Counted from the stretch's first letter, positions 1 through 64,000 are shown. The stretch is 64,000 nt of DNA from Cyanobacteria bacterium P01_F01_bin.56 (GCA_039185935.1 JBCDAJ010000012.1:2023-66022), one strand, 5' to 3'. Program-made: numbers and translations. The notes: generated by a model not told the origin, from the letters alone.

Positions 1-1
1 T

Positions 2-112
2 CGCATCCTCAAAGTGGCCCGCACGATCGCCGATCTCGATAACTCCGACACCCTACAAGCCCAACACGTCGCCGAAGCCATTCAATACCGCACTATCGAT
101 CGCATGCAGTGA
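2..112 (+). CDS. 3' end of YifB/ComM-family Mg-chelatase-like ATPase (partial)
   Basis: Manual translation [36 protein letters not shown] matches the typical C-terminal motif of this family. Confidence 0.85.
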
Positions 113-114
113 AC

Positions 115-149
115 GAATTCGGAATGCGGAGTGCGGAATTCGGAAAATA
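115..149 (+). repeat. Degenerate heptamer tandem repeat (GAATTCG/GAATGCG/GAGTGCG), STRR-like
   Basis: Five 7-bp units directly after the stop codon. Confidence 0.6.
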
Positions 150-168
150 GGAACTGGACGCCGCTGAG

Positions 169-402
169 TCATTCTTCGATCACGAGTCCTCGACCGACGA
201 CGTATTTTTTTAGCGGTTTGCCTTGCTCTAATTCCCCTTCTGCCCACTCATAATGCTCATGCTGGTCTAGGTTAGACAAGTCTGAGTTCAGCCAAGCCAA
301 ATCTTCTTGAGCAGGCTGGACCTTCGAAAGGTTTGGCTTCTGACGCTGGGCCTCCTGCTGCCAAATCAAAAAAATTACAAAGTCATCAACACGACTTGGC
401 AA
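169..402 (-). CDS. Small hypothetical protein, possibly a 5'-truncated antitoxin-like gene
   Basis: 77-aa ORF with a weak TTG start; VDDFVIFL weakly resembles DUF2281-type antitoxins. Confidence 0.3.
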   Translation of the reverse strand: MPSRVDDFVIFLIWQQEAQRQKPNLSKVQPAQEDLAWLNSDLSNLDQHEHYEWAEGELEQGKPLKKYVVGRGLVIEE

Positions 403-550
403 GTTACGAGCAGAGAAAAATAGAAGCCCAGATTTATAAGGGTTTTACGCTTCGACTGTTTATGGAATTCCAGGCTGTTGGCAACGTGATTGCATTATTT
501 CAAATATTCTTTTTTCAGAACATACCAAGTCGTGTATAAAAACACACTGT

Positions 551-632
551 CGAAAACGCGAAAACGCTAGATTCCTTATGATTTAAACGTTTTAGCCGTT
601 TTCGGCATAGGGTCATGAATAATCCAGGCTAA
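551..632. repeat. Imperfect palindromic intergenic element, possible MITE end
   Basis: CGAAAACG..AAAACG pairs with CGTTTT..CGTTTTCG, followed by GGGTCATGAATAATCCAGGCTA. Confidence 0.3.
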
Positions 633-696
633 GTTGAAAACTGGAGTTCTAGTTGGTTGTCAAAACCTTTCCTCTCGAAACCAGACTGCCATTAAG

Positions 697-735
697 CCTC
701 TCCTTGGAAAGGCGAGGTGCCGCAGGCGGTGAGGT
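697..735. repeat. REP-like small dispersed repeat (CCTCTCCTT..AAGGCGAGG + CCGCAGGCGG hairpins)
   Basis: Double hairpin resembling common cyanobacterial intergenic repeats. Confidence 0.4.
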
Positions 736-1101
736 CGAACAATCGTCAAAGCTCCACTTCTGAACCTGGACGAGGTTTAACGTCGCATCAAAATTGAAGA
801 CTGATTAAGATAGCGATCGCCTCTATTTTTCAGTTTTTCCTGTTGCATATAGCGGCATGCAGGCTAATCAAGCACAGGGGGATTCCACACACAAAGGCAT
901 CGAAGCTTGAGAGTGTACTTAACCAAAGTGAACACCGCTATACACCTGGTTTTTCCGTGATGCGCACTGGCAGCACTGAAGCTTTATTGCAACTAGGGCT
1001 TGTCAGCAACGCCAGACGCATATCTTAAAAATATCGTCGGCCTACGTGCAGAGTCAGGCGCTAAGCCCACACCTGGATCATTGAGCTTTGGAGAACCGCT
1101 T

Positions 1102-2082
1102 ATGGTGACTGTTTATTTTGCAACTAATCGGAATCTCATTAGCAGCCCTGATGGCATTGACTTTGGCGATAGGTTTTCTGCAGCGGATTTGGGTGATCTC
1201 CGCTTTGGCCAAGCCGAGGTCAGTGACGGAACGCTTAACACCAGAGGAATTCAGCTACTACCGGACAATGTGGCAGAAGGATCGACAGCGCTCTTTAAAG
1301 AAATCCGCCAGGATATGAAAGCGCGATCGCGAGACTCCATTATTTTGATTCACGGTTTCAACGTGACCTTTAAAGATGCTGTGGAGTCTGCCGCCACCCT
1401 GAAAAAACGGTTAGAGCAACTGTCTAATCAGCAATATCAGCCCAATATCTTTGTTTTTTCGTGGCCTTCTAATGGCAAGTTATTTGAGTACAAGGACGAT
1501 CGCCATGATGCCCAAGCCTCGGGGTATGCATTTGCCCGTGGGTTAGAAAAGCTCACGCGGTTTTTGCGCGATGCGAGTGAGGGTGAGCCCTGTCAGCAAC
1601 GGGTCAACTTAATTGCTCACAGTATGGGCAATTATGTCCTCCGACATGCTTTGCAAGAAACGCAAAAAATTAGCGGCACGCGCACGCTACCTCGGCTCTT
1701 TGACAACCTCATCTTGACGGCGGCGGATGAAGACAATGACGCGTTTGAGCATGAATATAAGCTGGCGAGACTGCCAGAGATCGGCAAACAAATCACTGTT
1801 TATTTCAATACTGAAGATCAAGCGCTGATGGTTAGCGATATCACTAAAGGCAACCCCGATCGCTTGGGTCAAGGTGGCCCTCGGCTGCCGCGCCAACTGC
1901 CTTACAAAGTTGTTTTGGTCGATGTGAGTGATCTGGTCTCAACATTAAAAGAGCACTCCTATCATGTGACCAACGACCACGTAGTCAAAGATGCGATCGC
2001 GGTTTTACAAGGACAAAGTCCTGATGCTTTTGCCGCCCGGCGATATATTGAACACGCTAACAAGTTCCAGCTCGGGCGGTAG
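1102..2082 (+). CDS. Alpha/beta hydrolase, DUF900 family
   Basis: VYFATNR, LIHGFN, FSWPS and AHSMG nucleophile motifs; ATG at 1102 with upstream GGAG preferred over TTG at 1000. Confidence 0.8.
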   Translation: MVTVYFATNRNLISSPDGIDFGDRFSAADLGDLRFGQAEVSDGTLNTRGIQLLPDNVAEGSTALFKEIRQDMKARSRDSIILIHGFNVTFKDAVESAATLKKRLEQLSNQQYQPNIFVFSWPSNGKLFEYKDDRHDAQASGYAFARGLEKLTRFLRDASEGEPCQQRVNLIAHSMGNYVLRHALQETQKISGTRTLPRLFDNLILTAADEDNDAFEHEYKLARLPEIGKQITVYFNTEDQALMVSDITKGNPDRLGQGGPRLPRQLPYKVVLVDVSDLVSTLKEHSYHVTNDHVVKDAIAVLQGQSPDAFAARRYIEHANKFQLGR

Positions 2083-2116
2083 CTGCCGACTACTAGATGC
2101 AGGGGCGGAGACAGCG

Positions 2117-2419
2117 ATGAGCTTTGATTTATACTGTGGCAACCGGCAGGCGGCGATCGCCCCGTTTGAAGAATTTATCTTCAGCTTTATTGCGGGGGAT
2201 GCGCGGTTTCCCCACCTGAATGAACTCTGGCAAAACTATTATGCCGACCCGCAAATCGCACCAGACGTTGCGAACGAATTGGTGCATGAATTGCTGCTGC
2301 TCAAGGTCACGCTAGAGCCACAAACCTGGGCCAAAATCCAATTGGTGGGCGATCGGTTGCTGTTATTTTTTAGTGCCGCGTATCGCGATCGGCAGGTTAT
2401 TCAATGTTCCAGCGATTAG
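2117..2419 (+). CDS. Hypothetical protein (100 aa)
   Basis: ATG preceded by GGAG, 34 bp after the hydrolase stop; protein-like composition. Confidence 0.6.
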   Translation: MSFDLYCGNRQAAIAPFEEFIFSFIAGDARFPHLNELWQNYYADPQIAPDVANELVHELLLLKVTLEPQTWAKIQLVGDRLLLFFSAAYRDRQVIQCSSD

Positions 2420-2462
2420 CCCATGGACTCTGGCTACCACCAAGGATAAAAGCAGGAAGCTG

Positions 2463-5400
2463 CTAGGCCACGTCAGCCGTGCCTTCAGCGGCGGCTAAGG
2501 CCTCGGCTCGGGCTTGGGCTTCAGCTTCGGCCAGCTCCACCAAGAACTGAAGTGCTTTGGAGGTATAAATGGCGCAGTCTTTAGGCGATCGCCCATAAAA
2601 TGCCGACCACGCCGCGCCTTTTTGGGCATCATACTGCCCCCCGCGCTCGGGGTGGTCTTCTACCCAGGCAATGCGCACGGCGTGCCCCGTCAACACATCC
2701 AAGGCAATGTAGTCGTCAAACTGTAAATCAGGGTTCCCCTTAAAGATGGCGGCCAACTCTCGGAGCACCTCAATCGTCAGGTGACGATATTCAGGCGCAT
2801 GAATTTTGGTCAGCAGGTGATCAATGCGACGGGCGAAGTTGGCTTCCCCTGGGGTCATTTCAGAAATGACCGACTCACTATCGATACGGTTGCGGCGATC
2901 GAGCTTATCGCCAATAATCACCCCCCGACAGTGGTGCAGCAGCTCCCAAACTTTGAGGTAAAACTCCTCGGGTAATCGGGTCAGTTCGCCGTCAATTTGG
3001 CGTTTGCGCCACCAGTCATCAACTTGCAAATCACTCACTTCGACCTGCTCGGGCAGCACACTCCAGGTGACGGGTGAGGAGGTTTTGATATGCAGGGATT
3101 CTTGTTGGAACAGGTTGCGATTGATGCCGCCATAGCCCGCGAGTACCTGCCGTAACAGCATTTTGACTTCGTAGGGGCTAAGGGCGGTGAGGCGATCGTA
3201 GGCTTCATCCCGAGGAATGTGATGCTCGCGCGCCATTTCGCTGGTAAGCAACAGAATCAGATACCCCACCCGCAGCGTGAGTAAACCGTCAAACAGTTCC
3301 CGTTCGGATTTGATCAGCACGCTGAGGTAAACGATGATTTCTTGCGTGAGGGCGCGATCGCGCTCATCTTCCCCACAAAATTCGATGATTTTTTCCATAA
3401 TTTCGGAATGGGGCATGGGGTCGTGAATCAACGACCCATCAGAGTACGATTTGCCCACCGTGACGTACTTCTGACGCACTAACAACTCGGTCATGGCATC
3501 TGACAAATTCACGTCCATTTTGTGCAGCAGACCGGCGGTGCGACGCACGATGAGCCAGATTTCTTGCCGCCCTGCTTGGACGTACACTTCTTCCAGTAGG
3601 TCACCCACCGTGATGGGGCTGTCTTGGCCGATGCCGGTATCAAAGTCCAGTCCCTCTAGCGATTGCAGGCGAGCGAGCAATTCCACCTGTTCGTAGAGGT
3701 TGGTCGATCGCTGGAGATTCTCAATGAGGTGACCCGTATCCGTTGCTCGTTCCAGTTGGAAGAGATGCCACACATCTAGCGGCACCGCATCTTCTGGCAC
3801 CATGGGCAAATAAGCCGCCTGCCGCGCGATCGACTGTAGCGTTGGTTGATGGAAGGCATAAACTCCGATGTCATCAATGCGCTCGCTGCCAGCCATCAGC
3901 AGTAGCTGATTTAAGGGACCCAATACCACCGGCACGCCGCCGCACTGTCCCGTCTTCAGTTCTTGAATGATTTTTAACAACGGCGACTCGTGAATGGGAC
4001 GGTGTCCCAGCTCAAACATGCTGTGCGTGAGCAATAAAGTGATGGTCGGTCGACCGATCGCTTGCCAGTGATAACGGATGTAAGCCAACTCACTGCGAAT
4101 TTGAGCAACCAGAAAGTGATAGTCAAGCGTGATGTAAAACTTTTGGGGATCTAAAAAGGACGGCAAAAAGACCGCTGTTTCTCCCTGAATGTGAAAGACT
4201 TGTGCTGTGGTCAGGCCCCGTAACCGTCGAATTGGTCGCCCTGTCAGCCCCAATTTATGGTTCATGCCAATTTGGGCATAGACTGCCGACAGTTCCCCAG
4301 AAGGATAAATGCTGGTCGGCGCAACTTGTTCAGGGATTTCTGTTTCGATGCCGTAATCCGCTAGCTTTTCTTGCAGGGCAGCATTTTCCGCAATCAGGGC
4401 AATCTGAACAATTGACTGCCGCTTGTACCCCACCCGGGCATGTCGACCTAGCGGATCGATATCGCCCAAGGTGATCAGCTGATCTTCTAGCAATTGCCCT
4501 AATAGAAAGAGGCTCTGCGCCCAGATGAGTGGCACATTTTCGTTCGGCTGGCGGGGCTGGCTACCCGGATTTTCTCGTTCAGCGGCGATCGCGGCCTCGG
4601 GCACGTAGTAAAGCTCTGGCAGCAATTTCAAGCCCTGTTTAGGCACGGCGATCGCCTCCAGCCGTTGCCGATAAAAGCGGACTGCCTTTGCATCCTGCCG
4701 AAACAGCCCATCTAAATAGAGGTAGGTAAAAAACAGCGGCCACTCACATTCAATATGTTCAAACTGCTGCAGTTCCGCTGCTTCATAATGCAGCCGCGTG
4801 GTGTCTTCGATGACCGTCTGATGACCATCTCGTAAAAAGCGTTTGCAGCCGTAGCGCCCCTGCAGCTTGTCAATAATTTTGGCGCGGGTGCGCGCAACCA
4901 AATCAGCATCTTCAATCGCAAATGCGGGATAGCCGATGATGCTGAGCACCGCTGCATCGACTTCTTTGGAGCCAGATTCCCGAGGCAGTAGCGATTCCAG
5001 TGTGAGCCGCGCCCGCGACACTTCATCAGGCAAAACGTGGATCACTGAGGCTTGCCCGCCCTGAATGCCAAATAGGTTCAACCCATCCATGGCCTCCAGG
5101 GCGGCTTTGGCCATACCGACCGAGCTGGCATTGAGTTCCGGCTTGCCATGGTTAAGCTTATTGCCACGCTCCCAAATGCCATAGTCAGGGGTGCGATAGG
5201 CCCGCGCCACGTAATAGACCAGATTTTGGATAAAGTTCACCTCATCTAAGGTGAACACAATTTGCAAACCGGAGGCCGTCATCTGCGCCAGCATCAGCAA
5301 GAAAACGGATGTGGCATCGATTTGCAAATGTCCCCATTCATCGTCGCCGACCACAGTGCTGCCGGTTGCCGTGTCGTACTTGGCGTGCAGAGCCGCTAAC

Positions 5401-5744
5401 GGTTCTTGAGCGTCTTTAAACTGCTCAACTTTGTCAGCTTGCTGCATCATGGCAAACAGCAACCCGCGCATGAGCTTAATCACGCTTTGCTGCAGTTCGT
5501 AGGTACGGCCTTGATTTTCGTCAATTTTGCGATAGGCCAGCGCCAACCCCCACACGGCCAAAATGCTATAAACGTTGTCACGCACCCAGGCGTCGGTATA
5601 GTCCCCATGGGTTGTCACCGCAGTGCTGGCAGGCAGCAATCCACTAACCGGATGCTGGCGTGCCAGGATTAGCGTCTTGACTTGACTGTAGTAAGCGTTG
5701 AGGTGCTCAGCCAGGGAGGCAAAGGCAGGTATCGCTGGGCCCAT
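2463..5744 (-). CDS. Glycoside hydrolase family 15-like / phosphorylase kinase alpha-beta homolog
   Basis: 1093 aa; motifs WVRDNVYS, WGHLQIDATS, PDYGIWERG, ASSVGMAKAALEA, LLPRESxSKEVDAA. Confidence 0.85.
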   Translation of the reverse strand: MGPAIPAFASLAEHLNAYYSQVKTLILARQHPVSGLLPASTAVTTHGDYTDAWVRDNVYSILAVWGLALAYRKIDENQGRTYELQQSVIKLMRGLLFAMMQQADKVEQFKDAQEPLAALHAKYDTATGSTVVGDDEWGHLQIDATSVFLLMLAQMTASGLQIVFTLDEVNFIQNLVYYVARAYRTPDYGIWERGNKLNHGKPELNASSVGMAKAALEAMDGLNLFGIQGGQASVIHVLPDEVSRARLTLESLLPRESGSKEVDAAVLSIIGYPAFAIEDADLVARTRAKIIDKLQGRYGCKRFLRDGHQTVIEDTTRLHYEAAELQQFEHIECEWPLFFTYLYLDGLFRQDAKAVRFYRQRLEAIAVPKQGLKLLPELYYVPEAAIAAERENPGSQPRQPNENVPLIWAQSLFLLGQLLEDQLITLGDIDPLGRHARVGYKRQSIVQIALIAENAALQEKLADYGIETEIPEQVAPTSIYPSGELSAVYAQIGMNHKLGLTGRPIRRLRGLTTAQVFHIQGETAVFLPSFLDPQKFYITLDYHFLVAQIRSELAYIRYHWQAIGRPTITLLLTHSMFELGHRPIHESPLLKIIQELKTGQCGGVPVVLGPLNQLLLMAGSERIDDIGVYAFHQPTLQSIARQAAYLPMVPEDAVPLDVWHLFQLERATDTGHLIENLQRSTNLYEQVELLARLQSLEGLDFDTGIGQDSPITVGDLLEEVYVQAGRQEIWLIVRRTAGLLHKMDVNLSDAMTELLVRQKYVTVGKSYSDGSLIHDPMPHSEIMEKIIEFCGEDERDRALTQEIIVYLSVLIKSERELFDGLLTLRVGYLILLLTSEMAREHHIPRDEAYDRLTALSPYEVKMLLRQVLAGYGGINRNLFQQESLHIKTSSPVTWSVLPEQVEVSDLQVDDWWRKRQIDGELTRLPEEFYLKVWELLHHCRGVIIGDKLDRRNRIDSESVISEMTPGEANFARRIDHLLTKIHAPEYRHLTIEVLRELAAIFKGNPDLQFDDYIALDVLTGHAVRIAWVEDHPERGGQYDAQKGAAWSAFYGRSPKDCAIYTSKALQFLVELAEAEAQARAEALAAAEGTADVA

Positions 5745-5918
5745 AGATACAATGTCCTGCTCAAAATTTAAGCGATCGCTAACTTAGCCTACTGGATGGT
5801 GAGGTGGATCAGCCAGTAAACCGCTTACATCAATGCCTTGTGGCGAAATTTACGCTACGCCGCACGGGCTAATGTTCTCCGTGGGCGAGCTTGTGAAACC
5901 CCATGGGCCCCTGAACGA

Positions 5919-7130
5919 CTAAGAAGATTGGGCGGGCGCTAGCTCTCTTAGGCTCAGCGAAAACCAGGCCACCCCCAATGTCAGTACACCTGTAATCCAA
6001 AAGGGAAGGCCATAGCCAAAGCTGACTAATATGCCGGCGATCGCAGGTCCCATCGCATTTGACAAGCTGAGAAATGATGCGTTCGTTCCCAAAATCTCTC
6101 CTTGTTCTTGCGGTCCACTGCGTAGTGACAAAATCGATTCCAATAACGGTAGCGGAAATGAATTGACGGCAGCAAATATCACCGTAATCAAGATAAATAC
6201 CGGAATCGTGGGAAAAGTCGGAATTAGCAGAAAACACACTCCCCGCGCGGCTAGCATAAACGCCAAAATGCTCACAATATTAAACCGTTGTCGTAGCGGT
6301 TCCAGGCCAAAGACCTGGGTCATGAAGCCAATGATGCCGAAGACGGCAAAGATCAATGCTAGTCGGCCAGCGGTTTGGTCGAGCACATTGAGGAAAAAGG
6401 GCTGAAACGCAAAGGTAAAGATAGTGAAGGTAAAGCCGCTGAGAAACGTTACCAGAAACGTACGGCCAAAACGAGGATTTTGAATTGATCGCAAAATTCT
6501 CCCAATCTGGAAATCTGACCAGCTCAACTCCAATGTTTCGCAGACCTGGTGGGTTTCTGGCAGGCAAACGGCACAGAGAATCGTGGCGATGAGAGCGATC
6601 GCAGCGGACACGATAAAGCTCATCCCTAACGACGAAATACCCGGTAACGGTGGCACAATTTGGGCGAGATAGCTCAACGGTGGCCCGGCGACAAAGCCCA
6701 GACGAAATGTGGCCCCAAATATCCCGAAGGCCTGGGTGCGCTGAGCAGGATTGGTGATGTCGCTGATAATCGCTTGGGCGATCGAATTGTTGCCACCGGT
6801 GACCCCATCCAACATCCTGGCTAGAAACAAAAACCAAGCAACGGGGGCTAGACTGGCCATGATATTCGCGATGACGGTGCCTAGCAAGCTCAAAATTAGT
6901 AGTGGTTTACGCCCCAGCCGATCAGATAGGCGTCCTAAAATCGGCGTCCCGATAAACTGCGAAGCCGCATAAGCGGTTGTCAGCAAGCTCGCCTGAAAGT
7001 CACTCAAGCCAAACTGCTTCGCATAGGGATACAGCACCGGAATGATGATGGTGAAACTGACCGCATTGATAAACGCGACCAGCGTAATAATCCAAAAGCG
7101 CCACGGTAATCGGTTTGAGCGATCGCTCAT
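5919..7130 (-). CDS. MFS transporter, TetA/DHA1-like efflux
   Basis: GRLSDRLGRKP motif A; about 12 hydrophobic segments. Confidence 0.9.
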   Translation of the reverse strand: MSDRSNRLPWRFWIITLVAFINAVSFTIIIPVLYPYAKQFGLSDFQASLLTTAYAASQFIGTPILGRLSDRLGRKPLLILSLLGTVIANIMASLAPVAWFLFLARMLDGVTGGNNSIAQAIISDITNPAQRTQAFGIFGATFRLGFVAGPPLSYLAQIVPPLPGISSLGMSFIVSAAIALIATILCAVCLPETHQVCETLELSWSDFQIGRILRSIQNPRFGRTFLVTFLSGFTFTIFTFAFQPFFLNVLDQTAGRLALIFAVFGIIGFMTQVFGLEPLRQRFNIVSILAFMLAARGVCFLLIPTFPTIPVFILITVIFAAVNSFPLPLLESILSLRSGPQEQGEILGTNASFLSLSNAMGPAIAGILVSFGYGLPFWITGVLTLGVAWFSLSLRELAPAQSS

Positions 7131-7326
7131 AGTTTCTCTTCAACAACGCCCGTTCCATCATGACGGAAGCTGGCAATGGGTGGACACTCGCGCTCACCAT
7201 TATCAGCGATCTCCTATCAGCAAAGCGATCTCCTCCTCAATCCCTAAGCCTAGCCAACATCACATTGAGAATTCGTGAGCAACAACGATCCTGTCAACTA
7301 TTAACAAAAATGACGGTATTGCAACG

Positions 7327-7923
7327 CTATTCATCCCTCCAGGCATATGCCTCGCGATAGTACCGCTGATAGTTGTCAGTCATCCAATCTTGAAAACTGG
7401 GCCATCGATCAGCTCCACACCAGCTCCCTAGCCGCCAGAACTCCCATTCTCCCTCTGAGGTGACAACTTCAGGGCAGAGCAGAGCAATACACGCGTCGCC
7501 CGTTGCACTGATTACCAAGCATTTTTCCAAATATCGACCTTTGTATCGTGATCCACCTTTGGCCTGATTTTTCAAGTGCTCCTCATAAGAGATATCATCG
7601 CCCCCATATATCTCAATCCACTCAGGGGCATATGAGCTTAACCACTCTATTTTTTTAGTTGACAGTAGCTTACCAACCTGTGCACCGGCACCCGCTTCTG
7701 GCCACTCAAACCCATTACTAACTCGAAGAAAAGCTTTATATGAGGGCGGCAATTGGACTCCTAATCGATCTTCTGCGGCTGCAATCTCTTCTACGATTGC
7801 CCCTGGTCGAAGGTAACTGATGTCAAGAACATCTTCACCTTGCTCAAGTTGTTCAAGTTTATACAGCTCAAAAAGTACCGAATTGAACTCGTGCAGAAAC
7901 TTTGTCCAATCAAACTTTTCCAT
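7327..7923 (-). CDS. SMI1/KNR4 (SUKH) family protein
   Basis: PGAIVEEIAAAEDRLGVQLPPSYKAFLRVSNG signature; start reassigned to ATG 7923, downstream of higA. Confidence 0.8.
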   Translation of the reverse strand: MEKFDWTKFLHEFNSVLFELYKLEQLEQGEDVLDISYLRPGAIVEEIAAAEDRLGVQLPPSYKAFLRVSNGFEWPEAGAGAQVGKLLSTKKIEWLSSYAPEWIEIYGGDDISYEEHLKNQAKGGSRYKGRYLEKCLVISATGDACIALLCPEVVTSEGEWEFWRLGSWCGADRWPSFQDWMTDNYQRYYREAYAWRDE

Positions 7924-7978
7924 TTGAGAAACGGCTACCAGCAACTGGTTCAAATATACCAGTTGACTTAAAGGTAAG

Positions 7979-8380
7979 CTAATCGATAAATAAGCTAGGT
8001 GAGACTTTGAAGCGATCGCCCAGAATTTGCGCTTGGACTTTAGTAATAGCCTGCTTTCCCTCAAGAACCTCTGAGACGACATCGCTAGAGCCAAGCAACC
8101 CTACTAGATCAGCAGCAGTAAAATCACTCGCTTCTAAAATATGAGTTAGAACCTCTGTTGGTGAAACCTCTTTCATGGAGTAGTTTTCTGCTTCGTAAGC
8201 TTCTGCTAGCAAGACAAGTAACTTATAAAGTGCTGTTTCTTCAGTCGTTCGATTTTGATTAAACGCCAAGGCTTCTACTTCGACCAACACTTTTTCGTAC
8301 TCTGCTTCAGTTTCAATGACCTTCGGCGTCATTTCCATAAGTAAGTCAGCGTAGGTAGCTTGATCAAAAGTAAGGGTCAT
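7979..8380 (-). CDS. higA: HigA antitoxin (HTH)
   Basis: PKVIETEAEYEK, LLVLLAEAYE and a C-terminal HTH ending RFKVSPSLF; overlaps the toxin stop. Confidence 0.85.
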   Translation of the reverse strand: MTLTFDQATYADLLMEMTPKVIETEAEYEKVLVEVEALAFNQNRTTEETALYKLLVLLAEAYEAENYSMKEVSPTEVLTHILEASDFTAADLVGLLGSSDVVSEVLEGKQAITKVQAQILGDRFKVSPSLFID

Positions 8381-8663
8381 TTTTCCACTTATCCTTGTCG
8401 TATTCAGCGTGAGTCAGAAAATACTTATAGAAAATAGTCTGGCTTTCGTAATCAATCCCCACAATGAGGCGATACTTGTTGCCCTTGATGTTGAAGACGG
8501 TGAAGTTGCCAACGGCTTCCGCATCTCGGTAAATCGCCTTGACTTCTTCCAGATTTTTCCAACGCGCCTTACGGGCTACGGTATACCAAGCTGCAATCGC
8601 TTGCGTTGAGTCAACATGACTAGCCGCATCATCCCGCAGTTTACGGATGGATATTACATGCAT
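8364..8663 (-). CDS. higB: HigB mRNA interferase toxin (RelE superfamily)
   Basis: MHVISIRKLR..FTVFNIKGNKYRLIVGIDY..FLTHAEYDK. Confidence 0.9.
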   Translation of the reverse strand: MHVISIRKLRDDAASHVDSTQAIAAWYTVARKARWKNLEEVKAIYRDAEAVGNFTVFNIKGNKYRLIVGIDYESQTIFYKYFLTHAEYDKDKWKNDPYF

Positions 8664-8736
8664 GAATATTGCCTAAGAGTAGGCTTGTGGACATTCTAAC
8701 TTTGTCAGAAGTTTGTCAAAGTGCAACTGCACATAT

Positions 8737-8779
8737 AAAACAAAACTCCTCAGCGCAAAGCACTGAGGAGTTTTGTTTT
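8737..8779 (-). terminator. Intrinsic terminator of psaAB
   Basis: 17-bp perfect inverted repeat AAAACAAAACTCCTCAG/CTGAGGAGTTTTGTTTT just downstream of psaB. Confidence 0.85.
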
Positions 8780-8800
8780 ACCTATCTAACTGCTAGACCG

Positions 8801-11023
8801 CTAACCGAATCGGCTTGAAGTCGAGGCAATTAGGAAGGCGGCATAAGTCAGGATGTACCCCACTGTGAAGTGAGCCAAGCCAACTACGCGAGCCTGAACG
8901 ATGGATAGTGCAACGGGCTTATCCTTCCAGCGAACTAAGTTCGCGAGAGGAGTCCGCTCGTGTGCCCATACGATAGTTTCAATCAGCTCCTGCCAGTAAC
9001 CCCGCCAAGAGATCAAGAACATGAACCCAGTTGCCCAAACTAAGTGAGCAAACAAGAACATCCAAGCCCAAACGGAAAGGTTGTTCATGCCGTAAGAGTT
9101 GTAGCCATTGATCAACTGAGAAGAGTTGAGCCAGAGGTAATCTCTGAACCAGCCCATCAGATGGGTAGAAGAAGTGTTGAACTGGGCAACATTACCAGAC
9201 CAGACGCTTAAATGCTTCCAGTGCCAGTAGAAAGTCGTCCAACCTAAGGTGTTCAACATCCAGAACATGGCCAGGTAGAAGGCATCCCAAGCAGAGATGT
9301 CGCAAGTACCGCCACGACCCGGACCATCGCAAGGGAAGCTGTAGCCAAAGTCTTTCTTGTCAGGCATCAGCTTAGAGCCGCGTGCATCCAGCGCACCCTT
9401 GACCAAGATCAGAGTGGTGGTGTGCAGACCCAAAGCAATCGCGTGGTGGACCAAGAAATCACCAGGGCCAATATCCAAAAACAGAGAGTTAGAACCACTG
9501 TTGATGGCATCCATCCAACCCGGTAGCCAGACGTTTCCGCCATTTGGCCAAGCCGTGGTTGCAAGGCTATCGGGGTTAGACAGCAAAGCATCAAACCCGT
9601 AAATCATCTTGCCAGAAGCTGCTTGTACCCACTGAGCAAAAACGGGTTCGACCAGGATTTGCTTTTCAGGCGTACCAAAAGCCATCACAACGTCATTGTG
9701 AACATACAGCCCCAAGGTGTGGAAACCGAGGAACAAGGAAACCCAGCTCAAGTGAGAGATGATCGCTTCCTTGTGCTGTAGAACCCGGTCGAGGACATTG
9801 TCCTTGTTAGCGATGGGGTCATAGTCCCGAATCAAGAAGATCGCCCCGTGAGCAAACGCCCCCACCATGATGAAGCCAGCAATGTACTGATGGTGAGTAT
9901 AGAGCGCTGCTTGAGTGGTGTAGTCCCGAGCCATAAAGGCATAGGGAGGCAGGGCATACATGTGCTGAGCAACCAGAGAAGTCACCACACCCAAACTGGC
10001 CAATGCTAAAGCCAACTGGAAGTGTAAGGAATTGTTCAGCGTGTCATACAAGCCCTTATGCCCCTCACCCAGGCTACCAGGAGTACCGATTGGAGGATTG
10101 TGAGCATTCAAGATCTCCTTGATGCTATGACCAATCCCAAAATTGGTTCGGTACATATGACCTGCGACGATGAAAAGCACCGCGATCGCCAAATGGTGAT
10201 GGGCCATATCCGTCAGCCAGAGAGACTCTGTCTGGGGGTGAAAACCGCCCAAGAAGGTCAAAATCGCTGTCCCGGCGCCGGTAGAAGTCCCAAAAACATG
10301 ATCCAATGTGTCAGGACTTTGAGCATATACGCCCCAATTACCGGTAAAGAACGGTGCTAGACCGGCCGGATGTGGAGGAGTGGTCAAAAAGTTACCCCAA
10401 CCCACATGCTGCCCACGAGACTCAGGAATAGCCACATGTACTAAGTGACCAGTCCAAGCCAAAGAGCTGACGCCAAAGAGACCAGCCAAATGGTGATTCA
10501 AACGAGACTCAGCATTCTTGAACCAGGAGAGGCTCGGGCGGAACTTGGGCTGCAAGTGTAGCCAACCAGCAAACAAGAAGATTGCCGACAAAATCAGCAA
10601 AAATACTGCACCAGTGTACAAATCCGTATTGGTGCGCATACCGATGGTGTACCACCAGTGATAAACACCCGAAAAAGCAATGTTAACCGGGTTAGAAGCG
10701 CCAGCCTGAGTAAACGCATCTACTGCAGGTTGACCAAAGTGAGGATCCCAAATCGCGTGGGCGATGGGACGAATATTCAGCGGATCTTTGATCCACTGTT
10801 CGAAGTTGCCTTGCCAAGCAACGTGAAAGAGGTTGCCAGAAGTCCACAGGAAAATAATCGCCAGGTGACCAAAGTGAGAGGCAAAAATCTTTTGATAAAG
10901 ATTTTCCTCAGTCATGCCATCGTGGCTTTCAAAGTCGTGGGCAGTGGCAATCCCGTACCAAATCCGACGGGTTGTCGGATCTTGAGCGAGTGCTTGGCTA
11001 AATTTTGGAAATTTAGTCGCCAT
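8801..11023 (-). CDS. psaB: Photosystem I P700 apoprotein A2
   Basis: [22 protein letters not shown]; [12 protein letters not shown] Fx motif. Confidence 0.99.
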
Positions 11024-11046
11024 AGATTTCTTTCAAATCCTCCCTG

Positions 11047-13311
11047 CTAGCCCAGTGTCAGTATTCGAGCGTGGAAAAAGGCCCAAGTAGTGCCGATTCC
11101 TCCCAAGAGATAGTGGGCTAAGCCAACTGCACGCCCCTGAGTGATACTCAGAGCACGAGGTTGAATAGCAGGAGCCACCTTCAACTTGTTGTGAGCCCAA
11201 ACAATAGACTCAATTAACTCTTGCCAGTAGCCGCGACCGCTGAACAAGAACATCAGACTAAACGCCCAAACAAAGTGAGCACCCAAGAATATCAGACCGT
11301 AGGCTGACAGAGCCGAACCGTAGGAATTGATAACCTGGCTTGCTTGTGCCCATAGGAAATCGCGCAACCAGCCATTAATGGTAATTGCGCTGTTTGCAAA
11401 ATTTCCATAAGTGATGTGAGAAACCGCTCCACTGTCTGAAACCGCACCCCAAACATCGGACTGCATCTTCCAACTGAAGTGGAAAATAACGATAGAAATG
11501 GAGTTGTACATCCAGAACAGCCCCAAGAACACGTGGTCCCAACCAGAAACCTGGCAAGTACCACCGCGACCAGGACCATCGCAGGGAAAGCGGAAACCTA
11601 ATTCACCCTTATCGGGGATAAGCCGAGAGCTGCGAGCATATAGCACACCTTTCAATAGAATCAACGCCGTCACGTGAATCGTGAAGGCATGAATATGGTG
11701 AACCATGAAGTCAGCTGTACCCAACGTGATGGGCATCATTGCGACTTTTCCACCCACGGCAACAACGTCACCACCAAACGCCGGACTCACACCCGCTATC
11801 GCATTAGGAGCAGTAGAGCCAGCAGCCATACTGTGCATGCTTTGGACAAATTGCGCAAAAACCGGCTGCAGCTGAATAGCGGAGTCAGAGAACATGTCTT
11901 GAGGTCGCCCCAAGGCCCGCATGGTGTCGTTGTGAATGTAAAGACCAAAGCTATGGAAGCCGAGGAAAATACAAACCCAGTTCAAGTGAGAAATGATGGC
12001 ATCGCGAGAACGAATCATACGATCCAGAGCATTGTCAAAGTTCACTTCTGGGTCGTAATCACGCACCATGAAGATAGCGGCATGAGCAGCCCCCCCAACG
12101 ATACAGAAAGCACCAATCCACATGTGATGGGTGAACAGACATAACTGAGTCGCATAATCCGTCGCAATGTACGGATATGGAGGCATGGCATACATATGAT
12201 GCGCCACGATGATGGTCAAAGAACCTAAAATCGCCAAGTTCACAGCTAGCTGAGCATGCCAGGAAGTGGTGAGATTCTCATAAAGACCGTCATGACCCTT
12301 GCCACCAAACAGCATAGGATCGCCTTTGTGTCCTTCCAAAATTTCCTTCATGCTGTGGCCGATACCCCAGTTAGTGCGGTACATATGACCAGCCACAATG
12401 AAGAGAACTGCCAAAGCCAAGTGGTGATGTGCCGTATCAGACAACCAAAGGCTACCTGTTACAGGATTCAAACCACCTTTGAAGGTAAGGAAATCAGAGT
12501 AGGCAGACCAATTCAAAGTAAAGAACGGCGTCAGACCCTGGGCAAAGCTGGGATATAGCTCAGCCATAAAACCCTTGTCAAACAAGAATTCGTGAGGCAA
12601 GGGAATATCTTGCGGAGCAACTCCAGCATCTAGCAAGGCGTTGATGGGCAAAGACACATGAATTTGGTGCCCAGCCCAACTCAAACAGCCGAGGCCCAAC
12701 AAACCAGCCAGGTGATGATTCATCATCGATTCCACGTTTTGGAACCACTCGAGCTTGGGTGCTCGCTTGTGGTAGTGAAACCAGCCGGCAAATAGCATAA
12801 GACCAGCCATTACAAGCCCGCCGATCGCGGTGCAGTAGAGCTGATAGCTGTTGGTGATACCAGAAGCTCGCCAGAGCTGGAAGAAACCAGAAGTGATCTG
12901 TACACCCTGGAAACCGCCACCTACATCGCCATTCAAAATCTCTTGGCCAACGACAGTCCAAACGACCTGAGCACTAGGCTTAATGCCGGTGGGGTCTGTC
13001 ATCCAAGCTTCATAGTTGGAAAATTTAGCGCCATGAAAATACATACCGCTAAGCCAGATGAAGACGACGGCCAGATGACCGAAATGCGCGCTAAAAATCT
13101 TGCGCGAAATGTCTTCTAAGTCACTGGTATGACTATCAAAATCGTGAGCGTCGGCGTGAAGATTCCAAATCCATGTGGTGGTTTTGGGTCCTCTTGCAAG
13201 GGTGCGATCAAAGTGACCCGGCTTAGCCCACTTCTCAAAAGAAGTAGGAACGGGATCTTTATCTACCGTCACCTTTACAGCTGCCTCGCGCTCGCGTGGT
13301 GTAGTTGTCAT
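11047..13311 (-). CDS. psaA: Photosystem I P700 apoprotein A1
   Basis: [29 protein letters not shown]; start MTTTPRE at 13311 with GGAG RBS. Confidence 0.99.
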
Positions 13312-13480
13312 GGAGACTCTCCTCTCTCTAGACAAACGAGCATTTACAAGTTGCTTAAGTGCTGCATACCAATTATGACGCTATCTAAAGGATTAATAAA
13401 CCCTAAATCTGCACAATTTGGCCTACAGTTACTTCCGGTTATTATAAACGGCTTGTTTTCCTTATCTGAGATTATGTTAA
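13312..13480 (-). promoter_or_regulatory. psaA promoter / 5' UTR, possibly containing the psaA RNA motif
   Basis: Candidate -10 boxes (TATAAT about 13441-13446, CATAAT about 13471-13476 on the minus strand) and an AGGGTTTATTAATCCT hairpin in the leader; motif identity not verified. Confidence 0.4.
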
Positions 13481-13879
13481 CAATATTTCAACCTAGGAAA
13501 TCACTGTCCTGCCTGACTTTCAGGCGACGATGCCAATAAAAATCAGCCTCAAAAACCGCAGCATTAACAATTCTCAATCAAAACCCTCGACGAACTTCTT
13601 GACATTCAGGCGATTAGGACGAGGTTTTATCAAGAAAAGTAAATTTTCTTGTATGAATTGCGGTTTTTCTAGGTATTTATGTTGCTTTCTGAAGATTTTA
13701 TGATTTGTTTTTCGGGCGATTCTTATTGTGTCGATTAAAAACTTCAATTTTAGTAATCAATTCGTCAATTTTCATCAGCGCTTAACTATGCAAGTTGCTG
13801 ATTCTGGGGCTGTGCTCTTTCGTCCTGATCCAACCTAGGGGAAAATCTGAAACGGGCACGTCAGGAAGGGAGTGAGGGC

Positions 13880-15691
13880 ATGGCAACCAAATTACGGCGC
13901 GCGATCGCGCTGTGTCTGATGGTGGTGGCGTTAGGCATGGCCAGTTGCGGTAGTGATAGCGACATACCGGTAGTGCTTATCGCACCCGATGAAACTGCCC
14001 CAGCGGCTCATCCCTTGGTGGGAGCGATCGCGGAAGTTTCGCCTCCCGAACGGATTCAACAACTGAAACCCTATTTAGACGTGTATGAGCCCCAGGTGCG
14101 CATTGCTAGTCCCGATCAAGATGCAACGCTGGTTAGCACCTCCATTCAAGTCGATCTACAAATCCGCGACTTTCCTATATATAAAGATCAGCAAATCGGC
14201 TTAGGCCCTCATCTCCATCTCTTTCTGGATGACCAGCCCCATCAAGCGATCTATGACGCCGATACCTCCATTACCTTGGCAGACTTAGCGCCGGGGACTC
14301 ACACCCTACGTCTTTTAGCAGTGCGGCCTTGGGGAGAAAGTTTCAAAAACGCAGGAGCTTATGATCAAGTCACGTTTAACGTGTTTGCGGCCTCCCCTCA
14401 AAATAAACCGGACGAGAGTAAACCGGTACTGACCTATAACCAGCCCCAAAATAGCTACGGAGCTGAACCAATTTTGCTAGATTTTTATCTCAGCAATGCG
14501 CCCCCCCATCTGGTCGCTCAAACTGATGAAACAATTGATGATTGGCGCATTCGCTGCACTGTAAATGGCGAGTCTTTTGTTTTTGATCGCTGGCAACCGA
14601 TCTATCTAAAGGGGCTTAAACCGGGTAAAAACTGGGTCAAGTTAGAGCTGATTGATGACAACGGCAACCTCATCGACAACGCTTTTAGTACAGGGTTGCG
14701 AGTAATTGATTACCAGCCCGGCGGCGAAGATGGATTGTCGCAGTTGGTTCGAGGTGAGATTTCGCTAGATCAAGCCAAGGTCCTGGTCGATGCCAGCTAT
14801 GAGCCTCCCGTGCTCACTATCGAAAATTCAATTGATGCGATCGCGCCTGATCAAGCCTCTGAGTCAGTGACAGCAACCGATAGCGATGAGGCGGCAAGCG
14901 CCTTCACCACTGATGAGTCAGCCGCGTCAGAGGCCAAACCTGAGAGCTTGGCAACGCCCGCTTCTGCCGACGGCTTGGATAACCCGCTCGAGGAAGCGCC
15001 TGCAAAGCTGCTGGAGGAAGGCAACTCTGCAGCAACATCAACGCCTGAGGCCGTCGATGAAACCCCTGCCGCCGCTGAAGCTGAAGAGAACCTAGGCGAA
15101 ATTTCTCCCTTAGATCTACCTGGTGGGGCAACTGATTCTGTACCTGGAGAAAACATTGACATAGAAGCTGCAGATAGCGATCGCCCCCAACCAACCTCGT
15201 CCACTAGCCAACCCATAACTACAAATAGCCTTGGGAACTCTAACGACGACGCCCAAAGCGAGCCCATGATAAAGACGGCTTCCGAGGAGGACACGGCAGA
15301 AGAGGCTCCCGAGGACGAGATTGTGAAGAGCACCACTGGAGACTCGGGCCAGCCGGCGGCAACGCTAAATAACACTGATGAGACTGCGTCAGTGTCTTCT
15401 CTAGGCGAGCAAAACAAAAATGAGGATGATGGCCTAACAGAGAATTCTCGCTTGGAAGAATCTCAAGATGCTGTTTTTTCGAAAGCGACTTCTTCTGACG
15501 AGTCAACTTCTGACGAGTCAATTTCTGACAAGTCAACTTCTGACAAGTCAACATTGATGCCGGAGGCAGAGAAGACTGCTAGTGACAATATTGATACCTC
15601 GGATGAACCAAGCGATATTGAAGCTCCTAGCAAGACCCAATCGTCACAAACAAATCTCAAAACGCTAGAGGATAACGCTGATCTCATTTAA
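13880..15691 (+). CDS. Putative lipoprotein with His-containing N-terminal domain and long acidic low-complexity tail
   Basis: Signal peptide with lipobox-like GMASC; GPHLHLFLD and PGTHTLR motifs; C-terminal half rich in D/E/S/T/A. Confidence 0.75.
   Translation: MATKLRRAIALCLMVVALGMASCGSDSDIPVVLIAPDETAPAAHPLVGAIAEVSPPERIQQLKPYLDVYEPQVRIASPDQDATLVSTSIQVDLQIRDFPIYKDQQIGLGPHLHLFLDDQPHQAIYDADTSITLADLAPGTHTLRLLAVRPWGESFKNAGAYDQVTFNVFAASPQNKPDESKPVLTYNQPQNSYGAEPILLDFYLSNAPPHLVAQTDETIDDWRIRCTVNGESFVFDRWQPIYLKGLKPGKNWVKLELIDDNGNLIDNAFSTGLRVIDYQPGGEDGLSQLVRGEISLDQAKVLVDASYEPPVLTIENSIDAIAPDQASESVTATDSDEAASAFTTDESAASEAKPESLATPASADGLDNPLEEAPAKLLEEGNSAATSTPEAVDETPAAAEAEENLGEISPLDLPGGATDSVPGENIDIEAADSDRPQPTSSTSQPITTNSLGNSNDDAQSEPMIKTASEEDTAEEAPEDEIVKSTTGDSGQPAATLNNTDETASVSSLGEQNKNEDDGLTENSRLEESQDAVFSKATSSDESTSDESISDKSTSDKSTLMPEAEKTASDNIDTSDEPSDIEAPSKTQSSQTNLKTLEDNADLI
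15491..15550 (+). repeat. Coding 15-bp tandem repeat x4 (TSDES/ISDKS)
   Basis: Units close to ACTTCTGAC(G/A)AGTCA, four copies. Confidence 0.9.
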
Positions 15692-15777
15692 TAACTGTTA
15701 TAAGTGGATTCTTCGAGTCGGTGATCGCCTGAAATCGGGCAAGCTGGAGTTAGCGCTGTTGAGCTCGGGAGGTCGTC

Positions 15778-16812
15778 ATGAGCAATTCACAGTTGTTGGC
15801 ACAAGCTCGAGCTGGTAACGCGATCGCGATCGCCAAGTTACTTAACCTCTCCTTACAGCCCCAAGGTATTTTGGCCCGAGTCGAACCGCTTGATCGAGGT
15901 CTTCGCATTGCTTTAGAAGCGCCCCAAGTACCGCCGGTCGAGCAGATGGAACAGCGCCTTCGAGTCGGGCTAGAGAAGTTGCAACCCCAAGGCATCACCT
16001 CAGTCATCATGCAGGGATTTGCATTGGGTGCTAGCCAGCCGACGTGGACCCAGCAGATTTTCCTGACAACGACTGGAGAGGCGCATCCGGCAACGGGGCG
16101 ATCGCCAGCAACAAACTCGCCACCGCTAACCATGCCGCCTCACGCGCCAGCGGATTTATCCGGTTCCACCCCTCCAGAACCTCTTTCCCAAGCGGTGATG
16201 ACAGGAAGCAAGCCATCTCAGCCTCATCGGCGCCCCAGTCAACCGCCCGCTCGGCCTTCCTCCCAACCCTTTGTGCTGAAATGGGAGGACTTTGAGCCAA
16301 TGATGCTGGCCATTATTGGGTTCATTGCCATTTATGGGTTTCTCGGAGCCCGTAATCCCAGTTATGACGGTCCCTTCATGTGGCTGCACTACCCTGATCT
16401 TGCCATTCACGAAACGGGGCATCTGCTGTTCATGCCATTTGGACATTTCTTAATGCTTCTGGGGGGATCTGTGACCCAGATTGCTTTCCCTGCAGTGTTT
16501 ACTGGTTACTTTTATTGCACCCAGCAATATTTTTCGAGTGCGCTCACTCTATTTTGGACGGGGCAAAACTTCATGGATGTCGCGGTTTACATGGCCGATG
16601 CGCCTCATCGTGTGCTGCCACTCACCAACCCCGATATTAACGCCCACGATTGGTGGCAACTTTTTAACATGATGAACTGTCTGCAAAATGCGGAATTCAT
16701 CGCCGGAGTCACTCACTGGCTAGGGGTTTTGTTATACGTCGCATCAGTGATTGCCGGGGTTTATGTTGCTTATCAGCATCAGCAAGAGATGAATCAGCGC
16801 CAGAGAGTGTGA
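15778..16812 (+). CDS. Membrane protein with HExxH motif (putative M50-like metallopeptidase) and Pro-rich linker
   Basis: AIHETGHLL, several TM segments, HDW motif. Confidence 0.6.
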   Translation: MSNSQLLAQARAGNAIAIAKLLNLSLQPQGILARVEPLDRGLRIALEAPQVPPVEQMEQRLRVGLEKLQPQGITSVIMQGFALGASQPTWTQQIFLTTTGEAHPATGRSPATNSPPLTMPPHAPADLSGSTPPEPLSQAVMTGSKPSQPHRRPSQPPARPSSQPFVLKWEDFEPMMLAIIGFIAIYGFLGARNPSYDGPFMWLHYPDLAIHETGHLLFMPFGHFLMLLGGSVTQIAFPAVFTGYFYCTQQYFSSALTLFWTGQNFMDVAVYMADAPHRVLPLTNPDINAHDWWQLFNMMNCLQNAEFIAGVTHWLGVLLYVASVIAGVYVAYQHQQEMNQRQRV

Positions 16813-16943
16813 GGATGATCAAGTGCGCAGATGTCAGAGTTTGCTGCTCATTGCTCTAGTCAGTCAACCCAGCCGCCCCCCCATCCAGCCCCCATCCACC
16901 CGCCCTCGCGATAGGCTAGACAGGTTGCCATTAGGAGCGTTGC

Positions 16944-17741
16944 GTGACACAGCCAGAGGAGTTGCGGCAGTTATTAGAAGCGATCGCCCAGGGCCGGGTC
17001 AGTCCACAGTCGGCATTTGACAAGCTGAAGTATTTGGAATTTGAGTCGATCGACGAGTTTGCCAAGGTCGACCACCATCGATCGCTCCGAACGGGCTTTC
17101 CAGAAGTCATTTGGGGACCGGGAAAGACTGTTGAGCAGATTGTGGCGATTATGCAAGCGATGCGCGATCGCACTCCTGTGGTCATGGCTACCCGTATTGA
17201 GCCAGAGGTGGCTCAACAGATTCGCCTGGCGTTGCCCGCCGCCATGTACTTTGAGACCGCTAAAATTTGTGCGTTAGTACCCATGAATCTCCACCCTCAG
17301 CATTTGGGCATCATCGGTATTCTCACCGCCGGAACAGCCGATTTACCCGTGGCCGAAGAAGCTGCAGTAACCGCTGAGTTGTCAGGCTTCCAAGTTTTAC
17401 GCCTGTGGGATGTGGGGGTTGCAGGCATTCATCGACTGCTGCGGCACCGCGATGTGGTCGCTCAGGCCGATGTGCTGATCGTAGTTGCCGGGATGGAGGG
17501 AGCACTGCCGAGTGTGGTGGCAGGCTTTTCGGACTGCCCCATTGTCGCGGTGCCGACCAGCATTGGCTACGGGGCCAGTTTTGGCGGCGTCTCAGCCTTA
17601 CTGACCATGCTCAATTCCTGTGCCACCGGGATTGGCGTGGTGAATATCGACAATGGGTTTGGTGCCGCGATGTTGGCAGGGCAAATTTTACGCACGGCAG
17701 AGCGCATTCAGGAACGGAGCGATCGCATACAGCCCTCCTGA
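16944..17741 (+). CDS. larB: LarB / CpmA (AIR-carboxylase-like nickel-pincer biosynthesis protein)
   Basis: DHHRSLRTGFPEVIWGPGKT, AGTADLPVAEEA, VAGMEGALPSVV, NIDNGFGAA. Confidence 0.9.
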   Translation: MTQPEELRQLLEAIAQGRVSPQSAFDKLKYLEFESIDEFAKVDHHRSLRTGFPEVIWGPGKTVEQIVAIMQAMRDRTPVVMATRIEPEVAQQIRLALPAAMYFETAKICALVPMNLHPQHLGIIGILTAGTADLPVAEEAAVTAELSGFQVLRLWDVGVAGIHRLLRHRDVVAQADVLIVVAGMEGALPSVVAGFSDCPIVAVPTSIGYGASFGGVSALLTMLNSCATGIGVVNIDNGFGAAMLAGQILRTAERIQERSDRIQPS

Positions 17742-17824
17742 CCATTTACTACCGGAGTTAACCATGGTCACAATTTTCCGAACCGGCGATAACGCTCCAA
17801 CCTTGGTTGAGAGGGCTCTACAGC

Positions 17825-18829
17825 ATGACTAGAAAACTCTGGTGGATGATTTTACTAATTCCTCTGGCGATGAGTTGTAGTCGTAATGACGACGAATTTA
17901 GCCACGTCAGAAATGAATGTCTTGAATCACAAGAGGGCTCAGTGAGCGAACAACTAAGGAATCTTGATCGAGCAGCACTCCTTAGCAATCCGGGAGAGTA
18001 TTTGAGGGATCCAGAGGGCTATTTGAGGAGTCGCGGGGTTGACATCGAAGCTTATCAACAAGAGGTTGCAACACACTTTAGCCGCCCTTGGTCTGAGAGA
18101 CGCGGCGTTGAATATTCTGATCGCAACACAACCATTACTTTGGTGCGATCACCTATCGATCAGCTCACCCATTCGATTTCAGCGAGTGCCCTAACAACAC
18201 AGCGCGATGTATTAGATGCTGAGATTGAAATACCCAATCTTTTCGGCTTTGCTTATCAGTTGACAGAACACGATTGGTCAATTTTCTTTTGGGAAGCACT
18301 GAACTTTTCGACTGTCAGTCGGACATCCACCATACCTGGAGCGGCTCAGCTATCAAAAGCACTTGGAGCGCCTGCGATTAGCCTGACCATCAGCGACACA
18401 GGTGGTCTGCTCGCATATGATTTCTTCGAAGATGGCGAGCAGACTGAAGCCTTTTATAGATCAGCAGACCAACCAGAAAACTGCCCCGATGGAGGCAATT
18501 TAGCGCTCCAAAGATACGTGTATCCACCGAATCCTGATATTGATCCCGAGGCAGGCGATTTAGTCGTTTGCTTTGGCTCAAATCGTCGACAAATAGATGT
18601 GGCAGTGCTGAAAGACACCTCGGGTTTTGTCAATCAATTTATGTGTGAATTAGGCGCTTATGATCCCGATATTGGGATCAATTACTTGTTGGGCGCTTAT
18701 CGGCTGGAGTTAGGGAATCTATACACGGTACAAAATCCCGGCTTTCGTATAACGCTACCTTTTTCTGATCAAGAGGTTCACACAGTTCCAGATTTTGTCC
18801 GCGTTGATTTCTTCAAATTTGAGGACTAG
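17825..18829 (+). CDS. Hypothetical lipoprotein
   Basis: Lipobox-like LAMSC after a short hydrophobic leader; long ORF with no recognised domain. Confidence 0.65.
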   Translation: MTRKLWWMILLIPLAMSCSRNDDEFSHVRNECLESQEGSVSEQLRNLDRAALLSNPGEYLRDPEGYLRSRGVDIEAYQQEVATHFSRPWSERRGVEYSDRNTTITLVRSPIDQLTHSISASALTTQRDVLDAEIEIPNLFGFAYQLTEHDWSIFFWEALNFSTVSRTSTIPGAAQLSKALGAPAISLTISDTGGLLAYDFFEDGEQTEAFYRSADQPENCPDGGNLALQRYVYPPNPDIDPEAGDLVVCFGSNRRQIDVAVLKDTSGFVNQFMCELGAYDPDIGINYLLGAYRLELGNLYTVQNPGFRITLPFSDQEVHTVPDFVRVDFFKFED

Positions 18830-18870
18830 AAGACCCTGGCGAGAGACGTCAAACTGTTAAGTACCAGGCT

Positions 18871-19392
18871 CTAGATGTCTGTATTCAGTTCGTCAAGAGC
18901 CAAGGTCTGATCAAACCAGCGGACTAAGAAACGGTTACAGCTATTGTGACCAGAGTTGCCCAGAGGCGTTGTGAGCGGCTCAAAGCCGGACTTTTGATAT
19001 AGGTTGATAGCACTTTGCATCGCGTCAAATGTTTCCAGATAGCAGCCACGGTATCCGTAGTCTGTGGCTATGCTGAGGAGTCGCTGCATCAGCGTTTGGC
19101 CCAATCCCTGCCCGCGATATCCGGGCAAGAGATACATTTTTTGCAGCTCACAGACGTTGTCATATTTGCAAGGAAAGGGAGCAATCCCGCCACCGCCAAT
19201 GATTTGTTCGCGGTGAGTCACGACATAGTAGATTGCCCGATCGCCCTGGTAAGCCTGCGATAAATGATCTAACTCAGGGTCTGCCCACGCAAAGCCGGGG
19301 CGATTAGCCCCAAACTCGGTCAAGACTTGGCGAATGATTGCGGCGATAGGCGCATCATCCTGAGCGCGCATCTCGCGCATCTCAAACGTCAT
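18871..19392 (-). CDS. GNAT N-acetyltransferase (YjgM-like)
   Basis: CELQKMYLLPGYRGQGLG acetyl-CoA motif; YLET..AINLY. Confidence 0.9.
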   Translation of the reverse strand: MTFEMREMRAQDDAPIAAIIRQVLTEFGANRPGFAWADPELDHLSQAYQGDRAIYYVVTHREQIIGGGGIAPFPCKYDNVCELQKMYLLPGYRGQGLGQTLMQRLLSIATDYGYRGCYLETFDAMQSAINLYQKSGFEPLTTPLGNSGHNSCNRFLVRWFDQTLALDELNTDI

Positions 19393-19404
19393 AACAGCAG
19401 TTGA

Positions 19405-19701
19405 TCAACGGGGGCCAGGATAACGGCGATCGCGACGGGTAAACAACTTCAAAAACGGCAGGCGATTTTGGACCCCGCGTGGTTTCAATCTTTCGCCAAG
19501 TTTATCAAGCGCGTTCGGTTCCGGATTCGGCGGCGCCGGTTCACCGCCGGGGGTATGCCACCAGGCTGATACCGTACCGCCAGCGAAACCAGCGATCGCC
19601 CCAAACAGGATGCTCGGAGCAATTTCGTAGCCCAATAGCAAAAATGCGGCCAGAAAAACCAGCCACGACTTCAACGCGACGGGGAAAATTTTATCAGTCA
19701 C
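19405..19701 (-). CDS. Small hypothetical membrane protein
   Basis: Two hydrophobic segments; co-oriented with its neighbours. Confidence 0.7.
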   Translation of the reverse strand: MTDKIFPVALKSWLVFLAAFLLLGYEIAPSILFGAIAGFAGGTVSAWWHTPGGEPAPPNPEPNALDKLGERLKPRGVQNRLPFLKLFTRRDRRYPGPR

Positions 19702-19775
19702 AATTTACCCGCAGATCAATAGGTCTCTTAGACTGCCAGGCCTCCATAGATACGGGACGCAGCCGTCTAAAGCAT

Positions 19776-21314
19776 TTACGCTTCTACTATAGTCGCCAAT
19801 TGAGGTGAGAGTGGCTGAGTTGTGTCAACCATTTTCACATACGGCTTTTCTTCAGGAGTAAACGGTTCAAACTGTTGATTAGCAAGGACGGCAACGGTGG
19901 CATCAGCAATGTCGCCTTGGCGATCGCGCACCCGTTGCTCTAAAACCGTCGCTGGAGCCTCGCAGTTCACGATAGTGAGGGGCAGTTTATGCTGCTGGGC
20001 TTGAGCGATCGCGAGTTGTCGAGTTGTCATGCGATCAAACTTGGCATCCAGAATCACGGTGTATCCTTGACTAGCCAGCCTGCCCCCTAGCTCAGTTAGT
20101 CGCCTGTAGGTTTTCTGAGACATTTCGGCCGTGTACAGGCTGTCATCGCCCCGTTCCTGCAGTGGCACTCCCGCCAAATGCTTTCGGACTGCGTCTGAGC
20201 GGAGGTAGACTGCCCCCAGTTGTCGACTCAATTCCTGAGCAACAGTACTCTTGCCCGAACCTGATAAACCGGACATCACGAGCAACTGTCCCGGTCGCGG
20301 CTGCACATAAGACCAGGCCAGAGTGTAATATTTCGCCGCTTTGGCAGATGCCGCCTGTTTAGTGTCTTCATCAATCGAAGGATCACCTAATAAAAAGGAG
20401 GTGACCTTGGCTCTGACGTAGGACTGGCGACTGACGTAGAGTGGCAACACTTGCAACCCGTCCCAATCACCTGTGCATTCAACATAGTGGCTGAGAAAAA
20501 CAGCAGCCAAATCGCGGCGGTCTTGCACCGTCAAGTCCATGATGATGTAAGCGATGTCAAACATGACATCAACCAAGCGAAATGGCTCATTGAACTCAAT
20601 GCAGTCAAACAGCAGCAGTTGATCTTGCCAGTAGCAAATATTGTTGAGGTGCAAATCACCATGGCAGGCCCGAATTTTACCCTGCGCCATGCGATGCTGC
20701 AGCAAGGTTGGCTGAGTGGCAAAAAACTGATCGGTGTAGGCTTTGGTTTCGTCAAACTGCTGTTGGGTTTGCGGCCCACCGATGAAACCAGCAGTTTGCT
20801 CGTAGTTCTCATCAATGGATTCGCGGACATTGACCACCGTTCCAAAGTCGCGAATATAGTCGTTGGTTTCTGCCTTCAGGTGAAAGTCAGCGATCGCCGC
20901 TGCCAGTTGTCGCAATAACTCTTCTGTCAGTTCACCCTGCTCAAATAGATGGCTCAGTAGCGTGGATTGCGGAAACTGTTGCATCTTGACGGCGTATTCC
21001 ACAATCTCACCATCAGCCCCCAGTCTGTAGCGATCGCCCTGTCGCGTAATCGGCAGGGCCGCCAAATATAACGCAGCCGCTGCACGTTGATTGAGACGCA
21101 GTTCTTCTTCGCAAAAATGTTGACGGCGGTCTAACGTGGCATAGTTCAGAAAGCCAAAGTCCACAGGCTTCTTCACTTTGTAGGCAAAGTCCCCCGTTAG
21201 CAACACATAAGACACATGGGTCTGCATCAGCCGAATGGGCATTTGCACGTCATGGGGATAAAACTCCGGTTGGAGCATTTGCTCAATTAACGGGGGGAGG
21301 GATGCGTTAGCCAT
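19776..21314 (-). CDS. Bifunctional APH-like phosphotransferase / AAA_33 kinase
   Basis: QTHVSYVLL, CHGDLHLNN, DCIEFN; Walker A GLSGSGKST. Confidence 0.9.
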   Translation of the reverse strand: MANASLPPLIEQMLQPEFYPHDVQMPIRLMQTHVSYVLLTGDFAYKVKKPVDFGFLNYATLDRRQHFCEEELRLNQRAAAALYLAALPITRQGDRYRLGADGEIVEYAVKMQQFPQSTLLSHLFEQGELTEELLRQLAAAIADFHLKAETNDYIRDFGTVVNVRESIDENYEQTAGFIGGPQTQQQFDETKAYTDQFFATQPTLLQHRMAQGKIRACHGDLHLNNICYWQDQLLLFDCIEFNEPFRLVDVMFDIAYIIMDLTVQDRRDLAAVFLSHYVECTGDWDGLQVLPLYVSRQSYVRAKVTSFLLGDPSIDEDTKQAASAKAAKYYTLAWSYVQPRPGQLLVMSGLSGSGKSTVAQELSRQLGAVYLRSDAVRKHLAGVPLQERGDDSLYTAEMSQKTYRRLTELGGRLASQGYTVILDAKFDRMTTRQLAIAQAQQHKLPLTIVNCEAPATVLEQRVRDRQGDIADATVAVLANQQFEPFTPEEKPYVKMVDTTQPLSPQLATIVEA

Positions 21315-21335
21315 AAATACCTGAGTTTTGGCAAT

Positions 21336-21364
21336 AAAAAACCAGGGATAAACATCCCTGGTTG
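21336..21364 (-). terminator. Intrinsic terminator after rplY
   Basis: ACCAGGGAT-AAAC-ATCCCTGGT hairpin followed by a T-run on the minus strand. Confidence 0.75.
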
Positions 21365-21381
21365 GTTGATCTCAATCAGCG

Positions 21382-21993
21382 TTACTCTGTGGCTTGATCG
21401 GCAACCACAGCGACTACAGACTCTTCACTGGCAACGGTTCTCGGAGCCGCCACATTGACTAGGGTCTTGTCAGTATCGGCGATCGCCTCAACCCCAGCAG
21501 GCAGTTTCAGATCACTTATGTGCAGGTTTTCGCCCACCGCCAGGTTAGAAACGTCAACATCGAGTGTTTCAGGAATCGCCCCCGGCGCACACCGAATAGC
21601 TAACTCAGAAACCATGATGTCGAGGGTTCCCCCTTCATCTTTAACCCCTTTAGCTGTGCCGGTATAAGCAACAGGGACCACAACATCAACACTAGACTGG
21701 CTCGCAATCGAAAAGAAACTCAAGTGATAAAGCTGATCTTTCCAAGGATGGGTCTGGACTTCACGCAGCAGGGCCTGACCATTCCAAGGCATCTCAGGGA
21801 CGCTGACATTGATCAGAGTGTTATTGACCGATGCACTACGCACTAAGCGTTCGGCCGCTCGCTCATTGACCGTTAACGAAACTGACGCATCGCCATCATG
21901 TCCGTATAAGACTGCAGGGATTTGCCCCTCCCGACGGAGAGCTCTAGGGTTAACGCTGGTATCGCGCTTTTGACATTCAATCGACAGTTCCAT
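21382..21993 (-). CDS. rplY: 50S ribosomal protein L25 / Ctc
   Basis: RALRREGQIPAVLYG, LREVQTHP, HLSFF. Confidence 0.95.
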   Translation of the reverse strand: MELSIECQKRDTSVNPRALRREGQIPAVLYGHDGDASVSLTVNERAAERLVRSASVNNTLINVSVPEMPWNGQALLREVQTHPWKDQLYHLSFFSIASQSSVDVVVPVAYTGTAKGVKDEGGTLDIMVSELAIRCAPGAIPETLDVDVSNLAVGENLHISDLKLPAGVEAIADTDKTLVNVAAPRTVASEESVVAVVADQATE

Positions 21994-22044
21994 AGGACTT
22001 ACTTAACACTTCAAAAGGGTTTCTGCGGACAAACAAACGAACAA

Positions 22045-23382
22045 TCAAGCGACTTGAGACGCACTGCCATTTTCATACAGCAGCGCTCTCTTGGGACCGT
22101 GGATGGGATCTTCCACAATAATGGTCTGATCACGACTGGCTCCGAGCGACACGATCGCGATCGGAACCTCCATTAACTCAGCCAAAAACTTCAAATAATC
22201 CAACGCTTGGCCAGGCAGATCTTCGAGCGATCGACAATTGGCTGTGGATTTTCTCCAACCTGGGAGCGTAGTGTAAATCGGTTCGCACTGGGCAAACAAC
22301 CGGCCGCTGCCTGGCAACTCCTTATGCACCTCACCATCAATTTTGTAAGCGGTGCAGACCTGAATTTCATCCAGTTCATCGAGGACATCCAGCTTCGTAA
22401 TCGCTAGACAATCGATGCCGTTAATGCGCACCGCGTAGCGACCAATGACGGCATCAAACCAGCCACAACGTCGCCGCCGCCCTGTGGTCGTGCCAAACTC
22501 AGAACCCAGCTCACATAGCTTATCACCAAGGCCTCCCACCAACTCTGTCGGAAATGGCCCTTCACCAACGCGAGTGGTATAGGCCTTTGCTACACCAATG
22601 ACCCGGTCAATCATCGTCGGGCCAACGCCAGAGCCAATACATGCACCGCCCGCCACCGGGTTAGACGAAGTGACGTAAGGATAAGTCCCATGGTCAAGAT
22701 CTAGCAAGGTCCCCTGAGCGCCTTCAAACAAGATGTTTTTGCGCTGGCGAATCGCCCGATCAATAAGTAGTGAACTATCGACAACGTGGGACCGTAGCCG
22801 CTCAGCGTAGCTCCGATATTCCTCTAGAACAGCCTTTGGATCGAGGGGTTCCAGGCCATATAGCTTTTCAAGAACGACATTTTTATACTGAATCGTCCAC
22901 TCTAGCTGCTCCGAAAGATCCTCTATATCGAGCAGGTCAACCATGCGAATGCCGATACGTTCAGACTTATCGGCATAGGTAGGCCCAATGCCGCGACGAG
23001 TGGTGCCAATTTTCTTTTTACCCCGACGCTCCTCAGAGGCCTGGTCTAGCAGACGGTGGTAAGGCATGGTGACATGGGCTGCTTCAGAAATCAGCAGATT
23101 CTGAGTCGAGATCCCCAACCCCTCAAGCATGTCAAGCTCTTTAATGATCTCGCCTGGATCGATAACTGTGCCACTGCCAATTACACACTGAGTATCGGAA
23201 TACAAAATGCCTGATGGAATCAGGTGCAATTTAAACGTCTGCCCCTGAACGACAACGGTATGACCTGCATTAACGCCGCCTTGGTACCGTACAACCACAT
23301 GTGCCGACCGGCTCAAGAGGTCAGTTATCTTCCCTTTTCCTTCGTCGCCCCACTGGGCTCCAATCACTACGACGTTAGCCAA
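22045..23382 (-). CDS. purA: Adenylosuccinate synthetase
   Basis: [38 protein letters not shown]; TTG start at 23382. Confidence 0.98.
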
Positions 23383-23696
23383 TGTCTTTAAGGTCTTCCG
23401 TTCACACAAATGACCATTATCTCCAAGACTTTGTAGCCCTGTCAAGACTTTGTTTGAGCAGTGGGGTCAGGCCTATTAACTCAGGCAATGAACAATTCAA
23501 CGGCATCAGATGGCAGCAACAGGCGTGAAGGTTAGCCGCCTGATTTTCAATAATTTTTGAAGCTAATTTAACGCCTAGCCCCCTCAAATCAGCATATTTA
23601 CTGCTAAAACAATAGACAAATTTCTGCTTGCTTTACAATACTTCATATATCTAGCGGGTCATGGTTTCTAGGTAGTCTGTAGTCGAGGGTTTTGTT

Positions 23697-24764
23697 ATGA
23701 GTTTGTATGCTGAGCTTCACCGCCACCTGGGTGGTTCGGTTGTGCCCAGGGTTTTGTGGCGTTACTTTCAGCGCAACCGTCCTGACGTGTCCGATCGCTT
23801 TGACGGCTATCCTGACTTTGAAGCGTTCTACACTCGTCCTCGCAACACGCTGGCCGAATATTTGGAATTGCACACCTTGGTAGAAAGCGTGCAGACCCAT
23901 GAAGCGCTGCCTTATTTTGTGTATCGCTTGATTCGCGGAGCCTATATTTTTGAGAACTTAGCGTATCTGGAACTGCGCTACACCCCTTATCTGCGGACGC
24001 CTGAACACTTGCCACAGAATGCACGCATCGACAAGATGGCCGAAATTGTGGAAGTGGTCGGGCGGGCCAGTCAGCAGTCGGAATATCCGGTGGTGACGAA
24101 GCAAATTCTTTGTATGCACTCCAAATTGCCCTATGAGGTCAATCGGGCCATTGTCGACTTGGCAGCCCAGTTTCCTGAGTATGTTTGTGCGATCGACTTG
24201 GCTGGGGGCGATGCGCAGTATGGTGATCGCTTGGACGAATACGTTGCCCTTTATGCTCACGCACGGAGTCTGGGAATGGGCACAACCGGTCATGTGTTTG
24301 AGACTCAAGACGGCTGTTATCCAGAGCTGCTGCCGTATTTGATGCGAATTGGTCACGGCATTCAGATTCCGCTGCAGCGACCCGATTTGCTGAGAGATGT
24401 CGCCGCCCGCGGCCAATGCCTAGAGGTCTGTCCAACGACTTACTTCAAAACCGGTACTTTGGACAACATTCAACAGTTAAAGCCGGTTTTTGATAGCTGT
24501 TTTGAAGCTGGGGTCGATATTGCCATCTGCACTGACAACGCTGGCTTGCATAACGTGCGTTTGCCCTTTGAGTACGAAAATCTGCTCACGCAGGACATCA
24601 TCGGCTTTGGTCAGTTGCAAGCCTGCCAAGCAGCAGCCTTTCGCCATGCCTTTGCCTGGCCTCACGAACGTCAGCCCGGCTCAGTGATTGAAGCCATGCT
24701 GCGGCAGCGGTTGACGAACCTGTTGGAAGCAGACGTCGACGAGCCGGCTATACATAATAATTAG
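23697..24764 (+). CDS. add: Adenosine deaminase family protein
   Basis: ELHRHLGG, RIGHG, EVCPT, CTDN metal-binding motifs. Confidence 0.85.
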   Translation: MSLYAELHRHLGGSVVPRVLWRYFQRNRPDVSDRFDGYPDFEAFYTRPRNTLAEYLELHTLVESVQTHEALPYFVYRLIRGAYIFENLAYLELRYTPYLRTPEHLPQNARIDKMAEIVEVVGRASQQSEYPVVTKQILCMHSKLPYEVNRAIVDLAAQFPEYVCAIDLAGGDAQYGDRLDEYVALYAHARSLGMGTTGHVFETQDGCYPELLPYLMRIGHGIQIPLQRPDLLRDVAARGQCLEVCPTTYFKTGTLDNIQQLKPVFDSCFEAGVDIAICTDNAGLHNVRLPFEYENLLTQDIIGFGQLQACQAAAFRHAFAWPHERQPGSVIEAMLRQRLTNLLEADVDEPAIHNN

Positions 24765-24931
24765 TTCTGTTCTATGACTACTTGTTCTGTGACCACTAGA
24801 TAACTTATCTGGAAAGGGGGTTTAGTCACTCCCAAAATCTGAACTAAAAGGGTGCGAGTGGTTGCATGATCCGAGATAATAGATGGGTTTTGTAAATCCC
24901 TCTCACATTCAATCAGCACTCGGCAATTACC

Positions 24932-26740
24932 ATGCGTACCCACTACTGCGGCCACTTGCGAGCCTCCCACATTGGCGAAACTGTCACCCTATTTGGTTGG
25001 GTTGATCGCCGCCGCGACCATGGAGGCGTAATCTTTGTGGATTTGCGCGATCGCACGGGCGTTGTACAAATTGTCAGTGACCCAGAACGGACACCGGCTT
25101 CGTTTGAGACTGCTAACAGCCTGCGAAACGAATATGTTGTGCGGATTACGGGCAAGGTTAGTCAGCGGCAGGCAGGTGCCATCAACCCCAAGCTACCCAC
25201 TGGGGAAATCGAAATTTACGCCGACGAAATTGAACTCTTGAATGCGGTGCGTAAGCAGTTGCCCTTTCAAGTGTCTACTGCTGAAGCGGAGGCGGTCAGA
25301 GAAGAACTGCGACTGCGCTATCGTTATCTTGATTTGCGGCGAGAGCGCATGGCGAAAAATCTACAGACCCGCCATGCGATCGTCAAAGCCATTCGCCGCT
25401 TCCTCGAAGACGAAGAGCATTTTATAGAAGTGGAGACGCCGATTTTGACGCGCTCGACGCCCGAGGGCGCCCGCGATTTTATCTTGCCCTCCCGCGTGAA
25501 TGAAGGCGAATGGTTTGCATTGCCCCAGTCGCCGCAGCTCTTCAAGCAAATTCTTATGGTGTCGGGGGTCGATCGCTATTACCAAATTGCCCGCTGTTTT
25601 CGCGATGAAGATTTACGAGCTGATCGCCAGCCAGAATTCACCCAGTTAGACATGGAGATGAGTTTTCTGGATCAGGACGAGATTCTGACACTCAATGAGC
25701 GTTTGGTCTGCCATATTTTCAAGGCGGTGAAAGGCATTGAAGTACCGCGGCCTTTTCCCCGACTCACCTATGCTGAAGCCATGGCTCGCTACGGCAGTGA
25801 TAAGCCAGATACGCGCTACGGTTTGGAATTGGTAGAAGTATCGGATTTGGTAGCAGACTCTGGCTTCAAAGTGTTTTCGGGGGCGGTGAAGTCTGGGGGC
25901 ATGGTCAAGGTGCTACCAATTCCCAACGGCAACGACGTTATTTCCAATGTTCGTATTAAGCCGGGTGGCGATCTCTTTAAGGTGGCAGCAGCAGCGGGAG
26001 CTAAAGGGCTGGCATACATTCGGGTCCGCGCAGGGGGTGAAATTGATACGATTGGCGCCATTAAAGACAATCTGACCGCCGAGCAAGTGCAAGAGTTGTT
26101 GCGTCGTACAGGGGCAGAGGCTGGCACGCTTATCTTGTTTGGTGCCGGTCCTGATGACATCGTTAATCCCACTCTTGATCGGGTGCGACAGGCGATCGCG
26201 AAGGAAATGAACTTGATTCCAGAGGATCACCTTAATCTGCTCTGGGTGACGGATTTTCCGATGTTTGAGTGGAACGCTGATGAACAGCGCTTGGAAGCAC
26301 TGCACCATCCCTTTACGGCTCCACGTCCAGACGAAATGGATGATTTGAAAACCGCCCGCGCCCAAGCCTATGACCTGGTCCTTAACGGCTATGAAATTGG
26401 TGGTGGCAGCTTACGCATTTATCAACCCGATGTGCAGCGACAAGTCTTTGAAACAATTGGCCTATCAGCAGCAGAGGCTCAGGAAAAGTTTGGCTTTTTG
26501 CTGGAAGCGTTTGAATATGGCACGCCCCCCCACGGTGGTATTGCCTATGGCCTTGATCGCTTGGTCATGTTGATGGCGGGAGAGGAGTCGATTCGGGATG
26601 CGATCGCTTTTCCGAAAACCCAGCAGGCGCGCTGCTTATTGACCGATGCACCGTCGGCGGTGGATGCCAAGCAGCTAAAAGAATTGCAGGTCGCCTCGAC
26701 CTACCGTCCTAAACCTAAAGATGATGCGGCAAATACCTAG
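24932..26740 (+). CDS. aspS: Aspartate--tRNA ligase
   Basis: [47 protein letters not shown]. Confidence 0.98.
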
Positions 26741-27021
26741 CTGCCAAGGATGTTGGCAGGGCGGGCGATGGCGATCGCTAAAGCAAGTCGCCGTTAGCTG
26801 AAGCTATTTGAGATGGCTGAAACGCTCTGTATCAGGGACTTATGTTTGATTTCTGTCCTCTGGGGTCTGCAGCCTGAGATATTTTTCGTTGCTGAGTTTT
26901 CACAACTTAACAGGAAGTCATAAGGATTACTACAAATACACAGATCAGTGACCAACTGCTCACAACATCACGATAGGATTTACCAATCAATGTCCGAGAC
27001 AAATCTGTATGTAGGAGCCTT

Positions 27022-27420
27022 ATGCTCATCGTCCTGCTAATTTTTGGCCTTAGTTTAGTCCCTGCTTTAATTTCCGCTTGGATTAGCCTCCGTTCTCACG
27101 AGCGGGTGCAGGCTGAGTTTGGCCGAGCCATGGAGGCAGCTGCCCGTAGAGGCTTGAAAGAAGCGATTCAGCGCGATCGCGACCTGAACTATGTTGAAGG
27201 TCTCGGTTATGTCATTGGTGATTTTACCTGTGAGATGAATGCGCGATCGCCCTATCTGCGCTGCGCGATGAATCCCTGTGGCCCCTGTACAGGCTGTAAG
27301 TATTACGAAGCCCCCGTGGTGCGCGAAGTCGTGATGACCGTTCCAGAAACGACCAACGCTTGTCCCATTCCCCCCATGCCTAACACCTGCCCCTTACCAG
27401 TATTTTCCAGCGTTGCCTAA
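27022..27420 (+). CDS. DUF6464-like conserved cyanobacterial protein
   Basis: IGDFTCEMNARSPYLRCAMNPCGPCTGCKYYE Cys motif. Confidence 0.75.
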   Translation: MLIVLLIFGLSLVPALISAWISLRSHERVQAEFGRAMEAAARRGLKEAIQRDRDLNYVEGLGYVIGDFTCEMNARSPYLRCAMNPCGPCTGCKYYEAPVVREVVMTVPETTNACPIPPMPNTCPLPVFSSVA

Positions 27421-27528
27421 TAACCAGATTTAGCCACTCTTGAGTGAGGGCAAACCTTAATACGCTTCTATAGCTAGAATTTTGGCCCAGGGTTTAACCT
27501 TGGGCTTTTGTTGTGGGTATCAAATCCA

Positions 27529-28053
27529 ATGGCTAATCCTCAAATTGCCACGATACAGACCATTTTCAGTTCTCGGCTTGACAACCTCAGCCACTTCTTA
27601 GAGCTTGCCGAGACTCATTTCGCCACAGAGTTGGAGGCCTTCCTGCAGCGTCGCATTGCCCCTGACATGTTGCCCTTCGGCACGCAAGTGGTTTTTACCT
27701 GTAACCAGCCCCGCAATTTTGCTTTGTGGTGTGCTGACCAGCCAGCCGACAATTTACCACCAAATGTCGACACGCTTGTGCAGGCTCACGAGCATATCGC
27801 TGCCACCAAAGGCTTACTGGCCGAGATTGACGCTGTTGATGCCAAGCTAGAAACCATTGCCAAAATTCCCCTTGGACAGCCACTCTACCTAGAACTCTCT
27901 GGACGATCGTATGTCGATGACTTTTTGGTGCCTAACTTTTACTTCCATCTCACAACGGCATACAACATTATCCGCATGGCAGGAGCACCCATTGGGAAGC
28001 GCGATTACATGACGCATTTGGTACCTTTAATCCAACATCAAGACAACACATAG
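27529..28053 (+). CDS. DUF1993 family protein
   Basis: APDMLPFGTQV, PNFYFHLTTAYNI, IGKRDY. Confidence 0.85.
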   Translation: MANPQIATIQTIFSSRLDNLSHFLELAETHFATELEAFLQRRIAPDMLPFGTQVVFTCNQPRNFALWCADQPADNLPPNVDTLVQAHEHIAATKGLLAEIDAVDAKLETIAKIPLGQPLYLELSGRSYVDDFLVPNFYFHLTTAYNIIRMAGAPIGKRDYMTHLVPLIQHQDNT

Positions 28054-28327
28054 AAGCAGAGTCCAGGGTTCAGAGTGCGGAACTCTGAGGTGTCGGTGGC
28101 GCCAATATGCCTAAGATATGAACCCGCCAAAGACAAAAAGTTGACAGACACCGGTCGTATCAAACGCCTGTTGCCCGACCTCCTTGACCGCTGTTGATCC
28201 TGACGGCGATCAACGGCGATCAATAGTGTGCTGATGGACACTGCCTCTGGTCACCGGGAAGGGCCCAAGAGCGAGTTAAAGACAGCTTGAGCTGCCAAAA
28301 TTAGGAGACTGTGATGCGGTTTCTCAA

Positions 28328-29122
28328 ATGTTCTTGTTTTTGTCAAAGTTATTGCCGTTGCTGGTTTATCCACTCGGACTAGCCAGTGTGCTGCTCTTGA
28401 TCACCGTGTGGGGAATTTGGCAAAAGCGACAGCGGCTGGCAATGCTGAGTACGATCGCGGCTTTTCTCATCCTTTGGGCCGGCAGTAATGCTTGGGTCGC
28501 AACGCGCCTGGTGCAGTCTTTAGAATGGCAAAATCTGCCCCCGACCCCCGTACCCGAAACCGAAGCGATCGTGGTGTTGGGGGGCTGCACTCGCCCAGCG
28601 GATGCGCCGCGCCCATGGGTGGATGTCTCTGAAGCCGGCGATCGCGTGCTGCATGGCGCTCAACTGTACAAGGCAGGGAAAGCTCCCAAACTCATCTTCA
28701 GTGGGGGTCGCATTGAGTGGAAGGGGGGTGGTCCCCCAGAATCGGAGGATATGGCCCAAATCGCGACGGCGATGGGGGTGCCGCGCCGCGATATTCTACA
28801 GGATCCGACCTCACTCAATACTTATCAAAATGCAGTAAATGTCAAAGCGATTTTAGAACAGGAGGGCATCAATCGGGTGCTGCTGGTGACATCGGCAATG
28901 CACATGCCGCGATCGCTCGCGATTTTCAAAAAGCAGGGCATCGAGGCGATCGCGGCCCCGACTGATTTCCTGATTTCTGAACGACGCGTCGCCGAAGTAA
29001 CCGGTACCCGTCAGGCGATTTTGCTTAGCCTGCTGCCCGATGCTGCCAAGCTGGATGAGGTAAGTCGCGCCATGAAGGAATACATTGGGCTGCTGGTTTA
29101 TCGCTTTAGGGGGTGGCTCTAA
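28328..29122 (+). CDS. YdcF/ElyC (DUF218) family protein
   Basis: AIVVLGG, SLNTYQNA, LLVTSAMHMPRS, MKEYIG. Confidence 0.9.
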   Translation: MFLFLSKLLPLLVYPLGLASVLLLITVWGIWQKRQRLAMLSTIAAFLILWAGSNAWVATRLVQSLEWQNLPPTPVPETEAIVVLGGCTRPADAPRPWVDVSEAGDRVLHGAQLYKAGKAPKLIFSGGRIEWKGGGPPESEDMAQIATAMGVPRRDILQDPTSLNTYQNAVNVKAILEQEGINRVLLVTSAMHMPRSLAIFKKQGIEAIAAPTDFLISERRVAEVTGTRQAILLSLLPDAAKLDEVSRAMKEYIGLLVYRFRGWL

Positions 29123-29147
29123 TCGCCACTCAGCTCAGCTGTCTTGT

Positions 29148-32100
29148 TTATTCGGGTTTACGACCACATAACCAGTAAGTCACCATTTCGCCTTTGCCCT
29201 TGACGTCGATCGCGCCGCGCTTTTCGAATGCATATTGGGTTTTGAGGTGTTCGTAGACCTTAGCGGTCACCTGAATCCGATTAGCCTGACCTTGTGATTC
29301 CATGCGGCTGGCAACATTGACGGCATCTCCCCACAAGTCGTAGGAAAATTTCCTCAGGCCAATAACTCCGGCGACGACCGGGCCAGTGTCAATGCCAATC
29401 CGGAGTCTAAAGCTCGATTGATCTTGTCGACGAAATTGCGCGATCGCAGCCTGCATGTCGAGGGCCATTTCCGCGATTGCTTGGGTATGGTCATGTAAAG
29501 CACTGGGTACACCACCCACCACCATGTAAGCATCTCCAATAGTTTTGATTTTTTCGAGGCGATGGCGTTCTGCCAGGTGGTCGAATGCCGAAAAGATTTC
29601 GTTGAGCAAATCTACTAAATCGGTTGGGGGTAGGGCGCCTGAGAGTTCCGTAAAGTTCACAATATCGGCAAAGAGGATGGTCACCTCGTCAAAGCGATAG
29701 GCGATAGAGCGGCTGCTGCGCTTGAGTTGGTCAGCAATCGAAGCGGGCAAAATATTGAGCAATAATCGTTCCGAGCGTTCTTGCTCAACCCGCAGAGCCT
29801 CCTCAATTTCCTTGCTATTAGTGATGTCCGTCAAAAAGCCTTCGACCACTGCTGGGGTGGCATTTGGGCGCGAAACGGGAATCCCTTTCTCCAGCACCCA
29901 TTTTTCCTGGCCGCTGGCGGTCAAAATGCGATACGTCATCTGAAACGGATCGCCCGCTGGCAGCGATCGCTCTACTTCACCTTTGACGTAACTGCGATCG
30001 TCCGGGTGAATCAGTTGCTCAAAGGGCACTGCGGTCTCACCGAGCAAATCACTCGGGGCATATCCCGTCAGGTCGTAACAGCCGTCGCTAACAAATTCGA
30101 GGCTCCAATGAGAATCACAGTGCCGCCGATAGGCCATACCCGCCAGGTTACCCAACAGCGTTGCTAAGGTTCGCTGACTCTCACGCAGGGCCTCCTGAGC
30201 TTGACGGCGTTGAGTAATGTCGGCAACGGTGCCTTCGTAATACACGATGTTGTCTTGCTCATCTCGCACCGCCCGCACATTTTCTGAAACCCAGATAATG
30301 TTGCCGTCAGCTCGATAGACTTGTGATTCAAAGGCAAAGACGGCCCCTTGCTTGTGCAGCCGCTGCAGCATAATCCGCCGCCGCTCTTCATTGACGTAGA
30401 GGCGATCGATGTTCGTAATGCGCCCCATCATTTCCGGTGGGCTGTGGTAGCCATACATTCTTGATAGAGCGGGATTCACACTCAGATAGCAAGCATCAGG
30501 ACTCGCCTGAAAAATGCCCTCAGCACTGTTTTCAAAAATGCTGCGGTATTTTTCCTCGGCTTTTTGGAGGGCAATGTTAGCGCGTCGCTTTTCTGTAATG
30601 TCTCGCGCCACCCAAATGACCCGACTGTTGGGCATCGGTGAGATGATGGCACTGTACCAAGCGGTGCTTTCAAAATCATCAGGAGCTGCTTGACCGCTCG
30701 CATCGCCCAGTTGCTGCCAGTCCCCGATAGGGAGGCCGTATTCTAACCGCACCGGTTTGCGGGTATTGAGGGCCTGCTGAATGTGGCGCATAAAGAGGCT
30801 AGCCTGATAAGGTGGCAGCACTTCGTACACCGTTTGGCCGATACGCTCTTTGCCAGGGTTATAGAGTAGTTGCGAATTAGTGGCCACCATACTGAGGTAG
30901 CGTCCGTCACTGTCAAACACGGTGATGACATCGGTCATCGCCGCAAAGAGGGCACGAAGTTCTGCTTCTGAGGCCCGTAGCGCTTCTTCGACTCGATGGC
31001 GTTCTCGAATTTCTGATAGCAGTCGCTGATTGGATTCTGTGAGGGCCGCTGTGCGCCGCTCGACTCGGAGTTCTAATTCTTCATTGGCTCGCTGCAGCGC
31101 GGCTTCGACCTCTTTGCGCTGGGTAATGTCTTCAACGGTACCTTCGTAATAGAGGAGATTGCCCCTGTGGTCGTAAACAGCGCGAGCATTTTCGGAAATC
31201 CAAATAATATTGCCGTTGCGCTGATAAATCTGCGACTCAAATCCGGTGACCGCGCCATCGCGTTGCAGGGCTTGAATGAACTCTTGACGTCGCTGTGGTT
31301 CGACGTAAAGCTGCTGCTGAATATTGGTTAATTCAGCCATCATCGTGGCTGCAGTGGCATACCCGTAGATATGGGCTAAGGATGGGTTGGCACTCAAGTA
31401 ATGCCCTTCAGGCGTGGTTTGAAAAATCCCTTCGACGGCGTGTTCAAAAATGTTGCGATATTTTGCTTCGGCTTCTCGGAGGGCGGTTTCGGCGCGATCG
31501 CGCTCGGTAATATCGATGCCAACCGTAAACGCGGCTTTACCTTGGTTATACTTTTGCGCCACGATCAAAAAGCGGCGCTGCTCGCCAGCGACTTGGGCTG
31601 AGACTTCTCGGTAAGCATCTAGTTGATCACTTTGAAAAAAGTCTTGGACAAATAGGTTGAATTCACTGCTAGTGTGCAGGAACCCAATATGCTGACCAAT
31701 AAAGGCATCGATCGGCATGTTGAATGTCTGAGCCAGGTGATTGTTAACCCCGAGATACCTCAAGTCATCACTGATCCAAGACACGATGCCAGGGACCGCG
31801 TCTAAGATGGCTTGGAGCTGGTCACGAGCCGTTCTGAGGCTATTTTCGGCTTGGCTGCGTTCGACGACCTCTGCTACCAGAGTGTCATTGGATTCTCTTA
31901 AAGCGGCTGTTTGGGCTGCAAAGCGCTGGTTTAACTCGGCGATTTCTCCCCGAGTGGTGTGCAATTCTTGAGCGCGATCGCGCAACTCAGCCTTCAGGTC
32001 GGTCACTTCACGCTTCAGGTTTAGAATTTCTTGTCGGAGCGTGTCTTCGTCTTGGCTAGCTGCCGATGGCGATGGCGATGTAGCAGCTTGGTTTGCTTGC

Positions 32101-32156
32101 GAAAATGCTGATCGCTCGGTCATAAGAAGATTCCGCTTTTCCAAAAATCCAGCCAA
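29148..32156 (-). CDS. Soluble class III adenylate cyclase with about 5 PAS domains
   Basis: VTILFADIVNFT, KIKTIGDAYM, YDLWGDAVNVASRMES; PAS starts LDAVPG, FEHAVEG, FAAMTD, FENSAEG, LGNLAG. Confidence 0.9.
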   Translation of the reverse strand: MAGFLEKRNLLMTERSAFSQANQAATSPSPSAASQDEDTLRQEILNLKREVTDLKAELRDRAQELHTTRGEIAELNQRFAAQTAALRESNDTLVAEVVERSQAENSLRTARDQLQAILDAVPGIVSWISDDLRYLGVNNHLAQTFNMPIDAFIGQHIGFLHTSSEFNLFVQDFFQSDQLDAYREVSAQVAGEQRRFLIVAQKYNQGKAAFTVGIDITERDRAETALREAEAKYRNIFEHAVEGIFQTTPEGHYLSANPSLAHIYGYATAATMMAELTNIQQQLYVEPQRRQEFIQALQRDGAVTGFESQIYQRNGNIIWISENARAVYDHRGNLLYYEGTVEDITQRKEVEAALQRANEELELRVERRTAALTESNQRLLSEIRERHRVEEALRASEAELRALFAAMTDVITVFDSDGRYLSMVATNSQLLYNPGKERIGQTVYEVLPPYQASLFMRHIQQALNTRKPVRLEYGLPIGDWQQLGDASGQAAPDDFESTAWYSAIISPMPNSRVIWVARDITEKRRANIALQKAEEKYRSIFENSAEGIFQASPDACYLSVNPALSRMYGYHSPPEMMGRITNIDRLYVNEERRRIMLQRLHKQGAVFAFESQVYRADGNIIWVSENVRAVRDEQDNIVYYEGTVADITQRRQAQEALRESQRTLATLLGNLAGMAYRRHCDSHWSLEFVSDGCYDLTGYAPSDLLGETAVPFEQLIHPDDRSYVKGEVERSLPAGDPFQMTYRILTASGQEKWVLEKGIPVSRPNATPAVVEGFLTDITNSKEIEEALRVEQERSERLLLNILPASIADQLKRSSRSIAYRFDEVTILFADIVNFTELSGALPPTDLVDLLNEIFSAFDHLAERHRLEKIKTIGDAYMVVGGVPSALHDHTQAIAEMALDMQAAIAQFRRQDQSSFRLRIGIDTGPVVAGVIGLRKFSYDLWGDAVNVASRMESQGQANRIQVTAKVYEHLKTQYAFEKRGAIDVKGKGEMVTYWLCGRKPE

Positions 32157-32207
32157 TTTTCAAGAGTTGCGGCCATCACCACGAGGGAGACAGACTTAAC
32201 CCTAATT

Positions 32208-32317
32208 AGGACTTACGCAAAAGCCCCCTCAGTCCCCCCAATCTGGGAGATGTTGCATCCAATTTCCCCAGGTTTGGGGATACAGGGGCCAAAATTGGAT
32301 GCAACTGCGTAAGTCCT
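32208..32317. mobile_element. MITE-like element, family A copy 1
   Basis: 12-bp terminal inverted repeats AGGACTTACGCA/TGCGTAAGTCCT, CCTAA on both flanks, internal hairpins; second copy at 57381. Confidence 0.8.
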
Positions 32318-32794
32318 GCCTAAAAGAGGTCAATCCCAAGATAGCGATCTGCTGCACAAATGGGTTGCGAGAGCAGTTGGCTAAACGCAACTAAGTACTT
32401 AATCCATCCTTGAGACTCAGATTCCGGTCAATTTGCAAACTCTGATCAGGAACTGAACTTCATCAAGCAGTCATTGTCGGAATTAACCGGTCGGGAGCGA
32501 GAGAATGACCCTTTGAAATTTCTGATGGCAATGAGCTTGTGAAGATCAAAAAAGTTGCTCAACTCATCTCGACAAAAACTGATGACGTGCGAAGATGGCA
32601 TCTTGGGTAGAGACAGGATAGTTCATACTGAGTTCTGGAGCTATGTGGTACTCGTTAAGCATTGCTAAGCCAAGCTAATGTCGGGTCGGATGGGGAAGCA
32701 TCTGCAGATGTCGACGTCAGTGCCCTCGGTGGGCGATCGCCGACGCCCTGGAAAAAATCTTCTCAGTTAGTTGTTGATAAGGGATACGGATCCA

Positions 32795-34066
32795 GTGAAA
32801 GCGCTCGTACTTGGTAGTGGTGGACGGGAACACGCCCTCGCCTGGAAACTGTTGGCTTCTCCACATGTTGAAGAAGTCATGTGCGTACCGGGAAATGGGG
32901 GCACCGCCACGCTACCCGGTTGCCGTAATCTGGGGCTGGCGCTGACCGACTTTGAAGGCATTGCCCGAGTGGCATTAGTTAACAATCTCAGTTTGATAGT
33001 GGTGGGGCCAGAGCAGCCCCTGGCCGATGGTCTAACAGACTACCTGCAGCAGCAAGGATTAAAGGTGTTTGGGCCTTCTCAAGCGGGCGCCCAAATCGAA
33101 GCGAGCAAAGCCTGGGCTAAAGCTCTGATGGTCGAGGCGGGGATTCCCACGGCGGCGTCTGAGGTTTTTACCGAGGCGGCCCCGGCGATCGCTTACCTAC
33201 AGCAGCAATCCCTGCCGATTGTTATCAAAGCAGATGGCCTTGCGGCTGGAAAAGGGGTGACCGTCGCACAAACCCTGGAAGCCGCGATCGCGGCGGTGCA
33301 AGACGCCTTGGCCGGAAAGTTTGGTGCTGCGGGCCAGCAGGTCGTGATTGAAGCTTTCTTAACCGGGCAAGAAGCCTCTGTCTTAGCTGTGACTGACGGC
33401 GAAACCATCATTCCCCTCATGCCCGCTCAGGATCATAAGCAAATTGGCGAAGGCGATACCGGACCTAACACTGGTGGCATGGGAGCCTATGCCCCTACCC
33501 CTGTAGTGACGCCAGAGATCTTGGATACCATTCAAGCGCAAATTTTGGAGCCGGCGATCGCCACCCTGCAGCGTCGTGGCATTGACTATCGAGGTGTCCT
33601 CTATGCAGGACTGATGATCTCGCCAACGGGAGACCCCTCAGTGATTGAGTTCAACTGTCGGTTTGGCGACCCCGAAACTCAAGTGGTGTTGCCCCTGCTA
33701 GAAACCCCTCTGGATGAGGTGCTCTTAGCCTGTGCTGAAAAGCGTCTAGCTGAGTTGCCGCCCCTGCAGTGGAAACCCGCTTCGGCGGCTTGTGTCGTGG
33801 CGGCCGCTGGGGGATATCCCGAGCAGTATGACAAGGGCATGACTATTTCCGGCTTGGAAGCTGCGGCTGAGCAGGGGGCGCTGGTCTTTCATGCGGGAAC
33901 AAAACTGTCTCAAGGCCAAGTACAGGCCAATGGTGGTCGGGTCTTGAATGTCACAGCTCTCGGTGAAACGTTTGAGCAGGCATTAGAACAAGCCTATGCC
34001 GCGATCGCTGAAATTCAGTTCGACTCGATGTATTACCGCCACGATATCGGTTTCCGCATCCGCTAG
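32795..34066 (+). CDS. purD: Phosphoribosylamine--glycine ligase
   Basis: VLGSGGREHAL, KADGLAAGKGV, GPNTGGMGAY, EFNCRFGDPE; GTG start at 32795 likely. Confidence 0.98.
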   Translation: MKALVLGSGGREHALAWKLLASPHVEEVMCVPGNGGTATLPGCRNLGLALTDFEGIARVALVNNLSLIVVGPEQPLADGLTDYLQQQGLKVFGPSQAGAQIEASKAWAKALMVEAGIPTAASEVFTEAAPAIAYLQQQSLPIVIKADGLAAGKGVTVAQTLEAAIAAVQDALAGKFGAAGQQVVIEAFLTGQEASVLAVTDGETIIPLMPAQDHKQIGEGDTGPNTGGMGAYAPTPVVTPEILDTIQAQILEPAIATLQRRGIDYRGVLYAGLMISPTGDPSVIEFNCRFGDPETQVVLPLLETPLDEVLLACAEKRLAELPPLQWKPASAACVVAAAGGYPEQYDKGMTISGLEAAAEQGALVFHAGTKLSQGQVQANGGRVLNVTALGETFEQALEQAYAAIAEIQFDSMYYRHDIGFRIR

Positions 34067-34113
34067 ATAAGAATCGGCATATCCTGTCTGTCTGATCGCG
34101 CTACATGACCTTA

Positions 34114-34204
34114 GGGAGTTGCGCTTAAATAACATCCCACCGACCCTGCTACCCATCCCCCCTGCCACGGTCTTGTCCGGGTACTTTATTTTCAAGCCGA
34201 TTCC
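34114..34204 (+). mobile_element. MITE-like element, family B copy 1 (91 bp)
   Basis: Imperfect TIRs GGGAGTTGCGCTTAAATAA / TTATTTTCAAGCCGATTCC, TTA on both flanks; homologs at 55464 and 58148. Confidence 0.85.
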
Positions 34205-34459
34205 TTAGGGGTAAGGAGTTTGGATGCAGCGCGATCGCGCCTGGCTATCGGTTGAGTTGCGTTGTGGCGGCGATCGCCTGAGGGTATCGGCTGAGCCAAT
34301 TTTCCAGGGCCAAATAAATACCGACGCCATCCGCCATTATCCGCCCTTGAGCATCTGTAGACTATGGCCAGCGGCTTTAGTCCTCGCCCGAAGCACTCAT
34401 TAGAGCGTGATTTCTATCTTTCGGGCAACCTAGCGATGCTGTGTCCATACAGGTATGCC

Positions 34460-34957
34460 ATGTTTAGTTCGGAACTGCTTGATGTTATCCATCGCAGTCA
34501 AAACTCCTTACACCGGGTCAATTTTGCCTCAGGAATTGTGTTTATGGCTTTAGGTCTGGCCGCGATCGCTGGCTCCTTTTTTGTCACTACGACCAATGGT
34601 CTCAAAGGATTTCTATGGCTGGTGGGGCTAGGGGCGATCGCCGCTGGACTGGCGAACTGTATTTATTACCAATTGCGCTGCGTCGATATCGCCGAGGTCT
34701 TGACCCATGATCCACAGCAAGTGGTGTGGGTTTATCGTCGAGTCAATACGGGGCGGGTGTCGGGCGTGCAAGTAGCGCAGTTCAACTTTATTGTGTTTGG
34801 CTTCCGGAGTAAGCGACAAGTTCCGGTACGATTGCCGAGCCACGCGGTAGATTTTTTGATGCAACAGTTACCAAAAGCATTACCCCATGTGACGGTTGGA
34901 TATTCCCCTGAGTATGCAAAAGCGTTTCGCCAAAATCCCGATGCTCTGGCAAGCTGA
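34460..34957 (+). CDS. Hypothetical membrane protein
   Basis: Two TM segments; ATG 34460 preferred. Confidence 0.65.
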   Translation: MFSSELLDVIHRSQNSLHRVNFASGIVFMALGLAAIAGSFFVTTTNGLKGFLWLVGLGAIAAGLANCIYYQLRCVDIAEVLTHDPQQVVWVYRRVNTGRVSGVQVAQFNFIVFGFRSKRQVPVRLPSHAVDFLMQQLPKALPHVTVGYSPEYAKAFRQNPDALAS

Positions 34958-35426
34958 AAGCTCGCGCGAGCATATTCAGGTGCATGAGTCACTACCGCAC
35001 CAGCAGGAATTGCTGACCAGCATCGTGGGCTTGGGAGAGAGTCCCGCAGCGCAGGTGTTGACCAAAATCGGCTCAATTGCCCCCTTCACCTCGGCCCGTC
35101 AACTGGCCGCCTTTGCGGGTTTGAAGCCGCAGGAACAGACCTTGGGGACCTCGGGGCAAGGCAGACACGGCTATGCAAAATCGGCAATCGACGACTGTGC
35201 CAGGCGCTTTACTTTTCCGCTCTGACTGGGTGGCGGCGGTGTCCCCAGGCTCGGTCTTTTGGCGAATGTCTCTTAGCCGCAGGCAAGGCGAAGATGCCAG
35301 TCATTGGCGCTTTGATGCACAAAACTCATTCGCGTCATCTATGGCATCCTCAAGTCGGGACAACCGTTTGCCCCAGACAAACTCCTCCCTCGCAGGACTT
35401 GACACGCCAAATTCAACACAGTATTT
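34958..35426 (+). pseudogene. IS110-family transposase remnant (C-terminal part plus right end)
   Basis: LLTSIVGLGE..SARQLAAFAGL, then a shifted frame RLCKIGNRRLCQALYFSAL, then ALMHKLIRVIYGILKSGQPF; several frameshifts. Confidence 0.85.
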
Positions 35427-35440
35427 GAGTCAAACACGCC

Positions 35441-36079
35441 CTAGGTCAAATCTATTAGGTGAGTGTAGGTGATGGTGTTAGTTGACGGCTCGAATTGCAG
35501 TTCTAACCCCAGTTGATTGCGAGTTAACTCTACCGTCTCAGCAGAACTGGACTCAACACTCCAACCAGAGGCTTCAAGTTCGCTAAGGGTGGCATCTAGG
35601 TCACTGCCCAAAAGAACATGCGGAAAGCTGTAGGTCACGTTAAAGCCATATTCTGGCTGCGCGGGTGGCCCCTCTGGCAACCGAATTTCTAAGGCCGTAT
35701 CGCCACGCGGATTAACCCCGGCACGATACTCTAGGTCCCCTTGTTGATTGGCATAGGTGCGCCAGGAGTCATCTTCAGTTTCTGGGCCAACCAGATAAGC
35801 CAATGCCTCATTTTTATCTGTGTAGCCAGTCTCTTTGTTGTAAACGTTGAGGTAAGTAAGGCCATCTTGCCGATAAACCCGCACAAGATAACTTTCAGTC
35901 TCAAATCGCAAGAGCGTTAGGGTGCCATCTTTGAGATCGCTCTTGTTATCAAAAGCCTGGACAAGGGGTGAGGGCGAGACGATCGCTAACTGCGATTCGG
36001 TTGCGGCTAATGCCGTCAGGCCCATCCCTGCGCTACTCAAAACTACCCAGAGGCTCAAAATAGAGGTGGAAAATTGCAT
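35441..36079 (-). CDS. Hypothetical secreted protein
   Basis: N-terminal signal-peptide-like segment; 212-aa ORF. Confidence 0.7.
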   Translation of the reverse strand: MQFSTSILSLWVVLSSAGMGLTALAATESQLAIVSPSPLVQAFDNKSDLKDGTLTLLRFETESYLVRVYRQDGLTYLNVYNKETGYTDKNEALAYLVGPETEDDSWRTYANQQGDLEYRAGVNPRGDTALEIRLPEGPPAQPEYGFNVTYSFPHVLLGSDLDATLSELEASGWSVESSSAETVELTRNQLGLELQFEPSTNTITYTHLIDLT

Positions 36080-37144
36080 CTTTCAGTTCTCTCGACAACA
36101 CACAGCCCCTAATCTTAAGGGAAGACGCCAGCCTGAGCGATCGCATTCACCACAATTGCAGTGGCAAATATTGCGCTTAGGTAATACTGAAGCTTGAGAC
36201 GAGCCGCAACTGAATTCGTTCCGTCCGTCTGCAAGTTTACGGATGGCACTCTGCCAGAACCTATCATGTGACGACACTCCAGTAGATAGTTCCAGCTTAC
36301 TTGCCCAGACGAGGCATCATTTGCGATCACGCCTAGCCCGAACTTTACTCAGCCCTATTCCATTGTCTGAAGAAAATTGTGACTGCTGTTGTGGTAGTGA
36401 ATTTGAGTCTGGCATTGGGGGCTCCCAACGTTTTTGATGGCATTCCATTGACCAAAGCAAAGCCATTGTGAATGCGCAAATGTATTATGGAGAGATCGTT
36501 CTTTAGCTCAAAACTTCATAGAACCCAAAAAACACAATTAACGGCAGTTTTTTTCAAAGAAAGATGAATATAGGAGAGGTATGTCAGTGTAGGATAATAT
36601 CCTCTAAAAAATTCGATGCTAGATGTCATTATCGTTAGGTTACTAAATCTGTCTTCCTTCGTTCTCTCGCAATTCGACTTGGCTATTGAACGAATATAGA
36701 CCCGAAACGATTGCTAAACTTCATCTTCAATTTAACGAATAAAATAGGAACGCTATATTAATCCTTATATTAGGCAGTGTTTTTCCTGTTGCGAATCTGA
36801 TGCGGAGCGGAGAATTTCAGAACTATCAAGACAGATCTCTTAGGAGTTTGATAATACTGACTCTGCCTAAACTTCCGAAATCGAAGATCAGTCCTGTTTC
36901 TTAATAGCTCAAACTATTTCCTAGATACTCAAGCTTTTAGCTTAGGTAAACATGATTTCAGCCTGTCTTCCTTTTTATTTAACATTAGAGTTGATATATT
37001 TATTGGATTATTTCTATTCAGTTCTTTATTGATGATTACCTGGATAGCTTCTGAAAAATACGAGCCGTAATTTGCCTTTTAAGAGACATTTAAGGAGTAC
37101 GTTTTTGCCGATATTGCCCCCCTTTTTGTCTAACTCAAGTAGCG

Positions 37145-37169
37145 GTAGGGTGGGCACTGCCCACCCTAG
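37145..37169. repeat. GTAG-type REP hairpin
   Basis: GTAGGGTGGGCA-C-TGCCCACCCTAG immediately after the amylase stop. Confidence 0.7.
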
Positions 37170-37173
37170 TGGT

Positions 37174-38832
37174 TTAAGCAACCTCAATGCCTTCTAACTG
37201 AGACAGCAGCGGATTTTGCTCAACCCAGACAGAAACCGAACCCCCGTTACAGCGGAACTCGGCCCAGCCATACTCGTTGGTGTAAATCGGTTCTTTGATA
37301 TGGCCAGTGATGTCATAAAACGCCTTGTGAGATTTGCCCACTTCCATCCATTTGTGGCCAGCCGGGCCATCGCTGAGCACCACCGCCATGGCATAGGGAT
37401 GATGATCCGAGCCGAGGCGAGTCCAGCCAATGGTGTTGAAATGATCGATGTAGTCGTATTGGGGACCGTAGGCAAAATTGGTGCGGGCAAACAAGAGGCG
37501 ATCGATCATCCACTGGTGTGAGTCCAGCCAGATTTCATAGCCTTTGTCTTTGTAGTGAGCGCCATAGTAATCGGCGTAAAAGACGCAGGGATAGCCTTGC
37601 TCACGCAGCAAAATCATGGCATAGGCCAGGGGCTTAAACCAGGATTCCACGATGGCTTCTAGCGATTGGAGCGGTTGCGTGTCATGGTTTTCGACCAGGG
37701 TGACGGCAAACAATGGCAGCTCCTTCATCAGGGTGCCGTCAAAGATTTGCCGCATATCGTAATGACCACCGGCTTTGCTCGCTTTGTGAAAGTTATGGTG
37801 CAGCGGGGCGTCAAATAAGTTGAGACGGCCCCCCGCATTGCCGATGTACCAACTTAAGGTGCCAAAGTTATAGGTCCAATATTCACCCACGCAAAATAGG
37901 TCTCGTCCCGTATGAGCTTCTAACTGATCAAGCCACTCATTAAAGAAATCACCATTGATATGTTTGATCGCGTCTAGACGAAAGCCATCAGCGCCAATTT
38001 CGTCTAACATCCATTGGCCCCAATGTTGCAACTCCCCCTTGACCTCGGGATGATTGATGTCGAGGTCACTCCCCATAAGGTAGTCGTAGTTGCCCCGCTC
38101 CAAATCGACTTTGGTTTCAAAGCTTTTATCGGCCATTTTCCAAACGGCTTTGAACTCAGGGTCCGCACTGTTGTAATCGACAGCGTCAAAGTGATACCAG
38201 TGCCACTTCATGGTGGAATACTTGTCGCCGCGTCCCCCTTCGCCGTTGGTGCCGCGAAAGTCGAAACCTGTCCAGGCTTTGATTTTGCGAGGGCCACCTA
38301 AAGCATGGTTGCGGTTCTGGGGATCGTAGGGAATGGCGTCAAATTCTTCTTCATAGTCAGCGGCCATTTTGTGGTTAAACACCACATCCGCATAGATTTG
38401 GATGCCGTTTTGGCGACAGGTCCGCACGGCTTCAACATATTCCTCTTTGGTGCCGTATTTAGTGCGGATGGTGCCTCGCTGGTGAAATTCCCCCAGGTCA
38501 AAGATGTCATAAACGCCATAGCCCACGTCATAGCTGCCGCCGATACCTTTGTAGGCGGGGGGCAGCCACAGGGCAGTAAAACCGGCGGCGGCTAAATGCT
38601 GAGCATTTTGTTTGAGGGTTTGCCAATGGGTGCCATCAGGCTCGATATACCAGTGAAACCACTGCATCATGGTGCCGTTGAATTCGGCGGGAGCTTTTTT
38701 TTCGGCGATCGCACTGGCATTGGCAGCCACCCAATCTTGGAGGGCATGCTGTGCCGTTTGCAAAGTATCGGTTTGCGAGTCTTTGCCAAGAGTGCGGAAA
38801 TTGTCTTTGAGTTGCTGAAAAGGGGTAGACAT
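37174..38832 (-). CDS. amyA: Cytoplasmic alpha-amylase (GH13, AmyA-like)
   Basis: NGTMMQWFHWY, YADVVFNHK, DGFRLDAIKH, VGEYW, VENHDTQ. Confidence 0.92.
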   Translation of the reverse strand: MSTPFQQLKDNFRTLGKDSQTDTLQTAQHALQDWVAANASAIAEKKAPAEFNGTMMQWFHWYIEPDGTHWQTLKQNAQHLAAAGFTALWLPPAYKGIGGSYDVGYGVYDIFDLGEFHQRGTIRTKYGTKEEYVEAVRTCRQNGIQIYADVVFNHKMAADYEEEFDAIPYDPQNRNHALGGPRKIKAWTGFDFRGTNGEGGRGDKYSTMKWHWYHFDAVDYNSADPEFKAVWKMADKSFETKVDLERGNYDYLMGSDLDINHPEVKGELQHWGQWMLDEIGADGFRLDAIKHINGDFFNEWLDQLEAHTGRDLFCVGEYWTYNFGTLSWYIGNAGGRLNLFDAPLHHNFHKASKAGGHYDMRQIFDGTLMKELPLFAVTLVENHDTQPLQSLEAIVESWFKPLAYAMILLREQGYPCVFYADYYGAHYKDKGYEIWLDSHQWMIDRLLFARTNFAYGPQYDYIDHFNTIGWTRLGSDHHPYAMAVVLSDGPAGHKWMEVGKSHKAFYDITGHIKEPIYTNEYGWAEFRCNGGSVSVWVEQNPLLSQLEGIEVA

Positions 38833-39318
38833 AGGGCTTGCCAGGAGTAGAGATAAATGAGTCTTGCTAGAAGGCTCTAGCTTAGAATTTCGTAAGTCAA
38901 CCTGAGGGAGCGCTCACGCATTTTCTAAAAATATCGAAGCAAGATTAAGAATCAATCGATACGACCAGATTTACGGAAACTTGCGTTGCTATACAGGCGA
39001 CTATAAACGACGGCAGAAGCCCACGTCACGGCGCCAGAACTGCCCTGGACAAAAGCCTATCGGCAAAGTGAAGAGTTTGATTGAATTGTTTTGTGACCTT
39101 AAACACGTTCTTGAACGTCAAATTTAGAAAACGTTACAAGATTTATTGAATCGTGCAATAAATTCCGAAGAAAACCCTAAAGCTTTTACAGAATTAAAAC
39201 CCCTCTTTCTAAAGTGATATCAATCCACCTCGGGTAATTTTGGCCAAAGTTCAGTGAGTGTCTGAATCGGGCTTAATTGCTGGGGCAAGGGATTCTGGAT
39301 TGCACACTTATTTTTTAT

Positions 39319-40278
39319 ATGTCAGCCAACATTCCCTTTGATAATGCTTCTCACCAACGACGCCAACTTGACGTTACTCAGCGACTCACCGCCTCGGTTC
39401 GTCTGCGTCGACTGATTTGGAAGCTGGCGATCGCGACCTTGGCGCTAATGGCAGTGGGTAGCGCGACTCGCGTTATGAATGCGGGGCTAGCCTGCCCTGA
39501 TTGGCCGCTGTGTTACGGCCAGATTGTGCCGCGCCAACAAATGAACCTGCGGGTGTTTCTGGAGTGGTTTCACCGTTTAGATGCCTCTTTGATTGGTCTG
39601 ATGTCGATTTGGCTAGCGGTACAGGCTTGGTGGTGTCGTCGAGATGTGCCCACCTGGCTCCCTTGGGCAGCGGTTGGCGCGGTGTGCCTGATTTTGGTGC
39701 AGGGGGCCTTGGGCGGTCTAACTGTGACTGAACTGCTCCGGTTTGATATTGTCACAGCCCATTTAGGCACCGCTTTAGCCTTCTTGTTGACGGTGCTGGT
39801 GATGGGCCTCTGCCTGACGCCCTATCAGGGTTTGGGCACGGCGGGTAGCTTGCCGGTGCTGGGAGCGATCGCGACGGGGCTGGTGTATGTCCAGTGTTTG
39901 CTCGGGGCGCTGGTTGGATCTCGTTGGGCGGCTCACCAGTGTCTCGGGGGGGCGCAGCTCTGCCAAGTGATGGACAGCCACTTGATGGGTGTCGTCCCCC
40001 CGACGCTAGCCATCTTGGTGCTGTTGCTGACGGCGTGGCGTACGCCAGCGCTACATCCCTGGTTGCAGCGACTCACGTTGCTGATTGGTTCGCTACTGGT
40101 CGGACAGATTGGGTTGGGGATGGCCACGCTGCGATTGCACCTGCAGGTTGAGCCCCTGACGGTGACGCACCATACCGTGGGCGCGATGTTAACGGCAGCT
40201 TTGATGGGTTTTACCGTGCTGGCTTGGCGCGATCGCACCGCTAAGATCAGTGCCCCGCCACAAACCACAGCGGTTTGA
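39319..40278 (+). CDS. ctaA: Heme A synthase (COX15/CtaA)
   Basis: AGLACPDWPLCYG, FLEWFHRL, VTAHLG. Confidence 0.92.
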   Translation: MSANIPFDNASHQRRQLDVTQRLTASVRLRRLIWKLAIATLALMAVGSATRVMNAGLACPDWPLCYGQIVPRQQMNLRVFLEWFHRLDASLIGLMSIWLAVQAWWCRRDVPTWLPWAAVGAVCLILVQGALGGLTVTELLRFDIVTAHLGTALAFLLTVLVMGLCLTPYQGLGTAGSLPVLGAIATGLVYVQCLLGALVGSRWAAHQCLGGAQLCQVMDSHLMGVVPPTLAILVLLLTAWRTPALHPWLQRLTLLIGSLLVGQIGLGMATLRLHLQVEPLTVTHHTVGAMLTAALMGFTVLAWRDRTAKISAPPQTTAV

Positions 40279-40350
40279 GCTGCTTCGGCACTGCTTTCAC
40301 GCACTCGATTTGTTTTTTTGAATGCTTTCTCAATAAGGATTTACCTGCAT

Positions 40351-41346
40351 ATGCAGACTTCTCCCACTTGGCAGAATTCCACTCCTCACCACGATAGTTT
40401 TTGGCAGGTTTGTCGCAGCTATTGGCAACTGACAAAACCTAGAATTATTCCACTGCTGTTGATTGAGACTGCAGCCAGCATGCTGGTGGCGGCTCAAGGC
40501 ACGGTTGATCCGGTTTTGCTCATTGTGACGTTGCTGACCGGGGCATTGGCGGCGGCGGCGGCACAATCCATCAACTGTATCTATGACCGCGACATTGACT
40601 TTGACATGGAGCGGACTCGTCATCGCCCCATTCCCTCCGGGCGCATTCAACTGCGGGATGCCTTGATTTTTGCGATCACGTTGGCAACTATCGCATTTGC
40701 CCTACAGGCCACGGTGGGTAACCTACTCAGCGCGGTTTTAGAAATGCTGGGAATCGCCGTTTACGTGGGTGTCTATACCCACTGGCTTAAGCGCTCCTCC
40801 ACCCAGAACATCGTGATTGGCGGTGCTGCAGGAGCCATTCCGCCGTTGGTGGGTTGGGCTACCGTCACGGGTGAATTGAGTTGGGCCGCTTGGCTGTTCT
40901 TTGCCATTGTCTTTATTTGGACGCCGCCTCACTTTTGGGCCCTGGCTTTAGTCATTCAAGATGACTACGCCAAGGTCGGGGTGCCAATGTTGCCGGTGAT
41001 TGTGGGCGATGAAGCGACGGCTAAACAAATCTGGGCTTACACGCTGGTTTTGGTGCCGATTACGTTGCTTATGACGGTGCCGCTGCATGCCACCGGTTGG
41101 GTATACGGTGCGATCGCTCTGTATCTAGGCTGTCTCTTTTTGAAAAAAGCTTGGGAACTGTTGCAAACGCCGAGCGATCGCGACCAGGCCAAGTCACTCT
41201 TCAAATACTCCATCCTTTATATGATGGCGCTCTCTGCCGGCATGGTGATTGATAGCCTGCCAATCACCCGTTCTACAATGACGGTTCTGAGTCATCAGGT
41301 TTATGAATTTGCCAGTGTCTTGATTCCCCAATTGTTAGGTGCATAG
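40351..41346 (+). CDS. ctaB: Protoheme IX farnesyltransferase (heme O synthase)
   Basis: [45 protein letters not shown]. Confidence 0.95.
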
Positions 41347-41350
41347 CAAA

Positions 41351-41389
41351 GACTCCCGCCTGCTCTGCAAATACGAGCAGACGGGAGTC
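41351..41389. terminator. Hairpin between convergent ctaB and tex
   Basis: GACTCCCGCCTGCTC / GAGCAGACGGGAGTC 15-bp stem with one mismatch. Confidence 0.6.
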
Positions 41390-41592
41390 AAACGCTTCAA
41401 AGGAATAGGTTTAAGGCAGTTGAACCCGATTGTGAGCTCTAGGAGCTGTCATCATTTAGCTGTTAAATCCTCTCAGTGGCCGGGATACAGCCCTTCGCTT
41501 TATTTTGAGTGCGGGTGCGGTAATGCTGATTCTTAAAGGCTTCTGGGTTTAATTGATGACGCGCCCTCGGCTTTTGAATCTGCCGACTTGCT

Positions 41593-43959
41593 CTATCGCC
41601 GGTTGAACTTGGCTTGTAGGTCTTGCAAGGTGGGGGCTGAGGTTGATTGTTGTCCTGATTTTTGAGGTTTTAGTTTGCCCTTACCGGGCTGCGATCGCGC
41701 CTGTTTGCTTGGGGGTTTAGATCGCTCAGCCTTCTGCGGTTTACCGGATGTCTGAGCGGCATTGCCGTCGGACGATGCTTTTGTGGAGGGGCTGTGCGAA
41801 CGCATTGACAGGCTGATGCGCTTGAGCTTTTCGTCCACTTCCATCACGCGCACGGTGACGACTTGGCCCACTTTGACAATATCTTTAGGGTCTTTGACAA
41901 AGCGATCGGCGAGTTGTGAGATGTGGACGAGGCCATCTTGATGGACACCAATATCCACAAAGGCACCGAAGTTGGCAACGTTCGTAACCACGCCTTCGAG
42001 CGTCATGTCAGGCTGCAGGTCGGCCATGGTTTGAATGTCGTCACGAAATTGAGCGGTGACGAACTGCGATCGCGGATCTCGTCCAGGCTTTTCTAGCTCT
42101 TCTAAAATGTCGCGCAGGGTCGGTTCGCCGACGGTGTCTGTGACGTACCGCTTGATATCCACTGTTTGTAGGGCTGGCAGCGATTGTGAGCTGGTCGTCA
42201 ATTGTTGTGGATCGATCTGGAGGTCTTTTAGGATATGGGCAACAATGCCGTAACTTTCTGGGTGAACGGCAGTATTGTCGAGGGGGTTGTCACCGCCGCG
42301 AATGCGCAAAAATCCCGCTGCTTGTTCAAAGGCTTTAGGGCCAAGTTTGGGGACTTTTTTCAGCGCTTTGCGATCGCGAAAGGCACCATTCTCATTGCGA
42401 TAGGCCACGATGTTGTTGGCAAGCTTGGCGTTAATGCCCGATACATAGGTCAATAATTCCTGAGAAGCCGTGTTCAGATCCACGCCCACGTAGTTCACGC
42501 AGCTTTCTACGGTGTCGGCCAGCTTTTGCTTCAGCCGCTTTTGGTCTACGTCATGCTGATACTGGCCGACGCCGATGGATTTGGGGTCGATTTTTACCAA
42601 TTCGGCCAGGGGATCTTGCAACCGACGACCAATGCTAATGGCCCCGCGCACCGTCACATCAAGCTGGGGAAATTCGGCGATCGCGACTTCACTGGCCGAA
42701 TACACTGACGCGCCAGCCTCGTTCACCATGACCTTAACCGGCTTCTGAGACAGCGTTTGCAACACCTCGCTCACAAACGCCTCTGTCTCTCGACCAGCGG
42801 TGCCATTCCCAATGGCAATGAGTGCCGCCTCATATTTTTGCACGAGCTGTTTAAGCGTCGTCGCGGCTTTTTCTCGCTGGGCTTGGGCTTGGTGGGGAAA
42901 GATCGCTTCGTAATGTAGGAATTGGCCAGTTTGGTCAATTACGGCGACTTTGCAGCCCGTGCGGAAACCAGGGTCGATCGCGATCGTGGGCTTCATACCC
43001 GCCGGGGGAGCCAGCAGCAAGTCTCGCAGGTTGGCCTCAAAAGTTTGGATGGATTCCGCATCGGCCCCAGCTTTTTTCTCCGCGATGACGGCGTTTACTA
43101 GGGAGGTTTTCATCAACCGGGCAAACGCATCTTGAATCAGGGCTTGGTAAAAGGCCCGTAGCTCCGACTGCCGGGTGCGGATCACCTGGGATTCCAGATG
43201 GTGCAGCACGGTGTCGGTGTCAAAGGCGAGTTCTAAACTGAGGATGTCTTCGCGCTGGCCCCGCAGTAGCGCCAGCAGATTGTGGGGGGCAATTTTGCTA
43301 ACGGGATTGTCGTAGTGGCGGTACAGCTCAAATTTGGTGCTGCCTTCGGGAATTTTGGGGGCGATGCGAGATTGAAAAACCCCCGATTTCAACAAATACT
43401 CCCGGACCCAAGCTCGTAAATCGGCGCGTTCGGCAACGGTTTCGGCCAAGATGTCGGCAGCGCCTTTCAGAGCGTCTTCGGTTGAGGTCACTGCGGCCTC
43501 TGGATGTACAAATTGGGCCGCTGCTTGGGGCAAATTTAGCGTCGCCGCCTGCGGTTGATTATGTTCGGCAATCAGCTCGGCCAGGGGCTCTAGACCTTTT
43601 TCTTTGGCGATGGTGGCGCGGGTGCGGCGCTTTGGCTTGTAGGGCAAATATAAGTCTTCGAGTTCGGTCTTTTGGGTGCAAGCCTGGATCTTGGCTGCGA
43701 GTTCCTTGGTGAGTTTGCCCTGATCAGCGATGGATTTGAGGATGGTCTGTTGACGATCGCTTAGCTCGGTCAAATACTCGTAGCGTTCTTGCAGCGATCG
43801 CAATTGCACTTCATCCATGCCGCCCGTGCGTTCTTTACGGTATCGGGCGATGAATGGCACTGTGGCCCCTTCCTGCAAGAGTTCTAAAGCTGCGGTAAGG
43901 TGACGGAGCGGCAGTGAGAGTTCTTGGGCCAGGATCTGGGTCAAATCGGACATAGACAA
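41593..43959 (-). CDS. tex: Tex/YhgF S1-domain transcription accessory protein
   Basis: TVPFIARYRKE, IDPGFRTGCK, IDPKSIGVGQYQHDV, C-terminal S1 domain. Confidence 0.95.
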   Translation of the reverse strand: MSMSDLTQILAQELSLPLRHLTAALELLQEGATVPFIARYRKERTGGMDEVQLRSLQERYEYLTELSDRQQTILKSIADQGKLTKELAAKIQACTQKTELEDLYLPYKPKRRTRATIAKEKGLEPLAELIAEHNQPQAATLNLPQAAAQFVHPEAAVTSTEDALKGAADILAETVAERADLRAWVREYLLKSGVFQSRIAPKIPEGSTKFELYRHYDNPVSKIAPHNLLALLRGQREDILSLELAFDTDTVLHHLESQVIRTRQSELRAFYQALIQDAFARLMKTSLVNAVIAEKKAGADAESIQTFEANLRDLLLAPPAGMKPTIAIDPGFRTGCKVAVIDQTGQFLHYEAIFPHQAQAQREKAATTLKQLVQKYEAALIAIGNGTAGRETEAFVSEVLQTLSQKPVKVMVNEAGASVYSASEVAIAEFPQLDVTVRGAISIGRRLQDPLAELVKIDPKSIGVGQYQHDVDQKRLKQKLADTVESCVNYVGVDLNTASQELLTYVSGINAKLANNIVAYRNENGAFRDRKALKKVPKLGPKAFEQAAGFLRIRGGDNPLDNTAVHPESYGIVAHILKDLQIDPQQLTTSSQSLPALQTVDIKRYVTDTVGEPTLRDILEELEKPGRDPRSQFVTAQFRDDIQTMADLQPDMTLEGVVTNVANFGAFVDIGVHQDGLVHISQLADRFVKDPKDIVKVGQVVTVRVMEVDEKLKRISLSMRSHSPSTKASSDGNAAQTSGKPQKAERSKPPSKQARSQPGKGKLKPQKSGQQSTSAPTLQDLQAKFNRR

Positions 43960-44089
43960 ACTATCGGTAGCGTTTAGGGCTGTAGTCTAGCATTTGTCTC
44001 TATGACTATTGAGGGCGATCGCCAGATGGCTACCGCTAAGTTTGACGATGGGGTAGGACGCAGATCTCGGTGGGGGCTTGTCAGTCTAA

Positions 44090-44155
44090 CTGGGGGAAAT
44101 TTCGTTTTCCCCCAGACCCCCAGCGACCAGGACGACCTGCCGTCCTGGACCTCGC
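44090..44155. repeat. Double-hairpin REP-like intergenic element
   Basis: CTGGGGGA..TCCCCCAG and CCAGGACG..CGTCCTGG stems; single copy in this window. Confidence 0.4.
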
Positions 44156-44647
44156 AGAAGGCAGGCTTGGCAGGGCCTTTGGGGGCGATCGCTCTGGTTC
44201 AATCTGGGGTAGGGGTTCAAAGGCGATCGCCAGTCATTTGAAGGATACGGAAATGTTGCGATCGAGCCCAAGAGTCCTTTGTGATGCTGAGAACTATTGA
44301 GGAGTTGACGCACAATCTCATTTTGAAAATACAGTTACCTTTTCAAACTCGAACCGATAGTTGCGTTGCGCCTGCTAACGTCGCGAGGCCCAAGCGCTGA
44401 AGGGACTTTCTCAGTTGGTGGTGGCGTCGTGATAGAGCGATGCCTTTCATAGCAGTGGGAAAAGATGGCTCATAGTCTCAGCCGCAGAATATTCAATCCC
44501 TGTTGACTGTGTCAGTCTAATCTTGCTGAGGCGAGCACTTTCAGAGAGGGTCATTTGCCAGGGAACATCGAAATGGTCGCAAATGACGCTCGCCTCTACA
44601 GGGGGTGGAACCAACCAGAAAACCGCAAAACTGCAATCTGTCGGACT

Positions 44648-44815
44648 TTAGCTATGACAAGTGCAGCCTGTATGACCACAGCCAGACCCTTCGGTATGAC
44701 CGTTGGCACAGGCATCACTGCAGTAGTACTGACTGGCTTTTTCAATAGCTTTGCCGGTATCGACAATACACAAGCAAGACTCACAAGCACATTTCATTTG
44801 AGTAACCGTCGTCAT
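44648..44815 (-). CDS. smtA: Metallothionein SmtA (55 aa; not in ORF track)
   Basis: Manual translation MTTVTQMKCACESCLCIVDTGKAIEKASQYYCSDACANGHTEGSGCGHTGCTCHS*; GGAG RBS. Confidence 0.97.
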   Translation of the reverse strand: MTTVTQMKCACESCLCIVDTGKAIEKASQYYCSDACANGHTEGSGCGHTGCTCHS

Positions 44816-44844
44816 GGCAATCTCCTAAACCAATAGAATAAACA

Positions 44845-44901
44845 AACATCTGAACAAGTGTTCATGAGTTAATATAACACTTGAATGTTTGTTCAGGTAT
44901 T
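44845..44901. promoter_or_regulatory. Two SmtB/ZiaR 12-2-12 operator sites
   Basis: AACATCTGAACA-AG-TGTTCATGAGTT (44845-44870) and AACACTTGAATG-TT-TGTTCAGGTATT (44876-44901). Confidence 0.85.
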
Positions 44902-45091
44902 TGTTTAAAGCATCTTTAGCTAGGACTCATACCAAGGCCCCTCTTGATCCTCCAGCTCTTGAGAGAGGTTGCATCTGATTGCCGCAAGATTAAGGATATG
45001 GGGTCAAAATTTGCTCGACTGTGTAAATCACTTAGCATTGGTTAAGCTTTAGCGAGAAACGCTGCTGTTACTGTTGGATATCGACTGGTTG

Positions 45092-45445
45092 ATGTCGGAC
45101 TCTCAAAATAAGACGTTGCCTGAGATCGGAGCAGATCCTCCGGTTGGGGAAATTCTGAGTGTCGAAAAGGCCCAGCGGATGGCTGAGTTCTTTGGTGTGT
45201 TGGGTGATCCCAATCGCTGGCGAATTTTGTCTGCACTGGCATCTCAGGAATTGCGCGTAGGGGAGTTGGCTGAGGCCGTTGACATGAGTGAGTCGGCTGT
45301 TTCTCACCAATTGCGCGTGCTGCGCAATATGCGGCTGGTTAGTTACCGCAAGCGGGGCCGCAGCGTTTATTACTGCTTAAAAGACGACCACATCTTTAAT
45401 CTTTACCGGGAAGCCTCAGAACACCTGGATGAGCCTGAAGACTAA
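45092..45445 (+). CDS. smtB: ArsR/SmtB metal-sensing repressor
   Basis: [43 protein letters not shown] alpha5 zinc site; divergent from smtA. Confidence 0.92.
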
Positions 45446-45593
45446 CGCAGCGAGAATTTTGTGGATCAGTTCCTGGTCTCAGCACTTTGGAATAGATCTT
45501 GCCGGGGTGAGGCGATCGCCAACCTTTGAGCAGCCCCACTCCACATCAGGTTTGAGGCCCACAGCCTGTGTGATGCAACAGTCCTCTTATGCC

Positions 45594-46400
45594 TCATCGA
45601 GGCGACATCTCATTCAACCGTCCGGCCAGGTTGCTGAGATTATCTTCCAGATGGCTACAGGTGACGACGATCCGCTCCCAGCCAGTAGGAATGATGGCCT
45701 GAACATGAGCTAGATTGTTGCGCAAGGTTTCCATTTCTTTAATCGCCCGACGCGCTTCTTTCCGCGTTTTCCAGCCGATCGCCTGGCGAACTTCCTCGTC
45801 GTAAGACAGGATGTGGCCTTTATCGCCGTACTGGAGGCAGTCCACTAGGTCAGGCTTTTGCCCCCGGCGGCGACGGTCTTGCTGCAGGTTTTGGGCTTTG
45901 GCCAGTCGTTGCTCAGACAACAGACTTTGCCAACTATCGTCGGGATACCGGCGGCGAATCAGGTTGGTTAATAACATTTCGCTCAGCGTAATGAGGCCAA
46001 ATAAAAACATCCGCATCGGCGGTTTTTCCAGGTCTTCTAGGGCCACGATCGCGACTACTTCATTCAGGGTGGTGACGAAACATTGCTGATTAATCGATAG
46101 CGATTTCACCACGTCAATCAGACTGGCCGTATCGGCCACCAAATCGTCTGCTGGGGTGAAAGGATGCAAATATTCCTCACAGGTGCCCGCAGCCAATTCC
46201 TCTCGTCGTACATACCCTCGCACCAGCCCATCGACGCGAATGCCCACCCGGTCAAAATCTTGGTCAGCCATAAAAGCCTTGACTTTGCCCGCCTGGGCAT
46301 CGACGTCAAAAGACACTAAGGGCACGGCAATATCCATTGCTGTGAATCCCTCAAAAAACATGCGGCGCAGGCGAGAGGTTTGTAGCGGTTGTGAGTACAT
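45594..46400 (-). CDS. CBS-pair + Swt1-like HEPN domain protein (putative nucleotide-regulated RNase)
   Basis: N-terminal tandem CBS-like repeats (TAMDIAVPLVSFD..; LVADTASLIDVV..VAIVALEDL); C-terminal helical domain with RNNLAH = HEPN Rx4H. Confidence 0.7.
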   Translation of the reverse strand: MYSQPLQTSRLRRMFFEGFTAMDIAVPLVSFDVDAQAGKVKAFMADQDFDRVGIRVDGLVRGYVRREELAAGTCEEYLHPFTPADDLVADTASLIDVVKSLSINQQCFVTTLNEVVAIVALEDLEKPPMRMFLFGLITLSEMLLTNLIRRRYPDDSWQSLLSEQRLAKAQNLQQDRRRRGQKPDLVDCLQYGDKGHILSYDEEVRQAIGWKTRKEARRAIKEMETLRNNLAHVQAIIPTGWERIVVTCSHLEDNLSNLAGRLNEMSPR

Positions 46401-46622
46401 AGCAAATTGTCTTCGGACACTGAGACCATCAACGCCAGGGCATTGGTGCAGACTTTCCAGGATACTGTCTGCGTCTACCCACTATCCACTACTGCCCGCG
46501 ATCGCCCCCAGCGATTTCTGGGCCAAAACCAAAACGGAGCCCAAACCCGACAAAATCATGTCGCCGGTTTGCGCATTGAGTTGAGCTGGCTATGATTTGA
46601 GAAAGTTGCTCATGAATAAATC

Positions 46623-49600
46623 ATGGTGGAATGGCTAGCGATTTGGGGCGGGGCGGCGCTGTTGGTCTTTCGGCCCATTCTCGAAGACATTGCTAAGGAG
46701 GTTGCTAGAGATGCAGCGTCAAGCTATGTTGGCCAGTGCTTTAAGAGCGTCTTTTCCGTTATTTACAAGGACCCGCTGACGAAAGCGACGGGGCAGGCGC
46801 TGAAAGAACTGCTGCAACTCATTGAGGACGAGTTGATTCGGGCTGAGATTGAAGAAGAGCGGCTCCAGGGTTGGGTCCCTGATGTGAAGCAGTTCGTATA
46901 TCAGGCGTCGGTGCGAGATGCCATCGCTGCGCTGTTTTTGCAGTCCGACTATTATCTCGACCCCCAAGTTTTCATGACGGCCTGGCAGCAGCTTGATCAT
47001 CCCCTTGATATGCCAGACGGGTTTTCCTGGCCTTACGTGGCGAAGCGCTTTGCGGCCAAAGTGGTGGCGATCCGCCAATCTTCGACAGAGCTGCAGGATA
47101 CCTTTGCCTCTCTGGCTCAAGCCCAAGATTCTCAAGCCCTGCAAGAGCTGGCCGGACTGCCCCCCGAGTTTGATCTGGAAACCTATCGCGAGGCGCTGGT
47201 CGAGCGCTACGGCACGGTGGACTTGGCGAGCCTCGACACGACGGGGGCCTATTACGAGGTGCGGCTGTGGAGCGTGTTTGTGGCGCAGTCGGTGCGGGAG
47301 TGCCATGAATATGACCCGCAACTGCTAGAAGTGCCGAAGGATCAGCTGCTGCGGCTAGTGGAAGCCGGGGAACTGGATGCCGCCCAACTGGCCGAGTCAG
47401 AAAAGCTGCACGACGAACGGCGACAGGCCTACATCAACCAAACCCCTAAGCCCGTGCTGGCAGTCACCGATGATGCGACCATTCCACGGCAGGTCATCCT
47501 GGGAGATCCGGGGTCGGGCAAGTCATCGCTGTTGCGCTATCTGGCGCTGCAGTGGGCGCGTATTAATGACGCCAACCAGCGCTATACCCAGCCGCTGCCG
47601 CTGCTGATTGAGCTGCGGGAGTATACTCGCTGGCACTGCCCCAGCCACAAAGGCTTTTTGAAATATTTGCACGAAGCCTCGACTTGGCATCGGCTCAATC
47701 AACAAACGCTAAAGCACCTGCTGGAGCAACCCAACCGCGTGGTGGTGCTGCTGGATGGCCTAGACGAAGTGTTTGACCCGGCTGAGCGAGAACAGGTGGT
47801 CAACGATATTCATCGCTTTAGCAATGAGTATAAGCAGGTGCGCCTGGTGGTGACATCGCGGGTGGTGGGCTATCAGCCCCATCGGCTGCGCAATGCCGAG
47901 TTTCGCCACTTTATGCTGCAAGATCTGGACGATGACCAGATTGGCACCTTTTTGGATCGCTGGCATGAGGTAACGTTTGATCAGGCGCAGCAGACGGAAG
48001 CCGAAAGCAAGCGAGAGCGGCTGGATAAAGCGATTAAAACCTCGAAATCGATTCGGCAGTTGGCGGGGAATCCGCTGCTGTTGACGATGATGGCGGTGTT
48101 GAATCGACATCAGGAATTGCCGCGAGATCGCGTTGACCTCTACCAGCAGTGCTCGCGCCTGCTGCTGCACCAGTGGGATACGGAACGAGCACTAGGAGAT
48201 TTTCCAGGGCTGAGTGCGGAGATTGGCCTGCGGGAAAAAACGGAGATCCTGCGGGTCGTGGCGTATGCCATGCAGACGCGGGTATCGGACGAATCTCGCG
48301 CCAATTACATCGATGGCGACACACTGACCGGACTGATCGAAGGTTATCTCCGCATGGAATTGCGATTTGACCAAGCGCGAGCAGTGGCACGGGCATTAGT
48401 GGAGCAATTGCGAGCCCGCAATTTTATTCTGTGTGATCTGGGTGCAAACAGTTACGCCTTTGTACACCGAACGTTTCTAGAATATTTCTGCGCGGCTGAA
48501 ATTGTTCAACAGTTCAACGTTACGAAGACGCTGAATAAAGACGGATTAATCAACTTGTTTGACGAACATTGCCGCCATGATGATTGGCGTGAGGTACTAC
48601 GTCTGATTTGCGGTCAAATCGATGAACATTTTGTAGGTCAGGTCGTTGAGCACTTAGCTACGCAAACTGACTTGTCAAACTGGGATGGCAACAAGCGGCT
48701 ACCAGAGTTAGTGCTGGCGATTGAGTGTTTGAGCGAGGTTAGAAGTATCACTAGATTAGAAACAGCTTGCGAAGTACTTTTAGAGTGTTCAAACAAACTC
48801 TGCAAAAAAGTAGATAGTTGGGAGATATCACGCGAGATTCGCACTGCATTCAGAGAAATTGGAGATCGTTGGCCGACTGAAGCCGTGAAATCTTCAGTAG
48901 TTGTTGAACCAGTCGGTTTGAGCTATGTCGGTTTTTCGGTCTGGGTTTACATATTGGCCTATGTGACTGGTAGAGCCAGTTTGTTGCGACAGATTGGAAA
49001 TACCCATGAAAGTGATTTTGCGCGATTTGGTGCAGTCGAAGTAATTGCAGACATAGATGATTCAGAGGACAGTCGGAATTGGATTGTTGATCGCGCTCAC
49101 GCAGACCATGACTATTTCGTTCGTAGGAAATCTTTGCAGGCCTTAGCAGACAAATGGCCCGATGAGACTACGCGAGCATTGCTCACCCAGCGTGCCGTCG
49201 ACGATGAACACGGATCTCCCCGCAGTACGGCGTTGCAGGCCTTAGCGGACAAATGGCCCGATGAGACCACCCACACCTTTCTCACCCAGCGCGCCGTCGA
49301 CGATGAACACGCAGATAACCGCAGCACGGCGTTGCAGGCCTTAGCGGACAAATGGCCCGATGAGACTACGCGAGCATTGCTCACCCAGCGTGCCGTCGAC
49401 GATGAACACGGATCTCCCCGCAGTACGGCGTTGCAGGCCTTAGCGGAGAAGTGGCCGGAGGAGACGACGCGCAGCTTCCTCGCCCAGCGTGCCGTCGACG
49501 ATGAAGACGCAGATCCCCGCCGTGTGGCGTTGCAGGTCTTAGCGGACAAATGGCCGGAGGAGACGACGCGCAGCTTCCTGACCCAGCGCGCCGTCGACGA

Positions 49601-50381
49601 TGAAGACGCAAATAACCGCCGCGCGGCGTTGGAGGCGTTAGCCGAGACGTGGCCGGAGGAGACGACGCGCAGCTTCCTGACCCAGCGCGCCGTCGACGAT
49701 GAAGACGCAGATCCCCGCCGTGTGGCGTTGCAGGTCTTAGCGGACAAATGGCCGGAGGAGACGACGCGCAGCTTCCTGACCCAGCGCGCCGTCGACGATG
49801 AAGACGCAGATCCCCGCCGCGCGGCGTTGGAGGCGTTAGCCGAGACGTGGCCGGAGGAGACGACGCGCAGCTTCCTGACCCAGCGCGCCGTCGACGATGA
49901 AGACGCAGATCCCCGCCGCGCGGCGTTGGAAGCGTTAGCCGAGACGTGGCCGGAGGAGACGACGCGCAGCTTCCTGACCCAGCGCGCTGTCGACGATGAA
50001 GACGCAGATCCCCGCCGTGTGGCGTTGCAGGCCTTAGCGGAGAAATGGCCGGATGAGACCACCCGCACCTTCCTCACTCAGCGCGCCGTTAAGGATAGAG
50101 ACGAAAATACCCGTGGCGCAGCCTGGACTGCTCTAGGCAAATTGCATTCTGAGTTTGGTCGCCTTTTACCCACACAAGATCTAGATGGCGTCGGGCCGTA
50201 TTTCGATCCCCTAGAGCCGGTCTCTCAAGATCACATCGAGGCAGCGGCTGAAAGGGCAGGCATTTCTCCAGAAGAGATTGATGCTCAGGTTGCCTCACTT
50301 TCTGCCCATTGCGGTTGGGATATTACGGTGGGAGCTAAAGCTTCAGTTGACCGGTCTGCTACCGCTGCGCAGGAGAATTAA
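46623..50381 (+). CDS. NACHT/STAND NTPase with N-terminal helical domain and C-terminal HEAT-like repeats (bacterial NLR-like)
   Basis: Walker A GDPGSGKS, Walker B LLDGLDE, VVTSR, NPLLLTM, FVHRTFLEYFCA; ten 33-aa repeats. Confidence 0.92.
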   Translation: MVEWLAIWGGAALLVFRPILEDIAKEVARDAASSYVGQCFKSVFSVIYKDPLTKATGQALKELLQLIEDELIRAEIEEERLQGWVPDVKQFVYQASVRDAIAALFLQSDYYLDPQVFMTAWQQLDHPLDMPDGFSWPYVAKRFAAKVVAIRQSSTELQDTFASLAQAQDSQALQELAGLPPEFDLETYREALVERYGTVDLASLDTTGAYYEVRLWSVFVAQSVRECHEYDPQLLEVPKDQLLRLVEAGELDAAQLAESEKLHDERRQAYINQTPKPVLAVTDDATIPRQVILGDPGSGKSSLLRYLALQWARINDANQRYTQPLPLLIELREYTRWHCPSHKGFLKYLHEASTWHRLNQQTLKHLLEQPNRVVVLLDGLDEVFDPAEREQVVNDIHRFSNEYKQVRLVVTSRVVGYQPHRLRNAEFRHFMLQDLDDDQIGTFLDRWHEVTFDQAQQTEAESKRERLDKAIKTSKSIRQLAGNPLLLTMMAVLNRHQELPRDRVDLYQQCSRLLLHQWDTERALGDFPGLSAEIGLREKTEILRVVAYAMQTRVSDESRANYIDGDTLTGLIEGYLRMELRFDQARAVARALVEQLRARNFILCDLGANSYAFVHRTFLEYFCAAEIVQQFNVTKTLNKDGLINLFDEHCRHDDWREVLRLICGQIDEHFVGQVVEHLATQTDLSNWDGNKRLPELVLAIECLSEVRSITRLETACEVLLECSNKLCKKVDSWEISREIRTAFREIGDRWPTEAVKSSVVVEPVGLSYVGFSVWVYILAYVTGRASLLRQIGNTHESDFARFGAVEVIADIDDSEDSRNWIVDRAHADHDYFVRRKSLQALADKWPDETTRALLTQRAVDDEHGSPRSTALQALADKWPDETTHTFLTQRAVDDEHADNRSTALQALADKWPDETTRALLTQRAVDDEHGSPRSTALQALAEKWPEETTRSFLAQRAVDDEDADPRRVALQVLADKWPEETTRSFLTQRAVDDEDANNRRAALEALAETWPEETTRSFLTQRAVDDEDADPRRVALQVLADKWPEETTRSFLTQRAVDDEDADPRRAALEALAETWPEETTRSFLTQRAVDDEDADPRRAALEALAETWPEETTRSFLTQRAVDDEDADPRRVALQALAEKWPDETTRTFLTQRAVKDRDENTRGAAWTALGKLHSEFGRLLPTQDLDGVGPYFDPLEPVSQDHIEAAAERAGISPEEIDAQVASLSAHCGWDITVGAKASVDRSATAAQEN
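49143..50132 (+). repeat. Ten tandem 99-bp coding repeats (33-aa HEAT/PBS-lyase-like)
   Basis: Unit LA(D/E)(K/T)WP(D/E)ETTR(S/A)(F/L)LTQRAVDDE(D/H)xxxRxxAL(Q/E)A. Confidence 0.97.
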
Positions 50382-50528
50382 TCAGTGATCAGGGCACAAA
50401 AAATCAGAGACGCAGCTAGCTGCGATCGCTTTCCCGATAGTCTGGCGATCTCAGGCTTTACGATGCAATCGTTTGACTCGGTAAAATTAAATTACCCAAT
50501 TCCAAAAAGCATAGGCATGGAAAGTCGT

Positions 50529-51178
50529 ATGGCTGAAGTTAAACCGTTGCCAATCTTTCACCCCGATACTTGGGTGACTGCTACTTGGCCACAATTTCTG
50601 GCTACTGCCGATAGCGAGACCTATCAAACTGGTCAAGCGTATTACGACCACGGCTATATGAGGATTGAAATGGCACCTCTGGGCTCAGCGCCCGGCCAAG
50701 ATAATTCTCTGATATCAACCGTCGTGACCCTGTATGGACTGGCGAAGAATTTACCCGTCAAGGAGCTGATCAATACCAGCTTTCGTAAGCCGGAGGTGCA
50801 TGAATGTCAGCCTGACTTGGCGTATTATGTCGGCTCTGACCTGCCCTCACTGCCCCGTGATAATGCGCCAATAGATATCGACCAGTTTGGCGCTCCGAAG
50901 CTGGTCATTGAAGTGGGACCACCTCCTTCAGCGATGACTTGGGCAGCAAGCGGCTGCTCTACGAACAATTAAGCGTTGAGGAATATTGGGTGGTGCATAC
51001 TCAGGCCAAAGAGGTCATTGCCTTTGCCATTGCCGACGGTCGCAGTGGCCGCATTGCAACTTCACAGGTGCTGCCTCAGCTCGATTTGGCACTGGTGAAT
51101 GAGGCTTTGCAGCACAGTGTTGCTGAAGATACCAGCGCGATTGGGCGGTGGCTCTTGCAGACTTATCAAAACGGATAA
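50529..51178 (+). pseudogene. Uma2-family endonuclease, frameshifted
   Basis: YDHGYMRIEMAP, CQPDLAYY, PKLVIEVG, then continuation in another frame (S)FSDDLGSKRLLYEQLSVEEYWVV; 1-bp deletion near 50918. Confidence 0.85.
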
Positions 51179-51376
51179 CGTATTCTTTTGGCGTCGCTGG
51201 CAAGAGCCTGTCTGAAAGTTCTGTAGGGTATGCACTGCCCATCCTGAACCTATCGCTCAGGGGCAGCCCCAAGAAGTGACTGCCAACAGGCCTGCACCCG
51301 CGTTTTTGGCTGCTTCGAGGGCGTTTGGAAGTGCCTCAAGGATTTCTCTGACATCATCTGCTTCTCGCTCCCCATC

Positions 51377-51419
51377 ACCGCTAGAGTAGGCTAGCGCACA
51401 GATAGCCTACTCTAGCGGT
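51377..51419. repeat. Perfect 17-bp inverted repeat hairpin
   Basis: ACCGCTAGAGTAGGCTA-9nt-TAGCCTACTCTAGCGGT. Confidence 0.8.
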
Positions 51420-51494
51420 ATTCGTCCCAGTCAACCGCATAGAACCACCAAAAACCGTCAACCCTCATAGGGTTGTGTTTCTTGTGTCCACGTC

Positions 51495-51535
51495 AAAAAG
51501 GGCAATCTCTTCACGGTAGAAAAGATTGCCCTTTT
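51495..51535 (-). terminator. Terminator downstream of ahcY
   Basis: AAAAGGGCAATCT..AGATTGCCCTTTT hairpin with A/T tails. Confidence 0.8.
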
Positions 51536-51564
51536 AAACTACTGTACTAATTCACAGAAGTAAA

Positions 51565-52950
51565 TTAGTACTTGTAGCTATCGGTCTTGAACGGACCGTT
51601 CATCGGTACGTTGATGTACTTGGCCTGCTTTTCGGTCAACTGAGTAACCACGCCACCAAAGCCTTCCACCATGTAGCGGGCGACTTCCTCGTCCAAGTGC
51701 TTGGGCAGTACTTCCACCGTGATGGCAGCAGCCTTTTCGCTAGCGGGCTTGTCGGCAAATTTGCGCTCAAAGAGGAACATTTGCGCCAAGACCTGGTTCG
51801 CAAAAGAACCATCCATAATGCGGGAGGGGTGACCGGTGGCGTTACCCAGGTTCACCAAGCGACCCTCAGCCAGCAGCAGCAAGAAATCATCCTGATCGTC
51901 GCTGCGGTAGACCTGGTGCACTTGGGGCTTCACTTCTTCCCAGCGCCAGTTTTGACGCATGTAGGCGGTGTCGATTTCGTTGTCAAAGTGGCCGATGTTG
52001 CAGACCACTGCGCCGCGCTTCAGCGCTGCCAGCATGTAAGCATCACAAACATTCACGTTGCCCGTAGCGGTCACTAACAGGTCGGTGTTGCCGAGCAAAT
52101 TGCGGTCAATACAGCTCTCGGTGCCGTCGTTCTGCCCGCCAATGTAAGGAGACACCACTTCAAAGCCGTCCATGCAAGCCTGCATCGCGCAAATGGGGTC
52201 ACATTCTGCCACCTTCACGATCATGCCTTCTTGACGCAGGGACGCGGCAGAACCTTTGCCCACGTCGCCATAGCCGATAACTAGGGCTTTTTTACCAGCC
52301 ATCAGGTGGTCGATCGCGCGCTTGATCGCGTCATTGAGGCTGTGGCGGCAGCCATACTTATTGTCGTTCTTCGCCTTGGTCACGGAGTCATTGACGTTGA
52401 CGGCGGGGACTTTCAGCTCGCCGTGCTCCAGCATTTCTAGCAGCCGGTGTACACCGGTGGTGGTTTCCTCAGTAACGCCGTGGATGCTATCCAGCATATG
52501 AGGATACTTTTCGTGAATATGGCCGGTCAGGTCGCCACCGTCATCCAAAATCATGTTGGCATCCCACAGGTCACCGGCAGGGGTGCGGCAGGTTTGCTCA
52601 ATACACCACATGTACTCGTCTTCGGTTTCCCCTTTCCAGGCATAAACAGGAGTACCGGCAGCGGCGATCGCGGCGGCGGCATGATCCTGGGTAGAGAAAA
52701 TATTGCAAGAAGACCACCGCACCTCAGCGCCGAGCGCTTGCAAGGTTTCGATCAACACGGCAGTTTGAATCGTCATGTGGATGCAGCCAATGATTTTGGC
52801 CCCTTTGAGGGGTTGGCTGGCGCGGTACTTTTCGCGGATTTTAATCAGGGCGGGCATTTCGCTCTCAGCGATCGCAATTTCCTTGCGCCCCCAATCAGCC
52901 AGAGCAATATCGGCAACTTTGTAATCTTGCTTCAGAACTTGTGCAGTCAT
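51565..52950 (-). CDS. ahcY: Adenosylhomocysteinase (proteobacterial type)
   Basis: [69 protein letters not shown]. Confidence 0.97.
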
Positions 52951-53002
52951 TGAATCCTTTGAGTTAATTGAATGTCAGTGATTTATTAAAAGGTGACGGA
53001 GC

Positions 53003-54157
53003 TTAAAGGGCGGCCTTCAGCAACTCCGCTTTGTCCGTCTTCTCCCAGGTGATATCGGGCAGTTCGCGACCAAAGTGGCCGTAAGCTGCAGTCTGACGAT
53101 AAATTGGACGACGTAAATCCAGCATATCGATTAATCCCTGGGGACGCAGATCAAAATGCTCGCGCACCAGTCTAACAATCTGCTCGTCAGAAATCTTGCC
53201 TGTCCCAAACGTGTTGATCGAAATCGATGTCGGCTGTGACACCCCAATCGCGTAAGAAACTTGGATTTCGCAGCGTTCTGCTAGCCCAGCTGCGACAATA
53301 TTTTTTGCGACATAGCGTCCGGCATAGGCCGCCGAGCGATCGACCTTAGACGGATCTTTGCCAGAGAACGCTCCACCCCCGTGACGGGCCATGCCGCCGT
53401 AGGTATCGACAATAATTTTGCGTCCGGTCAAGCCACAGTCGCCCACCGGTCCCCCAATGATGAACTGCCCAGTGGGATTGATGTGATACTGCGTGCCCAC
53501 ATGAAACCACGCTTGGGGCAGTACCGGCTTGATGATTTCTTCCATCACCGCTTCGCGAATGTCGCCGAGGGCAATATCCGGTTCGTGCTGAGTAGACAAA
53601 ACGACCGCATCAACGGCGACCGGTTTGCCATCTTCATAACGTAACGTCACCTGACTCTTGGCATCTGGACGTAGCCAAGGCAAAACACCTTGTTCACGCA
53701 GAGCCGCCTGACGCTCGACGAGGCGATGGGCATAGTAAATTGGTGCGGGCATCAAAACATCGGTTTCATTTGTGGCGTAGCCAAACATCAAACCCTGGTC
53801 GCCCGCACCCAAGTCTTTGTTAGCGGCTTCATCAACGCCCATCGCAATGTCTGAAGACTGCTTTCCGATCGCGTTCAATACAGCACAGGAGTCACCATCA
53901 AAGCCCACATCAGAGCTGTTGTAGCCGATATCTAGAATAACGTTACGCACAACATCTTCGAGATCGACATAGGTACTGGTGCGCACTTCACCCGCGATCA
54001 CTGCCATTCCCGTTTTGACCAGAGTTTCGACGGCCACGCGGGCATGAGCGTCGTCTTTGAGAATGGCATCCAAAATGGCATCTGAGATCTGGTCTGCCAT
54101 TTTGTCGGGGTGGCCTGCGGATACCGATTCCGAGGTAAAAATGCTGTATTCACTCAT
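53003..54157 (-). CDS. metK: S-adenosylmethionine synthetase (proteobacterial type)
   Basis: [40 protein letters not shown]; ATG at 54157. Confidence 0.97.
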
Positions 54158-54381
54158 GCTGTCAACGAGGGTAATGAGGATAGAACAAAGAAAGAGAATA
54201 GTCTCATATCCTATCTTTTTGCCCAACAATTTTGAAGCAATGTGGAAGCTTAACAAACAAATACAACGGAATTCTTCAATTTAAGGGAGCTGTACGCCAA
54301 TCACATCTCATCGCCCCGCTTACCGATTCACTCTGCCACAGCCATGAATGGGTACTTGATTGCTTGGCCGCTCCCTAATCT

Positions 54382-54882
54382 CTAGCAGGGCACCAGAACG
54401 TCCGTCCGACTGAGCACCCGCAAATCAGCTTCATCCAATTCATCCGGCACCCCATTGCGAATCAGCTCGGCAAAGTCTTCATTGGGCACCATGATGCAGA
54501 GCATGTAAAGGCGATCGCGGCCCACATTTCGCACCTCATGCGTTCCACTGTTGGGAATCAAAATGCTGTCGCCCGTCTTGAGCGGCACTACCTTGCCATC
54601 ACAAACCGCTTCGCCTTCGCCTTTCAGCACGTAAAACATCTCCACCGCCGCATTGTGACGATGAGAAGGCGTCTCCCCCCCCACTTCAAAAATTTCGACA
54701 CAGTAGGTCAGTGAAACATCCGCCGTCTTGGGGTCAAACACGATCGCCAGGCGATTGCGGTCTTCCGGACTAATGCGAAAAACCTGATAGTCCCGATAGG
54801 TTTTCATCACTGGCAGCTTACAAGCTTGGGCGGCTTCAGTGGCCATTGCTGCAGCGGTTAGAGGTGAAGAAGTATGAGTCAT
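54382..54882 (-). CDS. Cupin domain protein
   Basis: TPSHRHNAAVEMFYVLKGEG..SGTHEVRN cupin metal motifs. Confidence 0.85.
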   Translation of the reverse strand: MTHTSSPLTAAAMATEAAQACKLPVMKTYRDYQVFRISPEDRNRLAIVFDPKTADVSLTYCVEIFEVGGETPSHRHNAAVEMFYVLKGEGEAVCDGKVVPLKTGDSILIPNSGTHEVRNVGRDRLYMLCIMVPNEDFAELIRNGVPDELDEADLRVLSRTDVLVPC

Positions 54883-55291
54883 AAATCCGTCAGTAGGCGT
54901 TTACCAAAACAGCAAAGAAGCGGAAAACACTCGTCAGCATTCGCGGCGATCGCAAACCATGACCTAGCACAATTAGACGTCAGCCCACTCAGCAATACCG
55001 TAGCCAATGTGTCCGGAAGACAGCGAAATTGCGGTCAGAGTGGATAAACCCACTACGGCAGTGCTCTAAATCGGGTTGTGTTGTCTTGCTTTGACTCTAG
55101 GCCGCATTACCGGGAGTGGTAGCCAAAATACAGGTTTTGTAAAAAAAGTGCAGCGCGGCTATCGGCTCGAACAGTCAGCCACGGTAGGCAAGACCTGCGC
55201 CGTCCGTCTCCGTTCGTTTGCAGTCGTTAGCAGCGAGTGGGCGGGGGTTGTAAACGACTCGAACATCACAATCAGACGCTACATAGCAGAA

Positions 55292-55346
55292 TTCGGAGTT
55301 CGGAGTTCGGAGTTCGGAGTTCGGAGTTCGGAGTTCGGAGTTCGGC
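55292..55346 (+). repeat. Heptamer tandem repeat (TTCGGAG)x7 plus a partial unit, STRR-like
   Basis: Seven perfect copies counted. Confidence 0.95.
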
Positions 55347-55463
55347 ATAAGAATACTGGCTGTGGGGTGCTTTCAGACATTACAACTGTCCTGACCGGAT
55401 TGCGGATCGCTATACCCAGCCAACGATGAAATACAGCTTCACAGAGAATCTATGATTCGGTAA

Positions 55464-55570
55464 GGGAGTTGCGCTTAAATAACATCCCATCCACCCTGCT
55501 ACCCATCCACCCTGCGACCCACCCACCCAGCCACAGTCTTGTCCGGGTACTTTATTTTCAAGCCGATCCC
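55464..55570 (+). mobile_element. MITE-like element, family B copy 2 (107 bp)
   Basis: Same ends as 34114; TAA on both flanks; three internal 16-bp units. Confidence 0.85.
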
Positions 55571-55632
55571 TAATTTAATTCCGAGCGGTTCTTTAGACTA
55601 AAAGGGATGTCGCGATCGCCCCTGCAGACCTG

Positions 55633-56406
55633 ATGGAAATTTTTCGCTTACCGGTACTGGCTGATAACTACATTTTTTTGCTCTACGACTCCGCTAGTCA
55701 GACCGCAGCAGTCGTTGATCCGGCTCAGCCCGCCCCTGTATTGCGCGAGTTAGAACGGCTCGGAGCCTCTCTAAACGCCATTTTGAACACGCATCACCAT
55801 GCCGATCATGTCGGTGGCAATCGTCACTTACTCAGGCGGTTTCCCCAGGCTGTTGTTTATGGCGGCGCTGAAGATCAGGGTCGCATTCCCGGACAGCAGG
55901 TTTTCTTGAGCGAAGGGGATACCGTGACGGTGGCTCAGCGTACGGCTCAAGTTTATTTTGTGCCAGGGCATACGAGGGCACACATTGCTTACTACTTTCC
56001 TCCCATGGAAACCGGCGATTGGGGCGAGTTATTTTGCGGTGACACCTTGTTTGCTGGCGGGTGTGGGCGCTTGTTTGAAGGCACTCCTCAGCAAATGGTG
56101 AATTCTTTGTCGAAGGTGCGATCGCTGCCTGACACGACCCGCATTTGGTGTGCCCACGAATATACGCTGAGTAATCTCAAGTTTGCCCTCACCGTTGATG
56201 CTGACAATCGTGACCTGCAACAGCGGTGGACTGAGGTGCAGGCCGCTCGCCAGCAAAACGAAGCTACCGTGCCCTCGACTTTAGGTATCGAAAAACGCAC
56301 AAACCCCTTTCTCCGTTGGGATCAACCAGCCCTGCAGGCAGCCGCTAAGATGGCGGACCCAGTGAGAACATTTGCCCGAATTCGCGGCATGAAAGATCAG
56401 TTCTGA
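55633..56406 (+). CDS. gloB: Hydroxyacylglutathione hydrolase (glyoxalase II)
   Basis: [41 protein letters not shown]. Confidence 0.95.
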
Positions 56407-56437
56407 CGGTTTGCCCAAGACAGTTTGCCTAAGATAT

Positions 56438-56872
56438 TCATGCGGTGAATTCGGCCCCCTGAAACAGGAGCGTCGGTAACCAACTCATGCCCAAACCGAG
56501 CATTGATAACAAGATCATGAGGATAAAAGACACGCGATCGCCCATTCCGTCAATTAGGCAATCCACTCGAACCAGCAGAGCCGCCGCCAGCAGCACCACA
56601 ATGTAGGCAAAAGTCCGTAGCTGAGTCACGGCCAAAACGGCTAAAGACGCCAAAGCCAGCACCATGATGGAGTAACCTACATCGGTCTTAAAGCCTTTGA
56701 GCAAAAAGTTGCGTACCGGTTGCCAGAAAAAGGTCAGTACCCCAGCCTTAATCACAATTAAGGCTAATGTGATGGACCAGATGAGTTGACTGGAGTCATT
56801 GTTATGCAATAGCTGTCCGTAGGTGGCGTAAGACAGCACTAACAATCCCCAAGACAGCCAGCGGCTTTTCAT
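56438..56872 (-). CDS. Hypothetical membrane protein
   Basis: Five hydrophobic segments. Confidence 0.75.
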   Translation of the reverse strand: MKSRWLSWGLLVLSYATYGQLLHNNDSSQLIWSITLALIVIKAGVLTFFWQPVRNFLLKGFKTDVGYSIMVLALASLAVLAVTQLRTFAYIVVLLAAALLVRVDCLIDGMGDRVSFILMILLSMLGLGMSWLPTLLFQGAEFTA

Positions 56873-56935
56873 TAGTGTGAGCTCCGACCTGCTTTCATCA
56901 ACGCTACCAAGAGTTGACTCAATCGCCTGGAGTTT

Positions 56936-57340
56936 TTATAGATTTGTCGAGATTGCCTCTACCGGACAAGTGGGAATGCACTGCTCACAAACAATACAGC
57001 GCGATCGCGCAAACGTTAGTCGAAAGGTTACTGGATCAAGGCTTAAGGCCCCAGTGGGGCACACCCCGGTACATAGGCCACAGTGTACACAAGTATCTTC
57101 ATCAATCAGGATTTCGCGGCTGGCTTGAGAAATGCTGATGTCATTTTCCTGCAGCCAGGCGATCGCATCCTCTAGCTGGTCAATATCGCCTGACAGTTCC
57201 ACCACCAATTTACCGATTTGGTTCGGTGCTACCTGAGCGCGAATAATATTCGCCGCCACGTTGAAATCTTTAGCCAAGCGATAAGTTATCGGTTGGTGCA
57301 CCGTTTTTTTCGGAAACGTCAGGGTGACCCGCTTTTTCAT
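56936..57340 (-). CDS. NIL-domain 2x[4Fe-4S] ferredoxin
   Basis: NIL motif AANIIRA; CVHCGLCTGVCP and CIVCEQCIPTCP. Confidence 0.9.
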   Translation of the reverse strand: MKKRVTLTFPKKTVHQPITYRLAKDFNVAANIIRAQVAPNQIGKLVVELSGDIDQLEDAIAWLQENDISISQASREILIDEDTCVHCGLCTGVCPTGALSLDPVTFRLTFARSRCIVCEQCIPTCPVEAISTNL

Positions 57341-57380
57341 TACAAGGGCTCAGTGGGTGTCCGCTATCTTAAAGATATAT

Positions 57381-57491
57381 AGGACTGACGCAGTTGCAGC
57401 CGATTTTGGCCCCTGACATCCCCAATACTGAGGAAATCGGCTGCAACATCCCCCAGATTTGGGGGATTCAAGGGGCTTTGGCGGAAGTCCA
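57381..57491. mobile_element. MITE-like element, family A copy 2 (reverse orientation, diverged)
   Basis: Colinear with the reverse complement of 32208-32317; ATATA on both flanks. Confidence 0.8.
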
Positions 57492-57533
57492 AATATAGAG
57501 AGTTCACATCAATATCACCTCACCAGACAGCCA

Positions 57534-58148
57534 ATGGATCAGTCTACGCAATCATCAACTTCTCCGAACGCTGCCACGACCCCTAATCTTGCGACCAAGG
57601 CTCGCAATCTACTAGTTGTCAGTGTGGCGATGATTTTATCTGTTTTGGTGGTCATGGGGGTACGAACTCAAACCCCGGCAGCTTCGTTAGAAACTCTCGC
57701 CGCTGAGTCAACATCGCTAGAAGTTGCCTTAACGAACGAGAAGCCCTCTTTTATGGAGTTTTATGCCAACTGGTGCACCTCATGCCAGGCCATGGCCGGC
57801 GATATGGCCAGCTTGCGTACCGCCTATGGCAATGACGTAAATTTCGTCATGCTTAATGTCGACAACAACAAGTGGCTACCCGAGATGCTGCATTATCGAG
57901 TTGATGGCATTCCTCATTTTGTTTACTTAAACGAGCAGGGTGAACCCGTGACAGCCGCCATTGGTGAACAACCGAAGGCCGTGATTGCGAGCAACCTCGA
58001 GGCGTTGATTGCGGGAGATACCCTGCCTTACCAGCAGGGTCTGGGGCAAACTTCTGACTTAGAAACACCTGCCGCCCGCAGTGCCGTGCTCACTCAGACC
58101 AATCGTAGTGACGATCCTCGCAGTCACGGAGCGCAAGCAGCGAACTAG
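57534..58148 (+). CDS. txlA: Membrane-anchored thioredoxin-like protein (TxlA/HCF164)
   Basis: TM anchor; FYANWCTSC CxxC; VDGIPHFVYL. Confidence 0.85.
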   Translation: MDQSTQSSTSPNAATTPNLATKARNLLVVSVAMILSVLVVMGVRTQTPAASLETLAAESTSLEVALTNEKPSFMEFYANWCTSCQAMAGDMASLRTAYGNDVNFVMLNVDNNKWLPEMLHYRVDGIPHFVYLNEQGEPVTAAIGEQPKAVIASNLEALIAGDTLPYQQGLGQTSDLETPAARSAVLTQTNRSDDPRSHGAQAAN

Positions 58149-58238
58149 GGGTCGGCTGGAAAATACAGTACCCGGACAAGACTGTGGCAGGGTGGATGGG
58201 TCGCAGGGTGGATGGGTTGTTATTTAAGCGCGACTCCC
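58148..58238 (-). mobile_element. MITE-like element, family B copy 3 (91 bp, reverse)
   Basis: Reverse complement matches copies 1 and 2; two internal 16-bp units. Confidence 0.85.
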
Positions 58239-58521
58239 TAACTGGCTCGTGCTTGATGGCAGACGTCGCCCTACTGTTTCAGTTTCTACAGTCCCTGATG
58301 AAGTAGGGCTTAAACACATTTTGGTAAGGCTGCAAAATGCGATATTACTCCCACCGCTATCCTCCCGTTTTGTGGGCTGGCTGGAGTTCTCAGTTTCCCT
58401 GCCTGAGGGGATGTAGAGGATTGGGTCGATGGTAACGATCACCCAGTAGCCTATGTGCAACCCGCAGCCTTACAAAGAGGAATTTATGGGTTCGTGCAAG
58501 CGGTCTAAGGAATCAATAAGA

Positions 58522-59160
58522 TCAGAGCAGCACAGTTTCTAATTTGGCGATCGCCGTTTCCAAAGCGTCATTGACGATCTGTAGGTCAAATTCATCGGCG
58601 GCGTTGAGTTCAACCCGAGACCGAGCTAGACGACGGTTAATGGCTGCTTCATCATCTTGCCCGCGATCGCGAATGCGGCGTTCCAGCTCTTCCGGAGACG
58701 GAGGCATCAGGAAAATCTTAAAGGCCTGCGGAAAGGATTGGGCGACCTGGCGAGCTCCCTCCAGCTCGATCTCAAGAATCACCTGATTACCCCGTGCAAT
58801 TTGATCTTCGACGGCCTGACGCGGGGTGCCATAGTAATTACCCGCAAACTCTGCCCACTCCAGCAATTCGCCAGCCGCAATCATCTGTTCAAACTGCTCG
58901 CGGGTCACAAAATAATAATCTTTGCCGTGTTCTTCACCCTGCCGTGGCGCACGGGTCGTGGCCGACGTTGACAGATACAGATCGGGATGACGCTGTCGTA
59001 GGTGTCGTAGCAATGTGCCTTTACCAACGCCACTGGGGCCCGAGAGAACGACTAACCGGCCCGCCGTCGTCACCGAAGGATGAACCACCCCCGTCGGAGT
59101 TTTGCCCTCCGAGGCGGTGTTTGAAAACCGGGAAGCATCTGGGGTTAGAGTCTGTGTCAT
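58522..59160 (-). CDS. gmk: Guanylate kinase
   Basis: [42 protein letters not shown]. Confidence 0.97.
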
Positions 59161-59372
59161 GGCAATTAAGGGAACCGCTGCGAGATGGACGAATGAAATA
59201 TAAGGTGCTTAAAACTTGGCCAACGTTCATTACAGAGATTGCAAGCTGACCGAATGGCGAAGGTGAATTTAGATAAAAGCAGCTAGAGCACCGATTTGGC
59301 GTAGTTACCGTGGCTCATCCACATTGAAAACTGGTTTGCTACAGGATAACAGGCATCTCAGATTTAGCGTGG

Positions 59373-59581
59373 CTAATCTGGGGCCTCATCGAATAAGACA
59401 GTTGTCATGTAGCGCGCTGCCTAGGTGTCATATAGCGCGCTGCCCAGGCGTCGCCAAACGCTTTCTCCAGCACTCTGCGAATGGTGAGATGCTTTTGCCA
59501 CACTGCTTCAATAATGTTCGCCAGTTGACGAATCATCGGGTGCTGTTGCTCTCGGAGCGAAGTCGGAGAAGATGCGGTCAT
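59373..59581 (-). pseudogene. pcyA: Phycocyanobilin:ferredoxin oxidoreductase relic (large internal deletion plus 23-bp tandem duplication)
   Basis: N-terminus TSLREQQHPMIRQLANIIEAVWQKHL joined directly to C-terminus RRVLEKAFGDAWAARYMT, then MTTVLFDEAPD* after the duplication. Confidence 0.85.
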
Positions 59582-59999
59582 AACTTTTGTAAGTAGGTGG
59601 GTTGAATCTTTTGTAGAACGAGTCGATGATGACAAAACCTTTGCGAGCGTTGGGTTTCGTTCCTCAACCGCAACCTACATCCATTTGCAATTCAATCACG
59701 CCTGCCTACTTATGAAGAAGGCGAGGTGTGACATCAAGCATTTAGGCTAGCTTTCAGGCAGGCTTGCCGAACTCGGCAACATGGCAATGAGAGCAAGCCC
59801 TCTTGGAGGCTGTCTGACGTCACTTTAGACTTTTCAACATATCAGATTAGCTGGTTTCCCATGATGTCCGGCGTGGCAGCCGGTCTGACGAGCAAAGCGA
59901 CTACAAGGCCAGATCATCCCGGCAAATCAGGCTGGTTCTTTCCTGAATGGGAGGTCGACAATTGGGAGATTTAAACTAAAGTTCTATGGCAATCAAATT

Positions 60000-62180
60000 G
60001 TGGTCACTGCGGTCTCTGTGCTTCCTCTAAATTCCCAAGTTTTGCCGGGTCACAACCAAGAAACCTATCAACGGCTGCAGGCTGCTGTGCAAATGACGCC
60101 GCCGCACCAAATCTGGCTGGCCACTTGTGATGATTTGCCCTTGCAGCGGCGGCTAGCCGCAACGTTAGAAGAAAGCATTCAGCCCCAAGACGCGACGGTA
60201 GACACACAACGACTGTTAGATATTCAGCAGCCAAATTTAGTGCAACAGCTCCAGAGGTGGTTGTCGCAATCATCAACTGGGTCGCCACCGTTATTCCAAA
60301 TTCTCGGCATTGAACAACTCACAAACTGTAGTTCCGATACGCAATACCAGTTTTTGCGATCGCTCCATCAGCTCCAACCGCTCTGGCCGCAATTTAAGGT
60401 CAGCATTTTGCTGTGGATGCCGCGCCCCTGGCTCAAGCAAATCCGGCGTGAGGTGCCTAATCTCAGTCGCTGGGTGTTTGAGTTTATGGGTGAGCCGACC
60501 CCCATCACCGCGATCGCTCATCAGCCCGACTTTCAGGTGGCTTTTTCGACTGTGCGGGAATGGCAGTTTTTGGGGCAAGAGCCGCCAGTGGACTCGCCAG
60601 TGCCTCACCCACCGCCTACGGACCCATCGCCAACGGACCCATCGGCAGTTGCCCCCACCCCTGTTCCCCCGGCGGCATTAACCACTGCCCCGTCGAAGGT
60701 GAACGATGATGCGAACAAGTTGGACTTGTCGGCATTTACCGAGACGTTATGGCATCAGCTGCAGGACGACTTAAGTGATTTTGAATCATCGTCAGAGAAC
60801 GCCGGTTTATCTGAGGCGGAGGTTCAGACAGCAGACGTTATGACTGAGACGGCTGAGCCACCGCTGCCGCCGCCTACAGAACTGCCCAAACCGGCAGAAC
60901 TGCCCAGTGAGGCGGTCAGAGATGAGCGCTCGCAATCGGTCATGCCGCCGCCGGCCGCCGCCGCCAGCATTCTCGCTGAGGGGCCATCTGACGTCGTCGC
61001 CCCGCCACCCGTCGATCAACACCGACTCCCTGACTGGGCCATGGCCTTTGAGTTGCGAGATCGCGTGCAGTCGGGTGACCACAGCGCCCCCACCTTAGAA
61101 ACGGCTATTCAGGTTTATGAATCGCTGCAGCCTAAACAGCCCGCCACCCCTCAGCGCACAGAAGTCTTGAATGACCTGGGTAGCCTCTATTGGCTATGGG
61201 CCCAGCAGTCAACTGCGATTGAGGAGTACTTTCAGCGATTGACCAAGAGCAGTGAAATCTATGAAACTGCGCTATCCCCCATCAGTGACCAGACGGCACC
61301 AGACGTGTTGAATCGGCTCCACAGCAACTTGGGCAGTGTGTACAGCTTGCTGGCCACCCATCAAGCTCCCTCACATTACTTAGACCAGGCCGTGCGGGCA
61401 TTTCACCGAGCGTTGCAATATGCGCCGGTCGAAACCATGCCGGAGGAATACACCCTGCTGCAAACCCATCTCGGCACCGCTTATTGGAGTTTGTCTCAAC
61501 ACTCCCAAGAGGCGACGCATTTGCATCGAGCGATCGCAGCCTATCAAGAGGCCTTGCAACAAGCTCAGCCGCAACCGGTACCCCAGCTCTACGCTCAACT
61601 GCAAAACAATTTGGGCATTGCGCTATGGAGTTTAGCCCGCCATGAACGGCCCATATTCCTACTAGAGCAAGCCATTGGGGCCTATCGTACTGCTCTGGCC
61701 TATCGCACCCGAGAGGCCGATAAACTGGGCTACGCCGCCACCCAAAACAATCTGGGAACGGCATATTGGGACTTAGGCGGACACCGCGAAGCGAATTCAC
61801 CTGCTCAACAACAGGCCTGGCGACAAGCCATTATTGCCTACGAGGCGGCGATCGCCACCGTCGAACCCACTCCAGATGCCCCCCTTAGTTTTGATCTATG
61901 GGCAGCCCACCATAGTGTTGGGGTCGTCTACGACCAGCTAGCCATTACCCTGGCGGCTAATGCGACGATTCAAGCGCCTTTGCTAGTGCGGGCGACGACA
62001 CATTACACCACCGCTTTAACGGGCTGGCAAGCGCTTGAGTCCCCGTCTACCGATACGGCCCTGCAGGCACTGATCCGCAATTTGCAGTTGCAAGCTCGGT
62101 TTTTGGGGATTGAGGTGCAGCAGCAATCGCTTAGCCAGATCCCCGCCGATTGGCTGCCAGATATTTGGCGTAAGCTTTAG
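60000..62180 (+). CDS. TPR-repeat protein with Pro-rich linker
   Basis: Repeated TPR units (LNDLGSLY, HSNLGSVY, QNNLGIAL, QNNLGTAY). Confidence 0.85.
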   Translation: MVTAVSVLPLNSQVLPGHNQETYQRLQAAVQMTPPHQIWLATCDDLPLQRRLAATLEESIQPQDATVDTQRLLDIQQPNLVQQLQRWLSQSSTGSPPLFQILGIEQLTNCSSDTQYQFLRSLHQLQPLWPQFKVSILLWMPRPWLKQIRREVPNLSRWVFEFMGEPTPITAIAHQPDFQVAFSTVREWQFLGQEPPVDSPVPHPPPTDPSPTDPSAVAPTPVPPAALTTAPSKVNDDANKLDLSAFTETLWHQLQDDLSDFESSSENAGLSEAEVQTADVMTETAEPPLPPPTELPKPAELPSEAVRDERSQSVMPPPAAAASILAEGPSDVVAPPPVDQHRLPDWAMAFELRDRVQSGDHSAPTLETAIQVYESLQPKQPATPQRTEVLNDLGSLYWLWAQQSTAIEEYFQRLTKSSEIYETALSPISDQTAPDVLNRLHSNLGSVYSLLATHQAPSHYLDQAVRAFHRALQYAPVETMPEEYTLLQTHLGTAYWSLSQHSQEATHLHRAIAAYQEALQQAQPQPVPQLYAQLQNNLGIALWSLARHERPIFLLEQAIGAYRTALAYRTREADKLGYAATQNNLGTAYWDLGGHREANSPAQQQAWRQAIIAYEAAIATVEPTPDAPLSFDLWAAHHSVGVVYDQLAITLAANATIQAPLLVRATTHYTTALTGWQALESPSTDTALQALIRNLQLQARFLGIEVQQQSLSQIPADWLPDIWRKL

Positions 62181-62200
62181 CCTCCCGATTCGCAGCGCTG

Positions 62201-62515
62201 CTAGCCCCAGCTCTCTGTGTCAGCTGCCCAAGTACTCATTGAGCGCAGTTCGTCGGGAATCTGAGCCTCGGGTGGAAATTCGAGCAGGGTTTCGCGATCG
62301 CCCAGATATCCGGATAGGGCAAAAGACGTCAACAGGCGGCATAGAGCAATCCAAACGGATTGTTCAAACTCCCAAGCCTGGTCAAAGCGCGCCGTATCGG
62401 CGATCGACTTGAGCGCCCAAAAATAACTGTTGCGCACGATCGAGCCCTGTTTTTTATACGTCGGCACATCGTCCTGGTGAATGAGCAAAATGGATGAATT
62501 TAGATAACAGCGCAT
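62201..62515 (-). CDS. Conserved hypothetical cyanobacterial protein
   Basis: GSIVRNSYFWAL..VWIALCRLLTSFALSGYLG; start uncertain. Confidence 0.7.
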   Translation of the reverse strand: MRCYLNSSILLIHQDDVPTYKKQGSIVRNSYFWALKSIADTARFDQAWEFEQSVWIALCRLLTSFALSGYLGDRETLLEFPPEAQIPDELRSMSTWAADTESWG

Positions 62516-62652
62516 AATCTCTAGAATTGCCGCAGCAGCCTACAGCGCTGCCCGGACGGCGCCCCCGGATGCCCACAATGGTCAAGGGTTTGATACCTTA
62601 AGCAAGAGGTCATTCGTACCTCAAGGCCCTTTTGTCACTTCATTCCTACTCT

Positions 62653-63504
62653 ATGACAGCCGCCGTTTGCGTTCAAAATTTGCACAAAGTCTACAACAGT
62701 CTCCACGTCGTGAATGACCTGTCACTGACGATTCAACCGGGCGAGAGTTTTGGACTGTTGGGGCCAAATGGAGCCGGTAAGTCAACCACTATTCGCATGT
62801 TGACGACGTTGACGCAGCCTTCTGACGGCAATTTAGTCGTCGCGGGGTATGACGTTCAGCGCGATCCGATGGATGTGCGACGACAGATTGGGGTGGTGCT
62901 GCAGCAAACCAGCGTTGATGGCGACCTCACCGTTTGGGAAAATATGGAGCTGCACGGGCGGATGCACCATATTCCCAGTCCTCAGCGCCAAAAGCGCATT
63001 GATGAATGGCTAGGGTTTGTAGAGCTTAACGATCGCCGTGATAGCAAAGTCAAAACCTTATCGGGCGGGATGAAACGCCGGTTGCAAATTGCCCGCGCGC
63101 TGCTCCACAATCCCAAAATTTTGTTTCTGGACGAACCCACAGTGGGGCTTGACCCGCAGACTCGCCGCCGCCTGTGGGAAATCATTCGCTCTCTTAATCA
63201 GCAGGGCATGACCATGCTGCTGACGACCCATTACATGGAAGAGGTGGAATTTCTCTGCAATCGGATCGGCATTCTCGATCAAGGTCAGCTGATTGCCCTC
63301 GGCACCTTGGCAGAACTGCGACAGCAACATGGCGAAGGCATTTTGATGCGCCAAACCGACGATCGCTGGGATTATCAATTCTTTTCCACTCTGGCCGAAG
63401 CAAATGCTTACTTTGAGCAACAGCCCGATAAAACCGGAATGATGACGCGCCCTTCGAATTTAGAAGATATCTTTGTAGAGCTCACCGGTCGCAATCTGGA
63501 TTAA
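62653..63504 (+). CDS. ABC transporter ATP-binding protein (NodI/DrrA-like)
   Basis: GPNGAGKST, LSGGMKRRL, LFLDEPT, TTHYMEE. Confidence 0.95.
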   Translation: MTAAVCVQNLHKVYNSLHVVNDLSLTIQPGESFGLLGPNGAGKSTTIRMLTTLTQPSDGNLVVAGYDVQRDPMDVRRQIGVVLQQTSVDGDLTVWENMELHGRMHHIPSPQRQKRIDEWLGFVELNDRRDSKVKTLSGGMKRRLQIARALLHNPKILFLDEPTVGLDPQTRRRLWEIIRSLNQQGMTMLLTTHYMEEVEFLCNRIGILDQGQLIALGTLAELRQQHGEGILMRQTDDRWDYQFFSTLAEANAYFEQQPDKTGMMTRPSNLEDIFVELTGRNLD

Positions 63505-63512
63505 ACGCCGCC

Positions 63513-64000
63513 ATGCCTAAACTGGCCAGCGTCATCGAAGCTATTTTGTACCTCAAGGGCCGCCCCCTCAATGTTGCTCACCTGGCTGAATATGCCGGGT
63601 GCGATCGCGAAATGGCCGAAGAGGGCCTGATGGAACTCATGAACGAGTATGCCCATCGCGAGAGTGCCTTAGAAATTGTGGAAACTAAAGATGGGTACTG
63701 TCTGCAGCTTAAATCAGGCTTTCGGCATCTGGTGGATACCTTGATTCCGTTAGATTTAGGGGTGGGGGCACTGCGAACGCTGGCCGCGATCGCCCTCCGT
63801 GGCCCGCTGGCTCAGACCGAGCTCATCGAGATTCGCGGCTCTGGCGCTTATCAACATGTCAGTGAGCTAGTGAACTTGGGTTTTGTGCGCAAGCGCCGCC
63901 AATCTGACGGGCGCTCCTTTTGGCTGCAAGTGACGAACAAATTTCATCAACACTTTGAAATTGATGATTTACCCGCTTTTACTCAACAGGCAACTCAGCC
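63513..64000 (+). CDS. scpB: SMC-Scp complex subunit ScpB (partial, runs off the window)
   Basis: Manual translation MPKLASVIEAILYLKGRPL..ALRTLAAIALRGPLAQTELIEIRGSGAYQHVSEL. Confidence 0.92.
   Translation, partial: MPKLASVIEAILYLKGRPLNVAHLAEYAGCDREMAEEGLMELMNEYAHRESALEIVETKDGYCLQLKSGFRHLVDTLIPLDLGVGALRTLAAIALRGPLAQTELIEIRGSGAYQHVSELVNLGFVRKRRQSDGRSFWLQVTNKFHQHFEIDDLPAFTQQATQ

What the first reader, a model, noticed from the sequence alone, without database searches (positions are those of the whole stretch)
45594..46400. Stand-alone CBS-HEPN protein as a possible energy-charge or nucleotide-gated RNase
Seen: two CBS-like repeats followed by a helical domain with RNNLAH. Known: CBS pairs bind AMP/ADP/ATP, SAM or cyclic dinucleotides, and HEPN dimers cleave RNA. 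Inference: an RNase switched by adenylate status or a second messenger, for dormancy or defence. It may function independently of the NACHT gene.
Basis: partly seen in the sequence, partly recalled or inferred. Interest (0 to 1): 0.65.

Follow-up and report, generated by a model that had tools for sequence, protein, structure and literature searches.

The report
Stand-alone CBS-pair HEPN ribonuclease gene
This cyanobacterial gene encodes a small protein with a nucleotide-sensing CBS module joined to a HEPN RNA-cutting domain; the design was predicted in 2013, and a distant E. coli relative was shown in 2026 to defend against phage, so it is a new member of a known but biochemically unstudied kind.

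Summary
Window 45594-46400 (-) is a real 268-aa gene under purifying selection (dN/dS 0.10). Residues ~20-125 fold as a CBS pair (AlphaFold pLDDT 86; the 50 listed Foldseek PDB hits are CBS-pair proteins or CBS-containing enzymes and transporters). Residues 126-262 are an all-helical Swt1-type HEPN domain. Its RNNLAH motif is conserved in 113-114 of 114 family representatives.

The interpretation, a nucleotide-gated RNase independent of the NACHT neighbour, is reasonable but not new. Anantharaman et al. 2013 listed CBS(+HD) fusions of Swt1-like HEPN and made the same prediction. DefensePredictor (2026) showed that E. coli DS-11, a one-gene CBS+HEPN system, defends against phage and needs both domains. 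Profile comparison places DS-11 as a distant collinear relative (hhalign 87%).

- The gene travels alone. It is in 3 of 14 congeners, and a 91%-identical copy sits in an unrelated neighbourhood without a NACHT gene.
- In 31 of 67 species the gene is fused or adjacent to an HD phosphohydrolase (CCA-enzyme-like HDIG, or SpoT-like HD_4). This points to a 3'-phosphorylated nucleotide ligand or to RNA-end repair. The window copy has no such partner.

The ligand, RNA target and physiological role remain untested.

The parts
45594..46400 (-). Whole gene: 268-aa CBS-pair + Swt1-like HEPN protein (stop codon included)
   Evidence: ORF list; 359 homologues at 58-100% identity listed; dN/dS 0.10 against the congener
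46191..46343 (-). CBS repeat 1 (residues ~20-70). F49 aligns with DS-11 Y157, the residue predicted to contact adenine. The motif G62-Y-V-R-R-E-E68 has an acidic residue at the ribose position.
   Evidence: AF2 secondary structure; Foldseek CBS hits; hhalign register against the DS-11 family; position 49 is F or Y in 76 of 114
46026..46169 (-). CBS repeat 2 (residues ~78-125). The family motif is G-I-V-T-R-x-D-L-x-K; here it reads A-I-V-A-L-E-D-L-E-K. D123 is kept, but the Thr and Arg are replaced.
   Evidence: column counts D123 104/114, T120 84/114, R121 71/114; translation
45615..46025 (-). Linker helix (K126-P-P-M-R130-M-F-L-F134-G) and all-helical HEPN domain (residues 126-262)
   Evidence: Pfam HEPN_Swt1 at residues 145-251, E 9.1e-6; R130 111/114, F134 112/114, E141 111/114; HEPN-only AF2 model pLDDT 88.8
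45705..45722 (-). RNNLAH = the R-x4-H catalytic motif of HEPN RNases (R227, H232)
   Evidence: Translation; R227 114/114, H232 113/114, A231 111/114; aligns with IRNDVMH (R330, H335) of DS-11
45816..45842 (-). Family-specific signature D-C-L-Q-Y-G-D-K-G inside the HEPN domain; function unknown
   Evidence: Translation; C188 113/114, D193 112/114, K194 109/114; this block has no conserved counterpart in the DS-11 profile
46401..46496 (-). About 96 nt of upstream region that moves with the gene (probable promoter and 5' UTR)
   Evidence: blastn shows shared DNA with the congener ends at 46496; the three cyanobacterial copies align over the last ~100 nt before the ATG. No strong sigma-70 consensus on the gene's strand in this upstream region.

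Best explanation
The gene encodes a self-contained, horizontally acquired regulator-plus-effector protein. The N-terminal CBS pair is the sensor. The C-terminal Swt1-type HEPN domain is a metal-independent endoribonuclease. By analogy with other HEPN RNases and CBS proteins (inference), two protomers pair so that the two R-x4-H motifs form one composite active site. A nucleotide-derived ligand bound in the CBS cleft changes the dimer geometry through the invariant linker helix (KPPMRMFLFG) and switches RNA cleavage on or off. The protein works without the neighbouring NACHT gene and without the HD phosphohydrolase that accompanies about half of its relatives. Its role is either single-gene abortive-infection defence, as shown for the distant relative DS-11, or stress-linked RNA decay that reads a nucleotide pool. 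The present evidence does not separate these two roles.

Shown here: fold, motifs, conservation, gene mobility and HD association. Inferred: dimerisation, RNase activity, ligand gating and physiological role.
For: - **CBS-pair fold:**
- **HEPN assignment:** HEPN_Swt1 profile. R227 and H232 are invariant over 114 representatives that share only 30-52% identity with the window protein.
- **Ligand-site residues:** the ribose-binding Asp of CBS2 is kept in 104 of 114, and position 49 is aromatic (F or Y) in 76 of 114.
- **Relation to DS-11:** collinear remote homology from the CBS pair to the RNxxxH motif (hhalign 87%, E 4e-6, 204 columns; family HMM 22.7 bits). DS-11 defends E. coli against phage and loses defence with Y157A, R330A or H335A (PMC13092281).
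- **Earlier prediction:** the same one was made for CBS(+HD)-HEPN in PMC3710099.
- **Functional gene:** dN/dS 0.10.
- **Independence from neighbours:**
- **HD association:** 31 of 67 species loci have a fused or adjacent HD hydrolase of two unrelated types, in two sister clades. This ties the module to nucleotide or 3'-phosphate chemistry.
Against: - No biochemical data exist for this family, and no ligand is known even for DS-11.
- Pfam CBS does not hit the window protein.
- The window copy has Ala and Leu where the family has the phosphate- and ribose-contacting Thr120 and Arg121, so its ligand site may differ.
- Foldseek on the HEPN domain alone found nothing significant. The best hit was Csm6 HEPN at E 0.66, and a profile search of PDB sequences was empty.
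- For a defence role: contexts are mostly housekeeping, there is no phage copy, and only six distant haloarchaeal plasmid copies were found. Also, 60-73% identity across phyla is unusually conservative for a defence gene.
Confidence: 0.62

Rival explanations
1. Dedicated single-gene anti-phage abortive-infection system of the DS-11 type. Infection changes an adenine-nucleotide signal, the CBS pair releases the HEPN RNase, and RNA destruction stops the phage. This is a sub-case of the best explanation that fixes the role as defence.
For: DS-11 has the same core architecture and is a remote homologue, and it is validated as defence. The gene is patchy: 3 of 14 congeners and 0 of 47 other genomes of the family and class. 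It has moved across phyla as a single-gene cassette. Here it sits beside NACHT and Uma2 genes. A distant haloarchaeal homologue sits on a plasmid near an integrase.
Against: There is no PADLOC match beyond a weak tail hit. The gene is absent from 50,697 phage records and nearly absent from plasmids. Neighbourhoods are mostly housekeeping and syntenic within Desulfuromonadales. Sequence conservation across phyla is very high. DS-11 carries an extra ~130-aa N-terminal domain that is missing here.
Confidence: 0.35
2. Physiological stress regulator. The CBS pair reads an alarmone or a 3'-phosphorylated nucleotide ((p)ppGpp, (p)ppApp, 2',3'-cNMP), or energy charge, and tunes bulk or specific RNA decay for dormancy. 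In relatives the HD partner degrades the signal or heals the 2',3'-cyclic phosphate ends left by HEPN cleavage.
For: Ten of 67 loci have an N-terminal SpoT/RelA-type HD_4 fusion (TIGR00691, E 5e-18). Twenty-one of 67 have an HDIG domain or gene most like the HD of the CCA-adding/repair enzyme (NF008137, E 5e-12). One relative is fused to a PAS-histidine kinase. Contexts are housekeeping and purifying selection is strong. CBS pairs that bind ATP together with ppGpp are among the structural hits (7pmz). The window's genome encodes a SpoT and a solo 194-aa HD_4.
Against: The link is by association only. The window copy and its closest clade have no HD partner, and the HDIG type is absent from the whole genome. 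The patchy distribution within the genus is odd for a core stress regulator.
Confidence: 0.3
3. Effector arm of a split NLR-like system: the divergently transcribed NACHT-HEAT protein (46623-50381) senses infection and activates the CBS-HEPN RNase.
For: The two genes start 222 bp apart, head to head, with a Uma2 nuclease-like gene downstream.
Against: The 91%-identical orthologue in a congener has no NACHT neighbour. Shared DNA stops 96 nt upstream of the gene. No NACHT gene lies in the six other annotated homologue loci. NACHT relatives occur in four congeners that lack the CBS-HEPN gene, and none was found in G007, which has it, although G007 is only 71% complete.
Confidence: 0.05
4. Catalytically inert RNA- or nucleotide-binding protein: the HEPN domain serves only as a binding or dimerisation scaffold, as proposed for eukaryotic Swt1.
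For: Foldseek on the HEPN domain is inconclusive. Eukaryotic Swt1 HEPN is thought to be inactive (PMC3710099).
Against: R227 and H232 are conserved in 114 and 113 of 114 representatives, with N/D228 and A231 also conserved. The 2013 survey scores the CBS/HD bacterial versions as 'active'. The equivalent R and H are essential in DS-11.
Confidence: 0.05

Closest known systems
CBS(+HD) fusions of Swt1-like HEPN described by Anantharaman, Makarova, Burroughs, Koonin and Aravind 2013 (examples alr3009; gi 118580987 of Pelobacter propionicus)
   Same: The order is the same, CBS pair then Swt1-type HEPN with an active R-x4-H, and the predicted logic is the same: nucleotide sensing controls RNA stability. 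The window protein's close relatives in Desulfuromonadales carry the HD as a fusion or as the next gene.
   Different: The window copy has no HD domain, no HD neighbour, and no HDIG homologue anywhere in its genome. I could not fetch the two named example proteins, so identity of family with them is inferred from architecture and taxonomy, not tested.
DS-11 of DefensePredictor (E. coli WP_000257686.1, 365 aa; Science 2026, PMC13092281)
   Same: CBS pair followed by Swt1-like HEPN in one polypeptide. The homology is collinear and remote from the CBS pair to the RNxxxH motif (hhalign 87%, E 4e-6). F49 sits at the position of Y157, and R227/H232 at R330/H335.
   Different: Pairwise BLAST finds nothing. 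DS-11 has an extra ~130-aa N-terminal domain and lacks the DCLQxxDK signature. It lies in a different, mostly proteobacterial family. Defence has been shown for DS-11 only.
Ligand-gated HEPN RNases of type III CRISPR (Csm6/Csx1: CARF sensor + HEPN)
   Same: The logic is the same: an N-terminal nucleotide-binding sensor domain gates a C-terminal dimeric HEPN RNase. The best, though non-significant, structural hit of the HEPN domain is Csm6. PADLOC gives a weak CARF_HEPN tail hit.
   Different: The sensor is a CBS pair, not CARF. There is no cas context and no known cyclic-oligoadenylate source.
HEPN-MNT (HepT-MntA) toxin-antitoxin modules
   Same: A small HEPN RNase with an R-x4-H motif. HEPN toxins appear among the weak fold hits (8xdj, 8xeh, 6m6u).
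   Different: There is no MNT nucleotidyltransferase neighbour in any locus examined. Control is expected to be in cis through the CBS pair rather than by AMPylation from an antitoxin.

Membership tests
CBS pair (Bateman module, Pfam PF00571 x2) | Two tandem beta-alpha-beta-beta-alpha repeats packed as a pair | tested here: met
   AF2 model, pLDDT mostly 86-97 over this region. The 50 listed Foldseek PDB hits are CBS-pair proteins or CBS-containing enzymes and transporters, probability 1.00, TM up to 0.72, rmsd 2.3-3 A.
CBS pair (Bateman module, Pfam PF00571 x2) | Match to the Pfam CBS profile | tested here: inconclusive
   The window protein has no hit at E<=1. Twenty of 66 family members hit it (best 3.9e-8).
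CBS pair (Bateman module, Pfam PF00571 x2) | Ribose/phosphate motif G-h-h-T/S-x-x-D at the end of each repeat (as I recall the motif) | tested here: inconclusive
   The family consensus of CBS2 is G-I-V-T-R-x-D (D 104/114, T 84/114). The window has A-I-V-A-L-E-D: the Asp is kept, the Thr and Arg are replaced. CBS1 reads G-Y-V-R-R-E-E.
CBS pair (Bateman module, Pfam PF00571 x2) | Binding of an adenosyl or other nucleotide ligand | not testable with these tools
   Needs thermal shift, ITC or a co-crystal.
HEPN superfamily, Swt1-like family (PF18731) | Conserved R-x4-6-H catalytic motif | tested here: met
   RNNLAH at residues 227-232; R 114/114 and H 113/114 across the family.
HEPN superfamily, Swt1-like family (PF18731) | Profile match above Pfam's curated cut-off | tested here: inconclusive
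   The window protein scores 26.4 bits against a 27.5-bit cut-off, E 9.1e-6. Most close homologues carry a precomputed PF18731 hit, and 34 of 66 diverse members hit at E<=0.01.
HEPN superfamily, Swt1-like family (PF18731) | All-alpha HEPN fold similar to solved HEPN structures | tested here: inconclusive
   The domain-only model (pLDDT 88.8) is all-helical. The best Foldseek hit is Csm6 HEPN, but at E 0.66 and TM 0.45; other HEPN toxins appear at E 3-7. No PDB sequence relative was found.
HEPN superfamily, Swt1-like family (PF18731) | Metal-independent endoRNase activity | not testable with these tools
   Needs an enzyme assay.
DS-11 (CBS-HEPN phage defence, DefensePredictor) | Homologous CBS pair + HEPN core | tested here: met
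   Profile-profile hhalign 87.1%, E 4e-6, 204 columns with catalytic motifs in register. This is remote only: BLASTP finds nothing.
DS-11 (CBS-HEPN phage defence, DefensePredictor) | N-terminal ~130-aa domain preceding the CBS pair | tested here: not met
   The window protein starts about 20 residues before CBS1.
DS-11 (CBS-HEPN phage defence, DefensePredictor) | Protection against phage | not testable with these tools
   Needs plaque assays.
CBS-HEPN-HD module (2013 survey; relatives found here) | HD phosphohydrolase fused or encoded next to the gene | tested here: not met
   The window locus is 'solo'. No HDIG homologue in the 99.9%-complete genome. Only SpoT and a distant solo HD_4 lie elsewhere. 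It is met in 31 of 67 relatives' loci.
HEPN-MNT toxin-antitoxin | Adjacent MNT nucleotidyltransferase antitoxin | tested here: not met
   The neighbours are SmtB/ArsR and NACHT here. No conserved neighbour other than HD turned up in 67 loci.
Split NACHT/NLR defence system | Co-conservation of sensor NTPase and effector | tested here: not met

The most novel reading that the evidence does not exclude
The CBS-Swt1-HEPN family is the RNase output of a pathway that signals through a 3'-phosphorylated nucleotide. The CBS pair binds an alarmone-type ligand ((p)ppApp, (p)ppGpp or a 2',3'-cyclic/3'-phospho nucleotide). The two independently recruited HD hydrolases (SpoT-like HD_4 and CCA-enzyme-like HDIG) act as built-in signal erasers or RNA-end healers. 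Solo copies such as this one read the cell-wide pool directly. That would connect the stringent or toxin-alarmone response to direct RNA cleavage, and would name the unknown ligand class of DS-11-type defence.
Probability: 0.2. Interest if true: 0.7.

Novelty: new member of a known kind. Interest (0 to 1): 0.38.

Why it matters
No ligand or RNA target is known for any CBS-HEPN protein. The authors of DS-11 state that the adenine derivative "remains to be discovered". This family is large (456 clusters at E<=1e-30), compact (about 270 aa) and unusually well conserved. Its HD_4 and HDIG fusions narrow the list of candidate ligands. That makes it a convenient biochemical entry point for learning how a CBS sensor switches a HEPN RNase. 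For this particular genome the finding is an ordinary accessory gene. It also removes support for reading the adjacent NACHT gene and this gene as one system.

Tried and rejected
- **Solved structures by sequence:** a single-sequence search gave only spurious repeat-protein hits. A profile of the HEPN domain found nothing real.
- **Foldseek on the HEPN domain alone:** no significant hit.
- **NCBIfam:** no model.
- **PADLOC:** only a 12.6-bit tail hit to CARF_HEPN.
- **DS-11 comparison:** BLASTP and hhalign of the narrow alignment against the single DS-11 sequence found nothing. Homology appeared only with a broad family HMM and profile-profile comparison.
- **Conserved neighbours:** a ~490-aa gene downstream in Acidobacteriota loci looked, by my reading of its sequence, like an MltF-type periplasmic binding-protein/transglycosylase, that is, lineage synteny rather than a partner.
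- **Phages and plasmids:** no phage match. Only six haloarchaeal plasmid copies at about 23% identity.
- **Promoter and terminator scan:** nothing beyond chance.
- **NACHT-effector reading:** considered and rejected.

Full report
**Observation.** Window 45594-46400 on the minus strand is a 268-aa ORF with an ATG start. RNNLAH is residues 227-232 (nt 45705-45722). Pfam gives one hit: Swt1-like HEPN (PF18731), residues 145-251, E 9.1e-6, 26.4 bits against a 27.5-bit cut-off. There is no CBS hit even at E<=1. NCBIfam has no model, and PADLOC gives only a 12.6-bit tail match to a CARF_HEPN model.

**Fold.** AlphaFold2 on a 30-sequence alignment gave a confident model (mean pLDDT 86.3, pTM 0.78). 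It has two beta-alpha-beta-beta-alpha units between residues ~20 and 125, followed by helices only. Foldseek against the PDB listed only CBS-pair proteins or CBS-containing enzymes and transporters among its 50 rows. Examples are CorC/CNNM 7cfh (E 3.6e-6), MJ0922 2p9m (TM 0.70, rmsd 2.3 A) and OpuCA with c-di-AMP 5ks7 (TM 0.72). Twenty of 66 relatives do hit Pfam CBS, and 34 of 66 hit HEPN_Swt1.

A separate model of residues 125-268 (pLDDT 88.8) is all-helical. Its Foldseek search was not significant: the best hit was the HEPN domain of Csm6 at E 0.66, and HEPN toxins appeared at E 3-7. A profile search of PDB sequences found nothing real. The HEPN call therefore rests on the sequence profile and the catalytic motif, not on fold matching.

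**Family and conservation.**
- The word-indexed search found 359 homologues, mostly ~271 aa. Those listed are 58-73% identical across Desulfuromonadales, Verrucomicrobiota and Competibacterales.
- The exhaustive profile search found 2183 clusters at E<=1e-3 and 456 at E<=1e-30.
- In 114 representatives that share only 30-52% identity with the window protein, R227 is kept in 114 and H232 in 113, with L226, N/D228 and A231 also conserved.
- Other near-invariant residues are R130, F134 and E141 (linker and first HEPN helix), W157, R165, R176, and the signature D-C188-L-Q-x-x-D193-K194.
- In CBS2 the family motif is G-I-V-T-R-x-D-L-x-K (D123 in 104 of 114). The window copy keeps the Asp but has Ala and Leu in place of the Thr and Arg.
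- The gene is under purifying selection: dN/dS is 0.10 against the 91%-identical congener copy.

**What is already known.** The HEPN survey of Anantharaman et al. 2013 lists, within Swt1-like HEPN, the fusion 'CBS and HD (alr3009), active'. [quoted passage not shown]

DefensePredictor (Science 2026, PMC13092281) validated DS-11, a one-protein E. coli system with CBS and HEPN domains. Y157A in the CBS domain and R330A or H335A in the HEPN domain abolish defence. The authors conclude that an undiscovered adenine derivative regulates the nuclease. Their own HHpred assigns DS-11 a CBS pair at 134-241 and HEPN_Swt1 at 252-359.

Pairwise BLAST between DS-11 and the window protein finds nothing. A broad family HMM scores DS-11 at 22.7 bits across the CBS-HEPN junction. 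Profile-profile comparison of the two families gives 87% probability, E 4e-6, over 204 collinear columns. LRNNLAH aligns with IRNDVMH, and F49 aligns with Y157. DS-11 is thus a distant relative with the same core plus an extra N-terminal ~130 residues. A literature search found no other paper on CBS-HEPN proteins.

**Independence from neighbours.**
- In the window the gene lies between smtB/arsR-smtA (44648-45445) and a divergent NNH2-NACHT-HEAT gene (46623-50381), which is followed by a Uma2-like gene.
- The gene is present in 3 of 14 genomes of the genus and in none of 47 other genomes of the family and class.
- In the congener G011 (titled Leptolyngbya sp. SIOISBB) the 91%-identical copy sits between MscS and PLD-type genes near a GHL5 gene, with no NACHT gene.
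- blastn shows that the only shared DNA is window 45553-46496, that is, the gene plus ~40 nt downstream and ~96 nt upstream. The upstream ~100 nt is conserved among the three cyanobacterial copies.
- Six other homologue loci with Pfam-annotated neighbours show no NACHT gene and no shared neighbour.
- NACHT relatives occur in four congeners that lack the CBS-HEPN gene.
- In the tree the cyanobacterial copies group with a Verrucomicrobia copy and a Competibacterales copy (support 100/99), which shows cross-phylum transfer.

**HD association.** Sixty-seven species loci were retrieved and tallied:

| State of the locus | Loci |
|---|---|
| ~188-aa HDIG gene immediately downstream on the same strand | 17 |
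| HDIG fused at the C-terminus | 4 |
| HD_4 domain fused at the N-terminus | 10 |
| Solo, including the window copy | 36 |

- The HDIG partner is most like the HD domain of the multifunctional CCA-adding/repair enzyme (NF008137, E 5e-12; PDB 3wfo).
- HD_4 is the RelA/SpoT hydrolase domain (TIGR00691, E 5e-18).
- The two HD types mark two sister clades (support 97/90). The window's solo clade is nested in the HDIG-associated clade.
- The window's genome has no HDIG homologue. It does have a SpoT and a separate 194-aa HD_4.
- Because solo forms are common and conserved, the HD is an accessory, not an obligatory antitoxin.
- From my own knowledge of these enzyme classes, both HD types act on 2'/3'-phosphate esters. 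I therefore infer either that the CBS ligand is a 3'-phosphorylated nucleotide that the HD erases, or that the HD heals the 2',3'-cyclic phosphate ends left by HEPN cleavage. Neither is tested.

**Role.** Evidence for defence is the DS-11 precedent, the patchy and mobile distribution, and the NACHT and Uma2 genes next door here. Evidence against a purely defensive role is the mostly housekeeping and syntenic contexts, no phage copy and only six distant haloarchaeal plasmid copies, and high cross-phylum conservation. I leave defence and stress-linked RNA decay as near-equal options.

**Verdict.** The gene is a new member of a known, biochemically uncharacterised kind.

Noticed in passing
window 46623-50381 (+): A 1252-aa NNH2-NACHT protein. 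Its C-terminal third is a run of near-identical ~33-aa HEAT-like repeats (LTQRAVDDEDADPRRxALxALAxxWPEETTRSF). It ends in a wHTH-Hsp90_Na-associated domain and is followed at 50385-50972 by a Uma2-like gene.
   Followed up: partly
window 44648-44815 (-) and 45074-45445 (+): A prokaryotic metallothionein (SmtA-type, PF02069, E 8e-25) with a divergent ArsR/SmtB-type repressor, immediately downstream of the CBS-HEPN gene. The congener copy of the CBS-HEPN gene does not have this pair beside it.
   Followed up: partly
window 51565-54256 (-): S-adenosylhomocysteine hydrolase and SAM synthetase genes lie side by side about 5 kb from the CBS-HEPN gene. This is probably coincidental, since the CBS-HEPN neighbourhood is not conserved.
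   Followed up: no
L012 (own genome contig C113) 1318-3331: A stand-alone 194-aa SpoT-type HD_4 protein lies divergent from two ORFs that I recall as Csx3-like. The second ORF carries a P-loop (GGPPNSGKS). This could be a ring-nuclease or alarmone-hydrolase pairing.
   Followed up: no
P0207 (860 aa, representative library): A relative with the architecture HD_4 - CBS pair - HEPN - PAS - histidine-kinase ATPase. This ties the module to two-component signalling.
   Followed up: no
L003 / L004 2971-4657: In the Competibacterales loci a reverse-transcriptase gene (RVT_1) overlaps a Band_7 gene about 2 kb from the CBS-HEPN homologue. This may be a retron- or DRT-like defence pair.
   Followed up: no
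L080 (Natrinema caseinilyticum plasmid NZ_CP100447.1) 5977-6801: Haloarchaeal megaplasmids carry ~23%-identical full-length homologues annotated only as 'CBS domain-containing protein'. This one lies near a phage-type integrase, a VWA protein, an M48 protease and a TIGR02391 protein.
   Followed up: partly
DefensePredictor supplement (PMC13092281, file 3): A second E. coli 'CBS domain-containing protein', WP_001532511.1, is 263 aa, the length class of this family. It is predicted defensive but has no DS name.
   Followed up: no
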